From Octopus vulgaris (taxonomy: Eukaryota): a stretch of DNA of 64,000 nt. The notes below the pieces were generated by a model. The model made no database searches. It was not told the origin of the DNA and saw only the letters and a program-made list of their open reading frames with translations. Position numbers and translations under genes: made by a program. Positions 1 to 64,000 of this stretch are shown here, one piece after another. Location of the stretch: NCBI GenBank assembly GCA_951406725.2, contig OX597827.1, positions 41,168,001-41,232,000 on the forward strand, read 5' to 3'. Within the stretch, counting starts at the first letter, position 1; each line of letters opens with the position of its first letter.

Positions 1-269
1 TAAGATGACAATCCAATGCTTTACAATAAAAGCCTCTATAACGACTAAAAATACAGATCGAGCTAAGCAACGAGTCGCTATGTAGTTGTTGTTGTTGTTT
101 TATCACCTATGATCAAAGATGTTCCACCTACGACTATCCTTCCTTTTTCGTTTATCATGATTCAGCGTCCCCGCCTATCTTGTTTTTGAAGACGGTCGAT
201 GAAACCTGTGGGCGATGTAAAAAAAGAAAGTACAGTGAAGTTCTGGGGTCGATATAATCGATTCTCAGC

Positions 270-495
270 CCCACACAAAAGTTTACGGCTTTGTGCCAAG
301 TTGCTTAGCGGCATTTCTTTTGGTTCTTTACATTCTAAATTTAAATTCCGCCGGATCCTGCTTTGCTTTTCATCCTTTCGGGGTCAGTAATAAAAGTACC
401 TGTCGTGCCCCAGATCTGATGTAATCGACCTCTCCTCCCCTCAAAATCGTTGGTCTGGTGCCAACTTTAGAAATATATTATTATTATTATTATTA
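270..495 (+). mobile_element. tRNA-derived SINE, Meta-domain-like family (family B), diverged copy
   Basis: Contains ctttgcttttcatcctttcggggtcagtaataaaagtacc, matching the central domain of the intact copy at 52109-52337, and ends in a (tta)n tail. Confidence 0.75.
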
Positions 496-1719
496 CCGTA
501 CCGCCGTTGACTGGGTCTCTAAATTCACATGCGCCGTGTTCCTGGTAAATAACACACATTCATGCCCACAATAGCATTTCCTTGACTTTAGAACTTACGG
601 AGGAAAAACTGGCATTTTATATTTTTAATGGAAAAGCTAGCAAGTGAAGTGGACCGACCTTGTACTATATACAATAGTGCAGCCAACCTTCAAATACACT
701 TCGCCTACACTACTGTAGATATCGTGTAAGCAACCATCGATTGTTTCACTTTGTTATTATGTACAACAACTAAGACCAGTATTTTATAGAACATCACGGC
801 TGACCACTTCTGTATCGTCATCACGACAACAAAGCAATATATAAAAATAATTTAGTATTTTCGTCTCCTTGCAGTAAATTCACACTGAGTATTTAGTAAC
901 CCACCTCTCTTTAACACACGCATGATATTGTCCATTACAGATAATACATCGTGCCTCGAAGTTTTGTGTTAAAATCCTGATAATAATCACTAAACGATAA
1001 ATTTTTAGAAAGTTCTAACTTTTAACCCATAATGCGATGCGGGAACCTCTGTATAGTAACAAATCGTGTGTCCTCGATATTTTCAGGAGACGTTTAATCG
1101 TTTGGCATAAGCTGAGCAGGAAACGCCGAGTTACGATGTATTATCAATAATGGTCTATTTTATTCCACATGTATTACGTTTTCTAATTTTGCTCTTGTAA
1201 ACACCTATGACTTTGTATGTGTGTCTAGTTATGTTTATGGTGCAAAAAGTACTCTACAGCCGTTTAGAGCCTTCAACTTAATTAGAGCAAACTTAATTAT
1301 AGATTATATTGCTGTTTATCGCACGCACATATGTGTGTGTATTTATGTTCCTTTTCTGTTAGAATTTCAGTTTTCATTCTTTGTCTATCCCTTCCTCTTT
1401 ACAAATAATTATATACACAGGCACATATTAAATTATTTACTTACAAATACAGACTCTCTTTCACTTAGGGTGTGCTTACTTCTACTTCTTTCCTACGCTA
1501 TTTCTATTTAATTCAATACATCCAGCACTGTTTATACTGTCGGTTTTAAACATATGGTACTTTGTTTTATAAAATTCTTGTTGAAGTTTACCATATAAAT
1601 TATGTTCAACACATTTAGTTTCAGTACATATACGCACACATATTGAAAACAATACCGTTTTCTATTTTTCAACTTTTTTTTATTTGAGTACTTTCCATTT
1701 TGTTTTATTTTTGTTCTTT

Positions 1720-2200
1720 GGATTACGGTAAATTTCCGAGTTCCGTCTATGTTTCAGGCTCTTGGTTTTATCTTCTGGATATTATTTTAGTGTGCTGTTT
1801 TGGTTAGAATCATGGAACAAGTTGTTGTAGTTCGTTTATTTATAGTTAAACTCTTTGCTTTTTTTTATCTTTTTTCTTTTACTGATGCCGGCTGGTTTCT
1901 TTCAACACCCAAGGAAAAGTTTTGATGGTCGTAATGGTGTAAAGTTCGTTTCTAGAATGCCCTATGTTTATATTTCCGTTGTATTTTGACATTGATATAG
2001 CTGCCATGACCAGTCATTTAGTGTTCTGAGGATTGGATGTGAATAATCTATATAAGATGATTATCAGCTAATGTTTTTTTTACACGCACACACGCATGTT
2101 CCCAGTTTTGAGCGAATCCCTCTTTCATTTTCTCCCGACAAAGGAGTGCTAACTCAAAATATCGAAATATAAAGTGTATATTGTTCTGTCTTCTTTGTTC
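1720..2200 (-). pseudogene. Possible decayed Penelope-like retroelement C-terminus (GIY-YIG region)
   Basis: Frameshifted minus-strand translation gives K.NG..IGHS..RTLH..DHQ and IQKIKP, resembling the PLE GIY-YIG motifs YIGxTxRxLxxRxxEH and IxxxKPxLN. Heavily degraded. Confidence 0.35.
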
Positions 2201-2252
2201 CTGTTTTCACTCTATTTTTCTAAAACTGATTTGCCTTTGAGAATTTTTAAAC

Positions 2253-3038
2253 TTATACACATCAACGATTTCCGGTAATTTATGGTCCAACACCTTTAAT
2301 TCAGATAAATAAGGCAGGCAAAGTTGAAATTTTTTGGTTGCTTGTCTTGTTCTCTGCGTGACCACAGGTGGCGTTGTGTATACATACATTATTTATGCTG
2401 CATTTGTTAGTGATTGTACAAAAATTTTGAGAGATCCTCTATCTAGCTTAAAGTTAGCCTTATAGCTATGGCTACTACAGGCAAGAGAAATGAGAGTAGT
2501 GGTAGTGTCAAAACTAAAGCGCCAATCTATGACAGATAAAGTAGAACTCTTGAAATGAATAGACCTTGGTACTTTGTTACGTACATTTTGTGATATCTGT
2601 GCCATTGGTTCATCTACTGTTTATATTAAGAAGCCAAGGAACAAAATATTGAAGTTTTATGCAAATATTTATTCGAAAAAGTAAATGACTCAAAGAAAAC
2701 CTATAGAAGATGGTAAGAGTACTGATCATAGTTGAGTAATGATGGAATGGTTTCGACAGAGTCGAAGTGATGTAGTGGACTTACCAGGTGGCAAAATAAT
2801 GGAACAGGTTAAGTTGATTTATAAAGAACTCAAATTCGGACATGAGTGTGTTTATGGTGAAGGATGGCTTCAAAGTGTGATGAGAAAAGGGATCTGCAAA
2901 TCACTCATGGAAGGTGTATAATTAAGAGGTTAGGAGTGTGTTAAAGGATTATTATTTCGTAACCGTAGATGGTCCGGCAAAACAGACAATCCGTCAAGGT
3001 TTTGGAACCAAGGAAACCGGAAAATTGGTGGTGTACTT
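2253..3038 (+). mobile_element. Internally deleted Tigger/pogo DNA transposon with degenerate transposase N-terminus (HTH_psq plus CENP-B-type HTH)
   Basis: From ATG 2468: MATTGKRNESSGSVK, then (frameshift) MTDKVELLK*IDLGTLLRTFCDICAIGSSTVYIKKPRNKILKFYA, then MEWFRQSRSDVVDLPGGKIMEQVKLIYKELKFGHECVYGEGWLQ. Imperfect TIRs: tacacatcaacgatttccggtaatttatggtccaacacc (2256) versus the reverse complement of 2998-3035. Confidence 0.85.
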
Positions 3039-3230
3039 GTGTGTGTGTGTGTGTGAAGTAGGTATATATTCCGTTTTTGTATTTGGTTTGCACAATTCTT
3101 GATGTGAACTGTGTTGAAACATTTTGTGTATCGGAACGATCACTATTCTTTTATGAACACACGCACTGGTTAGATTTCACTTGTTTTCTTATTAGTTAAT
3201 TCGTTGACATTTAACCAATCAATCAGCTAG

Positions 3231-3750
3231 CCCTTTCGTCGCCATTCGCGACCTCATCAATGAGACGCTCTCTCTACAAGTCTGTTTCCGGTGTGTGTGT
3301 GTGTGTTTCAGTTATGTTAATTATCTGGTTTCATGCTGTGTAATGTGTTTGTGTTTTTACACTGGCTCTTTAATGTAAATGCATGGTTAGACGGTGGGAG
3401 AGTCTAGTGCTTGTATGACTAGATGAGACTATCTTGAATTTTATAAGTTGAATGTTTGCTTTATGAGTTTGTAAAATTACATTAGTCATTTAAAGTTTAT
3501 TCAGTGGATTGTATGTTGAAGGGATTTTGAAATTTCCGTGTTTTAGTAATGAATTATAAACGCTAGTTTATGATTGGCTGTTATTCACGCTGTTTGTTTT
3601 ACGAGTCTTTTCTGATGTGTTCTACTGTTTGTAATCTGTGTGCATTTGCAATACACTTTATTTGGTTGGCTCTTGTATTTATTGAATTTCTGTCGCCGTA
3701 TTGTTCTATAGTTTGAGCAACTTAATTATTTGAATATCCTTTTGCGACTT
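3231..3750 (-). mobile_element. Penelope-like retroelement 3' remnant (GIY-YIG) with degenerate hammerhead motif downstream
   Basis: Minus strand 3420-3376 reads SHTSTRLSHRLTMHL (PLE YIGxTxTTLSRRLTMHL-type motif), preceded by TNVI. Minus strand 3264-3231 reads ttgatga-ggtcgc-gaatg-gcgac-gaaa (hammerhead core with C3 to U change). Confidence 0.6.
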
Positions 3751-4363
3751 AAGTTTGTTTTATTATATAGCTTTGTTTTTGTACTGTTTCTTTTGTTCTC
3801 TATGCATGCATGCTCTGCCCGACCAGAGCTACGACCAAAAAGCATTCCATTTGACTGCTCAGTCTTTTACTAAGACACAATGTATCCACAACATAAGGGA
3901 AATTTAGTTGCTACTTTTAGTAAGCCAAGCGACCACCTATACGCTCTTTCGTTGGTTCATGCACATGCGCATGTTTGTTTGTTTGTGCGTGTGTGTCTAT
4001 ATGCGCGCGCGCACACACACACACAACGTGCTATTGTGTGCTGTGGATTTCGAATTAGAATTCTGTTTGGCACAGTTAATTTCCTCAGGTCATCGACATT
4101 TCAGGGTCTTCTTGACCTTATCATCTAAGTGAAAGAGCTAGTAATATGGTTTATTCTTATTTTAAACCCGTTTGGTCAATCAAATTAAAACCAGTGCTTA
4201 TTCTAAATCTGATGCTTGTTCTATCGGTCCCTTTTTTGCCGAAGTACTGAATTACAAGGATGTACAGAAGCCAGTACCGGTTGTCCAGCAATTCGCAAGA
4301 CACAAAGATACACATATGCGCGTCCATACATCTGCGTCAGTGTGAGTGTGTGTGGGTGGGTGT

Positions 4364-4710
4364 ATTCTTGTTTCAGTCATTTGTCTGTGGCTATGCTGGA
4401 GCTCTGCCTTAAACCCTAAAAAAAGGTTTTAGTCGAAGGAATCAACCTCAGGACTTATTCTTTGTCAGCCTAGTACTTATTTTATCGGTCTCTTTCGCCG
4501 AACCGTTAAGCTACGGAGGCATAAACACACCAGCCTCGGTTGTCAAGCGATGGCGAGGTGGGGGAGTGGTTCCGTAGTATAAAAGTTTATCAAATTCATT
4601 TTCATAGCTTTGGTCGACTTGGTGCTGTACTAGAACATACCCACTGCTGCTCAGTGGGACTGAACTTGAAATCAGTTAGTTACAAAGCGAACTTCTTATC
4701 CACACAGCCG
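4364..4710 (-). mobile_element. tRNA-derived CORE-type SINE (family A)
   Basis: Reverse complement of the 12191-12596 copy (tttcagtcatttg...ctatgctggagc...agtacttatt...gccgaaccg...gtgggactgaac...ccacacagcc). Confidence 0.85.
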
Positions 4711-5058
4711 TATGTATATGTAATGTATGTATGTATGTATGTATGTGTATGTATGTATGTGTATGTATGTATTGTGAAATCAAATGACTAGTGAACAAGA
4801 AATTATGCAATGGACTTCACTATATAATAAAATTCATTACGCAATTCCTTGTTCAAAACTTTACTCTGGAGCATATGTAAGGCCTAAGCGAAATACTGGT
4901 TTCAAATTTTGGTACGAGACCGGCAATTTCGAGGTGGGTGGAGGAGGTTAAGTCGATTACATCGACCTCAGAGTTCAACTGGTACTTATTTTATCGGCTT
5001 TGAAAGGGATGAAAAACATAGTTAAACCGGAAAAAATACCTACACACACACACACACA

Positions 5059-5899
5059 CAGAAGGTGCGGTTAATATATTGTCATCTAAATTAGGCAAAA
5101 ATTAAAATAACGCTGACATTTCATTTTAACAGATATATTTACTAAAATTTCATAAAAATACCTTGAAATACTAAAGAGTAAATTTATTCAATAAAATCGC
5201 CATTGTCTTCATCCACGACCTCCAAACGACTTCGGAATCTCCTGCAACACTCTGGACAGTCTCCTTGTTTAAGTTGGTGAATGCTGCCATAATACTTGCT
5301 GCCAGTTCATCTTCGGTGTTACAAGGAGTTTTGTTGTTCTCTCGCTTAACTGCGCCCCACACAATAATCAAAAGGGTTGCAGTTTGGGGAGTTAGGTGGC
5401 CAGATGTTAGAGGCAATGTGGTTGCAGAAATTGTCTGAAAGCCATGACTGGATTCTCCTACATGTGCGGCATGGTGCAGAGTCCTGTTGCAAGACATAGG
5501 GTTTTCCACCAACCACCCTCTTGACCTAGGACAGCACTACTTCCTCCAGGCACTTGATGTAGGCTTCCATGTTGAATCTGAGGCCGCGTGGGAAGATGAA
5601 TGGAGGTATAACATCGCCATTAGTAGTTGATTGGTTATTTGATTTTTGTCACTCTCGGTACATGTTTTGGGGACACGGCAAGCTTACGGTTGTTCTGTGT
5701 TCACCATCTGTTCGTATTGAAGCTTCCGGTGCGAATGCCAAGCAGCACAGCATGTCGTTTCCAAATTTCTGGCAGAGTGAATTGCGTCAGGGTGCTGTTT
5801 TTCTCACAGACGGTGCCCAACTGACCCGACTATACTGCGTAGTCGACAAAATCAAAAACAAACAATGCACATACAATGGTGACAATTTACCCATCACAC

Positions 5900-5902
<3 letters not shown>
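5059..5902 (-). mobile_element. Tc1/mariner DD37D (maT-type) transposon, internally deleted and frameshifted
   Basis: Minus strand GKPYVLQQDSAPCRTCRRIQSWLSDNFCNHIASNIWPPNSPNCNPFDY has 37 residues between the second and third catalytic D, followed by VWGAVKRENNKTPCNTEDEL. Imperfect TIRs ggtgcggttaatatattgtca / ggtgacaatttacccatcacacc, embedded in (CA)n/(TG)n. Confidence 0.9.
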
Positions 5903-5935
<33 letters not shown>

Positions 5936-6643
5936 CGCCCCCCCCCCACAGTCTGTGTTTGTCTACACCGGTCTGAAAGCCGTTTTGGTTTCTATTGTGT
6001 CCTGTTTGTCTCGTAACCTAGCATTTGGACAAACAACGATTAAATAACTACTGAAGTTTGTATGACCGATTAAACCACTGAAATTGGTATTCCATCATAA
6101 TACAATATCTGAAATCAGTATAATAGAAATAGTTGAAACAAGAGGATAAGTGACATGTTTAAAAGAACGTCTTTACCACTGTACACAAGTGTTTATATAT
6201 ATAATGTACTATTACCTGTTAGACTATTGGTGGGATCAACGCAAAAAAAAAAAAATGTACTGGATCCTCCAGTGAGACATAAATGTAATTTAACACACAC
6301 AGTTGTCCGGCCATCGTATTTTCAGAGGTATGAAACTAATGGTAGTTCAAATTTAAACCCTTTGTGTATTAAATCTCTCACTCTCTGTATCTGTCTGTCT
6401 GTCTCTCACACACAGACATTGCGTGTTGGTATGGATAATAATACGTTGATGGCGAAGCAAACATTTTCATTTTTCGATTTCATCTTGGATTTGTATGTGT
6501 ATATAAAAGAAAGAAAAGTCAGACAATCCTGTGTTACATATTCATTAAAGTTTTAAGCTAATACCCTATTTATTAAACTGTTCCTCGTCACCTTTACTGC
6601 AGATTGTATTTATAGCGCGCGCGCGTGTATATATATATATATG

Positions 6644-6779
6644 TTTCTTTATTGCCCTCAAGGGGCTAAACATAGAGGGGACAAACAAGGACAGACAAAC
6701 GGATTGACCCCAGTGCGTAACTGGTACTTAATTTATCGACCCCGAAAGGATGAAAGGCAAAGTCGACCTCGGCGGAATT
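6644..6779 (-). mobile_element. Family B (Meta-like) SINE, 5'-truncated
   Basis: Close reverse-complement match to the 3' half of 52109-52337 (ctggtacttaatttatcgaccccgaaaggatgaaaggcaaagtcgacctcggcggaatt). Confidence 0.85.
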
Positions 6780-6782
6780 ATA

Positions 6783-7160
6783 GGCGCAAGCGTGACTGTG
6801 TGGTAAGAAGCTTCCTTCCGAACCATATAGTTCTGATTTCAGTCCCACTGCGTGGCACTATAGCATCGAACCGACCAAAGCCTTTGTGAGTGGATTTGGT
6901 AGACGGAAACTGAAAGAAGCGCGCTAACGACGCGAGGAGGAGAGGCTAGTGAATAAATGAAAAGACCTAATGTCTATGTATATATTTGTGTGTCTGTGTT
7001 TGTCATCGCTTGGCAACAGATGTTGGTGTGTTTACGTCCTCGTAATCTAGCGGTTCGGCAAAAAGACACCGGTAGAATAAGTAATTGGCGTACAAAGAAT
7101 AATTTCTGGGATAGAATGAATGAAACAAGTTAAATGAATGAAACTAGTAAAAGAATAAGA
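6783..7160 (+). mobile_element. Family A CORE-type SINE
   Basis: Head ggcgcaagcgtgactgtgtggtaag, body gagtggatttggtagacggaaactgaaagaag, and tail gaaacaagt/aaaagaataa shared with other copies. Confidence 0.85.
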
Positions 7161-7899
7161 GAATTTATGTATATTGCAGGTGAAAGTTATCTAGCGCATT
7201 TCTTCCTGTCAGGTTGGCGCTTTAAATCTCTGCCATCTCGTTGCATTGTTTGACCCTCACCTCGTCCTTGTAGCTGTTCTCTCTGGTCACCATTTGTGTG
7301 TCTCTCTCTTTAAAACCACCTTTCACTTTTCCTTTTCAATGTTACATCCTTCTTCCCAACTTTTTCCCGTCTTCTCCGCTCCCTTTATTCTCACCAATAC
7401 ATCTCTTTCGCTCTTTTATTTTTCTTTTGACATAAGACACCTACCCCGAAATGTTAACCTTCTCTCTCTCTCTCTCTCTCTCTTTCCTTCATCTCGTACT
7501 CCTGCACAACACGTCTCCGCTTCTTCAGTTTTAGCTTATCATCAATCCTGGTGACAACATCCTACCTCCCACATTCTATCTTCACTTCCCGCCCGTCTTG
7601 TTTTTTTTTTCCTTTCCATTCTTCCAATATTCATCCATCCATCCTATTTCATTTTTCTTTTCCTTCAAACACACACCCGTACAATCTCTCCTTCCCAACC
7701 TCTCTGTGTATATCTTACTCCGTTACCCTGTCTCTTTCTTACCTTACTTTCCCTCCCAACTGCGCTTACTTTTCACTATTTTTTTCCTCTCCTCAAACCT
7801 TACAATACATGCTTAATAATAATAAAGCATGAACCTCTGTCCATTCTGCTCTTTACTTTTTTTTGTCTCCCTCACACCTCTTCCCTCCTTTTCTTCTCT

Positions 7900-8371
7900 T
7901 TTTAAGTCACTAAACATTGCCTCACGCCTTAGCTTAATCATTTACAACGGTTTTGAGTCGAACTTGGTGCGCAAACTCCTTTTATAAGAAGCTTGCTTTC
8001 TTATACTGTGGCAATATACATAACGCTATTGCATAAGATTGTATGCGCGCTAACGACGCACACGCGCGCAAGACATGAGGCTAGAGAATGAATGAAAAGT
8101 GACCTAATCTCTATGTTAATGATTAAGTAAAATAGATAGAATGGAAAGTATTTAAATATATATATATATATATATATTTTGTCATTAATTTGTAAATTAG
8201 GAATATTTGCCCATTCATTTCGTATCTGTGGTATCACTTGAATTGTCGCAGTTAAAGTAATTTATATCTTTGTTTGAAGCTGATGATTCACTCTGTTGAT
8301 AATCAGAGTTTCCTGCAGCGTGCGAACATTTAAGTGACAGACGTCAGAGCGCGCTACACACCCACCTACCC

Positions 8372-8409
<38 letters not shown>

Positions 8410-10300
8410 CACACCCATATATATGTATACACACACACACATATGTATCCATCCCACTCGGATTCTAACACGCATTTGTTACCTACTCTGCGTTTCGTGT
8501 ATATATTCGGATCGCTCGATAATTTTCTTTTCGCTCTCTCTCTGCCTGTCAGTCTGTCTGTCTGTCTCTGCCTATCTATTTCTCTCTGTCTCTGTCTGTC
8601 TGTCTCTGTCTCTCTCTCTCTCTCTCTCTGAACGAAGTAGTATTTCCTGCTGCAGGCAGAATGTCGAAGCCTAACTGACGTCATGCTTTATAATCATATA
8701 ATATAGTTGACATAATAATAGTAATATTATTAATAGTCTTGAGGGAAGAACAACAACAATAACACAAAGAATATAATAATAATAATAACAATAATAGCAC
8801 AAAAATGCAAGTCCTCCCCCCTTATTTAGATAGTTATTGATTAGATGAGATCGAAGTACAGAGAGACAGAAAGCAATATGTTAAAATAGGCATGGCTATA
8901 TGTGTGCGTGCGTTATATAATGACTCCGTCCCTAGGCTGTAGATAAGTTAATCGTTAAACATAGGTCAAAATGCCTTAGATTTACTTCCGTTCCTGAACG
9001 TTTTGAGCTCAAATTCCGCAGAGGTCACATTTGTCCCCCATCCTTCAAGAATCAAATAAATAAAGTATCGGTCGATTTTTTTGATCGTTTAAATACCGGA
9101 GGCGTCTTTCAGACTTTTTTTTCAAGAATGAGACCGGTTGAGAATTTCGGACGAATTCTCTTGGTGCTTGCTTTCGCTTCAAGGACAGTGGGAAAGCATA
9201 TAAACCACAACAGTCCAAATATGTCCCTGAGGAGCAGCAGGTCCATATGTTTATTAGATTTGATTGAAACACATAGTGAGGAAACTCATGCTACACATAA
9301 TTAAGGAATTATGTGACGCGTCTGTTATCGTACCTGACAGAATTGCAATATCTGTCTGTCCCTGATGTATCTGTCTACTCGTCCAACCATTTATCTGACT
9401 GTTGTATACAAAGGCACACATGACATATAGGACAAGATGGATCTGTGTGTGAGGAGAAATTTAAAAAATACACCTCCTTTACGAAGTAGCTCATAATGCG
9501 TTAGGCAAAGCGCCTCTGCCTCAAGACTCACCCTCCAGAAGAAAAAAAACCAACATACCTTGCTTAACGTGGATGGGGAATTCGTTTGCAGAAAGCATCT
9601 CGTATATACGTATAGTGGTAAAAAGCCCAGAAGTATATCAGTAAAAGCGTTGAGCAGCGGCGGTGGAATCGCCAGATCCGAAATTTCTGCATATTTGGGT
9701 ATCATTAATAGCAAGTGTCCACTTAGCAAATGCATGCTTACGCAAAAACCCTTGGTTGGGAAATGGCGGATATCCACTCACGAACAACGGCGTCCTTAGT
9801 ATTTCGAACGAACGTGATAATACTCACCAAAGCGACTATCTGACTTCCCACCATCCAAATTAGACGCTTTAATTTTACATATAAGAAAGGACATTTTATA
9901 TTTAGGCAGTCATTTAGAAGCATTGAGAAATGTGAAAATCAATCTCTTTTACGAAGTATTTCGAATGTGAATGCAGTAATAAAAGCTCATAATATATTGC
10001 GTAAAAAAAAAAAGGAAAAAAATTCAGGATTTTTATTTTCTTTTAGTCTGCGGGTTAGGGACAGTGTCCATGATATTTTAAGGGTTTCCGCGAAGGAGGA
10101 GAGAAGATACTTTGAAATCGGAAACTTGATTCCAGTGCTTGCAACAGAATGGATTCTGCTAAAGGCATTCAAGAGCCAGGTAGGGGCGTTAAATTGAGCA
10201 CCGGATTCTGCTTATCAATTTGCCGAGGGACGGGGTGAATACTGTGAAGTATTTTATCTGACTGCCTAACAGTTTTGCGAATTCGCACCCCCTACACACT
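7900..10300. promoter_or_regulatory. Largely non-repetitive, CpG-retaining region; candidate promoter / 5' end of a gene
   Basis: Many CG dinucleotides in unique sequence, a tgacgtca (CRE-like) site at about 8676, and splice-site-like motifs. It sits just before the switch to CpG-depleted DNA. No TSS evidence. Confidence 0.4.
10047..10179 (+). other. Candidate exon (133 nt)
   Basis: Strong acceptor ttttattttcttttag (ends 10046) and donor CAG|GTAGGG (10180). Reads either LRVRDSVHDILRVSAKEERRYFEIGNLIPVLATEWILLKAFKSQ or UTR plus ATG 10149 MDSAKGIQEP. No recognised protein family. Confidence 0.35.
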
Positions 10301-10336
10301 TGTGTGTTTCTGTGTGAGTGTATATATATGTGTATA

Positions 10337-10841
10337 CTACTCTTGAAGCCGCCTTTCGGGCGGCATTTTCCTTCGGTCGTGCGGAGGGCATTTTTGAGGC
10401 CTTCGACCACGCTTTGCGGCCCTCTACTCTTGTGTAATGAACCTTATTTCTACAAATGTGCTAAGCACTGATGCTAATCATAGTTTAATCAACAAGCGTA
10501 GGAGCGAGCTAAATGCAGTAAAAATAGGGGTTCAATGGGTGCCCCCATCTAAGCGGCCCTTCAGAAATTGAATATGGGAGTTCATGGTATGAAATTCATT
10601 ATCATTACTCTGATTTGGTCGCCAACGCCATGTATATAGTTCAAAATGCAGGAAAAATAGGTGGAGTCAGTAGGGCCCAAATTAGGTGGCCCTTAAAAAA
10701 ATGGACCCCTTAGGACATTCCCTGGGATTAGGGGAGTTGCTGGTTTGAGTTTCGTTGTCCTTGCACCAACGGTCTAGAAGAGCTAACGAACATAAAAACG
10801 TAACGGACAGAGAAGCATCACTCCAATTTATATTGAGAAGA
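10337..10841 (-). mobile_element. Non-autonomous Helitron
   Basis: Minus strand begins A|TCTTCTCAATATAAA and ends with the hairpin gccgcccgaaaggcggc, a short spacer and GTAG|T (variant of CTAG). No TSD, A/T junction, same layout as 41798-42183. Confidence 0.7.
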
Positions 10842-10969
10842 TATATATGTACATATATATCTGCACATATATACATACATACATACATACATATATGTAC
10901 ATATACACACATATATATATATACGCATATACACACACATATATATACACATATAAACATATATACATG

Positions 10970-11030
<61 letters not shown>

Positions 11031-11042
11031 CACACACATATA
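10842..11042. repeat. Compound (TA)n/(TACA)n/(CA)n microsatellite
   Basis: Directly visible. Representative of dozens of similar tracts (e.g. 8377-8630, 14945-15040, 23635-23690, 27640-27830, 34070-34330, 54380-54960, 63458-63500). Confidence 0.98.
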
Positions 11043-11394
11043 TCAAAAACAGAGACGACCATATTGGTAGATAGAACGCTATACTGGTAGAGATAGAACG
11101 CTGAGATCAATGAAATCAACTGTTTCATTTCAGAAATGTGAATATTTGCGTAGTGTGGGAGTGACGGGCGGATCCAATTCTTTCGCATCTGTCTATCTGT
11201 CCGTCTGTCTGTCTCTCTACCTATTTGTCAGTCTATAAATAAATATATACAATGTGTGTGTGTGTATGTGTGTGGATGGCTATACACAGACGCGTGCATA
11301 TACACATCTGTTTCTTCTCATTATAGCTTTCTCTTTGAAGATAAACATTTGTGCAGAAATTATAGATTTCTGTTGACTAGGCACACCTGGGGCC

Positions 11395-11431
<37 letters not shown>

Positions 11432-11568
11432 GCGTGCGTGTGTGTGTGTGTATGTGTGTGTGTGAGAGAGAGAGAGATAATGGGCTTTGTGACATTATTT
11501 TTTCGTACACCCTAACCTCTTTTCGAGTGCGAATCAAAATCAAATCTGCACGGATGGTGGGGGGAAAT

Positions 11569-11727
11569 ATAGGAGTGGCTGTGTTGTAAGTAGCTTGCTT
11601 ACCAACCACACTGTTCCGGGTTCAGTCCCACTGCTTGACACCTTGGGCAAGTGTCTTTTACTATAGCCTCGAGCCGACCAAAGCCTTGTGAGCGGAGTTG
11701 GTAGACGGAAACTGAAAAAAGCCCGTC

Positions 11728-11783
<56 letters not shown>

Positions 11784-11980
11784 CTGTGTTTGTCCTTCCA
11801 TCATCGCTTGACAACCGATGTTGGTGTGTTTACGTCCCCGTAACATAGCGGTTCGACAAAAGAGACCTATAAAATAAGTACTAGGCTTACAAAGAATAAG
11901 GCCTGGGGGGTCGATTTGTTCGATTGAAGGCGGTGCTCCAGCATGGCCGCAGTCAAATGACTGAGACGAATAAATGAATA
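11569..11980 (+). mobile_element. Family A CORE-type SINE, full length
   Basis: A-box-like tggctgtgttgtaag, B-box ggttcagtccc, CORE motif caccttgggcaagtgtc, internal (TA)n(TG)n, and tail ggtgctccagcatggccgcagtcaaatgactga. Confidence 0.92.
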
Positions 11981-12190
11981 TATATTGAATCTGTTAATCG
12001 ATAAATAATTTCAGAACAAGTTTGAATTTTACTTTTCAGTTTTAGGAGTGCGGTGGCACGGGGGTGAGGGGACAGGGGAATACACTCCTTAGCTTACCTT
12101 ATTTTTATATATTGTCCTCCAAGACTTGTTCCCATTATGAAAATTTCCCAGTTTTGCTAGGAAGTTATATTTAATAAAATAAAGAAAGTA

Positions 12191-12596
12191 GGTGCAGGAG
12201 TGGCTGTGTGGTAAGTAGCTTGCTAACCAACCACATAGTTCCGGGTTCAGTCCCACTGCGTGGCATCTTGGGCAAGTGTCTTCTGCTATAGCCTCGGGCC
12301 GACCAATGCCTTGTGAGTGGATTTGGTAGACGGAAACTGAAAGAAGCCTGTCGTATATATGTATATATATGTATGCATGTGTGTGTATGTGTTTGTGTGT
12401 CTGTGTTTGTCTCCCTAGCATTGCTTGACAACCGATGCTGGTGTGTTTACGCCCCCATCACTTAGCGGTTCGGCAAAAGATACCGATAGAATAAGTACTG
12501 GGCTTACAAAGAATAAGTCCCGGGGTTGATTTGCTCGACTAAAGGTGGTGCTCCAGCATGGCCGCAGTCAAATGACTGAAACAAGTAAAAGAGTAA
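12191..12596 (+). mobile_element. Family A CORE-type SINE, full length (resembles the octopus OR2 class)
   Basis: ggtgcaggagtggctgtgtggtaag...ccgggttcagtcccactgcgtggcatcttgggcaagtgtc...gactgaaacaagtaaaagagtaa; highly similar to 11569-11980. The cttgggcaagt motif is the MIR/CORE hallmark. Confidence 0.92.
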
Positions 12597-12659
12597 TAAT
12601 GACAGAAAAAAAAACGAGAATAAATTCTAATAGAAATAAATTTATGTGTGTGTGTTATC

Positions 12660-13690
12660 GAAGTAGTCATGGTTAGATGAGGTGTACTGGTTTGTTCAAG
12701 CTTAACGAGAACGGTGGTGGTGGTAGTGATGATGATGATGTTGTTGTTGTCAGTAGCGGTGGGAGATATCTAGTAGTGCTAGAAAGCCTTCTCTGTTTAT
12801 GCGTCTGACATTCAGAAAACATCTAGTAATAATGTGCTGATTATTATTATGATGGTGGTGGTGGTGGCGCGGATGCTGGTTGTGGTGGCGGTGTCGTCAC
12901 TGCTGGCAGCGGTGAAGAGGTGATTGCAGACGTCTACTGCTGGGAGAGATGGTAGTAGTGGTAGTAGTAATGGAGATAGTGATTCTTACAGAGCTGGCAG
13001 CGGCGGAGGTGGTGGTGGTGGAGATAGTATTGCTGTTGGTAGTAATTAGTACTGGCAATAGTGGTGATGGTGGTGATAGTCGTAGTGGTGCCTGTTTAAT
13101 TTCAGGTTAGTCTCGATCAAGACATGATTAAAGGTATTCCAACCACGACCATCTCGTCTTGTTTTTGTTTTTACTCTTAGTGCATCTAAGGCTACACTAT
13201 CCACGGTGTCGTTTCATGTTTAAGATCATGAGGTTGCATTTTGAGTAAGACTTGGCTGCTTTTTCTAGCAGGTCGAACGACCACCTAGAGAGGCTCCTCC
13301 GTTGTGCTGATATCGGCATTACTGTTGACATTTGTGGTACTATTGCTAACAGATAGTAGTGGTTTTGTACTATTGGTGACATGTGTAGTGTTACTAGTAG
13401 CGGTTGTGAAGGTACCGTTCATGGTAGCGGTGGTCATGTAGCGGTCCTATTGAAGGCGGTAGTGGGTGTAGTGATAGTTGTGGTACCACACGATGGCAGT
13501 GGCAGTACTATTACTGCTGTTACGTGCCACTTTCTGGTTGTGGTGGCACTACTGCTCGTTGTGTTTGTTGGTGGTGGTCATCGTTGTAGTGGTCGTAGTA
13601 ATTAGCAGTATTGGCAGTGCTAGTACAACTGCGTTACCGTTGCTATTAGTGGTAATACCGGTACTAACGATATTACTAGTGTTGATACTA
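12660..13690. repeat. Low-complexity degenerate (GGT/AGT/GTT)n tract
   Basis: Mixed trinucleotide repeats, interrupted by a family C fragment. Confidence 0.85.
13095..13285 (-). mobile_element. Dispersed SINE-like repeat (family C)
   Basis: Motifs tgattaaaggtattccaaccacgaccatc and ttggctgctttttctagcaggtcgaacgacc recur at about 90-200, 3810-3940, 17030-17250, 39400-39610, 41440-41580, 46440-46655, 50690-50835, 60780-60980 and 62260-62390. Polarity taken from the (caa)n tail. Confidence 0.7.
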
Positions 13691-13698
13691 TTACAGCT

Positions 13699-13939
13699 CA
13701 GTAGTTCTCAATCATGTTTTTTTTGGGCCTGTGGACTCCGATTCCTATTTTGCTCTACTGGACCCATCCCCCTAACAATTTGAAATCTAAAACAAAAAAA
13801 CCCTATTCTTATAATTAAATAGTTTTAGAAATTGTAATAAAAGAAATTGTTAAAGACCGATTTCTTGCTCATAATTTTTAACAATAAAATCTTATATGGT
13901 CTCTTTAGGGCCGTGTGGAACCCCGGTTGAGAATCACTG
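13699..13939. mobile_element. hAT (Charlie-like) MITE
   Basis: TIRs cagtagttctcaa / ttgagaatcactg (CAGTGGTTCTCAA type); TSD degraded. Confidence 0.75.
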
Positions 13940-14995
13940 CTAGAGCCGATAGTACTTGGCAGTATACTCTTTTACCCTTTTATTTGCTTGTCATTTGACT
14001 GCGGTTATGCTGGAGCACCACCTTTAGTCGAACAAATTGACCCCAGAACTTATTTTTTTGTAAGTCTGTTACTTATTCTGGCTGAGGTAAAGAATATGCA
14101 CACCACCCATTTTTGGCCTAATCCTCACTCTAAACCCTAACCTTCAACATCGAGTGTGCATATTCTTTACCTTTGCCCTTATTCTATCAGTTTCTTTTGC
14201 CGAACCGCTAAGTTACGGGGACGCAAACACACCAACATCAGTTGTCAAGCAATGGTGGAGGGATGAAATTGTACTGTTTGTGGTGGTAGAACTGTTAGAA
14301 CGTCAGACAAAATGCTTTGCAGTATCTCTTCCAACTCCTTTGTATTTTTGGTTCAAATCCTGCCATGGTTAATATTGCCTTTTTGTCTTTTTGGAATCAA
14401 TAAAATGAAGTACCATTTATGTACTATGATCGATGGTGTTGGCTATCATGCTCCCCTCAAAATTTTTAGCTTTGTACCTAATTTAGAAACTTATTTGTCA
14501 TCCTCCTCCTTGTTCAGTGGTTGTCCTTCAGTTTTGTTGATAGAGGTTTAAGAGAAGTGATGTGTAGTGGGGAGGTTGCCCAAGGTCTGCCCTGAGCCAA
14601 CATGCATATTATCGAAGGCCTTGCAGCCATGACCTTGTCCTGTTGTGTATATGTTAGGTGTAATTTGAGGGAGAATTGGCTACTGTTTTTAAATAGACTG
14701 AGTGACACCAGATTCATTACTTTTATGGCTTCATTGCAGAAATTTTTGGTTGTGTAGTGTACTGTGGTGATATAGTTAGTATACTGTAATACCTGGAGTG
14801 CTTGTAGCATTTCTCCTTCACACCAACATTTTTAATAACCCATGCAGTCACAACTTTGCCTCTCACATCTTCATACAAAGCCCCTCTCTACCCACCTCTC
14901 TTTCCAAACACTTATCACATACATAAATACGTACAGACAACATATACACTGTGTGTGTATGTATGTGGATATATATATATGTGTATGTGTTTGTG

Positions 14996-15028
<33 letters not shown>

Positions 15029-15705
15029 ATGTATGTATGGACACAAACTGTCACATAAAGACTGCTACCCATATATCTACAACAAGCTGAGTGTAATATG
15101 AGCAACATATGCTGTTTTCAATGAAGTATTGTGGCGTGAGACTGAGTCATAGTGTATGCAAGCTTGTGTCTGAGTACATTTTATACACACTGTCACTAAG
15201 TCTTCTTTATTCTGTGTTTTCTCACACACACAATACACAGTTGTACTGTGACATACATACGAAGACGTCACATTGACACGCACACAAACATGTGCGTTTA
15301 TGGGCATATGTATATATATATATTGTATGTGTGTGTGTGTGTGTAAAGGTGTATGTATATGAGTATAGATGTATGTATATATGGATGCATAAATACATGT
15401 GTGTATAATTGTATGTGTATATGGATGCATGTTTATGCTTGTCTATATGTTTGTGTGTGTGTGTAGGCATGGATATAGCTATGTGGTTAAAAAATTTGTT
15501 TTGCAACCTGTAGTTTCAGGTTCAGTCCTGCTGTGCAGCCTTTTGGGTATGTGCCTTCTAGTCTTGCCCTGAGCTAACCAATGGTTTGTGAATGTATTTT
15601 AGAAACTGAGTGGGAGCCCAGTGTGTATGTGTGTGTATATGAATGTATGTCTTTGTGTTCCTCTCACTGGTGACTGGTGTTGATTTTTACACTCACACAC
15701 ACATA

Positions 15706-16150
15706 CAGGGTGTGTAAGATATTTGAGGACAGATTTATGTTTATAAAAAAAACAGATATATAACAACAAATAACTTTATTTATCAAAAAATGCAATGAGG
15801 ATAAAAACAAACCTTCTTTTCTATAAAGCCACCTTCAGCTTCAATAACTGTTTCTATACGAGATCTAAATCATCTACATGCTCGAATCAAGTGGTCCTGG
15901 TTTATTATCGACATTACTCTGACTATGGCAGCTTTCATAGAATCTTTGGTGTTATGAGTGTGTTTATTGAGTTCTCTCTCAACAACGCTCCACATGTAAT
16001 AGTTCAATGGATTGAGATCTGGGGAATTGGTAGGGCAAATGTTAGGGGTTGTGTGAATGTGTTACTGGAGCCATGTGTGATAGTGGAGAATCTTACTGAG
16101 ACACATATGGCCTTCCATTGCATACACTGTCTATCCAGGGCTCTTGCTAA
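15706..16150 (-). mobile_element. Tc1/mariner maT-type transposon 3' remnant
   Basis: Minus strand TPNICPTNSPDLNPLNYYMWSVVERELNKHTHNTKDSMKAAIVRVMS...DHLIRAC...FRSRIETVIEAEGGFIE; terminus tacagggtgtgt at about 15705. Confidence 0.85.
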
Positions 16151-17829
16151 TACCAGTAAAACATAAAACTAAACGTGTGTGTATGTAATTGTTCATATAT
16201 GTGTATTGATGTCTGTCTCTGTCTTTGCAGTGACATTTGAAAAACTGTCTTCTGTGTGTATGTTTTTATTTCAACAGTTTGACAGAGATCAATAGGTTAA
16301 GTATTAGCTTTAAAAAATGGGTATTGGTGTTTGTTGATGCAATCGACTGAAGCCTTCCAAGACAGTACCGTAGGTTGGCAGCTGTCCAATGACTAAGTTA
16401 AAGAGTAACGACTTAAATTGATTAAGCATTATTGGTTATTGAATCTAGAGAAAGGCAGTGGTTTAGTATACAGAACTAACATTTGTTGGGGATTCTTATG
16501 TTTGACTAATGAAGTTTGTTGCTGTCATCATTTTTGTGTCTGTGTGCTTTTTTTCTCTTTGCTAAGCTGGAATGGGTTGGACAAGACTTTCTGAGGCAGT
16601 GTTTCATACCAGGATCTTCTTTCTGACATCATCTCTTTTAGCCACTTTTTACCACCTGTAAGAATATGTTAATGAAAATGCCATAGCAACATGTGTCCTC
16701 ATTGTCATTTTGATGTCCTCTTTAGTCAGCTCAGAGCTTTAGAAGAAGACAGACATTTGTCCAAAGTGCCACATAGTGGTACTGAACCTGAAGCCTTAAG
16801 CCATGTGGACAGCAAGCTTCTTCACCACACAACCATCCACGCATGTGTGTGTGTGTGTTTTGCGAGTAAATGTTTCCTAACTCTGTTGTTATCTGTAATC
16901 CAGCAGATTTGTGATCAAAAACATTTCAACAATGATAATCCCAAGTTTTTTGAGGACTTCTTTTTTTGTATCAAACATGGTTTGTCTCTGACTCACTACA
17001 TTATTGAAATGTGTCTTTTGTTGTTATTGTTGTTGCTTATTCCCTGGATCAGCTCTTCACTCAAATTTTATATAATCAAAGACATCCCACTATTGACTAA
17101 CCTCATCCTGGTTTTTACCTCCTTCAGACTTATTGTATCCAAGGCAATAAGTATACAATGTGTATTCATTCGTTTAAGTAAGATGTGTGATTCTTTGAAG
17201 ATTTGGCTGCTATTTCTAGCAGGTTGAATGACTATATAAGAGAGCTCTCTTCCGCTTCAGCTTATTTTGGATTTGTTAGCTGACATTAGTTGATTTCTGA
17301 CACTTGTCCTACAGGAAGTGGATTTAAACCCTTCAAATACCTATATTCTTAGGTTATTAAATGAATTTCATTACTTCCTTTTATTGATTTGTGTGGCAAT
17401 ATTTGAAATAAACTAATAATTCTTGTTCTCTGTCGTTATATTCTATTGGTTGTATGTTTGTCAATTTCTCTCTCTCTCTCTCTCATTCTTTTATTTTTGT
17501 ACGTATTAGTTGTAATTTAGCCAAGGTCGTCTGATTAAGCAGACCTATGTATGAAGTCATTTCAGCTATTACCATTCTTTCTGTCTTGCTTCCTTTCCAT
17601 TAATATATTATAGAAATAGCAAAAGCCTTTCAATATATGTATGGCTGCGTGTACTCTGTTACTCTGCCTATCTCTCTGTGTTCTGTTGCTCAAGAAAAAG
17701 TAATGAAAGAGAATATTGATGTGAATGTCTTACTCAGTTTCAGTTAACTTTTGCACACGTGCTATTCAAAAAGAAATTGAAGCAGGGTCATACTGTTTTT
17801 CAATAGTACTAAGACGTATATGTATGGGT

Positions 17830-17985
17830 TAGTCCACATTACTCTGTAAGGAGCATAGGGCCTGTTTCCTGGTTTCTCTTGCTTATATATTCTTCCCTGA
17901 ACAGAATGCAAAGCATTGCCTGGTCCTGGAATCGAAACCACAATCTTACGATCGTAAGTCCAACACCCTAACTGCTAAGTCATGT
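17830..17985 (-). mobile_element. tRNA-derived SINE fragment
   Basis: Minus-strand head tgacttagcagttagggtgttggacttacgatcgtaagattgtggtttcgattcc with A/B boxes, related to the head at 25651. Confidence 0.65.
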
Positions 17986-17999
17986 GGTGTATATATGTT

Positions 18000-18035
<36 letters not shown>

Positions 18036-18038
<3 letters not shown>

Positions 18039-18525
18039 TTTTATTCTTGTTTCAGTAATTTGACTGCAACCATGCTGGAGCACTGCCTTTAGTCAAATAA
18101 ATCTCTCTACTGGACTTATTTTTTTTGTTAACCTAGTACTTATTCTATTGGACTCTTCTGTCAAACTGCTATGTTATGGGGATGAAAACACCCCATCATC
18201 GGTTATCAAGTGATGGTGAGGTGGTGGGAACATATACATATATATATGAGTGAGTAGACAAATGAAGGAAGGGCACTCAACACATTTATTGCAAGTTACA
18301 CGCATAGATCAAAACAGTTTGATTTGGAATCCTTGGTACTCTGAGTTTCAAGTGTGTGGCTAGTCCTTGGGTATTGGGGTCTATATATACCAAATCCACT
18401 TACAAGGCTTTGGTTAGCCTGAGGCTATAGTAGAAGTCATCTGCCCAAGGTGTCACACAGTGGGACTGAACCCGGAACTATGTGGTTGGGAAGCAAGTTC
18501 TTACCACACACTCATGCCTGCACCT
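18036..18525 (-). mobile_element. Family A CORE-type SINE with an insert in its internal microsatellite
   Basis: Reverse complement of family A from tail (cttgtttcagtaatttgactgc) to head (cctgcacct), with unrelated sequence at about 18250-18380. Confidence 0.85.
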
Positions 18526-18540
18526 ATATATATATGATAT

Positions 18541-18940
18541 AGAAATGGCTGTGCAGTTAAGAAAAAGCTTGCTTCACAACCATTTGGTTCTGGCCTCTAT
18601 TCTACTGCTTAACTTATTACTCATATATTTGCTACTGTAGCTCCAGATTGACCTATAACCATGTGAGTATTATTTGTTAGACAGAAACTGTGCCAAAGCT
18701 GGTTGTGTGTGTGTGTGTGTGTGCATGTATTTACACTGGTCTAAAAAAGAAAGAAAAGAAAACAAGAATTCTTGTTAATGTCGTGTCCCTTTATATCCTG
18801 TAATTTAGCAGTTCACCAAGGAGATCAATAAATACCAGACTGAAATAAGTTCTAGAGGTAATATAATTGACTAAAATATTTGAGGCAGCAATGCCCCAAC
18901 ATGGCCATAGTTCAGTGATTGAAACCAGTAAAAGAATACA
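18541..18940 (+). mobile_element. Family A SINE, diverged copy, head-to-head with the preceding copy
   Basis: tggctgtgcagttaag...tttgttagacagaaactg...gccccaacatggccatagttcagtgattgaaaccagtaaaagaata. Confidence 0.75.
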
Positions 18941-19684
18941 TACATATATGCACTGACAAACACACATTCTCCTTCTACTGTTTCCCCACCATACAAACTT
19001 CCATTCTCTCCTTGCCATACTCAGATGCACATCCCATCCAGGCATGTTGGATGTGGAGACCAAATTAATGAAATATGTTTCCATCATTTGAAATTAGGCA
19101 ATTAAATACACCACAGCTTTTCTGTTTGCAAGTCATAGTGTGTATATAAATATGTGTTTCATTTTTTTTTTCTCCTGATCAAATCGGATTTGCTTAATTA
19201 TATCCCACTGATACTGTTTGATGTTTTATACTGTGACATTTAATTATTGTGAGTTACAGTTTATTTTTGTGTGTATGTATGTTGTTCATGTGTGTGCGAC
19301 TAAATGTTAAATAACACCAATGAGAACAGCAACAATTTCGTATATAAATGGCAACACAAGGCCCTTTGTATCTTCTGTAGGGGATGGATAGAAATGAGAT
19401 GATGGAGAACATTCATACATCTCTTCAAGAACAAGAATACAAAAAATAATGAGTTTCTTTTTAACATGTAAGATGATTTTCGTTTCTTACTACAATAATG
19501 ATTTATTTGGATTAAGCACAAGGTCAGTATATGTCTGGATGATATTATTGAAGTTGACTGAATTGGTATCAGTATTTTAGAAGTACATATTTGATCAGCT
19601 TCAGAGGAATGAGTTGTTAAGTTAACCTCCATTTAGGTTTCAGATCAAAATCAGGAATCAGTCAGAATTTAGTGATGCCTTTAA

Positions 19685-19904
19685 CCCTTTTTGTTACTGT
19701 ATTTATTTTGAATGCTCTGTGTTTCTTTCAATTACTTTAAATATAACAAAGAATTTAGTAAAATAACTTAGTTATCATTAAGCTAGTGTTAGGAATATAA
19801 ATTGTGACTAAGGTTTGGTGGAAGATTTTAATTCAAAATTCATGAAAACAAGGCATTTGTACTCAGAGCCAGAGCCAGTTTCTGCCAGGTTGGTAACAAA
19901 AGGG
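19685..19904. mobile_element. piggyBac-type MITE (220 bp)
   Basis: TTAA on both sides (19681-84, 19905-08) and TIRs ccctttttgttac / gtaacaaaaggg. Near-identical second copy at 26663-26882. Confidence 0.9.
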
Positions 19905-19949
19905 TTAAATTCAGTTTTCTACTGTATTGGCTATAATAACTATTATAAT

Positions 19950-20385
19950 TCCTGGGGCTATAAACGTCAGTAGCACTGTCCTGTATAGGATGCCACACTT
20001 GGTTGGCAATTATATGTTACAATTCTGTACTACTACTGCTTATATTTTGCTCAGAGATTTAATATAGCTTATTTCTACTTTTTTGAGATCAGCGACAGTT
20101 TGTCACTGGAAAAAGCGTATAGTATTTTGCGAGTGGAATGAGTTTACATCACTAGCTTGTGCTTAACACACACTGAGGACAGGTAACCACCCAGAAACTT
20201 GAATCTGTGTGTATACTGTGTGTATCACGTAAGGCTAGAAATGGGAGTGATGACCTCCCCTCATAAATACTAATTGGACACAGAATGTGTGTCGTTAGCC
20301 AGCTGGAGGAGATGTCTTCCTGGGGTTATAAACATCAGTAGCACTGTCCTGTACAGAACGTCACACTTGGTTGGCAATTATATGT
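19950..20385 (+). mobile_element. Retrozyme-like element: 368-bp unit plus about 68-bp terminal redundancy, containing a hammerhead motif
   Basis: Direct repeat 19949-20017 versus 20317-20385, flanking TSD aactattataat (19938-49) / aactataataat (20386-97), internal hammerhead at 20166-20212, and no ORF. Confidence 0.75.
20166..20212 (+). ncRNA. Minimal type I hammerhead ribozyme motif (decayed)
   Basis: acacaca-CTGAGGA-caggt-aacc-accca-GAAA-cttgaa-TC-tgtgtgt: perfect 7-bp stem I and complete core. Stem II mismatches are explained by CpG decay from cgggt/acccg, and stem III from ctcgag. Confidence 0.8.
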
Positions 20386-20602
20386 AACTATAATAATGTA
20401 TTAGATAAAAAGCAACATATTTTGCATAGAACAAAATAGTTGTAAGCCTTGATTAGTACTCATTTTACTGACATTGAAGGAGCACGCAGCAGAGTTAGTT
20501 AACCTTGCTGAAGTTAAACAGGTTATTTGTTTGGTATTTCATCTGGTACTCTTTCATTTCTACAATTTCATTGTTTTTTTTTGTTTTTTTCATAATAATA
20601 AT

Positions 20603-20979
20603 AATAAGAGTACTCAGAAAGTGCAAACCTCCGCCAAGGTAACACCAACGTCCTTTCAATGATTAGCCATAGATGATTTTTAGAATGGGAATATCTAAAA
20701 TAAACTTGACTGCTCTCACAAACTAGAATACTTAATGAATCTGACAGCTCTCAAAAATTAAGTAAAAAAACAAAACAAAAAAATAATCCAGAATCCTTGT
20801 CTGGTACTGGGTTGATCCCAAAATCTAATCATGCCAGTCATGAGGCCAAACATTCTTTAAAGTTTCATCCGAATCCATCCAGCGGTTGTTGAGTTATCTT
20901 GTCCACAGACAAACAGACAAATAAACAAACATGACTGAAAACAATATTATTACCTCTGCCTTAGCCAAGGTGGAGGTGG
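20603..20979 (-). mobile_element. Helentron-associated non-autonomous element (DINE-1/HINE-like)
   Basis: Terminal palindrome acctctgccttagccaaggtggaggt (20952-77), matching subterminal repeat acctccgcc (20627-35) next to a short hairpin gtactcagaaagtgc, and an internal acagacaaacagaca microsatellite. This is the DINE-1 architecture. Confidence 0.7.
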
Positions 20980-20982
20980 TGG

Positions 20983-21212
20983 TAATAATAATAATAATAA
21001 TAATAATCCTTTCTACTAAAGGCACAAGGCCTGAAATTTTGGGAGAGGGGACTAGTCAATTATATCAACCCCAGTGTTTCACCGGTACTTAATTTATTGA
21101 CCCCCAAAAGGCAAAGTTGACCTCAGCGGAATTTGAACTCAGAATGTAACGACAGGTGAAATGCCTCTAAGCATTTCATCCAGTGTGCCAATGATTCTGC
21201 CAGCTCATCACC

Positions 21213-21244
<32 letters not shown>

Positions 21245-21950
21245 CATCCTTTTTATTATAGGCACAAGGCCTAAAATATGTTTTGTAGGGACTGAGGTGA
21301 GTCAAATATTTCTCCCACCAGTGCTTAATTTATCGACTCCAAAAGGATGAAAAGCAAAATTGATTTTGGTGGAATTTGAACTCGGCACATAAAGAGCTGA
21401 AGGAAATACTGCCAAACATTTTGTCTGAGTGCTAGTGATTCTACCGGCTCATTGTCTTTTTCGCAATACCAATAATTTCTCACATGAGTACAAAGACACA
21501 GTATTTTTTTTATGGTACAAGGAAATTACAAGTACTTGACTGGCACTTTATTTATGAACCTCCTCACCAATGATAAAAAGCAGTCAAAACCTGGTGGGAT
21601 TTGAACTTGGAATTGTAAACTGATGCTTCTTAATACATTAAGACATTTTGTTTGACTTCTGCCATGTGCTTACATCAACTCCACTACTTGACTAGTTATT
21701 TTGTTACTCCCGAGAGAATGAAAGGCAATGTTGACCTCTTTGAGACATGACTAAAAACATAGGGACACAACCAAATGTCAAGGCATCTTGTTTGCTACTC
21801 TACCCTCTCCTCCTTCCAATGCTTTACTTGTACATATTTTATTGAACCCCTCAAAAGGATGAAAGTCAAAGTTGACCTTGGCAGAATGAAAGACAGATGA
21901 AATGCTGTTAAGCATTTTGTCTGGTGTGTTAATGATTCTGACAGCTCACC
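20983..21950 (-). mobile_element. Cluster of about 5 co-oriented family B SINEs separated by (aat)n
   Basis: Repeated ggcacaaggcc...tttattgaccc...aaaggcaaagttgacc...gaatttgaactc units; more decayed copies continue to about 22340. Confidence 0.85.
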
Positions 21951-23638
21951 ACATTCTTTCTTAATGATAATATTAATGATGATGATGATAATAACAACAA
22001 CAGCAACAGTAATTTCTTGTAAGGGAGGGATAATGCTTATGAAATAAATACCTGTCTGTTATAAAATGCTATTGATATCTTCTTTGAGGAGATGAAAGGA
22101 GAAGCTGTTGGTGGCAGCATTTGAACTGACAATGTAATGATAAAAAACTCTACACTGCAGTATTTTTAACCTGACAGTCAGCTCTCTTCAATAATGACAA
22201 TGATTTCTTTTATTGATCTCAGGCTTCAGATTTGTGTGGGAGTGTCTTTTGTCAATTAAATGAATTACTGTTTACTTACATTTCAACCTGTGGTGGAGAT
22301 GAAGGTTGAAGTTAGCACAAGTAGGATTTGAAATCAGAAACTGCTGACTCGCTACCCTTAGTAAGAGAGTGTATCATCTTCTAAATAGCAGCCAGAAAGG
22401 CTATTTTACCCCTTCTTCTCCATAGTTTTTCTATACTTCCATTCTGTTCTCACCACTCACTTCCTACTGCATTCCTCCATGTAATGAATTTGAATTTCAC
22501 TGTTGTTTCCTCTGTCTTTGTAATGTAAGGCTTACCATAAATGCTTTTTTAACTTTACTGGTTCCAGTCATTGGACTAGCAGCTAGGGTACTGCTTGGAA
22601 GACTTTAGTTGTTCAAACCTACCCCAGTGCTTATTTCAATGCTGGTTAGTCACTTTTTGCTGAACCACTAAGTTACAGGGATGTCAGCAAACCAGTACCA
22701 GTTGTCAAGCTGTGAGAGACATAAACTCTCTCTCTTTCACACACACACACATTCCTCTGTAATAAAAAAGAAAATTCCTTCTATGAAAAGCAGGAAACAG
22801 GTGATGGTTGCCTAACAGGAAGTGTATCTGGCTATAAAAATATTGTCCTGTCTAAGTCATGCTAACATAGAAAAACAAATGCTAAACAAAACAAATGATA
22901 TTCTTACACATCTTGATTCAGCACAGTTTCCCTCTATTAAATTCACTCACAAAGCATAAGCTAGCTAGGAGCTATAATAGAAGGCACCTCAAAGGTTACT
23001 ATTCAGTAGGACTGAACCCAAAACCTGATGGCTGTGAGGCAAACTTGTTACTCACAGAGCCATGCCTGGTAATGATTTTTCTTTTCCATTCACTTGTGTA
23101 ATTTCAAATGTTGCCTTTTTTTCTTTCTCACTACATTTTGTGAGCCCACACTTTTTACTATGTGTTTAACAAGTCTGACATCTACCTACCTTGCTTGGCA
23201 AGTCCCCACTCCTTGTTCAGTCTAATGAAACTTCCACAATCCTCCCAACCTGCTTAAGTGTGTCTTCTAGGCTCAACCTTGCTTTACTTAGTGGCGCTTT
23301 GTTATATTATCATTTTTCGTTTTTTTTTCTCTCTTCAGCTTTCCATTGATTTTTTCTGTTTCTGATTTTGTTTTGATTTGAAGTTTATTTTTCCTTGTCA
23401 TGTTCATCATCATCATCGTCATCATCATCTTCCGTTATCACATCTTTGCCACTGTCTGTAATTTTTATCACTGTCATAGCAGTTGTCATTGTTAGCATTC
23501 ATCATCATTGGCTTGGCTTTTCACTTTAACAGCCATGGTTGCAGTGGAGAAGGCGAAGTCTGTCTGTCTTGTCCGGCCTTGAATGTCACTGATATCAACT
23601 ATGTTACTATATTTAGTTGTGTGTGCAAATATGTATGT

Positions 23639-23688
<50 letters not shown>

Positions 23689-24012
23689 TTGTATGTGTGT
23701 TTTTACATCACCAATTTCACAAGTTAACTTGTATGTTCGCAAATAATCAGTAGGTCATTCCACTAGAAATCTATTACCCATGGATAATGCTTAATTCTTT
23801 CTATATTCCCTGCCATACTATCATGATGTAATATGCGTATGTACATATTAAACACATAAATGATTATCTTTGTGTTAATCTGTGTGTGTGAGTGTAAACA
23901 AGAGATAAGGATCTTGATTTAGATGTGTGTATTCCCACCCTTTTTTTTTTATAATTTGAGGCAAATTTCAATTTAAGGCTTTTGAAGAAAAGAATTGCAT
24001 ATGTGTGTTTAG

Positions 24013-24053
<41 letters not shown>

Positions 24054-24061
24054 AATGTAAT

Positions 24062-24321
24062 ATGTGACAATTATTCGGTAGCCATGATAAAACTCAGAGT
24101 TTCAGATGTTGGGGTGGAAATCCACACCGCCATCTCTTCAGTTACCCAGCCATCGGAAAAAATGCTATGAAAATTGTTCATGAGCTTCGATATCAAATAA
24201 GAAGGGTAATTTTCATAGCATTTTTTCCGATGGCTGGATAACTGAAGAGATGGCGGCGTGGATTTCCATCCCGACATCCGAAACTCGGAGTTTTATCATG
24301 GCTACCAAATAATTGTCACAT
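24062..24321. repeat. Fold-back element: 114-bp inverted arms, 32-bp spacer, hammerhead in each arm (Penelope pseudo-LTR-like)
   Basis: 24062-24175 is the near-exact reverse complement of 24208-24321; flanked by (TA)n tracts. Confidence 0.9.
24237..24297 (+). ncRNA. Type I hammerhead ribozyme motif with long stem II (mirror copy on minus strand at 24086-24146)
   Basis: gataa-CTGAAGA-[gatggcggcgtggatttccatcccgacatcc]-GAAA-ctc-g-gag-TT-ttatc; stems I, II and the minimal stem III can all pair. Confidence 0.75.
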
Positions 24322-24394
24322 TTACAGATAAATTCCTCTATTTACGTAATATTGATTTCTCTTTCATTCTTTTGTTGTCTTACCATTTCTATCA

Positions 24395-24426
<32 letters not shown>

Positions 24427-25650
24427 AGATAGATAGATAGATAGGTATATGTGCATCTCAATTTATAATGAAAATTAACTGTTTTTACATTTGAAATTGA
24501 ATTTCAATTTATAAAAGGAAGGGAAATTTAAAAAATACATGTATCAGTTCTTGGTGTAGGAACTGTTAAATCCTCCTAGTTAGAGCATTTTATCCATTTT
24601 ATAGTAATAACATCTCCCATGTCAATTTTACATGTAGTTTGATCAATATTCTGTGATTAGAATTTGGTCGATAGACATTGCGTGTATATGTGTGTGTGCG
24701 TGTGTGTATCTATTGTCTTTGTTGATCAGATTAACTGAATCAGCACCTGTATGTGCAGGATCAGGTAAAACCTTTCGTGGAAGAGTCAGCATTCATCATA
24801 CATGCAAGTCTCACTTCTCCACGCAGCCACTTGCCTGAAGGAGAGGCTTTGCATAAAGGCCAATTTAGCTTGGCAATAGTATTCCATCATAAGTATGGCG
24901 GATCAAATCTGAAAAATCAGTACATATAATTTGAGGTGGGTGTGTATCTATTTCTGGTTATTTCATCATTTTGAACTGTTAATCCCTACACAATTTCTTT
25001 TCTCTCCATTTTATTTTTGTCTCAATCGTTTCTGTTGAAGAGTGTTGGCTTGAAACATCAAAGATTTTTCCATTCTTCCTTGTTATTCCTTCACTTGTCT
25101 TTTCCTTTTGTTTTTTGTAAATTTGAACTATATATATATATATATATATATATATCATGTTGGTAGGTAGGGTAAAATCCTACCTGCTTCCTCTTGAAGC
25201 ATGTCCGCTTATTCTATCATTACAATCCAGTATGAAGTTGCCATCATTGTTGAATAGATGCAAGGTACATATTAGAGTTGAAACTTCTGGAAATATTGTT
25301 TGCAGAGTTTATTGTATAGCAAACAGGAAGCTGGGAAATTTTGGAGTATTATTTATTCTCCATTACACATGTTTCATTTGCTAATAGGAATTACAGAGTT
25401 TTACATTCCAGATAGACATGTAAGGAATTTCCGATTAGAAATTCTTCAGACACAGAATTAAATAATATTATTTAATATTTGCATTTATTTAATAAAATTT
25501 AATTCTCTGTCTGCAAATGAAAGAAATGTGTAATGGTGAATAAATAATACTAAAAGATTTTCCAACTTCATGTTTTGTTATATATCATCTAACACTTTAA
25601 CATGTTTGTGTGAGTAAATGTGTATATTTATGTGTATATATTCTGATTGT

Positions 25651-26134
25651 GGAGGCGCAATGGCCCAGTTGTTAGGGCAGCGGACTTGTGGTTTCGATTC
25701 CCAGACCGGGCATTGTGAGTGTTTATTGAATGAAAACACCAAATGCTCCACGAGGCTCCAGCAGGGGGTGGTAGTGAACTCTACTGTACTCTTTCACCAC
25801 AACTGTCTCTCACTCTTCCTGTTTCTGTTGTACCTGTGTTTCAAAGGGCCAGTCTTGTCACATTCTGTGTCATGTTGAATCTCCCCAAGAACTATGTTAA
25901 GGGGACATGTGTCTGTGGAGTGCTCAGCCACTTGCACATTAATAAATGAGCTGTGACGTCACCGGTGCCAATCTGTATTGGCCTTTACCTTTCCCTTGGA
26001 TAACATCGGTGGCATGGAGAGAGGAGGTTGGTATGCGTGGGCGACTGCAGGTCTTCCATAAACAACCTTGCCCAGACTTGTGCCTCGGAGGGTAACTTTC
26101 TAGGTGCAATCCCATGGTCATTTGTGACCGAAGG
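25651..26134 (+). mobile_element. tRNA-derived SINE, distinct family (possibly Ceph-type)
   Basis: A box tggcccagttgttagg, B box ggtttcgattcc, and 3' part ccttgcccagacttgtgcctcggagggtaactttctaggtgcaatccc. Confidence 0.7.
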
Positions 26135-26662
26135 CAGTTGAAATAATAAATGCTTTATTTGAAAAATAGGGAAGGGTTAATGACATGAATAGCACTGTGT
26201 CAAAATACCACATATAAATCCCTGCCTATCCTTGCTAGCATGGAAAAAAACCACATTAAATGAATGAATGAAAGATGTGTGTGTGTGTGTGCGTGTTTGT
26301 GTGTTTGATGAAATTTACTTCCTAACCATGTAGTTTCAGGTTCAGTCCTTCTGTGTGGCACCTTTGGCAAGTGTCTTCTACTATAATCCTAAGTTGACTA
26401 AAGTCTTGTGAATGAATTTGACAGATGGAAACTGAAAGAAACCTGGCAATTATATGTGTGAGTTTGTGTCTCCTCAACATTGTGTGATTGTTGTAAACAG
26501 ATTTCATTAATTTCCTGTTTTCTGTGTAGACATAATCAGGCCATGGGGAAATATTACCTTGTTTAGAAACAGGTAAGGATTATTGACAAGGAGGGCATAT
26601 GGCCTTAGAAAATCTCCCCAAACTCTGTCTGATCCATACAAGCATGGAAAAATGGATGTAAA

Positions 26663-26882
26663 CCCTTTCGTTACTGTATTTATTTTGAGATGCTCTGTGT
26701 TTCTTTCAATTACTTTAAATATAACAAAGAATTTAGTAAAATAACTTAGTTACCATTAAGCTAGTATTAGGTACACAAATTGTGACTAAGGTTTGGTGGA
26801 AGATTTTAATTCAAAATTTATGAAAACAAGACATTTGTACTCAGAGCCAGAGCCGGTTTCAGCTGGGTTGGTAATAAAAGGG
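26663..26882. mobile_element. piggyBac-type MITE, second copy, inserted in a SINE tail
   Basis: Near-identical to 19685-19904; flanks taaa/ttaa. Removing it restores the SINE tail catggaaaaatggatgttaaacaatgatgat. Confidence 0.9.
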
Positions 26883-27638
26883 TTAAACAATGATGATATG
26901 TATTTTAGTATTTTTGTGTGCCTATCTATCCATCTAGCTAGCTATCACTCTATCTCTATATGTATCTCTAATCTATATATGTATCTGTTTGCATTTGTAT
27001 GTATTTATGTGTGTGAATCGTTGAAATTTTACACGCTAGAGAAGAGCAATGTGGAGAAGGATAGCTGAAAGCCTTGAACTAAAAGAGTGTTATGGTATTC
27101 AAAATATTTCCAAATTTGTTTTTAAATTTAGATTTAGTAATCTTTGGGGAACATTTTCACTTATATTATTTTAACATTCCATTAGTAATTGGACTTCACT
27201 TTAGTTTTATTGTAAGTTTTCTCTCAAGTATGCATTTTAATATCTTCAGATTTTGTTTTCTTTCTCTCAATTGCATTCATATATGACAAGACTTCAGATA
27301 CTCAACTAGATCTAGTTTAATGTCTCTGAACCAGTCTTTGGCATGAGCATCGCCGAGGCAGTCTATCTTGTTTAGTGTTACTGAGCTTGCTTTTTTTCAC
27401 TGTTACTGAGCCAGCATTTATTTTTGTTGTTGCCAAGATATCATATCAGCAAAAGCTGATTTAAGAACTGGTTTCTGAAAATCCACTAAATTCATAAAGT
27501 AGCTTGATTGTTTTCTGGTATCCAAGGAAGTTGTAGGTTGAATTGAAGTTTAAAAAAAATAAAAACAAAAATCCCAGAAAAACATAACCTGAGTTATTTG
27601 ATATCTGCACACCAATCCTATTATTAAAACTTTGTGTA

Positions 27639-27671
<33 letters not shown>

Positions 27672-27759
27672 AAGAGAAAGAAAGAGCAAGCATGTTGAAA
27701 AGCTTAGCTCTCAAAATAAACAGCAGCTGGACTATATAACTTAGTGTTCTTAATTTAGA

Positions 27760-27827
<68 letters not shown>

Positions 27828-28519
27828 TATACAGAGTTTATAAAATTTCTAGATTAGTTTTCTGTATTCATTATAAATTATTTAATATTTGCACTGCTGT
27901 TTTGTCACTAAAACCCTGAGGTTTTGAATTCCTCTGTGTCACATTTGTGGGTCAAATCCCATTTATTGCTTCCAAACTTTCCTTTGTTCCTTTTGTAAAA
28001 CCATGTTTATGTGTGGGTATGCATTCACATAAGGGATGAGAAAATAATTCCATGTTATTTATTTTTACTGGAAAATGAAAGGCAGGAATGAGGGTGTTCA
28101 TTGTCTTAGCCAATGACTGAATAATGATGATGATGGTGATTAAAATTATAGTGGTTGTCATTGTTTGAGTGTCCATTTCTTTCCCTCACATGTTGGTATG
28201 TGTGTGCTGTAATATAGTGATCCCTGCTCAAATTTCTTACATCTCATAAAACATCTTTCCAGGTTTGAACCTAATTTTCTTCCCATGTTTTCTTTTCTGC
28301 TTGAGATAAGTACTTCAATAAGTCACTTTTCATCTTTTGTAAATAATGTAAACAAGAGTGTCCATTGTCATGTTGCTTAGTAGCAGTTGTTGATCATTGT
28401 TAATGATGATGAAAAAATATAATAGGAAAACAAATAATAAAAGTACTAAAGCATATGTGTCTAAAAATCTATCTGAAATAAGTATCTGATTAATATAATG
28501 AAAGTTAAAATTTTCAGTC

Positions 28520-30450
28520 TTGGAAAAATTTTGTAGATTAAAGATATATAAAATTTTGGTGACATTTTCAGCATTGTGAGGTATCTGTTGTACCCTATGT
28601 AGTTCTTGATAATGCAATATAGAAGTTCGAATAGATCAGTTAGGGAGAACAGACTTATTTTACTCAATGATTGATGGAGATTTATTGATTGTCATTGTGA
28701 AAGCAACTTGAATTGGAAAATGCAAGTGTGTAACATTGGCGGAATGTGTCAGAAGGTCTCAGTTTAATTCTTTGCACAATTACATGTTTTCTATTTTGTG
28801 ACAATGTAACCTTCAGTCATGAGTTCATGTAAGTTGGTTTTTTGAATTCTTGTTCTGTCACAAAGTCTGTTATCAGTACTTAAAGTATTGCAATATCCAT
28901 TGCATCACATTTCATTTACAAGGTCAAAATCTGGGGAGAGATTCACTCTACCAAAGTTTGGACTGTTAGGAACAACATTGATGAAAAAATGTATAGATTT
29001 TCTTCCTCATTGCAAGAATCAATGCTTTTGTTAGTGACTGTTTCTCCACCAAATATGTTAATAATTTCCTCATTTGTAAAATTAATAGCTGCATTTACTA
29101 ATGGGGGTAGTACTGCTCTGTCTGTGCATTGCTCAAAGCATGATATATCATTTCACATTCATTTGATACAGCTTCAATGCCATTTGGAAGCCCAGTCTTG
29201 CTATCAGTATCCTGTTGGACATGAATCAGAAAAATCAGCACTGTTATGCCCCCATCTTTGATTCTATAGTTGCATATCCATGTTTCATTTTCATCACTCT
29301 CTTCCAAAATAAAGAATGTAGCAAATCTATGCTCATCTTGGCAGCTCTGCCAAATTTCTTTAAAATAGGAAGTATTTGCTAAAAGTTGCCTAGAAACATC
29401 AAGATCTTGCCACCCAAAGGTAAACCATTTTGTGAAATGATTTTCCTTTTGTGCTATCAACAGCTATGAACATGTGCTATCAACAGCTTCATGCGCATAT
29501 CTCAATATTTGTGGAGCTTCATTCCAACAGATGAAACCATAGTCTTGAGTTATTTTTGCTAGTTTGCTGTTGACATCAATACTGAAAACTGAAATTTGTA
29601 GTCAATATAAATTGGAATATAGAAAGTTAAAATGAACTGATAGAACGTTTTTAAAACAACACAGCCAGTCTTATACTTTTAATAGTGAGAACTCATTGAT
29701 CCAATCATACTTGTATCTGCACAGTCTGAGACAGTGGTTGCTGTAAGTATCCTATAAATTGTTCTTCCAAATGGTTTCCAATAGTTCTATATTTATAATT
29801 TTGTTAGAACTCTATAGAAACAAACATGTTGAAATTATTTGCTGTGTGAGGTTTATCATGTTAATCTAAGTTTATTAGCTAATGTGTGTATGGAAGACTT
29901 TTTTTTACTCGAAGAATTCAGTTGAAAAACTATGCCTTTGACTTTTTCAAATGTATTTTCTTCATAATTGACTATTTTCTTCTGTTCTATGGAGTGTGGC
30001 TCCTATTTCAGAAGCAGTAAAAGCCTCATAATTTCTCATATGCCATAAACCAATGATCAAACAGAAATGTACTAAAAGACAAGTTGCCGAGTCAAGTGAG
30101 ATATATGATAGGCAGGATGTAAATGTTTAAGAATACATAATGTTCATACAAGTTCAATGGAAGTATTAAGACCTGTTCCTTCAAATGTTGCATAAAATGC
30201 ATTCAGTAATCCAATCTGAATTGCTATATATCATAGATGTAAATTTGGGCCAAGGACATGGTTTTATAAGAAGCAGGTATTAGTCCAGTTGAAAGCAGGT
30301 GAAAGGTATCACTTTCAACTCCCTATATGTATACACTAGCTTTGAAGCTGGGTTCTGCTCATGTGTGTTCCACTTCATGTGAAATTTAATCTTGTGTTGT
30401 AGAAGCAGTTAGAGTTCATTTAATTTTTCCAGCATACGTTTAGTGTATGC
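28520..30450 (-). pseudogene. Decayed Helitron RepHel gene (HUH Rep endonuclease plus PIF1-type helicase), with large internal deletions
   Basis: Ordered minus-strand motifs: LAQIYIYD (about 30253-30230), KSLPYTHI (HUH KRGLPHxHI, about 29900), ICWNEAP/RYAHEAVD (about 29530-29476), PLGGKILMFLGNF*QILP (about 29420-29365), FPIQVAFTMTINKS (about 28720-28677), LYIALSR (about 28620). Multiple stops and frameshifts. Confidence 0.9.
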
Positions 30451-30869
30451 ATGATTTTGAAAATTTTAACATTTTCTTGAATTGACTGATAACATAAACT
30501 TAACTATTCATGAGCTCATGAACTATTCACCTTATGCTTTACATTGAACATCAAATTATTAGTATAACTGAAGCAAAAAAAGATAAGTTTCCAGATGGAA
30601 ACAAAAAAAAAAAAAATGGAAAAATGTGTAGTGAATGATACAACATTATAATGTATCATTTGATTTTTAGGAAACACTTCCCTCCCCACTCCACACTTCA
30701 TTTCCAAAGATATAAAGGTCGAGTTGCTGGTCAGATTTGTGAAAGTCAAGGTCAAGTGTGTTTGTGAGTGAGTGAATGAGTGTGAGAGAGAAACAGTTAT
30801 TTTAGTAATATTGATTTTTTTTTTTTATTTGGACACATTTTCAAATTTATAGTGAAAATGTAAATTGAT

Positions 30870-31880
30870 CCCTCCCATAATATAAAGGCAAAGTTGCTCC
30901 AAATTCAGAACATAGAGGGATCACTGCTAGGTTAAAAATAACAGTAAAGATCTCTGTAAGATTGGCAGAAGGCCTTACAGTTTGAGAGAGGAATGTAGTT
31001 AATTTAATCAACTCCAGTATTTTAAATAATAGTAATAATAATTTTTTCTGCTATAGGCACAAGGCCTGAAATTTGTGGAGAGGGGACCAGTTGATTACAT
31101 CGACTCCAGCGTTTCACTGGTACTTAATTTATTGACCTCGAAAGGATAAAAGACAAAGTTGACCTTGGCGGAATTTGAACTCAGAACAATAATCTTTTCT
31201 TCTATAGGTACAAAGCCTGAAAATTTTTTGTGGGGGGACCAGTTGATTAGATCGACCCCAGTACACAACTGATACTTAATTTATCAACCATGAAAGGTAA
31301 AGTTGACCTCAGCAGAATTTGAACTCAGAATGTAAAGATAAGACAAAATACTGTTAAGCATTTTGCCAAGCATGCTAACAATTCTGCCAGCTCTGCTATG
31401 AGTTGGAAGAAATATCACTGGAAATTTTGTTTGTCACTTCAGAATTCTGCTACCATAATAATAATGGTTTCAAATTTTGGCACTAGGCCAGCAGTTTTCT
31501 AGAGGAGGGAGTAAGTTGATTACATCAGTCTCAGTGTTCAACTGGTACTTATTTTATCAACCCTGGAAGGATTAAAGGCAAAGTGAACCTCTGTGGAGTT
31601 TGAACTTGGGATGTAATGATAGAGAAAATGATACTATGCATTTTGCCTGGCGTGCTAATGGTTCTGCCAGTTCACTGCCTCAATAATGATAATAATAAGC
31701 TCCAGCATAAGTACAAGGCCAGAAATTTTGTGGAGGGGGTTTGATTATCAACTCCGAGAAGGATGACAGGCAGAGTTGACCTGAGGAGGATTTTCAACTC
31801 AGAATGTAAAGAGCTGGAACTAGATACTACAAAACATTTTGTCCAATGTACTAATGGTTCTGCCAATCTACTGCCCTAAA
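30870..31880 (-). mobile_element. Cluster of about 5-6 co-oriented family B SINEs
   Basis: Repeated ggcacaaggcctgaaattt...gattacatcgac...ctggtactt...gttgacc...gaatttgaactcagaa units separated by (aat)n. Confidence 0.85.
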
Positions 31881-32749
31881 TAATATTTCTTTCTAATAAT
31901 AACTCTGCCCTTAATAATAATAACAGTAATGATAATATAATGCAAATAGTTGTTTGTTGCTTAATTTTGGCATCTTACCCATTCCAGTCTGAATTGGTGT
32001 AGCGCAATTATTTGAGTGCCAATACTCCTACCCCAACCCTTCTCTCTCAATACAGAAGTTTAATGGGAGGATTAGAGCTCTGGACTACAAGTCTACAAAG
32101 CCGTGCATCAGTGGAACAGTCTTTTATTCTGCATGCCCCCCCCATTCTCCCGCCTCTCTGTCGCTTATTCATTCGCAGTTGCGGTTGAAAGAGTCAATAG
32201 TTATAGATATTCATATTTCTGGAACTGTGTTGTGTTTGTGGGAAAGCAACTTAATTCTTAGTGACTCACCTCATTTAATTGTAGATAGACAGCACTACAA
32301 TGAAGTACAGATTACTGCTCTGAGTTGGTAAGCATCACTGAACAATCAATTGGTATTTTAGTTTGCCATGGTTATATTTATATACTCATTGTTGAGTTTT
32401 AGCTGAAGAGTTGGTTTGTACTTTCCATGACGGCTTTATTCTTCATGACAAGGTCCTTCACTAGTGCTATAGACGTCCAGTGGTCTATAAGATTCCATAT
32501 GTCCGTCCGTCCTTCTTTCTATCTATGTGCCTGTCTGTCCATCCGTCTTTCCATCTATGTGCCTGTCTATCCATCCGGCTATCTGTCTGCTGTCTGTCTG
32601 TCTCTGTCTGTTGTCTCTGTCTGTCAGTCTGTCCATCCATTCATCTGTCCATCCTGTACTAATTTTGTGTGTAAAACGAAATAGTAGTTTTGGGTGTGCA
32701 TGACATCTGTTTTTAAAAGTTTGAGGAATATAAAAATCATAAGTGTGTA

Positions 32750-32802
<53 letters not shown>

Positions 32803-32840
32803 AGGGAGGAGGAAGTGTTAGTTCCATAGTCTGTACTTCA

Positions 32841-32916
32841 GGAGGGTCATGCTACCAATTAAGACACACGCATAAGTTGGATTTCACTTGAATTTTAATT
32901 GGTAGCATGACCCTCC
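32841..32916. repeat. Perfect 22-bp inverted repeat with 32-bp spacer (tiny MITE or hairpin)
   Basis: ggagggtcatgctaccaattaa (32841-62) / ttaattggtagcatgaccctcc (32895-916). Confidence 0.9.
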
Positions 32917-33943
32917 CAAACTACACCAATATCTGTTCCAACACATGATTTCACATGAAGAGTCTTGTCAAAGAAATTCAAAATTGAAATTATACCAACA
33001 TCATAATCAGCTTTTCTATGCTGGCATGGGTTGGTTGGTGACATGTTTATATATATATATATATATGCATATGTTTGTGTTTATGTGCGTTCATTATATA
33101 TGTAAATATACACACACACACACACATTTATGCATGTAAACATATCTTGATAATATCAAAAATTGACACCCTAATGTGTTGTGGTTCAGGCTGGGCTGTT
33201 CTCAACTCTGTATGTATATGTATACACTCACATACACATAATTGTATATGTCACATGCACACGCAAGTACTTAATGAATTGATGAGATTTATATGAATAC
33301 GTTATAATTTTTCAGAAAGGTGTGTTTGTTATTCAGCATGTAAAGAAGAGCACCACCCTTCAAATTGTTTTGTTTAAAGTGTATATACATAAAAGTCTAC
33401 ACACCCCCACACACACGCACAAATGTGTGTGTGTGTGTGCGTAAAATTTGGCAGTTTTGGTCTGAGATCAAGTGGCTGTGAAATGCAAATGAAAACAGAA
33501 TGAAAACAAATGTGAGGGATTGGGGCAATTTGTTCTATAAATATTTTTACAACATATGATTCTGGGAATGGGTGTTTCTGTAGACTTCAAACATTTTCCT
33601 CCAAATGTCGAACTGTCTGAAACTGGCTGGACCTGCTGACATTATCCGGTTTTACTTTTTTTTCCAGCTGTATTTTCACAGCTAGCTAGGTTGGTTAGCT
33701 GTGCTACTAGCATAGCGATTAGTTTAGCAGTACAGTGAGCTGAGTAAAATGTGGTCTTGCTTTGGATGCCTACCTATATTCCTTCACCCTTCTCTGTGTG
33801 TGTGTGCGAGAGAGAGAAAGTTTGAGTGGAGGGCTGGAAGCTCAGTGCATTACTAGTGCAATGCTAGATTTTGAACTGATATTGTAGTTTTTGTTTTTAC
33901 TTCTTTTCCTCTTTCTGCTCTTTTGCCTTGTTATTTGTTTCAG

Positions 33944-34033
33944 TATCCCCCAGTGCCATTAAACAGAAATTGAATACAGTAGTGCTTGTTATGTAGTATG
34001 GCTGGTGGCAGTGATTGTGGAAGTGCTTTCTTT
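33944..34033 (+). other. Candidate small exon with start codon (MAGGSDCGSAFF)
   Basis: Long polypyrimidine tract ending tttcag (33943), ATG at 33998, donor TTT|GTGAGT (34034). All three frames are closed within the exon, so it could only be UTR plus a start. Confidence 0.25.
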
Positions 34034-37000
34034 GTGAGTTATTACAGAATTATGGCAGAGCTGGCACTGTGTGTGTGTGCGCACGCACGCGCTGTGTATG
34101 TGTATATGTGTGCATACATGTGTGTATATGTGTGTGTGTGTATGTATATGTGTGCATGCATATGTGTGACTGTATATATGTATGCATGCATATGTTGTGT
34201 ATGTATGTGTGGGTGTATGTGTATATTTGTGTATGTTTAATGTGTGTGTGTGTGTGTACACACACACACACACATACATATATACATACACACATACATA
34301 TACAGAGAGAGAGAGAGAGAGAGAGAGAGGAAGAAAGCATAGGATGATTTTTTGTGGAAAGCGATATTGTTGTGGGGCAATTATACTGAGCCGGTACATG
34401 GTGATATCTAGTATAGATATGAGTTATTTAAATCCTATAGTAAAGTAAGATAAGCAAGTTCAGACTGGTGATTGATGGCACCAGTGTAAGAAGTCATCAT
34501 CACGTTTCATCTCATCGCTCTCACTTCACCTCTCTTCCTGTCTTTGCAGCACTCCCTCTTCTGTTTCCATTCATCTTACCACCAAGTTACCCACCGCACT
34601 CACACTTAACACTTTGCGTGAACCTTCTTCGGAACTGCATCAGCGCTGTCTGTGTTTTCTCTCTCTTTTTTCTCACCTGCAACATTCCGAATTTGAACAT
34701 TAACATTACATCTTTTATTTAGTGACTTTCATCTCCCCCAATTTATCTAAGATAGCCAGGAAAGGGTTTTAGGCACTGCCCTTCCATTTCAAATGCCTCC
34801 TTGTTATTCTCTTCATTCTCCCCCCCCCCACCATTAACATTGTTTTCTTTATACTTATTTCTATTTTATTCACCTTCACATAATTGTCATCATTGTCCTC
34901 CTCTTCATCCTTGTTGTTATCCTTACTGTCTTCTTGCTGCTTGTACCTATTGTCATTGTTGCCCATTACATCTTCTCTTCTTGCTTAAGGAATAATAATA
35001 AAGTAATAATAAAAACTTGCAGTCTGATAATGTACTGCAACAAATGACAATTTGCATGATGTTACTTCCCAAGTTCTCATCATCATGATGAAGATGTGCC
35101 TATTGTTTGTTGATCAGGGCCTGCATCCACTGCTGTATCAAAAATAATATTACTTTCATTACTTCATGTAGTTATCATCAGCATTATCAGTTATTGTTGG
35201 AGAAATATCTAACAATGAGTTATAACTGTGTTGTGTCTGTATGTGGGATGAATGGGCTTAAGTGTAACGGATTTAGGCTCTGTCTTATTGCTAAAGAGAA
35301 ATAGATTCAGTTTCTCTGTTTTGCTTTCTGATTTAGTTTTAAGAATGGTTAATAATTGATATTTGGAAAGGAAAAGATCACTTGCAAGAAGGTAATAGCC
35401 AATCTGCGTAGGTAGGAACTATGGGTTAATGGCTAAGTGACTGTATTTTTTCAGACTTCCTTGTACCAGGTTAGGGAGAATAGTAAAGAAAAACAGAAGA
35501 AAAACTAATATTGTTCATCTGGTATTTATTTAATCTTTTATTTGTTGAGAATAAATATCTGGCCTCTGTTTCTGCATAATGAGTGAAGGAAGGCATCATT
35601 GCACTCTGTCATTTACTTTTTACCTTTTGGTAAGAACAAAAAGAGAAAAAGAGAGAAGAAAAAAAAGGAAACCAAAATAAACTAGCAACCACTATGCAGT
35701 TAGATCACATGTTTCCTACTTAATCACTTAAAATCTATGTCTACAATAGGCTAAAAATAAAATATTTTGGTGTGCTGAAATTATTTTTGTTTATTGTTTG
35801 AGAGCCAGTTCAACATTTGAAAATAATTAATACCTTCCATTTGAAAATGGGCATTAGAAACTCAAGTAGGACAATAGCGATCATAAAAATTAAATAGTCA
35901 CGTTTCACTCAGGAAAGTTACTACAGGATTATTAAGAGGTGGTCGTTGTTGTTGGTGGCGGTGTTGGATAACTGAAGACTTTGTCTTCATGTGTTTCTTG
36001 AGAAAGTTGGTATTGTGTAGGAGAGTTAATCTCTCTCCAGATCACGTCTGTTAGTAAGATTTGTGTTTGGTTCTGCAAGCTAACAAAACACCTACGAGTC
36101 TGCAAATTAAGCTTTCGCTTTGATATCCCAAAATCATTTCACTTTCCCTCTGATCACTTTGTGAAAAGCATGAAATTCTCATAGCATTGTGCTTTTCCAT
36201 TAATATATATCTGAATTTATGTCTATCTAACAAAGCAGTGCTACCTTCCATCATATTATTGTTAAATGGACAGGGCCAATGGAAAATTATCTTGAGCATA
36301 GACAAATGTTTCACAAGTGATGACACATACTAACATGTTATTGACTCAGCAAGCTAATGTTGCATTCTCTCTGGATATACAAATACTGGAGTAGCACTAG
36401 AGTCAATATGATTACTGACTCTGCATGCATATACTTGACCATGATATTTGATAGAGGGATAATGGTATAGCTGATTTGATTGACAAGTATACTGTTCTTA
36501 TATTATTAAACTTTTGGAAAAATTAGATACCAGAAGGAATTTGGAGTTAGTGAAGAGAAGGATGTATAAAAAGAAGAAAAACTTTAAGCGTTTATATAAA
36601 CATATATTGTGGTACAATGTTGTAAAAATATGATGAAAATATATATCATACTTGAAAGGTGAAAATGATTCTGATGCAGGTAATTAATTAAAAAAAAGAA
36701 ATAAGATTTATTAATATCTTCATTTTCACTTAGTATATTTCCTTTTAATATGATTTTTTTCCCCTGAGGTTTTCCATTATTACATTTTGGTAAACCAGGT
36801 GGTGGGATGAGTGCAGTCAGGTGATGTTAACAATCATCAGTTAACATTGGCATTGCTTAGTCTTGTACTATAAGGTATTTAAAATGTGGTGTCATGTCTG
36901 TTGGTTGTTCTTCAGAGCAGGTGTTTATCTCTGGTTTTAAGGTGAGAATCAGATGAAAAGAATATCTTCAGTAAACATTGTGTTATATCACAAGGTAACA

Positions 37001-37136
37001 TTCTCGGAGATAAAGCTATCTTTCTAGAAACAATAAAATGTCTGCAGCTGGATTTTAAGTAGTGATCTGTGAAGATGTAATCCAATATATTGAATCCATG
37101 TGGCCATTTTGCTTAGGAACAAGTAAAATCTGTTAA

Positions 37137-37340
37137 CCCATAAGCATTTCAACCAGCCATATCCAGCTCAAATATTCTACCTCTTTTATGTTCAAACCAA
37201 CCAGATCTGGCTTCTCACACTTGCCCTACAATGTCATTTTAAAAATCAGCAATTACATCAAAATCTCCAAGCTGTGAGATAATGTATGATTAATTCAAAA
37301 CAATGCAAGCATTACATTTGACCGAGTCATCTGAATGCTG
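37137..37340. mobile_element. Probable piggyBac-type MITE, degraded right end
   Basis: Left end ttaa-cccataagcatt; right part ctgaatgct is complementary to the left TIR, but the outer bases are lost. Confidence 0.5.
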
Positions 37341-40300
37341 TGAAAGACATTAACTTTGAGGAGTTGAGACACTCTTAAACCCAAACTATTCTCTGTTTGA
37401 AATCCATGCCAAATTCCATTCTCCAAGCAAAACTGAAGCTTCAGCTTTATCATTCATGCTAAACATAAATCAGAGTTGGTGAGTTCAAGACTTAAATACA
37501 CAGCTAGTCTTTGAGAAGAAGGTGAGAATTATGTCTTTATGTGTCTGAAGAGATGGTTGTTTGGATTGTCCCATGATAATAATAATGGTTCCAAAATAGG
37601 CTTGGAACATTGATAAATTGAAAATCAAAACTTCTAAAATTAACTTTGGGGCGTCAGTGGAAAAGGAAATACGACTTGAGTTACTGCTGTAGAGTGGTTA
37701 ACAAAACAGCTTTGTAAAGCACATACACACAAACACATCACATGCGTAGGTAGAAATACTCATCTGGTTTCTTTGCTTAATGTGTGAACTAGGTTAACAA
37801 ATGCCAGTATAGGTTATTTGGTTGACTTATATTCATTAGTATAGGTAGGCCATTAAGCAACTAGAGCAAGGTCATCAGGTCCTATCTCGGCTGGAAATGA
37901 CATGGTGGTATGTGTGTGTGGCGATGGCAGTGTTAGTTGTACAGGATAAGATAGATTGGAGGAAGATTTGGTGAGAAATATAACAAAGAGGGGAAAACTA
38001 TTTGAAAAATTAGGACAAGCTTGATTGGGAATGAAAGAGAAAGGGAGATGAAAGGAGAGCATTATTGATCTTTTGGATCAATAAGTCAGATTATCATATC
38101 AGCCGCGTGTGCACACACGCACGTGTAGAACCACTGTCAACACGGAGGGGAGTAACTTGCAGTTATTGAATGGTATGTTAATGATGGTGACATAGCATCA
38201 CCACACTTAAAATCACCCAACCATCACACCTAACCTTCCAACTATTTCTCACAATACACCCAATAACCCCACCACCTCATACCCAATTACAATCATATTG
38301 TCTAATTTCCTCAGACCCTGTTGTAAAAAAAAACAAAATAACCTCCCCCCCCAACATGAGTCCCACACTATACCTCATGTACAAATGCATCATCCTTTTG
38401 GAGCTTCCTGCTCTTCATTTTCCTTCTCAACCACCAATAATAATTCAACCATACCAAATTGAACAATGATCTCACTTAATTATCATAGTGTTCTTTCACC
38501 ACCAATCTTCTTCCCTTAACCTAATAAAATAAGATTAAAAAACAAAATTCTATAAACATTGACTTTTCAGCCATTCTTTCTTTCAAACTACTATCTATCA
38601 TCATTGGTGATTTGAACTCTTTGTTTTCTTGTTGATTACTGGATCCCCTCGGTAGGGGAAGACTACTCAAGGGTGAATTTTACTGTTGTTCTAGGAGGGC
38701 TTGAACTCAGTACTGCGAGTTAACAGAGTGCTCATTAATTATATTGTAGAAGTGTTCTCATTTCATATCAGTTGTGGCTGTACCCAATTACAACAGAGGA
38801 GTAATGGTGTGCAAGTATTTGTTTTGCTTAGCGCTGGACAGCTCTGCCTGAGCATATCTTTGTAAAACAAAAGATAAGCTAAGCACTTTTTATGTTATCA
38901 ATTTGTGGTACGTCCTTAACCTTCCATTGTAACAGCTTGCTTCTATTTCATTAGTAAAGACAACAGGTGAATGGGTATAATCAGTAGAACATTGCACTGG
39001 GTATGTGTATCATTGTAGTGGGATGTTGTACTGGGAGGGGGAGTTATGTAATTATTTCCTAGATCTTGGAAGGGCTTTTAAGGGTTTGGTTCAATCACAG
39101 AACTTAGCTGATAGGCGGAGAGAGAGAGAGAGAGAAATAATATCTTCCTCTAATTTGGACATCATTCTATTACTGCCAATATTTCTCAAATGATCTGGTA
39201 CCTATTTCTGATGAACTGAGTTAATGTAGAATTAGGAGTGCCGTCCAAGTACAGCAGGAAATACTTACTGTGGATTTAAGCTTATAATCCAGAAGCAAAT
39301 AGTCTCAATCCCTTTTTCACTTTATTCCTCTTCACCACTACTACGTTGCAATGAAAGCTATATTGTGTCTTCTAGAGATGGGAAGTAGATAGTAATGTCA
39401 ACTGTGACAAAGGGGCCTTTGTGATTGCTTGATCTGGTAAATATAGCAGCTAAATCTCCTTTATAATACATCGTGCTGCCTTAAAGGAGAAGCTCACATT
39501 GGGTTATGTGGTTTTAGATTAACACTATATGAAAAGTTTATTGGATGGTCATTGCTGGCATACTTGTGATCATAGGTGTTTGATGAAGGCTGACCTGAGA
39601 CTAAATAACAACCATTATTTAAAAAAAGAAGGCAGGGAGGTTACTTGGCATTCTGGTCAATGCTGGGCATCATCTGTTTCAGTATCATATTGTCCACTTT
39701 GTTGCGCATTGCTTAGATGTGTGGGAGGTACAGTGCAACTGTCAGTATGTTGTTGCATCACTTTCACTCTCTACTTTGATAAAAAAAATTTTATGGAAAG
39801 CTCTGATGGTAGCTGCAGCCATCTGCACTCTATATATGATAATCTCAATTCTTCAGGAATTCACTAAATGTTGTGGTAGCACACACACACACGCAAATAC
39901 ACATGCACACACATTTCTATCTGACTGGATTAGACGGGAGAAAGATAGTGACTTAAAGTTGATAATTATAATGATAATGGTGATGATGTTGACATTGATA
40001 AAGTAAATTCTTCTTGATAGTGTGTAAGTGAGAGAGAGAGAGATAGAGATAGAAAGATAGGGATTCCAGAGTGTGTGTGTATATGTGTAAGAGAGAGATT
40101 TCAAAGAAAGATCTTTATTATTTATGAGATGGCAAGGTGGAAAGGAAATGGTGGTGGTGGTGGTGGTGGTGGTGGTGGTGGTGGTGGGTGCTGTGGGAAG
40201 ATGGCATTTTTGCTGTATATTTCTTTGTTTTTCCTTTCACTCTTCACCTCTTATAATGTGTCTGCATGATTCTCCTAAAATTAGTCACTAATGTTTTTTA

Positions 40301-40611
40301 CTTCTGGTGTTTTGTAGTTTTTATGGAGACTAAGAGAGATGTATGTGTGTCACTAACTGCATAGTCTGTATAAAGGAAGCCTCAAACTCCACAAATAAAC
40401 TAATCCATGTTGTCAATGCATGCAAATTATATTATGCAAATTAGACAGACCAGTTTAGCTGAGTCCTTGTTTGTATACATTATAAATAGCTATTAGCTAC
40501 TAATCACTTTGTGGATAAAAGTTGGATATTCTTTTTCTAATGAAGACTAGCAGCTAGTCAGAGTAATCTTGTTTGTTTTGTCATACAGCGATAAAATTTG
40601 GAATATAACTA

Positions 40612-41001
40612 TCTTTTATCTCTTGCTTGTTTCAGTCATTAGACTGCAGCTATGCTGAAGAATTTTAGTTGAATAATTCGACCCCAGTACTTAATTTTTT
40701 AAAGCCTGATGCTTTGCAGCTCAGCAGAAAAGACTCATAGATAAGCTAGGGAGAGGTAAACACACCGATACAGGTTGTCAAGCGGTGTCGGGAGACAAAC
40801 ACAGATGCAAAGTCCCACACATACACACACACACATATATATATTTGGGCTTCTTTCAGTTTCCATCTGCCAAATCTACTTACAAGGCTTTGGTTGGCCT
40901 GGGGCTATAGTGGAAGACACTGGCTGCCCAAGGTGCTGTACAGTGGAACTGAACCTGGAACCATGTGGTTGGGAAGCAAACTTCTTACCACAGAGCCATG
41001 C
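40612..41001 (-). mobile_element. Family A CORE-type SINE (CpG-decayed)
   Basis: cttgtttcagtcattagactgc...cttctttcagtttccatctgccaaatc...cccaaggtgc...ccacagagcc. Confidence 0.85.
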
Positions 41002-41167
41002 TATAATTATACTTTTTTTCTCTCTAAAAATGAATTAATTAATTTATGAAATCTTTGTCAAATAGTTCAGTTATTATAATGTGTAGTTGACTTTGGTGGG
41101 ATTCAAAAAACACCATAACAGTATCAACATCACCAAACATGATGAGTCAATGAGGAAGCCCCTTTGT

Positions 41168-41424
41168 CATTAGTTCTCTACCAGGTTCCATTTGACCTTT
41201 GAGGGGGTGGTGGTCTATATAAGATTTTGTTGTTAAAATTTATGTGCAATAAATTGATTATTTTTCTACAATACACAAAATTTTTTAACAATCTTTTTAA
41301 ACACGATTCCTAATAATATTAAAAATATAACAGAAATTTTCAAACATCAAATGGCTAGGGGGCGTCTATCCAGGTAAAATAAGAACCAAAGAGACCCATA
41401 GAAAAATGTGGTTGGGAACCACTG
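41168..41424. mobile_element. hAT-type MITE, degraded
   Basis: Right TIR ggttgggaaccactg and left remnant cattagttctctacc; same TIR class as 13699 and 47459. Confidence 0.6.
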
Positions 41425-41797
41425 CTCTATATTGTTACTTAGCCCATTAGAAATAGCAGCTAAATTTCTCTCAAATTGCATGCATTGGATAATTTAGAAT
41501 AATATAAATTATAAAAAGGTGTGGTTACAGTGAGAATACTTTTGATTAATAGGCCTGCTTAATCAGGGCTGATCTGCAACAAAACATCATCATTAGCATT
41601 GCTAACCAATGGCACTATTATCAACACCACTAACAGACAACGATGAGACCACAATTAAGTCTCATTGCCACAATTAACTCCTTTTATACAGTATTTCTAA
41701 TGAAATACATTACACGCTCTACATGTGTGATAATCATTATTGAAAATTGTCAAGAATTTTAATGCATTTAGTAAAATAAGTTTATTTTTATTATTAA

Positions 41798-42183
41798 CTA
41801 GCAGTATCGCCCGGCGTTGCTCGGGTTTGTCAGGGAAATAACTATATAAGCATTTTTAGAGAGTTATAGCAAAAAAATGCATTAAAAATGGAAAAAAAAT
41901 GATAGTAAATTTTTTTAAAAATCGTTGACTCATCGTAGACATTTTTAGAGAGTTACTTCCCTTATATAATAGCGAAAAAATGCATTAAATGGAAAAAAAT
42001 TACGGTAAATTTTGTTTTAAATCGTAGACTCATTGTAGACGCGCGCTAATACCCAGAAGGGCTCAATATGAATCACGACTATAAGATACCCGGTTTTGGT
42101 TAAACTGCACTGCAAAATGTGGGAGTAGTTAGGAATCTAAATCGTATGAGACAGACACACAACTTGACTTTTATATACAAAGA
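41798..42183 (-). mobile_element. Non-autonomous Helitron, apparently young
   Basis: Minus strand A|TCTTTGTATATAAAA ... hairpin cccgagcaacgccggg ... CTAG|T; no TSD. Internal about 100-bp tandem duplication; retains CpGs. Confidence 0.9.
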
Positions 42184-42199
42184 TAAACTAATGTTTGGA

Positions 42200-42395
42200 A
42201 CATCATCATCCTCATCATTTCATGTCTGTTTTCCGTACTGGCATAGGTTGGATAGCTTGACAGGAGCTGGCCCATCAGAGGGCTGCACCAGGCTCTGGCT
42301 GTCTGTTTTGGCATGGTTTCCACAGCTGGATACCCTTTCTAATACCAGCCACCTTACAGAGTGCACTGGGTGCTTTTTACGTGGCACTGGCACCT
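42200..42395 (-). mobile_element. Family D retroposon 3' fragment ((gat)n tail)
   Basis: Reverse complement of the tail at 43590-43787 and 60540-60707, including gtgctttttacgtggcac. Confidence 0.75.
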
Positions 42396-43430
42396 AATTT
42401 GGATTTTTAAATGAAAGACGGAGAGATAATCTGAAGCAGTCTGTAAATCCTACCAACACCATGATGAAACAACTCTCTGACCAGTGCCACTAACAAATCT
42501 CACTGCCAGACACCAATGACACTAATCAGCATCATTGCTATTTACTAGTGATAGGGCCATTATCTTTTTAGTCAGTCAGTCGGTTGGTCAACTCATTCGG
42601 CTCACTATGACAATCAAATTCTACAAGTTTATAAAATGAAGGGCCATATTTATTACATTATCTTAGTAGGAGCAACTGTTACACATACACACCTGAGATG
42701 GAATTCTCTGCCAGACTATCTGACCGATTTGGCAAATCATCATTTTGTAACATACCACAACCATTTGCACACTGACATGTTGTTTAATTAACACCCCCCC
42801 CCCGCTCCCATCTCTGATTTTGTTACTACAATGATTCCTACTCCTCTGAACTTGTAAACTGTATACCACCACCACCATCAACACCATAGCAGCCAAAATA
42901 TCCTTTAAAACACACCCTTTCATCTTTAAAAAAAAAATGTATTAGTTAATGTAGTCATATAAAGTATCTCAAGAAAAAGGTTAATTACATCTGAAATGTT
43001 TTAAATCACAGGTTATTCTGTTTTTTTAGGGCTCAACTTAGGGCTAAACAATAACGCCAACCTAATTTACCTGACTCTTCTTTTCTCATCATGTCTACAA
43101 GTTTCATCTTCCAAACTCTGGATACAACACTTTACCAAAACCTTTGTCCCTTAAACTGAAACCTCATTAAGATCCTTTCTAGCCCCCATCTGTTCACTCA
43201 TTAACTTCAAGCTGAGTGTTAATCACATTAGCTTCACTAGTGTGGGAGGCCCTAAAAATATTTAAGACTGCCTTTTCCTCCACATACTAAAATGTTTAAA
43301 AAAAAAATTTTTTTTTAAAGTGTTGCTATTTTCTGATTTGATGTCATGCTCCATATTAAGGATGGCTTGACCATAGTTAGAAAACTGGGGGGCAGGGGAT
43401 ACTTTTACATTAATAATCACTTTGCATGCA

Positions 43431-43787
43431 GTGCCATGTAAAAGTGCCGGTGCAGTGTCACATATAAGCATCCGTGTGGTGCCATGTAAAAGCATCTGTG
43501 CGGTGTCAAGTAAAAGTGTCTGTGCGGTGTCAAGTAAAAGTGTCTGTGCAGTGTCACGTAAAGGCATCTGTGCAGTGCCAGGTAAAAGCACACAGTACAT
43601 TCTATAAAGTGGTTGGCATTAGGAAGGACATCCAGCTGTAGAAACCATGCCAAATCAGATTTGAGTCTGGTGCAGTTCCCCAGCTTGCCAGCTAACCGTC
43701 CAGTTGGTGTAGCATCCCAGCTTGCCAGCTCTGGTCAAACTGTCCAACCCGTGCCAGTATGGACAACGGATGTTAAATGATGATGAT
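43431..43787 (+). mobile_element. Family D retroposon with 24-bp internal tandem array (about 7 units)
   Basis: Units like gtgccatgtaaaagcatctgtgcg (43431-43590), then gtggttggcattaggaaggacatccagctgtagaaac...ccaacccgtgccagtatgga...gttaaatgatgatgat. Confidence 0.8.
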
Positions 43788-44380
43788 ATGCTTTGTAAGG
43801 TTACGCAAGCAGCGTTAACCTGTTTAGAGGAAGCTATTCAATAATGATAACATCGTTATGACCATCATCTCTATGTAATACCAATGGCAACACCACCACT
43901 ATCATTTACTGCTACCACTATCACTATCACCACTACCACAAGTAATGTTATCACAGTATATTACACTACAAACAACATCACTGCTTGAAATAGCCAAATC
44001 TCTCTTGCCTTGCACCACACCCTATCATCTGAAAAGACAATACAGTCTCATTTACACTCATATACATAGAAGACAAAGTATAGCTAATGGTCATTAACAT
44101 GTTCCATTATTTATACCTTGTTTTGTATATGACTGTAAAAGACCAGTGTAGCTGGGAATACAACCATAGATTTACAATATAGAGTGGTGATGAACTATAA
44201 CCTTGGACCCAGCCACAAGATTATGTAGGGTTCTTTACAAATCTAAAAACTTCTAGCCTGGTGTATTTCTATTAACAGATAGCTTATAAAGTATTTTGTT
44301 CAGATTGTTAATCCCTCATTAATAACTCTTTTGTTTTAATATATTTCATCATCATCATTTAATGTGTGTTTTCCATGCTG

Positions 44381-44418
<38 letters not shown>

Positions 44419-44799
44419 AAAAGAGAAAATGGATTATATATATATATATATGTATTAAAAATGCAATAGGATGGTCATGGATAGAATGGCTTTGATTATA
44501 GGTTTGCTTAATTAGGGTTGGCCTGTAATAACAGCAACCACTAATGCTAATATCCCTATATCTCACTATCTTTGTAAACAATGTTATTATTTACAATCAC
44601 TACCACTATCAACAAAACAACTGGAGGAGAGAGGCTATTAGGAAAAAGATAAAGTAGGGAATGAATGAAACAAAATAATTTGGGAGTGATTCAACCAGTT
44701 TTTTTTTTCTTTGCTATCTTTATTTCGTTTTAGAATTTTTATCGTAACAGTTTTTTCCCTCTGATATCATATCACTTTTTAAAAAAAATTTTTTTTTCT

Positions 44800-45800
44800 C
44801 TATTCATGAAAAACATTAAAAAATAAATAACAAAAATTGTTTGCTTTGAAAGGGTTATAGTTGAACGAATTGTGCTCAGTGTACGACTGATGTTTACTTT
44901 ATCAAACATTGAAAGAAGGAAAGACAAAATCGACTGTAGCAGGATTTGAGCTGTTTTGTAGAAAGATGGCACTGAATTGTGTTGGGAAGTTTTTACTGTG
45001 GCTGTTTATCGTTTCTGCTAACAAATGTAATAGATGAGACATCATGAAAGTTAAAAAGGTGTTGGGTAGATGGTGGAGTCAGATAATCAAAAGCTGACTA
45101 GAAGTGCTGTGGTTGGGGTGAGGTGGGAAGTGAGATTTGAGAACATTCATCTCACAGAGCTGATGGAATAGGATCAAAACAGAGTTATGTTGCAGACCTA
45201 GAACAACTGGTGCCAGAATGTGAAAAAGAATTCTAAAATCATGCTTAGTTGATAGAAAGATGATTTAGTTCTCTCTCAGAAGTGGAACAAGCTGATGTAC
45301 TTGATTTACAGGAGGATTTTTTTCCATTCAGAAACATATGCATAGTTATCAAGACCAAATTTTGAACCCCATGGGTGCGACAGGGAAATAATGGTCAACA
45401 GTGTAGTTGTATGGTGATCACCTGGGTGCAGTTGTAAGTTAATGATAGCCGATGTCCTCAAAGTTTGCCTACTTCATGTTTTTGATAAATCATTTCAAGT
45501 ATCCTTGTGTGTGGTAATTGTTTCCTTCAGTTGTCACCCTTATTGGGTGATACTGTTTGTGCTTTGTCATTCATTCGTTCACCACATGATCTATTAGGGG
45601 CTTTTGCATTTTCTCAGTTTGAAAGGCATATAGCTGAAACTGTTCCTTGAGATCTTTGCTATGTTGCTTGTAACTGAGAACCCCTCCGTAGTACTTTCTG
45701 TTTGGTGAAAGCATATAGATAGTGGCCATTGCTTTAAAATCAATCTCTTAAGACAAGCTGTCCTTGCAGAATGATCAGAACATTGATTAAACAACAAAAT
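44800..45800 (-). pseudogene. Possible ancient LINE ORF2 remnant
   Basis: Coding-like composition with weak AP-endonuclease-end (GDH) and linker-like words on the minus strand. No unambiguous RT motif seen. Confidence 0.25.
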
Positions 45801-46439
45801 TCAACTAAAATCAATGACAAAATAAGTTTGTCTGCAATACTAAGCTTAAGGGTTGCTTTGGAATGTTCAGTTGATCATCTCTCTATGTTACAGCTCTGAT
45901 TGAATAACTGGGGTTACTGAACAGCAATCAAGCGTCATTGTTGTTGCCATCGTCTTAATTGTGATTTTTTTGCCCATGAAAAATCTTTTATATCAATGTA
46001 GCTACGACCATCACTATCATTGCCGTTTCATGCCAGTTAATCCTTTCACAAATATTAGGGGTCTGTAAGGATTACTATCACTAATTCTGTGTACTGCAGA
46101 GTCACAGCAAAGTATTTTCGTGGACAAAGAGCTGCAGTTCATATCATATCCACTTTGTTGTTTTGCCTACTTGTTACTGGTTTCAGCTATTTAACTGTGG
46201 CCCTGCATATTGACCAAGTTTTCTTCCCCACATCAGTGCCTAATTAATCACACTTCTCTTTTTTCTGCTTCCCACTTAACCATTACATCCCATATACTCT
46301 AACAACTCCCCTACTCATTATTGTCTTGCTGCATTCCTCTCTGTATCTCATCTGTAACCTCTGTTCTTACTCTTCTCTCATCCATCATCTCTTAATTTTG
46401 ACCATACTGTTTCATTATCATCCTTACTTTCCACCTGCT

Positions 46440-46655
46440 GTTATTCAGCCCCAGATCAACCCTGATCATTGACCAGACCTATAATCAAAGGCATTCCAGC
46501 TGTGACCATTCCATCTTTTTCTTTTGTGCAGAAAACCACCACCAAAGCTATATTATCCACTATGCCTTTTTAAAACAGTATGGTATGGTTTGAAGGATGT
46601 TTGGTTACTATTTCTAGCAGGTCAAGCCACCATATAACAGCTATCCTCCTTGGCT
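46440..46655 (-). mobile_element. Family C repeat, well-preserved copy
   Basis: cagccccagatcaaccctgatc...cagacctataatcaaaggcattccagctgtgaccattcc...tttggttactatttctagcaggtcaagc. Confidence 0.75.
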
Positions 46656-47458
46656 TGCTTTCATTGCTGCTGCTGCTGCTGGTCATGCAGCTACTGCAGT
46701 TGTTGTTGTATTGCTGTTGCTGATGTTGCTAGCTCCTTGACTGCTGCTGCTGCTGTTCTTGCTGCTAGTACAGTTGCTGTAAAACTACCATGGCTACTAC
46801 CAATGATGTTGCCAGCTAAGACGTCAACTGCTGCTGCTGCTGCTGCTACAGTTACTGCCATTGCTGTCACTGTTGTGGCAGTCAGGCAACTTTTCCATCA
46901 AGACTTTTTTTCCCCCCTCTCTCCTCCTCACTGCCTTTCTTTCTAATTGTGCGAGCAGTTTTTGCAGAGAGTTTGTAACTGAAGAATCAGTTTAGGTGCT
47001 TATGACATTCTCCAGTCGGGTTTCTTATATCCCCTATCGAATATAACATCCATTTAATTAATTAATCTAGGTGTTTGTATCTGGCTCTCTTGTTGCCAGG
47101 TTATTTTACCGTTATCTGCAATTCTTTAAAAAAGATACTCTGTATGTGTATGTGTATCCGTGTGTGTGTAAAAAAATCTTACTTGTTTGTGTTCAGTTGA
47201 TTTGATAAACAGCTTTGCTTGTTAAAACTAACACATGTAACATCTAAGTTATTCATTTATGTGGAAAGCAGTTGTATTCAACTACATATTAATCCCACTT
47301 CATTATATTTGTCGATGATAAAATAAGTACCTGTCATGTACTAGGGTCAATATGGTCAACCATTCTCTCCTAAATTTGTAGTCTTGCACCTATGCAAAAA
47401 AATAATTTGGATTGTATGATTATTTGCATGATCACTTCAGTGTGTCATCTGTTTACAA

Positions 47459-47737
47459 CAGTGGATCTCTACTGGGGTCCATATAACCCATGAGGGTCTC
47501 CATGCAAGCAAAATAGTAAATTAAGGAACCACAGTAGTATTTTAAGGGCCCAGGAAAAAAAAATTGCTTCAGATTTATTTCTTGCAAGAAACAGCGAGTT
47601 TTACATGGTTCAACTTACTAAACAATTTAATGTGTGAAAAAAGTAAAGTAGGGATTTTTCAAATATGGGGGTTCACCAAAATAAAGTTGTAATTGAAGGG
47701 GTCCATAGATTTAAAAAAAAAAGGTTGAGATCCACAG
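47459..47737. mobile_element. hAT MITE with 8-bp TSD
   Basis: TIRs cagtggatctctac / gttgagatccacag; TSD gtttacaa (47451-58) / atttacaa (47738-45). Confidence 0.85.
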
Positions 47738-50700
47738 ATTTACAAGATAGAACTTATATACACTCCTGTTTGTATCTAGATGTGATAATCCATTAAGATT
47801 TATACAGATAAAGTGTGGTATGGCAGAAATTGTAGAGCACTAGGAAAGTATGTGCCTTGTGGTATTTGTTTAAACCTTCATATTTCTTCATTCATAACCT
47901 ACTTCATGTTGACTATGGTGTTCATTATTTTGTGATCAGTAAAATAATTCCAGTCATGTACTTGGGTTGAATCAATCAATAATACTCTTCTCTTTTGCGA
48001 CCAAGTGCCAATGAAAGAAATCAATATTTACATAAATAATATTTACTTTCAGCTGTAATATCCTGCTGTGTCACAATCTATTGAAAATATCTTGATTATA
48101 TTCAGTTATATAACATAAGTCACTCATTTATATCGTAAGGGGGCATATGACAGTGCCATATAATATCTTATTGACAGTATCTTGCTTCTATTCAGCTACA
48201 TAACTCTTTTGTATATTACTTCCATTAAGTACTATCTTAGACGCCTTCTGTTTTAACAGCTTGGAATGTTTATATTCTTTCTGAAGTGTCTTAGTTTTGG
48301 TTGTTTTGCTCCAGACCATCCTCAATCCAGCAAATAATCAAAAACATTAAAGCTGAGATAATTTGTTCTCCACCCCACGACAAAGTGTCTCTAAGAGTGC
48401 ATTTATTATGTGCTGTACTCTTTTCTTTTTCTTTAAGATTGTAAACAATTGGTTGGACAATTGACTTTTGTTTCTAGCATGTTGCATGACCAACAAGGGT
48501 GAAGCTATGGGATCAATTGGCTTGCTACAAACAGATTACAATAATTACAATAAGAAAAAAAAAAAAAAAAAAACAGGGAGGAAACATTAGTTAATGTAAG
48601 TGTGATTTGCCTGAAAGTAGTTGCCAAAAGTGAGTCTTCTTGGTTGAAACCTGTTGTTTTATCAAGGCCGACCAGGGTTAAACAACAAACATAGAGAGGT
48701 TCTCTTGTTAGTTTGAAAACACCTTTAACACTAGAGATAGGTGAGTTGGCTCTGAAAAAGGTTATTGAATGGGATGTTGAATCTTATCTTGTAAAGAGGG
48801 ATGCATTCGTCTAATGGATGGTTTGTGTGTTCAGATCAATTGTAGGTATTTCATTGTGTTACTAGGCAGGATATTAAATTGTACTTGTCCCATTTCACCT
48901 TGCTGTGCTCCTTCCTTAATCCAGTCAGGAGATTTATCTTTCATTTGAAACTGAGAGTAAGTATTGCTCCTTCTGAGCCTCTTGAATGACTTGTAGTTAT
49001 TGGCAAGTTGGCATAGATGACATAGATTTTGAACTGAACTGAATTATATGATTTACGTAGATCCAGTATGTGATGGGATGTCATATTATTGTCAATGTGC
49101 CTGTGTTGCATTAGACTTTAAAATGTGATTCGCAAACATTGCCTTGTTTAAGCATGTATTGTGACCTCTTCATTTCCCAACTTGTGACAAATATTCAAAT
49201 ACATTTTACTAATTGCCAAGCTGCCCTTTCACTGAAACAATATAAACTTAATGACAAGTTTATTTAATGCTTGTATTATCTTCCCCATTTTATAAAGTTA
49301 TTGCAGAGAGCGGGGAGGAATTTTTGTATGCTGATACAGCTATTAAAAAACAAAAAAATACCTAGATATGTCAGCATAAATGGACATACAAAATTTGTTA
49401 GAAATAAATATTATTTTCCTTGTTCAAATCCAGCTGGAGGTGACTTTGCTTTGTCTTTGCTCTAGGGGTTAATAACACAAGTACCTGTCATGTACTGAAG
49501 CTCATTGATTCTCACTATACCCAATCCTACAAATTTATGGCTTTGCTACCAGTGTGAGAAGTTATTGTTTTCAGATCTGACCCAACCACATCTTTCAAAG
49601 TATGCTTGTTCTACAGCAAATACCTTCCTTCCACTAAATCAACTCTTGGCTCTGTTTCATCTGGCAGCTATCATACCATTTATTTTACATGTTGCTGTCA
49701 TTCATTGCCTTTTAGAGTCTAGTTACATTCTCAACTCACTTATGCTCTGTTTGTCCTGTCAATTAACATGGTATGTCTAACAGACTAAATCATTCTCCTC
49801 CAGTTACTTGCAGACCTCTGGTATGCATTGTCCATGTTTCACAGTTAGTTTTAACAGAGTGCTACTTCAGTTGTTCACATACAACCCACATCAGCATACC
49901 TTATGAAGGACTTTTTATGTGTAGAGTGACTGGTAGACTAAACAGGCTTTCTGTCTTTTTCAAAACTAACTACTCACTATGTTGTTATTTATACAACCTT
50001 CAGGTGACTATGTCACATAGGTCACGCAATTTATCTGCCTGTTGTAGCAGTCAGGGGATTAGATAAGCTTTGTTATTTAATACACACACATACACACACA
50101 CACTTGATATATAATATACTTTTTGTAATGAAGTATTCTTTTTTTTTATATTTTTCACAATAGTAATTGAAAATCATTGTACTTTATATATGTCTCTTAT
50201 TTTTATTGGAACAACACAGAAAAATACTGGATTACAGATACTGGATTTGTTATTTAAACAATAGTTAAGTTAATATTAACGTATTTAATTCATGGAGCTT
50301 TAAAAAGCTAAGTAGAGATAATTAATTTTGTGGTTGGTAAAGAACAAAATGAATCAATGATCAATATTATTCTCCTCACATGCACAAGTGCAGGAGACAC
50401 CCCAGGAAATGTTTCAGTTTTATTCTGATCTCCTCAGAAAAGCCTAATTTCACTGTCCCTGCTGAAATAGTGATGAAGGAATCATTAAATAAATGTATGA
50501 GACTGTATGTATTTTTATCATAATTATTTGTGTATTTTTAATTCACTTTGATTTCCTGATAGGACAAGTTCCTCTTCACTCACCAAATTTTGTCACATAT
50601 CCTGACATTTCCTTTAATACAATAAAGAAACCTTTATGTTGGTTTCTTGACTTGCTTGAAAATATTTTCAAATTACACTTTACTGTCTTGTAAAAAAAAA

Positions 50701-51119
50701 AAAAAAAAATGGGAGTGGGGGAGCACATTGGATGGTGTGATTTTGGAAACACTAACCTTGAAAACAAGATTGGGTGGTTGTGATTGGAATATATTTGATC
50801 ATAGGTTTGCTTTGTTATTGTTGACCTTGGGCTAAATTTTTCATCCATTTATACTTTTTACATTTTTGTTTTTTTACTTATAACATGCATATATACCCGC
50901 CAATTTATAGCAGTTGAAATTTAATGTTTCTCTTTCCCACCTTTCTTTCTCCCCCCCTCTCTCTCTCTCTTACAGAAAGAAGGAAAAAATGTACTTAATG
51001 TATTTAGTATGTTATATTTATTTAAAGGTTGACTTTACTCCATCAGAAGTCTAAATGAGAAACTAAACTGGGAATAGTGATGGAAGGAAGCTTTGCCTTC
51101 AGACAAATGAATCTCTCTT

Positions 51120-51173
<54 letters not shown>

Positions 51174-52108
51174 GGCCATGTAACATGTCGCTTTTTGTGT
51201 GTTGGTTCCATTGGGCTTTCCAATGTCATTTGAAGGATGAGATGTTGTACTGAAAAGAAGAGGAGGGAGGAAAGAGGATTAAAACGATTGAAGGGAGCAG
51301 CAAGTGCTAATCAATGAATGAAGCACAAAACAAGGAAACTGTTGTGCTCATAAAAATTTGCTTTTTATTATCCATTTTGAATGCCATGTCTCATATGAAC
51401 CATCTCTCTCTCCCTCCCTCCCCCCTCTTCCCTCACAACACAGACCTCATTCTTTGTATCTCTTATTTACTTCGATCCTTCTAATTTCATTGTTGGTTCT
51501 ATCACTCTCTAACAATACCACTGGGATAACATATCTATCTATAGGGGAATCTCAGAGTATATGCTCCCAACTTATCAGTTTCTCATCGAATCAAGGTTAT
51601 CTGAATTTTACTCTGTCACTGTTCGGCAGGCTATTTTTACCATTGTGTCTGTTATATGTATAAATAACTAACTAACTACATTATATAGTGCTTCTCAAGG
51701 CAGAGAGTTGACAGAACCGTTGTTATCATGCTGAGCAAAACGTTAGTGACATTTCTTCTGGATTTATTTCATTGTGAGTTCAAATACTGCTGAGGTCGAC
51801 TTTAACTTTCATTTTTCCAGTTAAGCACTGGGGTTAGTGTAACTGATTAACACCCCATCCATCACAATTTCAGGCCTTGTGCATATGGTGATTGTTTGAT
51901 AATAATAATAATAAAGTAACAATAATGAAATTACTGAGGATGATTCCAGCATTTGCATGGTTGAGATTTCTACCATTAGTTATGTGAGGACTTGTGTCTA
52001 AAGAATTGTAACATGCATGTATGTGTGCACAGATTGTGTTGTGGTTCTTGGTTCAACCCTACTGCTTAGGGCCTTGTGGGTGTAATTTGGTAGGCAGAAA
52101 CTGTGAAG

Positions 52109-52337
52109 AAGCGGTGAGCTGGCAGAAACGTTAGCACACCAGGTGAAATGCCTCGCGGTATTACATCTTCCATTATGTTCTCAGTTCAAATTCCATCGAG
52201 GTCGACTTTGCCTTTCATTCTTCCGGGGTCGATAAATCAAGTACCAGTTACGCACTGGGTCGATGTAATCGACTTAACCCCTTTGTCTGTCCTTGTTTGT
52301 TCCCTCTGTTTAGCCCTTTGTGGGCAATAAAGAAATA
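52109..52337 (+). mobile_element. Family B (Meta-like) tRNA SINE, full length with 13-bp TSD, nested in an older family A remnant
   Basis: A box tggcagaaacgtt, B box agttcaaattcc, domain gtcgactttgcctttcattcttccggggtcgataaatcaagtacc. Perfect TSD agaaactgtgaag at 52096-108 and 52338-50. Confidence 0.93.
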
Positions 52338-52354
52338 AGAAACTGTGAAGCACA

Positions 52355-52395
<41 letters not shown>

Positions 52396-52426
52396 TATGC
52401 ATGTATTTGTATGTGTGTGTGTGAGT

Positions 52427-52463
<37 letters not shown>

Positions 52464-53071
52464 AGAGACTGATAGTAGTTATGTGAAAATAGATGGTGTT
52501 TCCAAAAGTTAACTTGACAATTCAACAAATATATGTAGATAAAAATAATAAGAGGACCAGTGCTGGAAATGGAGGGTGTGTGGTGGTAGTGACGGTGGTG
52601 GTAGTGACGGTGGTGGTAGTGGGATGATGATTATAGCATCTAACTACTTCAACTTCAGCCTCAAGAATTTTAGCAATATTTCTAATTTGTAAAACCTGTT
52701 TCCATTGTATATGGAACTGAAATAAGTGTAGAAGTCAGTGCGGGTGACTAAGAAAAAAAAAAAAAAAGAATAAATAATGGTGGTGCCCCTGCATGGCCAT
52801 AGACTTTCAAGTAACATACAGTTCAGTCAAATAATTAATCATATTCTGTACCATTTACTGAGTATGTTTTCTCTTGTTTGTTACAAATAATACATGCACA
52901 CTCATACGCAAGACACACACACACACAGATGAGGTTAAAAGTTTGTGTGTATGAGTGTGTAGCAGGCTCTTAATTTCCTGCTTTGTTTTCTGAAAAGCTT
53001 TTGAGTTTTAGGTTAATTAAAGTTCTCACTTGTCTGTCAAATACTGCTGACACCTCCCCTTCCCCTGAAAC

Positions 53072-53118
<47 letters not shown>

Positions 53119-53426
53119 TCTGGGAATCTGTAAAATGACTGCTTTTTAGTTTTTGTGCTTCTGCCATAAATGTTTGTGTGTTTGTGGGTGTTTGTGTATT
53201 CTTCCTAAAATATGTATTTGGAGTGGTTTTAGATGTTTTCCAGTTTGAGTGTGAATGTAGTATATTGTTTGAAAACACAGGAGTCGATAGCCAAATCAGG
53301 TCCCCTGGTAATATAAGTAAAAATATTAACTATAATAAAGTATCGCCAAAGTCTCTGAATGCACAAGTCTATTTTTATTGATATTGTATTATTCAACTTC
53401 ATTACATACACAACTGTACCCCCTGC

Positions 53427-53468
<42 letters not shown>

Positions 53469-53487
53469 CACACACACACACATATAT

Positions 53488-53640
53488 ATTTATTAAAGCT
53501 GCAAAATTACAACAAAACTGCTACTCAGAGTTTCATATTCCTGTCCTGTTTGTCTGATAGTGTTCATTACAAACTATCTGATGAATGAGAACGTGAAACT
53601 CTGAGTAACAGTTTTGTGATAATTTTGCAGCTTTTATAAA
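53488..53640. repeat. Fold-back element with hammerhead motif (Penelope pseudo-LTR-like)
   Basis: tttattaaagctgcaaaatt...aaaactgctactcagagtttca is inverted as tgaaactctgagtaacagtttt...aattttgcagcttttataaa. Confidence 0.85.
53571..53614 (+). ncRNA. Minimal type I hammerhead ribozyme motif
   Basis: aaactat-CTGATGA-atg-agaa-cgt-GAAA-ctc-t-gag-TA-acagttt; canonical core with one stem I mismatch. Confidence 0.8.
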
Positions 53641-53745
53641 AGCATATTACTCTACCTTTAGTATTCAAGTACTATTTTTCCCCCCACCTTGTTTTGCATT
53701 TATGTACTTGCTTACTTGTGTGTGTGTGTGTGTGTGTGTGTATAA

Positions 53746-54103
53746 GGCACAGGCATAGCTGTGTGGCTGCTTCCCAACCACAGGGTTCTGGGTCCAGTCC
53801 CAGCACCTTGGGCAAAGTGTCTTTGCCCAAGGTGCAAAGAAAGAAGCCCATCTCTCTCTCTCTCTCTCTCATTCACACACACACGTGTGTGTGTGTGTGT
53901 GTATCTTTGTTTTTGTCCATTGTCACTGCTTGACAACTGGTGATGGTGTGTTTATGTCCCTGTAACTTAGTGGTTTGGAATAAAAGACTGATAGAATAAG
54001 TACCAAGCTTAAAAAGAGTACTGGGGTAAATTCTGTCAACTAAAAGCTCTTCAAGGTGGTGCTCCAGCATGACCACAGTGTAGTGACTGAAACAAAAGAT
54101 AAG
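53746..54103 (+). mobile_element. Family A CORE-type SINE (CpG-decayed)
   Basis: ggcacaggcatagctgtgtgg...caccttgggcaaagtgtc...cttagtggtttgg...ggtggtgctccagcatgaccacag...gactgaaaca. Confidence 0.85.
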
Positions 54104-54377
54104 ACATATATATATATATGTTTAACGTTTTCTGTAAATGGGTACTTTTTAAAAAATAGCGTCACCCCCTCCCCCTCTGTGAAAAAAATGCCTGTCACCC
54201 TCATTAATCAGTGCTAATTTGTAATGTGTGTGCGTCTGCACACTTTTGCATTGTTTGTAGAATGTGATTATATGAATATGTATTGTTTCCAGAATGTGTG
54301 TATGAATGATTTGTATTGTTTTTTGGAATGTGTATATAGTTCCTAGGATATGTATGTTGTTTCAGAAATAGGTGTAC

Positions 54378-54415
<38 letters not shown>

Positions 54416-54591
54416 TATTTGAGAATATGCCATACGCGCGTGCACACACACACACACACACACACACATTGTTTTCGATTGTGTGTATGTGTACATGTTT
54501 TGTTTCTTAGATGTGTGTATGTATTGTTTTCTGTATATATGACGTTCTCTTTTCAAATATATGAATATCAATTATATAGTTTCAACAACTA

Positions 54592-54667
<76 letters not shown>

Positions 54668-54837
54668 CTGTAATTTTCAGAATCTGTATTATTTGCTTGA
54701 TTGTATATTCCTCTTTTGTAATTCACACACACAAAGAACTTAGAGTGTGTATTTGTGTGTGGTTCTGATGAATATGAATGCATGTGTGTGTATGTAAGTA
54801 AAATTCACATGGCAGTGTGTGGATAATTTTCTTTGTG

Positions 54838-54890
<53 letters not shown>

Positions 54891-55169
54891 ATCATTCACA
54901 TATGGCAGTGTGTGAATAATATTCTTTGTGTATATATATATGTGTATGTGTGTGTGTGTGTGTGTATACGTACATACACATGACTGTATGTAGTTAGTTT
55001 CTAGAGACTGTGAAAGTCACACATTCTAGATAATGTTGTTATGGAATTATCTATCAGTTACATTTTTTTGTTCTTTATTTTGTTTATTCATGTTAATTTC
55101 TTTTCTGTTTGTACATTGATAATACTGCGAAGAGGAGAGATAGCTGTTGTGGAAGAAGGAGGGGGGCTA

Positions 55170-55201
<32 letters not shown>

Positions 55202-57718
55202 ATTACAAGAAAGAAGTGTGAAGGAGAGCTGAAGAGAAATAACAGAAGAAAGCTGAAAGGAGAGAGAAAAACAGGCAGAGAAAAAGAGAGAAAAATGTAT
55301 AGGAGAGGAGGTACCTGAAAATAGAGAGAATGAAAGAGAGAGAGAGAGATGAGATGAGATAAAATAAAATGAATAACTGACAGAGAAAGACGAGGTTAAA
55401 AAAAAGTGTTTGTTTTTTAAGAGAAGCTTGTTTGTTGGAGCATGGTTGCGGCTAGTGTCAAGGATAGCTGGGTACTAAAATTAGTCATTATTGATCATGC
55501 TATTCTTATTGCTTCATTCCTTTTTGTTAGTGTGTTAGTATCTGTCTCTCTCTCTCTCTCCCTCTTTTTCTAACATGTTTTGATTACACGTGCAAGTGTG
55601 TGTGTGTGTTAGTGGATATATATTAATATACGTAGCATTTACCTTAATTGCCACTGGGGCTTTTTTAATAACAAGTCTCTCATGTGCATATGAGTTATAT
55701 ATACACACACACACACATGCACAAAGTGTTTCTTGATTGGTTTGTGGATGTTGTTGAATAACAAGTCTGTGTGTATGTGTGTTGTCTATCACCAATTCAC
55801 TAGTATTTTTTCTTCAGTTCTTTGATATAGTTCTTAATAACAAATTCTCTCCCTAGCACACACTCAACCATGTGTGTGTTTGTGTGCGAGAGAGATAGAG
55901 GGAGGGAGCATGTTCTATTGAGTTTCTTTCTAGATTGTGCATTGAAAAGTCTTGCTAGGACCGACTCTGTTTTGGTTTGACGAAGAAATATTTTTTTTAC
56001 ATACTGGTGGTTAGATGTGTATATGAGATCAGGTGTATTTTGCATGCAGTATGTCATGTTGACATGGAATTACTGAGAGTGGGATAACTTATTAGTAGTA
56101 GACTATTGTCAGTCTGTTAGTAATGGGTTCAAATCTGTTTCAGATATTGAGGAAAAAAAAAACAAAAACAATATGGTTTAGTCAGATGAAGAAGAGCAGT
56201 ACTTGTGATTCTTAACTCTTTACAACCCACTATGTTGGGTGACAGGTACCACATCTTTCAGTAATGCTACCTTAATAGGTGTTTGTGCTTACTCTACAGC
56301 ACATCCTACACTGAGAACTTTGAGATAATCCCACCTTGTTTTATTGTTGTCACAATGGTGGTGGAGGTGGCCAGTTGAATCAATTTCAGAGATGAACAGC
56401 AGAGTTGACCCTGGAACGATTTGATCTTGGAATACAATAAAACAGAACTAAATATTGATGGCCATTTAGTCCTGGATCAAACATACACTCACAGAATGTT
56501 GCATATAATAAGTAATAATGAAAATGGTAGTAATTGTCTTCAACACTGTATTAACTGCTGCAGCAGTTGCACAGCATGCTGTTAGACTAAATTTGCTGAT
56601 ATTACTGGCTATGAGTTCGAACTTTGACAGCCATTGAGCTGTAAATTACATTTGACTCTTCTGACTCCAATCTTCAGGGTTTGAAAATACTTCAGCCCTA
56701 ACAATTTTTCACCCTCTATAAAAGCTTGTAGGATGTTCATAATGAAGTGTTGCTTCTACGTCACGTCATGGATGGTGCTGCCCCCCCCCCATTGTATCCA
56801 GATAACGCCCACGCAACTGATGAGCATAAAGGCTCCATCCTTTGGTTCACAGACATGCTGTCTCTTATTCCTGCTGATTAGTTGGTCTCATGTCACCCCC
56901 ACTCAAGCACTCTTGACTTGCTCATCTCTCATTCTCATCTATTTTGTATGCATCTCCCATATCCTGCTTTCATATCTTAATTCTCATAATGTTGGTTCCT
57001 CTCCATCAGTATTTCCCAATCTTTTTATTCTTTAAAATCCTTGAAATACTTTCCATGTTTCAGAGAATCCCTGAATAATTAATATATCAATTATTATATA
57101 TTTGCATATATATATTTTTTGTTTTTCATGAAGTTAAGTTTCATAGGAGATTAAATAAATCACAAAACTGTCTTTGAAGGAGTTGGTAATGCTAAATCCA
57201 TCCAATATTACAAAAAAAAAACTCATCTTAATCAAGACCTTCTTTACATCAATTTCATTGATAATTCTCTATTAAGAAGTAATTTTCCCCATAGAATCTC
57301 CTTTCTACCTACAGCTTCCAGGATTTTCTTTATCCTAGGAAATAAGCCATGCATCTATAATAAAACTATGAATGTAGAATTAAATATGAAATGATGCAAG
57401 AATGCATTTGTGCAGAATTAGCCTAATTATTGCTCTCATGGGGCCCCATACAACCTCTTACAGAATCCTAGAGTTTGGAAGAACTCCTCTTGGTAAATAC
57501 TGCTCTGGACCCTCTACTCATCTTTCCTGCAGTTGTTGACTTTGAGCAGTTTATGTGGAATGTTCATAGTGTGAATCTTGGCCTGTCTTGCAAAGCTTGT
57601 GAAAGCCATAGGCACATTCCTCATGACCAAACTACAAGAGGGAAATAATCCCCCCCCCTCCTTTCATTTGATAGTTAATTTTAGCAGTTTCATAAATATC
57701 TATAAATTAAAACTCTTG

Positions 57719-57879
57719 CTATAGAATACAGACAATTGGTTGTATACCTGTTGTAATTTAGTCTGATATTTTGGAATAATATTCCTTCTTCAGATATTTG
57801 AAGAAGGAATATTCTGAAATATCATATCAGACTATGGATGACTAAATTACAAGTATATAGCCCATTGTCTGTATTATAG
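57719..57879. repeat. Fold-back element centred near 57795 with degenerate back-to-back hammerhead cores
   Basis: Outer arms ctatagaatacagacaat / attgtctgtattatag. Centre attccttcttcagatatttgaagaaggaatattctgaaa reads (c/t)TGAAGA-aggaatattct-GAAA on plus and CTGAAGA on minus. Confidence 0.7.
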
Positions 57880-58828
57880 TGCATTGTTGTACCTTTCAAA
57901 ACTTTTTATTCTTTACAAGCAATACAATGCTTCAAGCGAACTACAATACTCTCCTATCTTGCTATATAATTATTATGCAGTGCTTATTTGTAATGGTATA
58001 TAACCTTATTTGCCCTTGTTTGCCAGGCTGCAAAGCATGCCCTTGTTTCCCAGCATCGGAGTGATAGTAGGCTTATGCTGTGAGCTGAAGAAAACCCTAT
58101 GTTTTTTAACCCTTCAAAGGGCTCATAATACACTTTCCTTTTAGCTTTTACTTTCCATTTTATTCAATCCATTACCATAGCTTGCTAAGTCTAGCAACTG
58201 TTATTTACTAACAATAGGCTTCATTCGCTGACTGAGTTCAAATTTCGCCACAGTTGACTTGGTTTTTCATTTTTCTGAGGCTGGATTTGGTGGGTGACGA
58301 TAAAAGAGAAAAAGAAAGGAAAGTGTACTAGTAACGTACTAGAAATAATATAATTGACTCTTCCCCTTTTTAGTGGCCTCGTGCCTGTCAGAAATCAATA
58401 AAAGGACTGAAATTCAGCTGTAAAACATCGACAATAAATGAAATAGAAAAGTAAATAACAGTTGGTTATTCATTCGACAGAAATGCAAATGTCCCAGCAA
58501 AAAAATAGAATAAAATAAAATAAAAAGAAAGAAAAATTCGTGTTAGTTTAACAAAGCAAACCTAATACAACTGAAGAAGAAAAAAAAAAAAGGAACAGAG
58601 TGGCGGGAGAATAAGTGAAGATGAATGAAAATTAATTATTTAAAAAAAGAAAACACAAAGAAAGCAAGAAGGTTGTTTGTGTCTTTGTCTTTCCTGTGTA
58701 TGTCTGCCTGCCTCTATCTCTGTCTGCCTCACTCTCTCTTTTTACACGTGTGCGTCTGTGTGTGTATTATATAAGTATTTTGATTAATCTGTTTGTCTGC
58801 ATCTCTCCAGGTGCATGTCGTGTACCTG

Positions 58829-58870
<42 letters not shown>

Positions 58871-60189
58871 TGTGTGTGTTATGGTTTTTCCATTAAAAGG
58901 TTTTTTTGATCTTTAGATTAATATTCTGCTTGAATCAGCCATTATAAATGTGAGCGTAGTAGTTTTCCATGTGTGTGTGGGGCTGTGGGTTGGTATCTAG
59001 CGACCTTGGTTTTTCTGGCGACTTTTGTATGTGTGTGTGTGTTTTGTGCATAGTATAAGGAACGTTTTTGTTTGATTTTGTTTGTGTGTATGGAGTCCTT
59101 GTTTGTGTAATGGGGTATTGTCCTGGCCATAGAAAACTGTATGTGGTGGAGTGGAATGTGATAGGTGGTGTGTGTGTGTGTGTGTGTGTTGGAAATGTGA
59201 GACAACTACCTCAACTTTCAGTCTATAAAGGTTGTTTATAATTGTGTACTTTAGTCTGAGTTAACCTACATACATGTGTTTAATCTATAGACGTGTTAAG
59301 TTTTCACCTGAGAAAATTGAAAACTTTTGGCTGAGATTTTTTTAAGTAAATTAGCAGACGGAAATCCCCTCTAGGTGTGTTTAATAACTAAAAACAACAA
59401 ACCAAGCAGATGACTCCAATAATATAATCAATTATCAGAGGAGTAGGTACCAAGTCAACTGGATATCATCATCCTTTGTCTGTTTTCCATGCTGGCATGC
59501 ATTGGACCCAGGGTATATTGCTTGAAATAGGCTGGTGTTCTATGGGTGATGGGATAGTGGTATAGCTCAAGTGATATTGGAACTAAGCCTCAGCTCCTTA
59601 TAAAAAAGCTCTTTAGAGTTTAGGGATCATGGTTGATTGGTGTTTTATTGATATTCAAGTTAGGGAGCTGTTATACCTTATCTGTATATTCACCAGGAAA
59701 CAGCACCAGTTTCCTGGTGCAGAGCACAAATTCTTAAGAGGATTGTGGGATTCTTGGAAATATTTACATAATTTGTTTTACATATTGTGTCTGGAGAGAG
59801 TCATTCTCTTTTTGTGCCTTATTATTAAACATATTTAATTTTACTTTTCTAATACTTCTAAAGCATTGCATTCTTCTGGAACTCCCTATCCTTCCAAGTT
59901 GCTGGACTTGACTGGTACTTTGTTTTATCAACCCCTGAGAATTGAAAGGTGTAGTTGGCCTCATTGGGATTTGAACTCAGAACTAACAACAGCCACAACA
60001 ATGATGATGGATATCTTACTCTTACTGGGAATATGTTTTTAAGTTTAAAATTTAAGTTACTGTGAATGTACTCTAGAACTAGTCATACAATTTTCAGTTC
60101 CTCTTAACTCTCTTCAAGGCAGTGTTTCTCTATATTGCTACAACTCGCAGTTTAAAGTAAGATATGGAGGACTACATCCTATAGATTTA

Positions 60190-60707
60190 GTTTGAAGTTA
60201 GATTTGCGAATACCTGTTGAGGCAAGTGAATCGAAATCAAATTTAATGACTGGCATTTGTGCTAGTGGAGCGCTAAGAGCACCATCTGACCGTGATCGTT
60301 GCCAGAGCAGCAAACTGGCTTCCATGCCGGTCGCACATAAAAAGCACCATTCAAGCGTGATCGTTACCAGCATCGCCTTACTGGCACTTGTGATGGTGGT
60401 ATGTGAAAAAACATTCGAGCGAGGTCATTGCCAGTGCCGCCGGACTGGCTCCTGTGCAGGTGCCATGTAAAAAACACCATTTGAGTGTGGCCGTTGCCAG
60501 TACCGCCTGACTGGCCCTCATGCCGGTGGCATGTAAAAGCACCCACTACACCCTCAGAGTGGTTGGCATAAGGAAGGGCGTCCAGCTGTAGAAACTCTGC
60601 CAGATCAGATTTGAGCCTGGTGCAGCCATCTGGTTCGCCAGTCTTCAGTCAAATCGTCCAACCCATGCTAGCATGGAAAGTGGACATTAAACAATGATGA
60701 TGATGAT
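60190..60707 (+). mobile_element. Family D retroposon with four about 65-bp internal tandem units
   Basis: Units start near 60279, 60344, 60408 and 60474 (gcaccattcgagcgtgatcgttgccagt...gactggc...gtgccggtggcatgtaaaa), followed by gagtggttggcataaggaagggcgtccagctgtagaaac...ccaacccatgctagcatggaaa...(gat)n. Confidence 0.85.
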
Positions 60708-61980
60708 TCTGCCAACAACCCTTTGGAATCCATAATTTCATGTCACAAGTATTGTTTTCTGTTGGGATATGTATGTTTTGTTGTTTAGCTTAGGGGCAGC
60801 TCTGAATAAGTAAACCTACAATCAAAAACCTTCCAGTTGTAACCATTCCATTTTATTTTCAGGTATAGCATATCTAGAATTACATTTTCTGATATGTTGT
60901 TCCTTTTAAAGGTGGCAGAATATGATTTGAGGGAAATCAGGCCACTATTTCTAGCAGTTCAAGCAATTGCATTGATATTCTGTCATTCGTTTTGAAGTAT
61001 GCACTACAAATGATTGAAGTTTACCAGGATATATTACTCTACTCATACTTGGAATCTGTGTTTAGAATAGAAGCAGAGAAAGGATTTGTGTTGTTGCTAA
61101 TGGAAAAAAAGCTTTAGAACTTTCTCCTTATGTATTTAAATGGAGACATATCCTGAATTTGACCTTTTTGAATTTTAATGAAGAGGTCTCACAATTGACT
61201 CATAATGTAGACATTACATCAAAATCATTACAATGACAGTGCTAAAAATGTAGTTTTATTGTTCTTGAAACTAAAAACTTTTGGATAGATGTGCGCACGC
61301 GTGTGAGTGGCTTTTGCATCCATCTTTTTGTTAAGCTAGAAGAATCAGTCTGGTGGTTTATTTGTTTGTGTAGGCACTGGCAACCCTTTTTGAGAAGCTG
61401 GTCACATGAGGCAATGCTCATCATGTGGGCTGCATTATTAAAACAAAATCCAAGGTAAATTTTTTCCATTCGGAAAGTTCTGAGCCATAATATTTTTTCC
61501 TTCTTTCTGGGTTTGAGAAAATAAGTATCCAGCAGGTCTGGGGGCTCAATAAGACTGATATATTTTTCTCCAAAAATTGTGTGAGTTTGTACCATAACTT
61601 GGAATCATTATTAGCACTACCACATTAGCAAAATCTAAGTCTTTGGTGTATAATTCTTCCACATTCCTGTCAATAACACATGTTAATTCCATAGACATTC
61701 TTTCATGAGGTTAAGTATAATTTTTTTCTCTTTTCTTTTTATTTTTTGCTGGAGTTTTCCAACAAAAAATGATGAGTAATGTTGACTGTCTCAAGCAAGC
61801 AACTTAGAAATAATGCCAGTTGTTTCAAGCTGGCAATATAGGAACTATGTCAGTTGTCTCAAGTAAGCAACTAATGGTAGGGAGCTCTTTGCTTGCTTTC
61901 AAATTTGAAACCCTTGCTGATAGTCTCTAAAAATCTGTAAGAGAAAAGAAGAAAAAAAAAAAATCAGTTTTAAGCCTTAA

Positions 61981-62098
61981 CCCTTTGAGCCCTGACCTCC
62001 TGAACTTTATTTTACAATATACCTGGCACTCCACTGGTGCTATGGTATAGAGAAAAATAAGCCATCCACTGGTAAACTCGTGTTATGGGCTCAAAGAG
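61981..62098. mobile_element. Small piggyBac-type MITE (118 bp)
   Basis: ttaa|ccctttgagccc ... gggctcaaagag|ctaa. Confidence 0.7.
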
Positions 62099-63455
62099 CT
62101 AAGGACTAGCCAGTGATTTCATGCAAGTTGTATACCTATGAAATAAAGATTCATTAAAATTAGATTCTTTATTTTCTTAGCACAGTACACCCACACAGAT
62201 TTTTATGCACTTGTAATTTGCTCCTGATGCTGAAAAGTTTTCTTTAGTACCGTTTAATACGGTTTCTTGACTTGTTAGAAATAGCAGCCAAATTTTTCTT
62301 GAATCACACCCAGTTGCTTTAAAACGAAGCAGCACACATTCACATGCCCATCATAGGTCTGGTTGATCAGAGCCAAAAACCAAGCAATAATAATAATAAT
62401 AATGATGATGATGATAATTGGTGTCTGTAATGTGTTTATAATTATCTGCCCCAGTTCATGAGAATAGTTTTGAAGTTTGTAAGTCTGGAATCTGCCTCAG
62501 AAGTTGTCCTCTTACTCTGTTACGGTTAATTAATTGCTTGGAATTTATTTTCAGATATATTAATATAATGATCATTGATTCTGTGAGTTGGAGCCAGTAT
62601 GCATAGAGAGATGTGTAAGTGTGTATGTTTGTGTATGAGGATATACACATGCATACACAAACGTTTCTATGATGACACGCCCACACACATAATGTATGTA
62701 TGTGAAATCTGGCATGTAACTTATACACATTCATGTGTGTATATATACTAGCTACCTTATCTACCGTATTTATGGTGGTGATAAGTTTCAGCATCTCTTT
62801 TCTATACTAGGATTAGATTTACTGGACCTGATACATAATGTCTCCATGTCTCAATTTTCTATCCCTACTCTTGTTACATGCTTGCACCTCTACATTAATC
62901 CATTTACAGCCTCTTCGCTAGCGAATGTCCATTTATTTTCCAGTTCTAAACTAGTTGCAGTTGTCTTTCCTGAATGGATTGGCTGATGCCTTTGACAACT
63001 CCTTCTTTAATCACTTTGCCTGCGGCTGTCAGATGGGATGGTTGACATATTTATAATGTCTTCGCATTTAGAGGATGTAAAATAATAAAAAAAAAAAGAG
63101 AGAGAGAGAGAGATGGCATATTTTATTCTGCAAAACTTAATTGTAGTTAAATGAAGCTTTAGAAGAAATTAATAAAGAGGCAGTCAAGTATATAGTATGT
63201 GGTAATTCAAAGACTTAAGTATTAATACTAACACTAACGTCTGTCTGCCTGAATAACAATTTATTAGCAGGATCCATCAATGTTCCATACTTTTGAAATT
63301 TTTATTTCTATTTTGATGCATAAATTTATAGAGCTTCATTAAAAGATTTTAATTATGTCTTCAAAGTTCTTCCATAGTTAAGGTTAGTTAATGTATAACA
63401 CTAAAACACAAAATCACTGGTGACAAACAGACTGATAATGGATGTTTGTCAATCG

Positions 63456-63501
<46 letters not shown>

Positions 63502-64000
63502 ATGGGAAAGGGAGGAAGAGAATAGCAAGGTTGATCATAATAACATTTGAAACTGTTTGGTAGGGTCTCACATATATAGTACAATGAGTTGAAAAACTGT
63601 GATTAACTGAGATTATTCATTCTGTCAGTAGACAAAATCTCCTAGGAGTGTTTGGGATCTGAAACCAATAAGCAAGGGAGATAACTCCAATATAACCAAC
63701 TTCTTGAAATTTTTAGAAAAGTTGCAGATAGGAGTGTGTCTATGAAAGTATGTAGTCTTGTTCCAACCTAACCATACCCCTCCACCCACCACCGGCCTTG
63801 TTTACAGAAGCCATGCGAGATACCCTGTGTAAACTTTGTGGAAGTATAAATAGCTGTGATGATAATGATGGCAGCTTGATTAATTAAATTTTCTTTCTTT
63901 TAAGTTGTTGGTGTGAAATTCTTGCTAGCACCACCATTACTATTGCCAACACCAATCAAGACTGCTATTTTAAAGTTTTACCATCAACATATTCTACCAA

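What the first reader, a model, noticed from the sequence alone, without database searches (positions are those of the whole stretch)
19938..20397. Integrated 1.2-mer of a putative circular hammerhead retrozyme RNA (368-nt monomer) with a 12-bp TSD
Seen: about 69-bp direct repeats 368 bp apart (19949-20017 / 20317-20385), a 12-bp TSD with one mismatch immediately outside them, no ORF, and one type I hammerhead inside (7-bp perfect stem I, CUGAGGA/GAAA/UC core). Both stem II mismatches are CG to CA changes, so an ancestral fold ACACACA CUGAGGA CGGGU AACC ACCCG GAAA CUCGAG UC UGUGUGU can be reconstructed, with a palindromic stem III. Known: metazoan non-LTR retrozymes are small tandem units with minimal type I hammerheads that self-cleave (often as dimers), circularise, and are thought to be mobilised by Penelope RT. 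Inference: a terminal redundancy starting away from the ribozyme is what reverse transcription slightly more than once around a circle would leave, so this may be a cephalopod circRNA retrozyme family. I cannot tell whether it has been catalogued.
Basis: partly seen in the sequence, partly recalled or inferred. Interest (0 to 1): 0.85.

Follow-up and report, generated by a model that had tools for sequence, protein, structure and literature searches.

The report
Hammerhead retrozyme and its LINE parasite
This is a decayed copy of a family of small protein-free jumping elements that carry a hammerhead ribozyme motif and are likely copied by Penelope enzymes from a circular RNA, and a LINE jumping gene inserts at one fixed spot in these elements and also at the first bases of U2 snRNA genes, which suggests the elements may carry a U2-like promoter.

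Summary
Observation confirmed with corrections. The repeats (63/69), 13-bp TSD and hammerhead are there. The family unit is 357 nt; 368 includes a private 11-nt duplication, and this copy's ribozyme is decayed. The family has several hundred dispersed copies plus sister families, one of them very young. Start points are not freely permuted. 3' ends sit at two sites ~50 nt apart, half the loci have head-to-head arms, and such arms pair one short with one long end (36 vs 1 vs 0; young family 22 vs 0 vs 0). That is Penelope anatomy. Copies run past the cleavage site and the putative start site without extra stops, and all units of one insertion share one haplotype (117/119), which favours a circular template. 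Unexpected: an L1/Tx1-type LINE inserts ~60 nt 5' of the cleavage site in many sister families, and a 99%-identical copy sits at U2 snRNA +1; a U2-like upstream motif lies ~59 nt before the site. Retrozymes and their Penelope link are published. This scan already noted Tx1 in Penelope hammerhead tails in a vertebrate. No RNA or cleavage data were obtained, and the autonomous partner was not found.

The parts
19937..19949 (+). left target-site duplication (13 nt, last base shared with the element)
19949..20385 (+). retrozyme insertion, 1.2 units, 5'-truncated at c101, 3' end at the short (S) site c169 (c = position after the cleavage site in the 357-nt unit); 37 of 432 bases differ from the column majority
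19949..20017 (+). first copy of the terminal redundancy
20015..20023 (+). short (S) family 3'-end site, c167-175; inferred first reverse-transcription start
20024..20072 (+). Penelope-type tail, ending at the long (L) family 3'-end site c219-224; inferred second start
20079..20084 (+). T6 run; a T4+ run here is kept in about 75% of family rows
20085..20096 (+). motif resembling the element 57-61 nt upstream of U2 snRNA genes (PSE-like); weak in this copy (shuffle p 0.059)
20145..20164 (+). site duplicated when the L1/Tx1-type LINE inserts in other copies (c297-316); inferred transcription start; empty in this copy
20166..20212 (+). type I hammerhead motif, decayed (stem II G and stem III G changed to A); predicted cleavage after 20205
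20205..20226 (+). private 11-nt tandem duplication that makes the unit 368 rather than 357 nt
20317..20385 (+). second copy of the terminal redundancy
20385..20397 (+). right target-site duplication

Best explanation
The element is a decayed, 5'-truncated copy of a dispersed 357-nt protein-free hammerhead repeat family that is likely mobilised in trans by a Penelope reverse transcriptase/GIY-YIG endonuclease, likely from a circular RNA. Shown: two fixed 3' ends, head-to-head arms pairing one short and one long end, (TA)n targets, multimers of one haplotype, and no excess of 5' ends at the cleavage site or the putative start. Inferred: tandem copies are transcribed from a start near c300, the hammerheads (probably as dimers) cut out monomers, a host ligase closes them, and a Penelope protein dimer nicks both strands of AT-rich DNA. 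One strand would prime at the short site and the other at the long site of the same RNA; each runs round the template until it drops off, and the two cDNAs join head to head. More-than-unit copying would restore the upstream promoter motif. Shown separately: an L1/Tx1-type LINE inserts at c297-316 with 12-23-bp duplications, and a near-identical LINE inserts at U2 +1.
For: 3' ends: 125 of 157 arms in 95 probe-selected loci end at c160-180 or c212-236; 19 of 30 with an independent probe inside the ribozyme; young family G 65 of 71. Head-to-head arms in 49 of 95 loci; among 59 pairs 36 short+long, 1 short+short, 0 long+long, 22 with another end; family G 22, 0, 0 and 7 of 29. TA runs follow 53 of 96 short and 35 of 74 long ends against 7% background. 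A young autonomous Penelope in this genome (RT + C-terminal GIY-YIG) shows the same two ends (9 and 22 of its hits), TA targets and an inverted short+long copy. In vitro, a Penelope RT starts at two internal sites that define the tail and extends both target strands (PMC11167929). Template: stops at the cleavage site 2 of 59 passes (2.4 expected) in A and 1 of 55 (1.2) in G; at the putative start 2 of 41 (2.3) and 1 of 52 (2.1). 27 of 65 G arms exceed one unit, up to 5.5 units. Within-locus haplotype agreement 117 of 119 cells against 58.7 expected in G, and 84% against 57% in A. Ribozyme kept across families: loop II and N7 vary, stems and a palindromic stem III are kept with paired changes.
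Against: No RNA evidence of any kind was obtained. No autonomous Penelope with a terminal repeat matching this unit was found in about 70 Penelope loci. PMC11167929 found hammerhead cleavage dispensable for insertion and unprocessed RNA the main substrate. Family A has C-A at 10.1/11.1 and may cleave poorly; only 1 of 9 Xenopus retrozyme dimers cleaved in 10.64898/2026.07.22.740005. Long uncleaved multimers from unsampled arrays would give the same lack of run-off. 11 of 30 arms found with the ribozyme probe end elsewhere, 5 of them at c1-30. The U2-like motif is weak in family A itself and is not the best hit in the L022 monomer or in this copy.
Confidence: 0.68

Rival explanations
1. Same Penelope-mobilised family, but the template is a linear, uncleaved multimeric read-through transcript; no circle is needed and the ribozyme acts elsewhere in the cycle or weakly.
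For: PMC11167929 (cleavage not needed in vitro, no reads ending at the cleavage site); C-A at 10.1/11.1; multimers of one haplotype exist as possible sources.
Against: A linear RNA must have a 5' end at a start site or a cleavage site, and neither shows extra stops in about 200 passes. Sampled loci reach at most 5.5 units.
Confidence: 0.22
2. The copies are 5'-truncated terminal repeats (pLTRs) of an autonomous Penelope not sampled here, not a free non-autonomous family.
For: All the insertion hallmarks are those of Penelope pLTRs; the Penelope search scored only 150 of 6,136 candidates. Penelope ORF fragments lie within about 1.5 kb of a few loci, three on the same strand upstream (L039, L136, L163).
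Against: Units follow each other head to tail with no ORF between, up to 5.5 times. The only shared coding sequence found upstream of arm starts was the LINE; the three Penelope fragments share no flank with each other.
Confidence: 0.05
3. The L1/Tx1-type LINE is the autonomous partner: it carries the hammerhead unit as a pseudo-LTR and the 357-nt unit is its deletion derivative.
For: Young intact LINEs are flanked on both sides by the unit and enclosed in short+long inverted structures (L344, L346). Several LINE 3' pieces joined to the unit show no unit upstream.
Against: The LINE has its own AATAAA 3' end and 12-23-bp duplications. Different 5' truncations are each joined to c310-316, and a 99%-identical copy sits in U2 with no unit. 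It behaves as an ordinary site-specific LINE, not as a TA-tract inserter.
Confidence: 0.04
4. DNA-level satellite or local duplication with a chance hammerhead-like string.
For: This copy does not fold as a hammerhead; no Rfam hit.
Against: Dispersal over many contigs, fixed 3' ends, 5' truncation, inverted arms and paired stem changes across families.
Confidence: 0.01

Closest known systems
Metazoan non-LTR retrozymes (coral, mussel, axolotl; PMC7229834)
   Same: 170-400-nt ORF-less unit, one type I hammerhead per unit, tandem copies, low GC, long TSDs when present; mussel units are 350-390 bp.
   Different: Mostly dispersed 0.2-2-unit insertions with fixed 3' ends and head-to-head arms; C-A at 10.1/11.1; circles not shown here. 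PMC7761336 states that retrozymes seem to lack promoters, whereas a U2-like upstream motif is seen here.
Penelope-like element pLTRs and non-autonomous derivatives (PMC4209133, PMC3846280, 10.1101/2021.04.23.441226, 10.64898/2026.07.22.740005)
   Same: Partial tandems, inverted 5' arm, optional tail at one end, AT-rich targets, palindromic helix III, U3-A8 core variant in some families.
   Different: No ORF; no matching autonomous partner found; tail about 50-62 nt instead of 30-40; helix I of 6-7 bp and helix II of 4-5 bp are nearer the canonical size than the minimal PLE type.
Anolis Poseidon PAc (PMC11167929)
   Same: Two internal reverse-transcription starts downstream of the hammerhead define the tail; both target strands are extended.
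   Different: In vitro the start site did not depend on strand; here the two starts are almost always paired one each in an insertion (58 short+long against 1 short+short and 0 long+long).
Target-specific Tx1 LINEs: Tx1L in Tx1D, Keno in U2, Tx1-Mar (PMC4494074, PMC4640811)
   Same: CCHC ORF1, APE-RT-zinc finger ORF2, fixed site in a multicopy repeat, tandem re-insertion.
   Different: The target is a hammerhead repeat. The U2 site is +1, whereas Keno and Utopia share a site before nucleotide 39. One subfamily uses both targets.
Newt satellite 2 (snRNA-type promoter; cited in PMC2220036, original not held)
   Same: Hammerhead repeat with an snRNA-type promoter.
   Different: Shown by experiment in the newt; only inferred from sequence here.
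Dictyostelium TRE5 / NLTR-A (PMC5911963)
   Same: L1-type LINE inserting at a fixed distance from small-RNA gene starts.
   Different: Those target tRNA genes through TFIIIB; here targeting by promoter factors is only one reading.

Membership tests
Non-LTR retrozyme | Small ORF-less unit of about 150-450 bp | tested here: met
   357 nt; longest stop-free stretch 57 codons
Non-LTR retrozyme | One type I hammerhead per unit | tested here: met
   column counts; paired changes across families; no Rfam model hit
Non-LTR retrozyme | Tandem copies with two or more hammerheads | tested here: met
   7 of 125 A arms and 15 of 65 G arms cross the site twice; the window copy has only one
Non-LTR retrozyme | Self-cleavage | not testable with these tools
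   needs an in vitro assay
Non-LTR retrozyme | Expressed as circular RNA | tested here: inconclusive
   indirect only; no read-level data obtained
Non-autonomous Penelope-like element | 5' truncation with two fixed 3' ends (tail) | tested here: met
Non-autonomous Penelope-like element | Head-to-head inverted arm with tail on one end | tested here: met
Non-autonomous Penelope-like element | Homology to the pLTR of an autonomous partner | tested here: inconclusive
   none in about 70 Penelope loci; sampling small
TRIM / solo LTR / plant LTR retrozyme | Identical ends and short fixed TSD | tested here: not met
   variable 5' ends, two 3' ends, TSD 10-16 bp or absent
Minimal PLE hammerhead (PMC4209133) | Bulged base after A9, G10.1-C11.1 pair, long helix II, short helix I | tested here: not met
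   the position is a pair (G-C, A-U, U-A or C-A by family); helix II 4-5 bp, helix I 6-7 bp
Tx1 clade (for the LINE) | CCHC ORF1 and APE-RT-zinc finger ORF2 | tested here: met
   Pfam; best solved relative human L1 ORF2, E 2e-66
Tx1 clade (for the LINE) | Fixed target site with TSD | tested here: met
Tx1 clade (for the LINE) | RT phylogeny groups with Tx1, not L1 | not tested
   no named reference sequences returned; the name Tx1 rests on recalled traits

The most novel reading that the evidence does not exclude
These retrozymes are snRNA-gene mimics: each unit carries a U2-type promoter that survives retrotransposition only because the RNA is circular and copied more than once round. A LINE clade homes to the start sites of such promoters by position, so it lands at U2 +1 and 60 nt before the hammerhead cut, gaining a promoter in front and a ribozyme behind, and may itself be cut out, circularised and carried by the Penelope machinery: a three-layer parasite chain (Penelope, retrozyme circle, LINE).
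Probability: 0.3. Interest if true: 0.85.

Novelty: new variant of a known kind. Interest (0 to 1): 0.62.

Why it matters
The template and enzyme of animal retrozyme spread are still hypotheses. Here the insertion scars point to Penelope, and the lack of run-off with single-haplotype multimers gives a genomic argument for a circular template. A 97-99% identical young family with over 2,000 probe hits and young intact Penelope ORFs in the same genome make this testable in vitro. The strict short+long pairing is a clue to how a Penelope dimer uses its two start sites. A LINE shared between U2 +1 and the retrozyme marks a probable promoter in elements said to lack one, and offers a test of sequence- versus promoter-guided LINE targeting.

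Tried and rejected
Rfam hammerhead models: no hit in window 17000-23000 or in three sister-family loci. A sister-family piece 600 bp behind a young Penelope ORF (L075) first looked like its pLTR; it is a separate insertion in a TA tract. 5.28-kb tandem LINE arrays first looked like LINE-plus-ribozyme multimers; they hold no hammerhead and target another repeat. An apparent pile-up of 5' ends at the cleavage site in family G (5 of 56 BLAST arms) was partly an alignment artefact and vanished in the probe-selected set. A pol III reading (T runs only in the promoter region of family A) fails in families G and H, which have T4-5 runs inside. The automatic hammerhead pattern was too lax, so the 27-of-30 target count rests on BLAST (15 loci) plus reading by eye (12 loci). 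The L444 site was called U1-like from memory; Rfam found no U1 there and the 3' flank does not continue, so it is not used. Sequencing runs: no RNA holder listed on record; no read-level result was obtained. Protein searches gave nothing for the short piece and only unnamed relatives for ORF2. Literature searches found no paper on this family, on a LINE in hammerhead repeats, or on a LINE at U2 +1; Repbase and Dfam entries and subscription journals are not covered, and bioRxiv supplements could not be seen.

Full report
Coordinates. c is the position in the 357-nt family unit counted from the base after the predicted hammerhead cleavage site; g is the same for the 362-nt sister family G. An arm is a continuous sense-strand run of the unit.

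Observation. The repeats are at 19949-20017 and 20317-20385, 63 of 69 identical. The flanking duplication is 13 nt with one mismatch in degenerate (TAA)n sequence; 20 of 63,980 window positions match the left flank as well. The hammerhead motif spans 20166-20212. Rfam gave no hammerhead hit, and the copy does not fold as one.

Family. A genome search gave 2,893 first-look candidates, of which 40 were scored. A 20-mer at c146-165 has 130 exact hits and an 18-mer in the ribozyme 88, controls 0. Dividing by the exact-match rates among held copies (25 of 75 and 14 of 58) gives roughly 350-400 units, probably low because those rates come from the best-matching copies. Copies average 91% identity to the column majority; this one differs at 37 of 432 bases, 15 of them CpG-type. 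The unit is 357 nt; this copy has an 11-nt duplication at 20205-20226. Sister families exist: B, about 70% identical, and the young G, 97-99% identical among copies, with 2,428 exact probe hits.

Ribozyme. In 92-111 aligned rows the family shows a 7-bp stem I with a further helix beyond a bulge, the CUGAGGA core, C, a 4-bp stem II, A, GAAA, a palindromic stem III and UC. Across sister families this position pairs as G-C, A-U, U-A or C-A, loop II and N7 vary, and stem III is a palindrome in 9 of the 12 parsed examples, in several different sequences; 10 of 22 loci were not parsed by the pattern. A natural intact monomer folds at z -2.76 with stems I and II but not stem III, as expected for a ribozyme that needs a dimer (PMC4209133). 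This copy has lost one stem II and one stem III pair and is probably inactive (inference).

Insertion anatomy. I mapped 95 loci, those of the first 100 of the 130 probe hits, plus 22 others. Of 157 arms in the 95, 66 end at c160-180 (short), 59 at c212-236 (long) and 32 elsewhere. With the ribozyme probe (30 of 88 hits, 5 already held) 19 of 30 end at these sites and 11 elsewhere, 5 of them at c1-30. Head-to-head arms occur in 49 of 95 loci. Of 59 pairs in all 117 loci, 36 are short+long, 1 short+short, 0 long+long and 22 include another end; the two 5' starts lie within 20 nt in 20 pairs against 8.4 expected. In G (42 loci from the first 100 of 2,428 hits, one duplicated segment dropped) 65 of 71 arms end at g165-180 or g230-240, and 22 of 29 pairs are short+long with none alike. 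TA runs follow about half the ends against 7% background. TSDs are enriched only in inverted loci (8 of 47, null 1.7; single-arm 4 of 56, null 2.7). A young autonomous Penelope in this genome shows the same pattern. The tail, the inverted arm and the two internal starts are published (10.1101/2021.04.23.441226, PMC3846280, PMC11167929). I found no autonomous Penelope whose terminal repeat matches the unit in about 70 loci; one family has its own, different hammerhead.

Template. A linear RNA must begin at a start site or a cleavage site, and reverse transcriptase should run off there. It does not: cleavage site 2 stops in 59 passes (2.4 expected) in A and 1 in 55 (1.2) in G; putative start 2 in 41 (2.3) and 1 in 52 (2.1) (three A loci with large internal insertions were left out). 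The test can detect stops: g37-48, near the base of the long stem, has 13 in 76 against 2.5. Arms reach 5.5 units. All units and both arms of one insertion share a haplotype: 117 of 119 cells at six common G polymorphisms against 58.7 expected (270 of 291 against 188.6 over all 13 columns), and 84% against 57% in A. This fits one monomer read repeatedly and argues against jumping between molecules. It does not exclude long uncleaved multimers from arrays I did not sample, and PMC11167929 found cleavage dispensable in vitro. I put a circle at about 0.7 given Penelope mobilisation. No RNA data were obtained.

The LINE. Three arms starting at c297 shared an upstream flank. Searching with that flank alone gave 533 candidates, 40 scored, 30 fetched. 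It is the 3' end of a LINE with a CCHC ORF1 and an APE-RT-zinc finger ORF2. In 27 of the 30 loci a hammerhead repeat follows the AATAAA end (15 by BLAST to family A; 12 by eye); one is followed by another LINE and two by other DNA. Different 5' truncations are joined to c310-316, and young full-length copies carry 12-23-bp duplications, so these are independent site-specific insertions that leave the ribozyme whole about 60 nt behind the LINE. Of 15 further young LINE loci, 9 lie in hammerhead repeats, 2 at U2 +1, 1 elsewhere, 1 more (L433) in a hammerhead repeat without a clear duplication, and 2 gave no 3' end (U2 confirmed in L440 by Rfam). The U2 and hammerhead copies are 98.8-99.7% identical over ORF1, endonuclease, RT and C terminus and group together in a tree of 68 of 76 loci. 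Other subfamilies use other repeats and form 5.28-kb tandem arrays. Whether the Penelope machinery also moves LINE-plus-unit composites is unresolved.

Promoter. Three otherwise unlike U2 upstream types share an ATCAGT-type motif 57-61 nt before +1 (15 distinct sequences from 20 of 48 U2 hits and neighbouring loci). A matrix built from them alone scores best 54-64 nt before the LINE site in 12 of 14 hammerhead-unit sites. These sites are related, so not independent; the motif is weak in family A (window p 0.059). The two targets also share local bases (TTYATCG, then CGG after five bases), so plain endonuclease sequence preference explains the shared targeting as well as promoter tethering does. 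Precedent: newt satellite 2 has an snRNA-type promoter (statement and citation in PMC2220036; original not held), while PMC7761336 says retrozymes seem to lack promoters.

What is known. Retrozymes, their circles and the Penelope hypothesis are in PMC7229834; pLTR homology is in 10.64898/2026.07.22.740005. Tx1 elements target transposons, microsatellites and U2 before nucleotide 39 (PMC4494074, PMC4640811). Ten searches found no report of this family, of a LINE in hammerhead repeats, or of one at U2 +1; repeat databases were not searchable. This scan noted Tx1 in Penelope hammerhead tails in a vertebrate; I read those notes after finding the pattern here and could not test them.

What I saw of each paper. 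10.64898/2026.07.22.740005: parts 1-3 of 5 (main text). PMC11167929: parts 1-2 of 4 (results). PMC4209133: parts 1-2 of 4. PMC7229834: abstract, sections 14 and 17, passages. PMC4640811: section 6, passages. PMC4494074: section 15, passages. 10.1101/2021.04.23.441226, PMC3846280, PMC13282606, PMC2220036, PMC5911963, PMC7761336: passages. No supplements were read; they may list related families.

Verdict. The given element is a dead copy of a known kind of element. The family adds genomic evidence on template and priming, and a LINE shared with U2 +1. New variant of a known kind, interest 0.62.

Noticed in passing
L348 and L347-L431 (family G): Very young 362-nt hammerhead family, 97-99% identical, 2,428 exact probe hits, U3-A8 core variant, nearly always in (TA)n; best material for experiments.
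   Followed up: yes
L080-L109, L223, L224: Young autonomous Penelope family with a 775-aa ORF, at least 76 copies identical over 573 residues; no hammerhead found in its terminal repeat by my patterns.
   Followed up: partly
L070:1906-5588: Second young Penelope family with an upstream ORF of 330-380 aa overlapping or preceding a 781-aa RT-GIY-YIG ORF, and a hammerhead variant near its 3' end.
   Followed up: partly
L327-L336: Head-to-tail arrays of intact LINEs with a 5,277-bp period (six copies in L327-L330; nine by spacing of hits on C9), inserted in an unidentified repeat with no Rfam hit.
   Followed up: partly
L312, L319-L325: LINE subfamily inserted at one site of another unidentified repeat clustered on contigs C27 and C2.
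   Followed up: no
L341:2130-2200 (orientation of the LINE), L326: LINE inserted about 30 nt behind a TATA box in a repeated sequence, again start-site-like.
   Followed up: no
L289, L290, L296, L255: Internally deleted LINE copies rejoin at the same point near the ORF2 end, possibly a splice acceptor.
   Followed up: no
L447-L466: U2 genes fall into three unlike upstream types sharing only a short motif near -59; some lie in tandem arrays with LINE insertions.
   Followed up: partly
L007, L016, L019, L022, L178: A common ~430-bp SINE-like repeat directly follows the 3' end of several copies.
   Followed up: no
window 20983-21208 and 21223-21452: Two neighbouring copies of a common SINE-like repeat led by (TAA)n.
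   Followed up: no
window 19682-19909: 228-bp repeat with inverted ends just left of the element, 93% identical to 26659-26887; MITE-like.
   Followed up: no
L200 and L201: Two near-identical loci 66 kb apart, probably a segmental duplicate; both were kept in the end counts.
   Followed up: no
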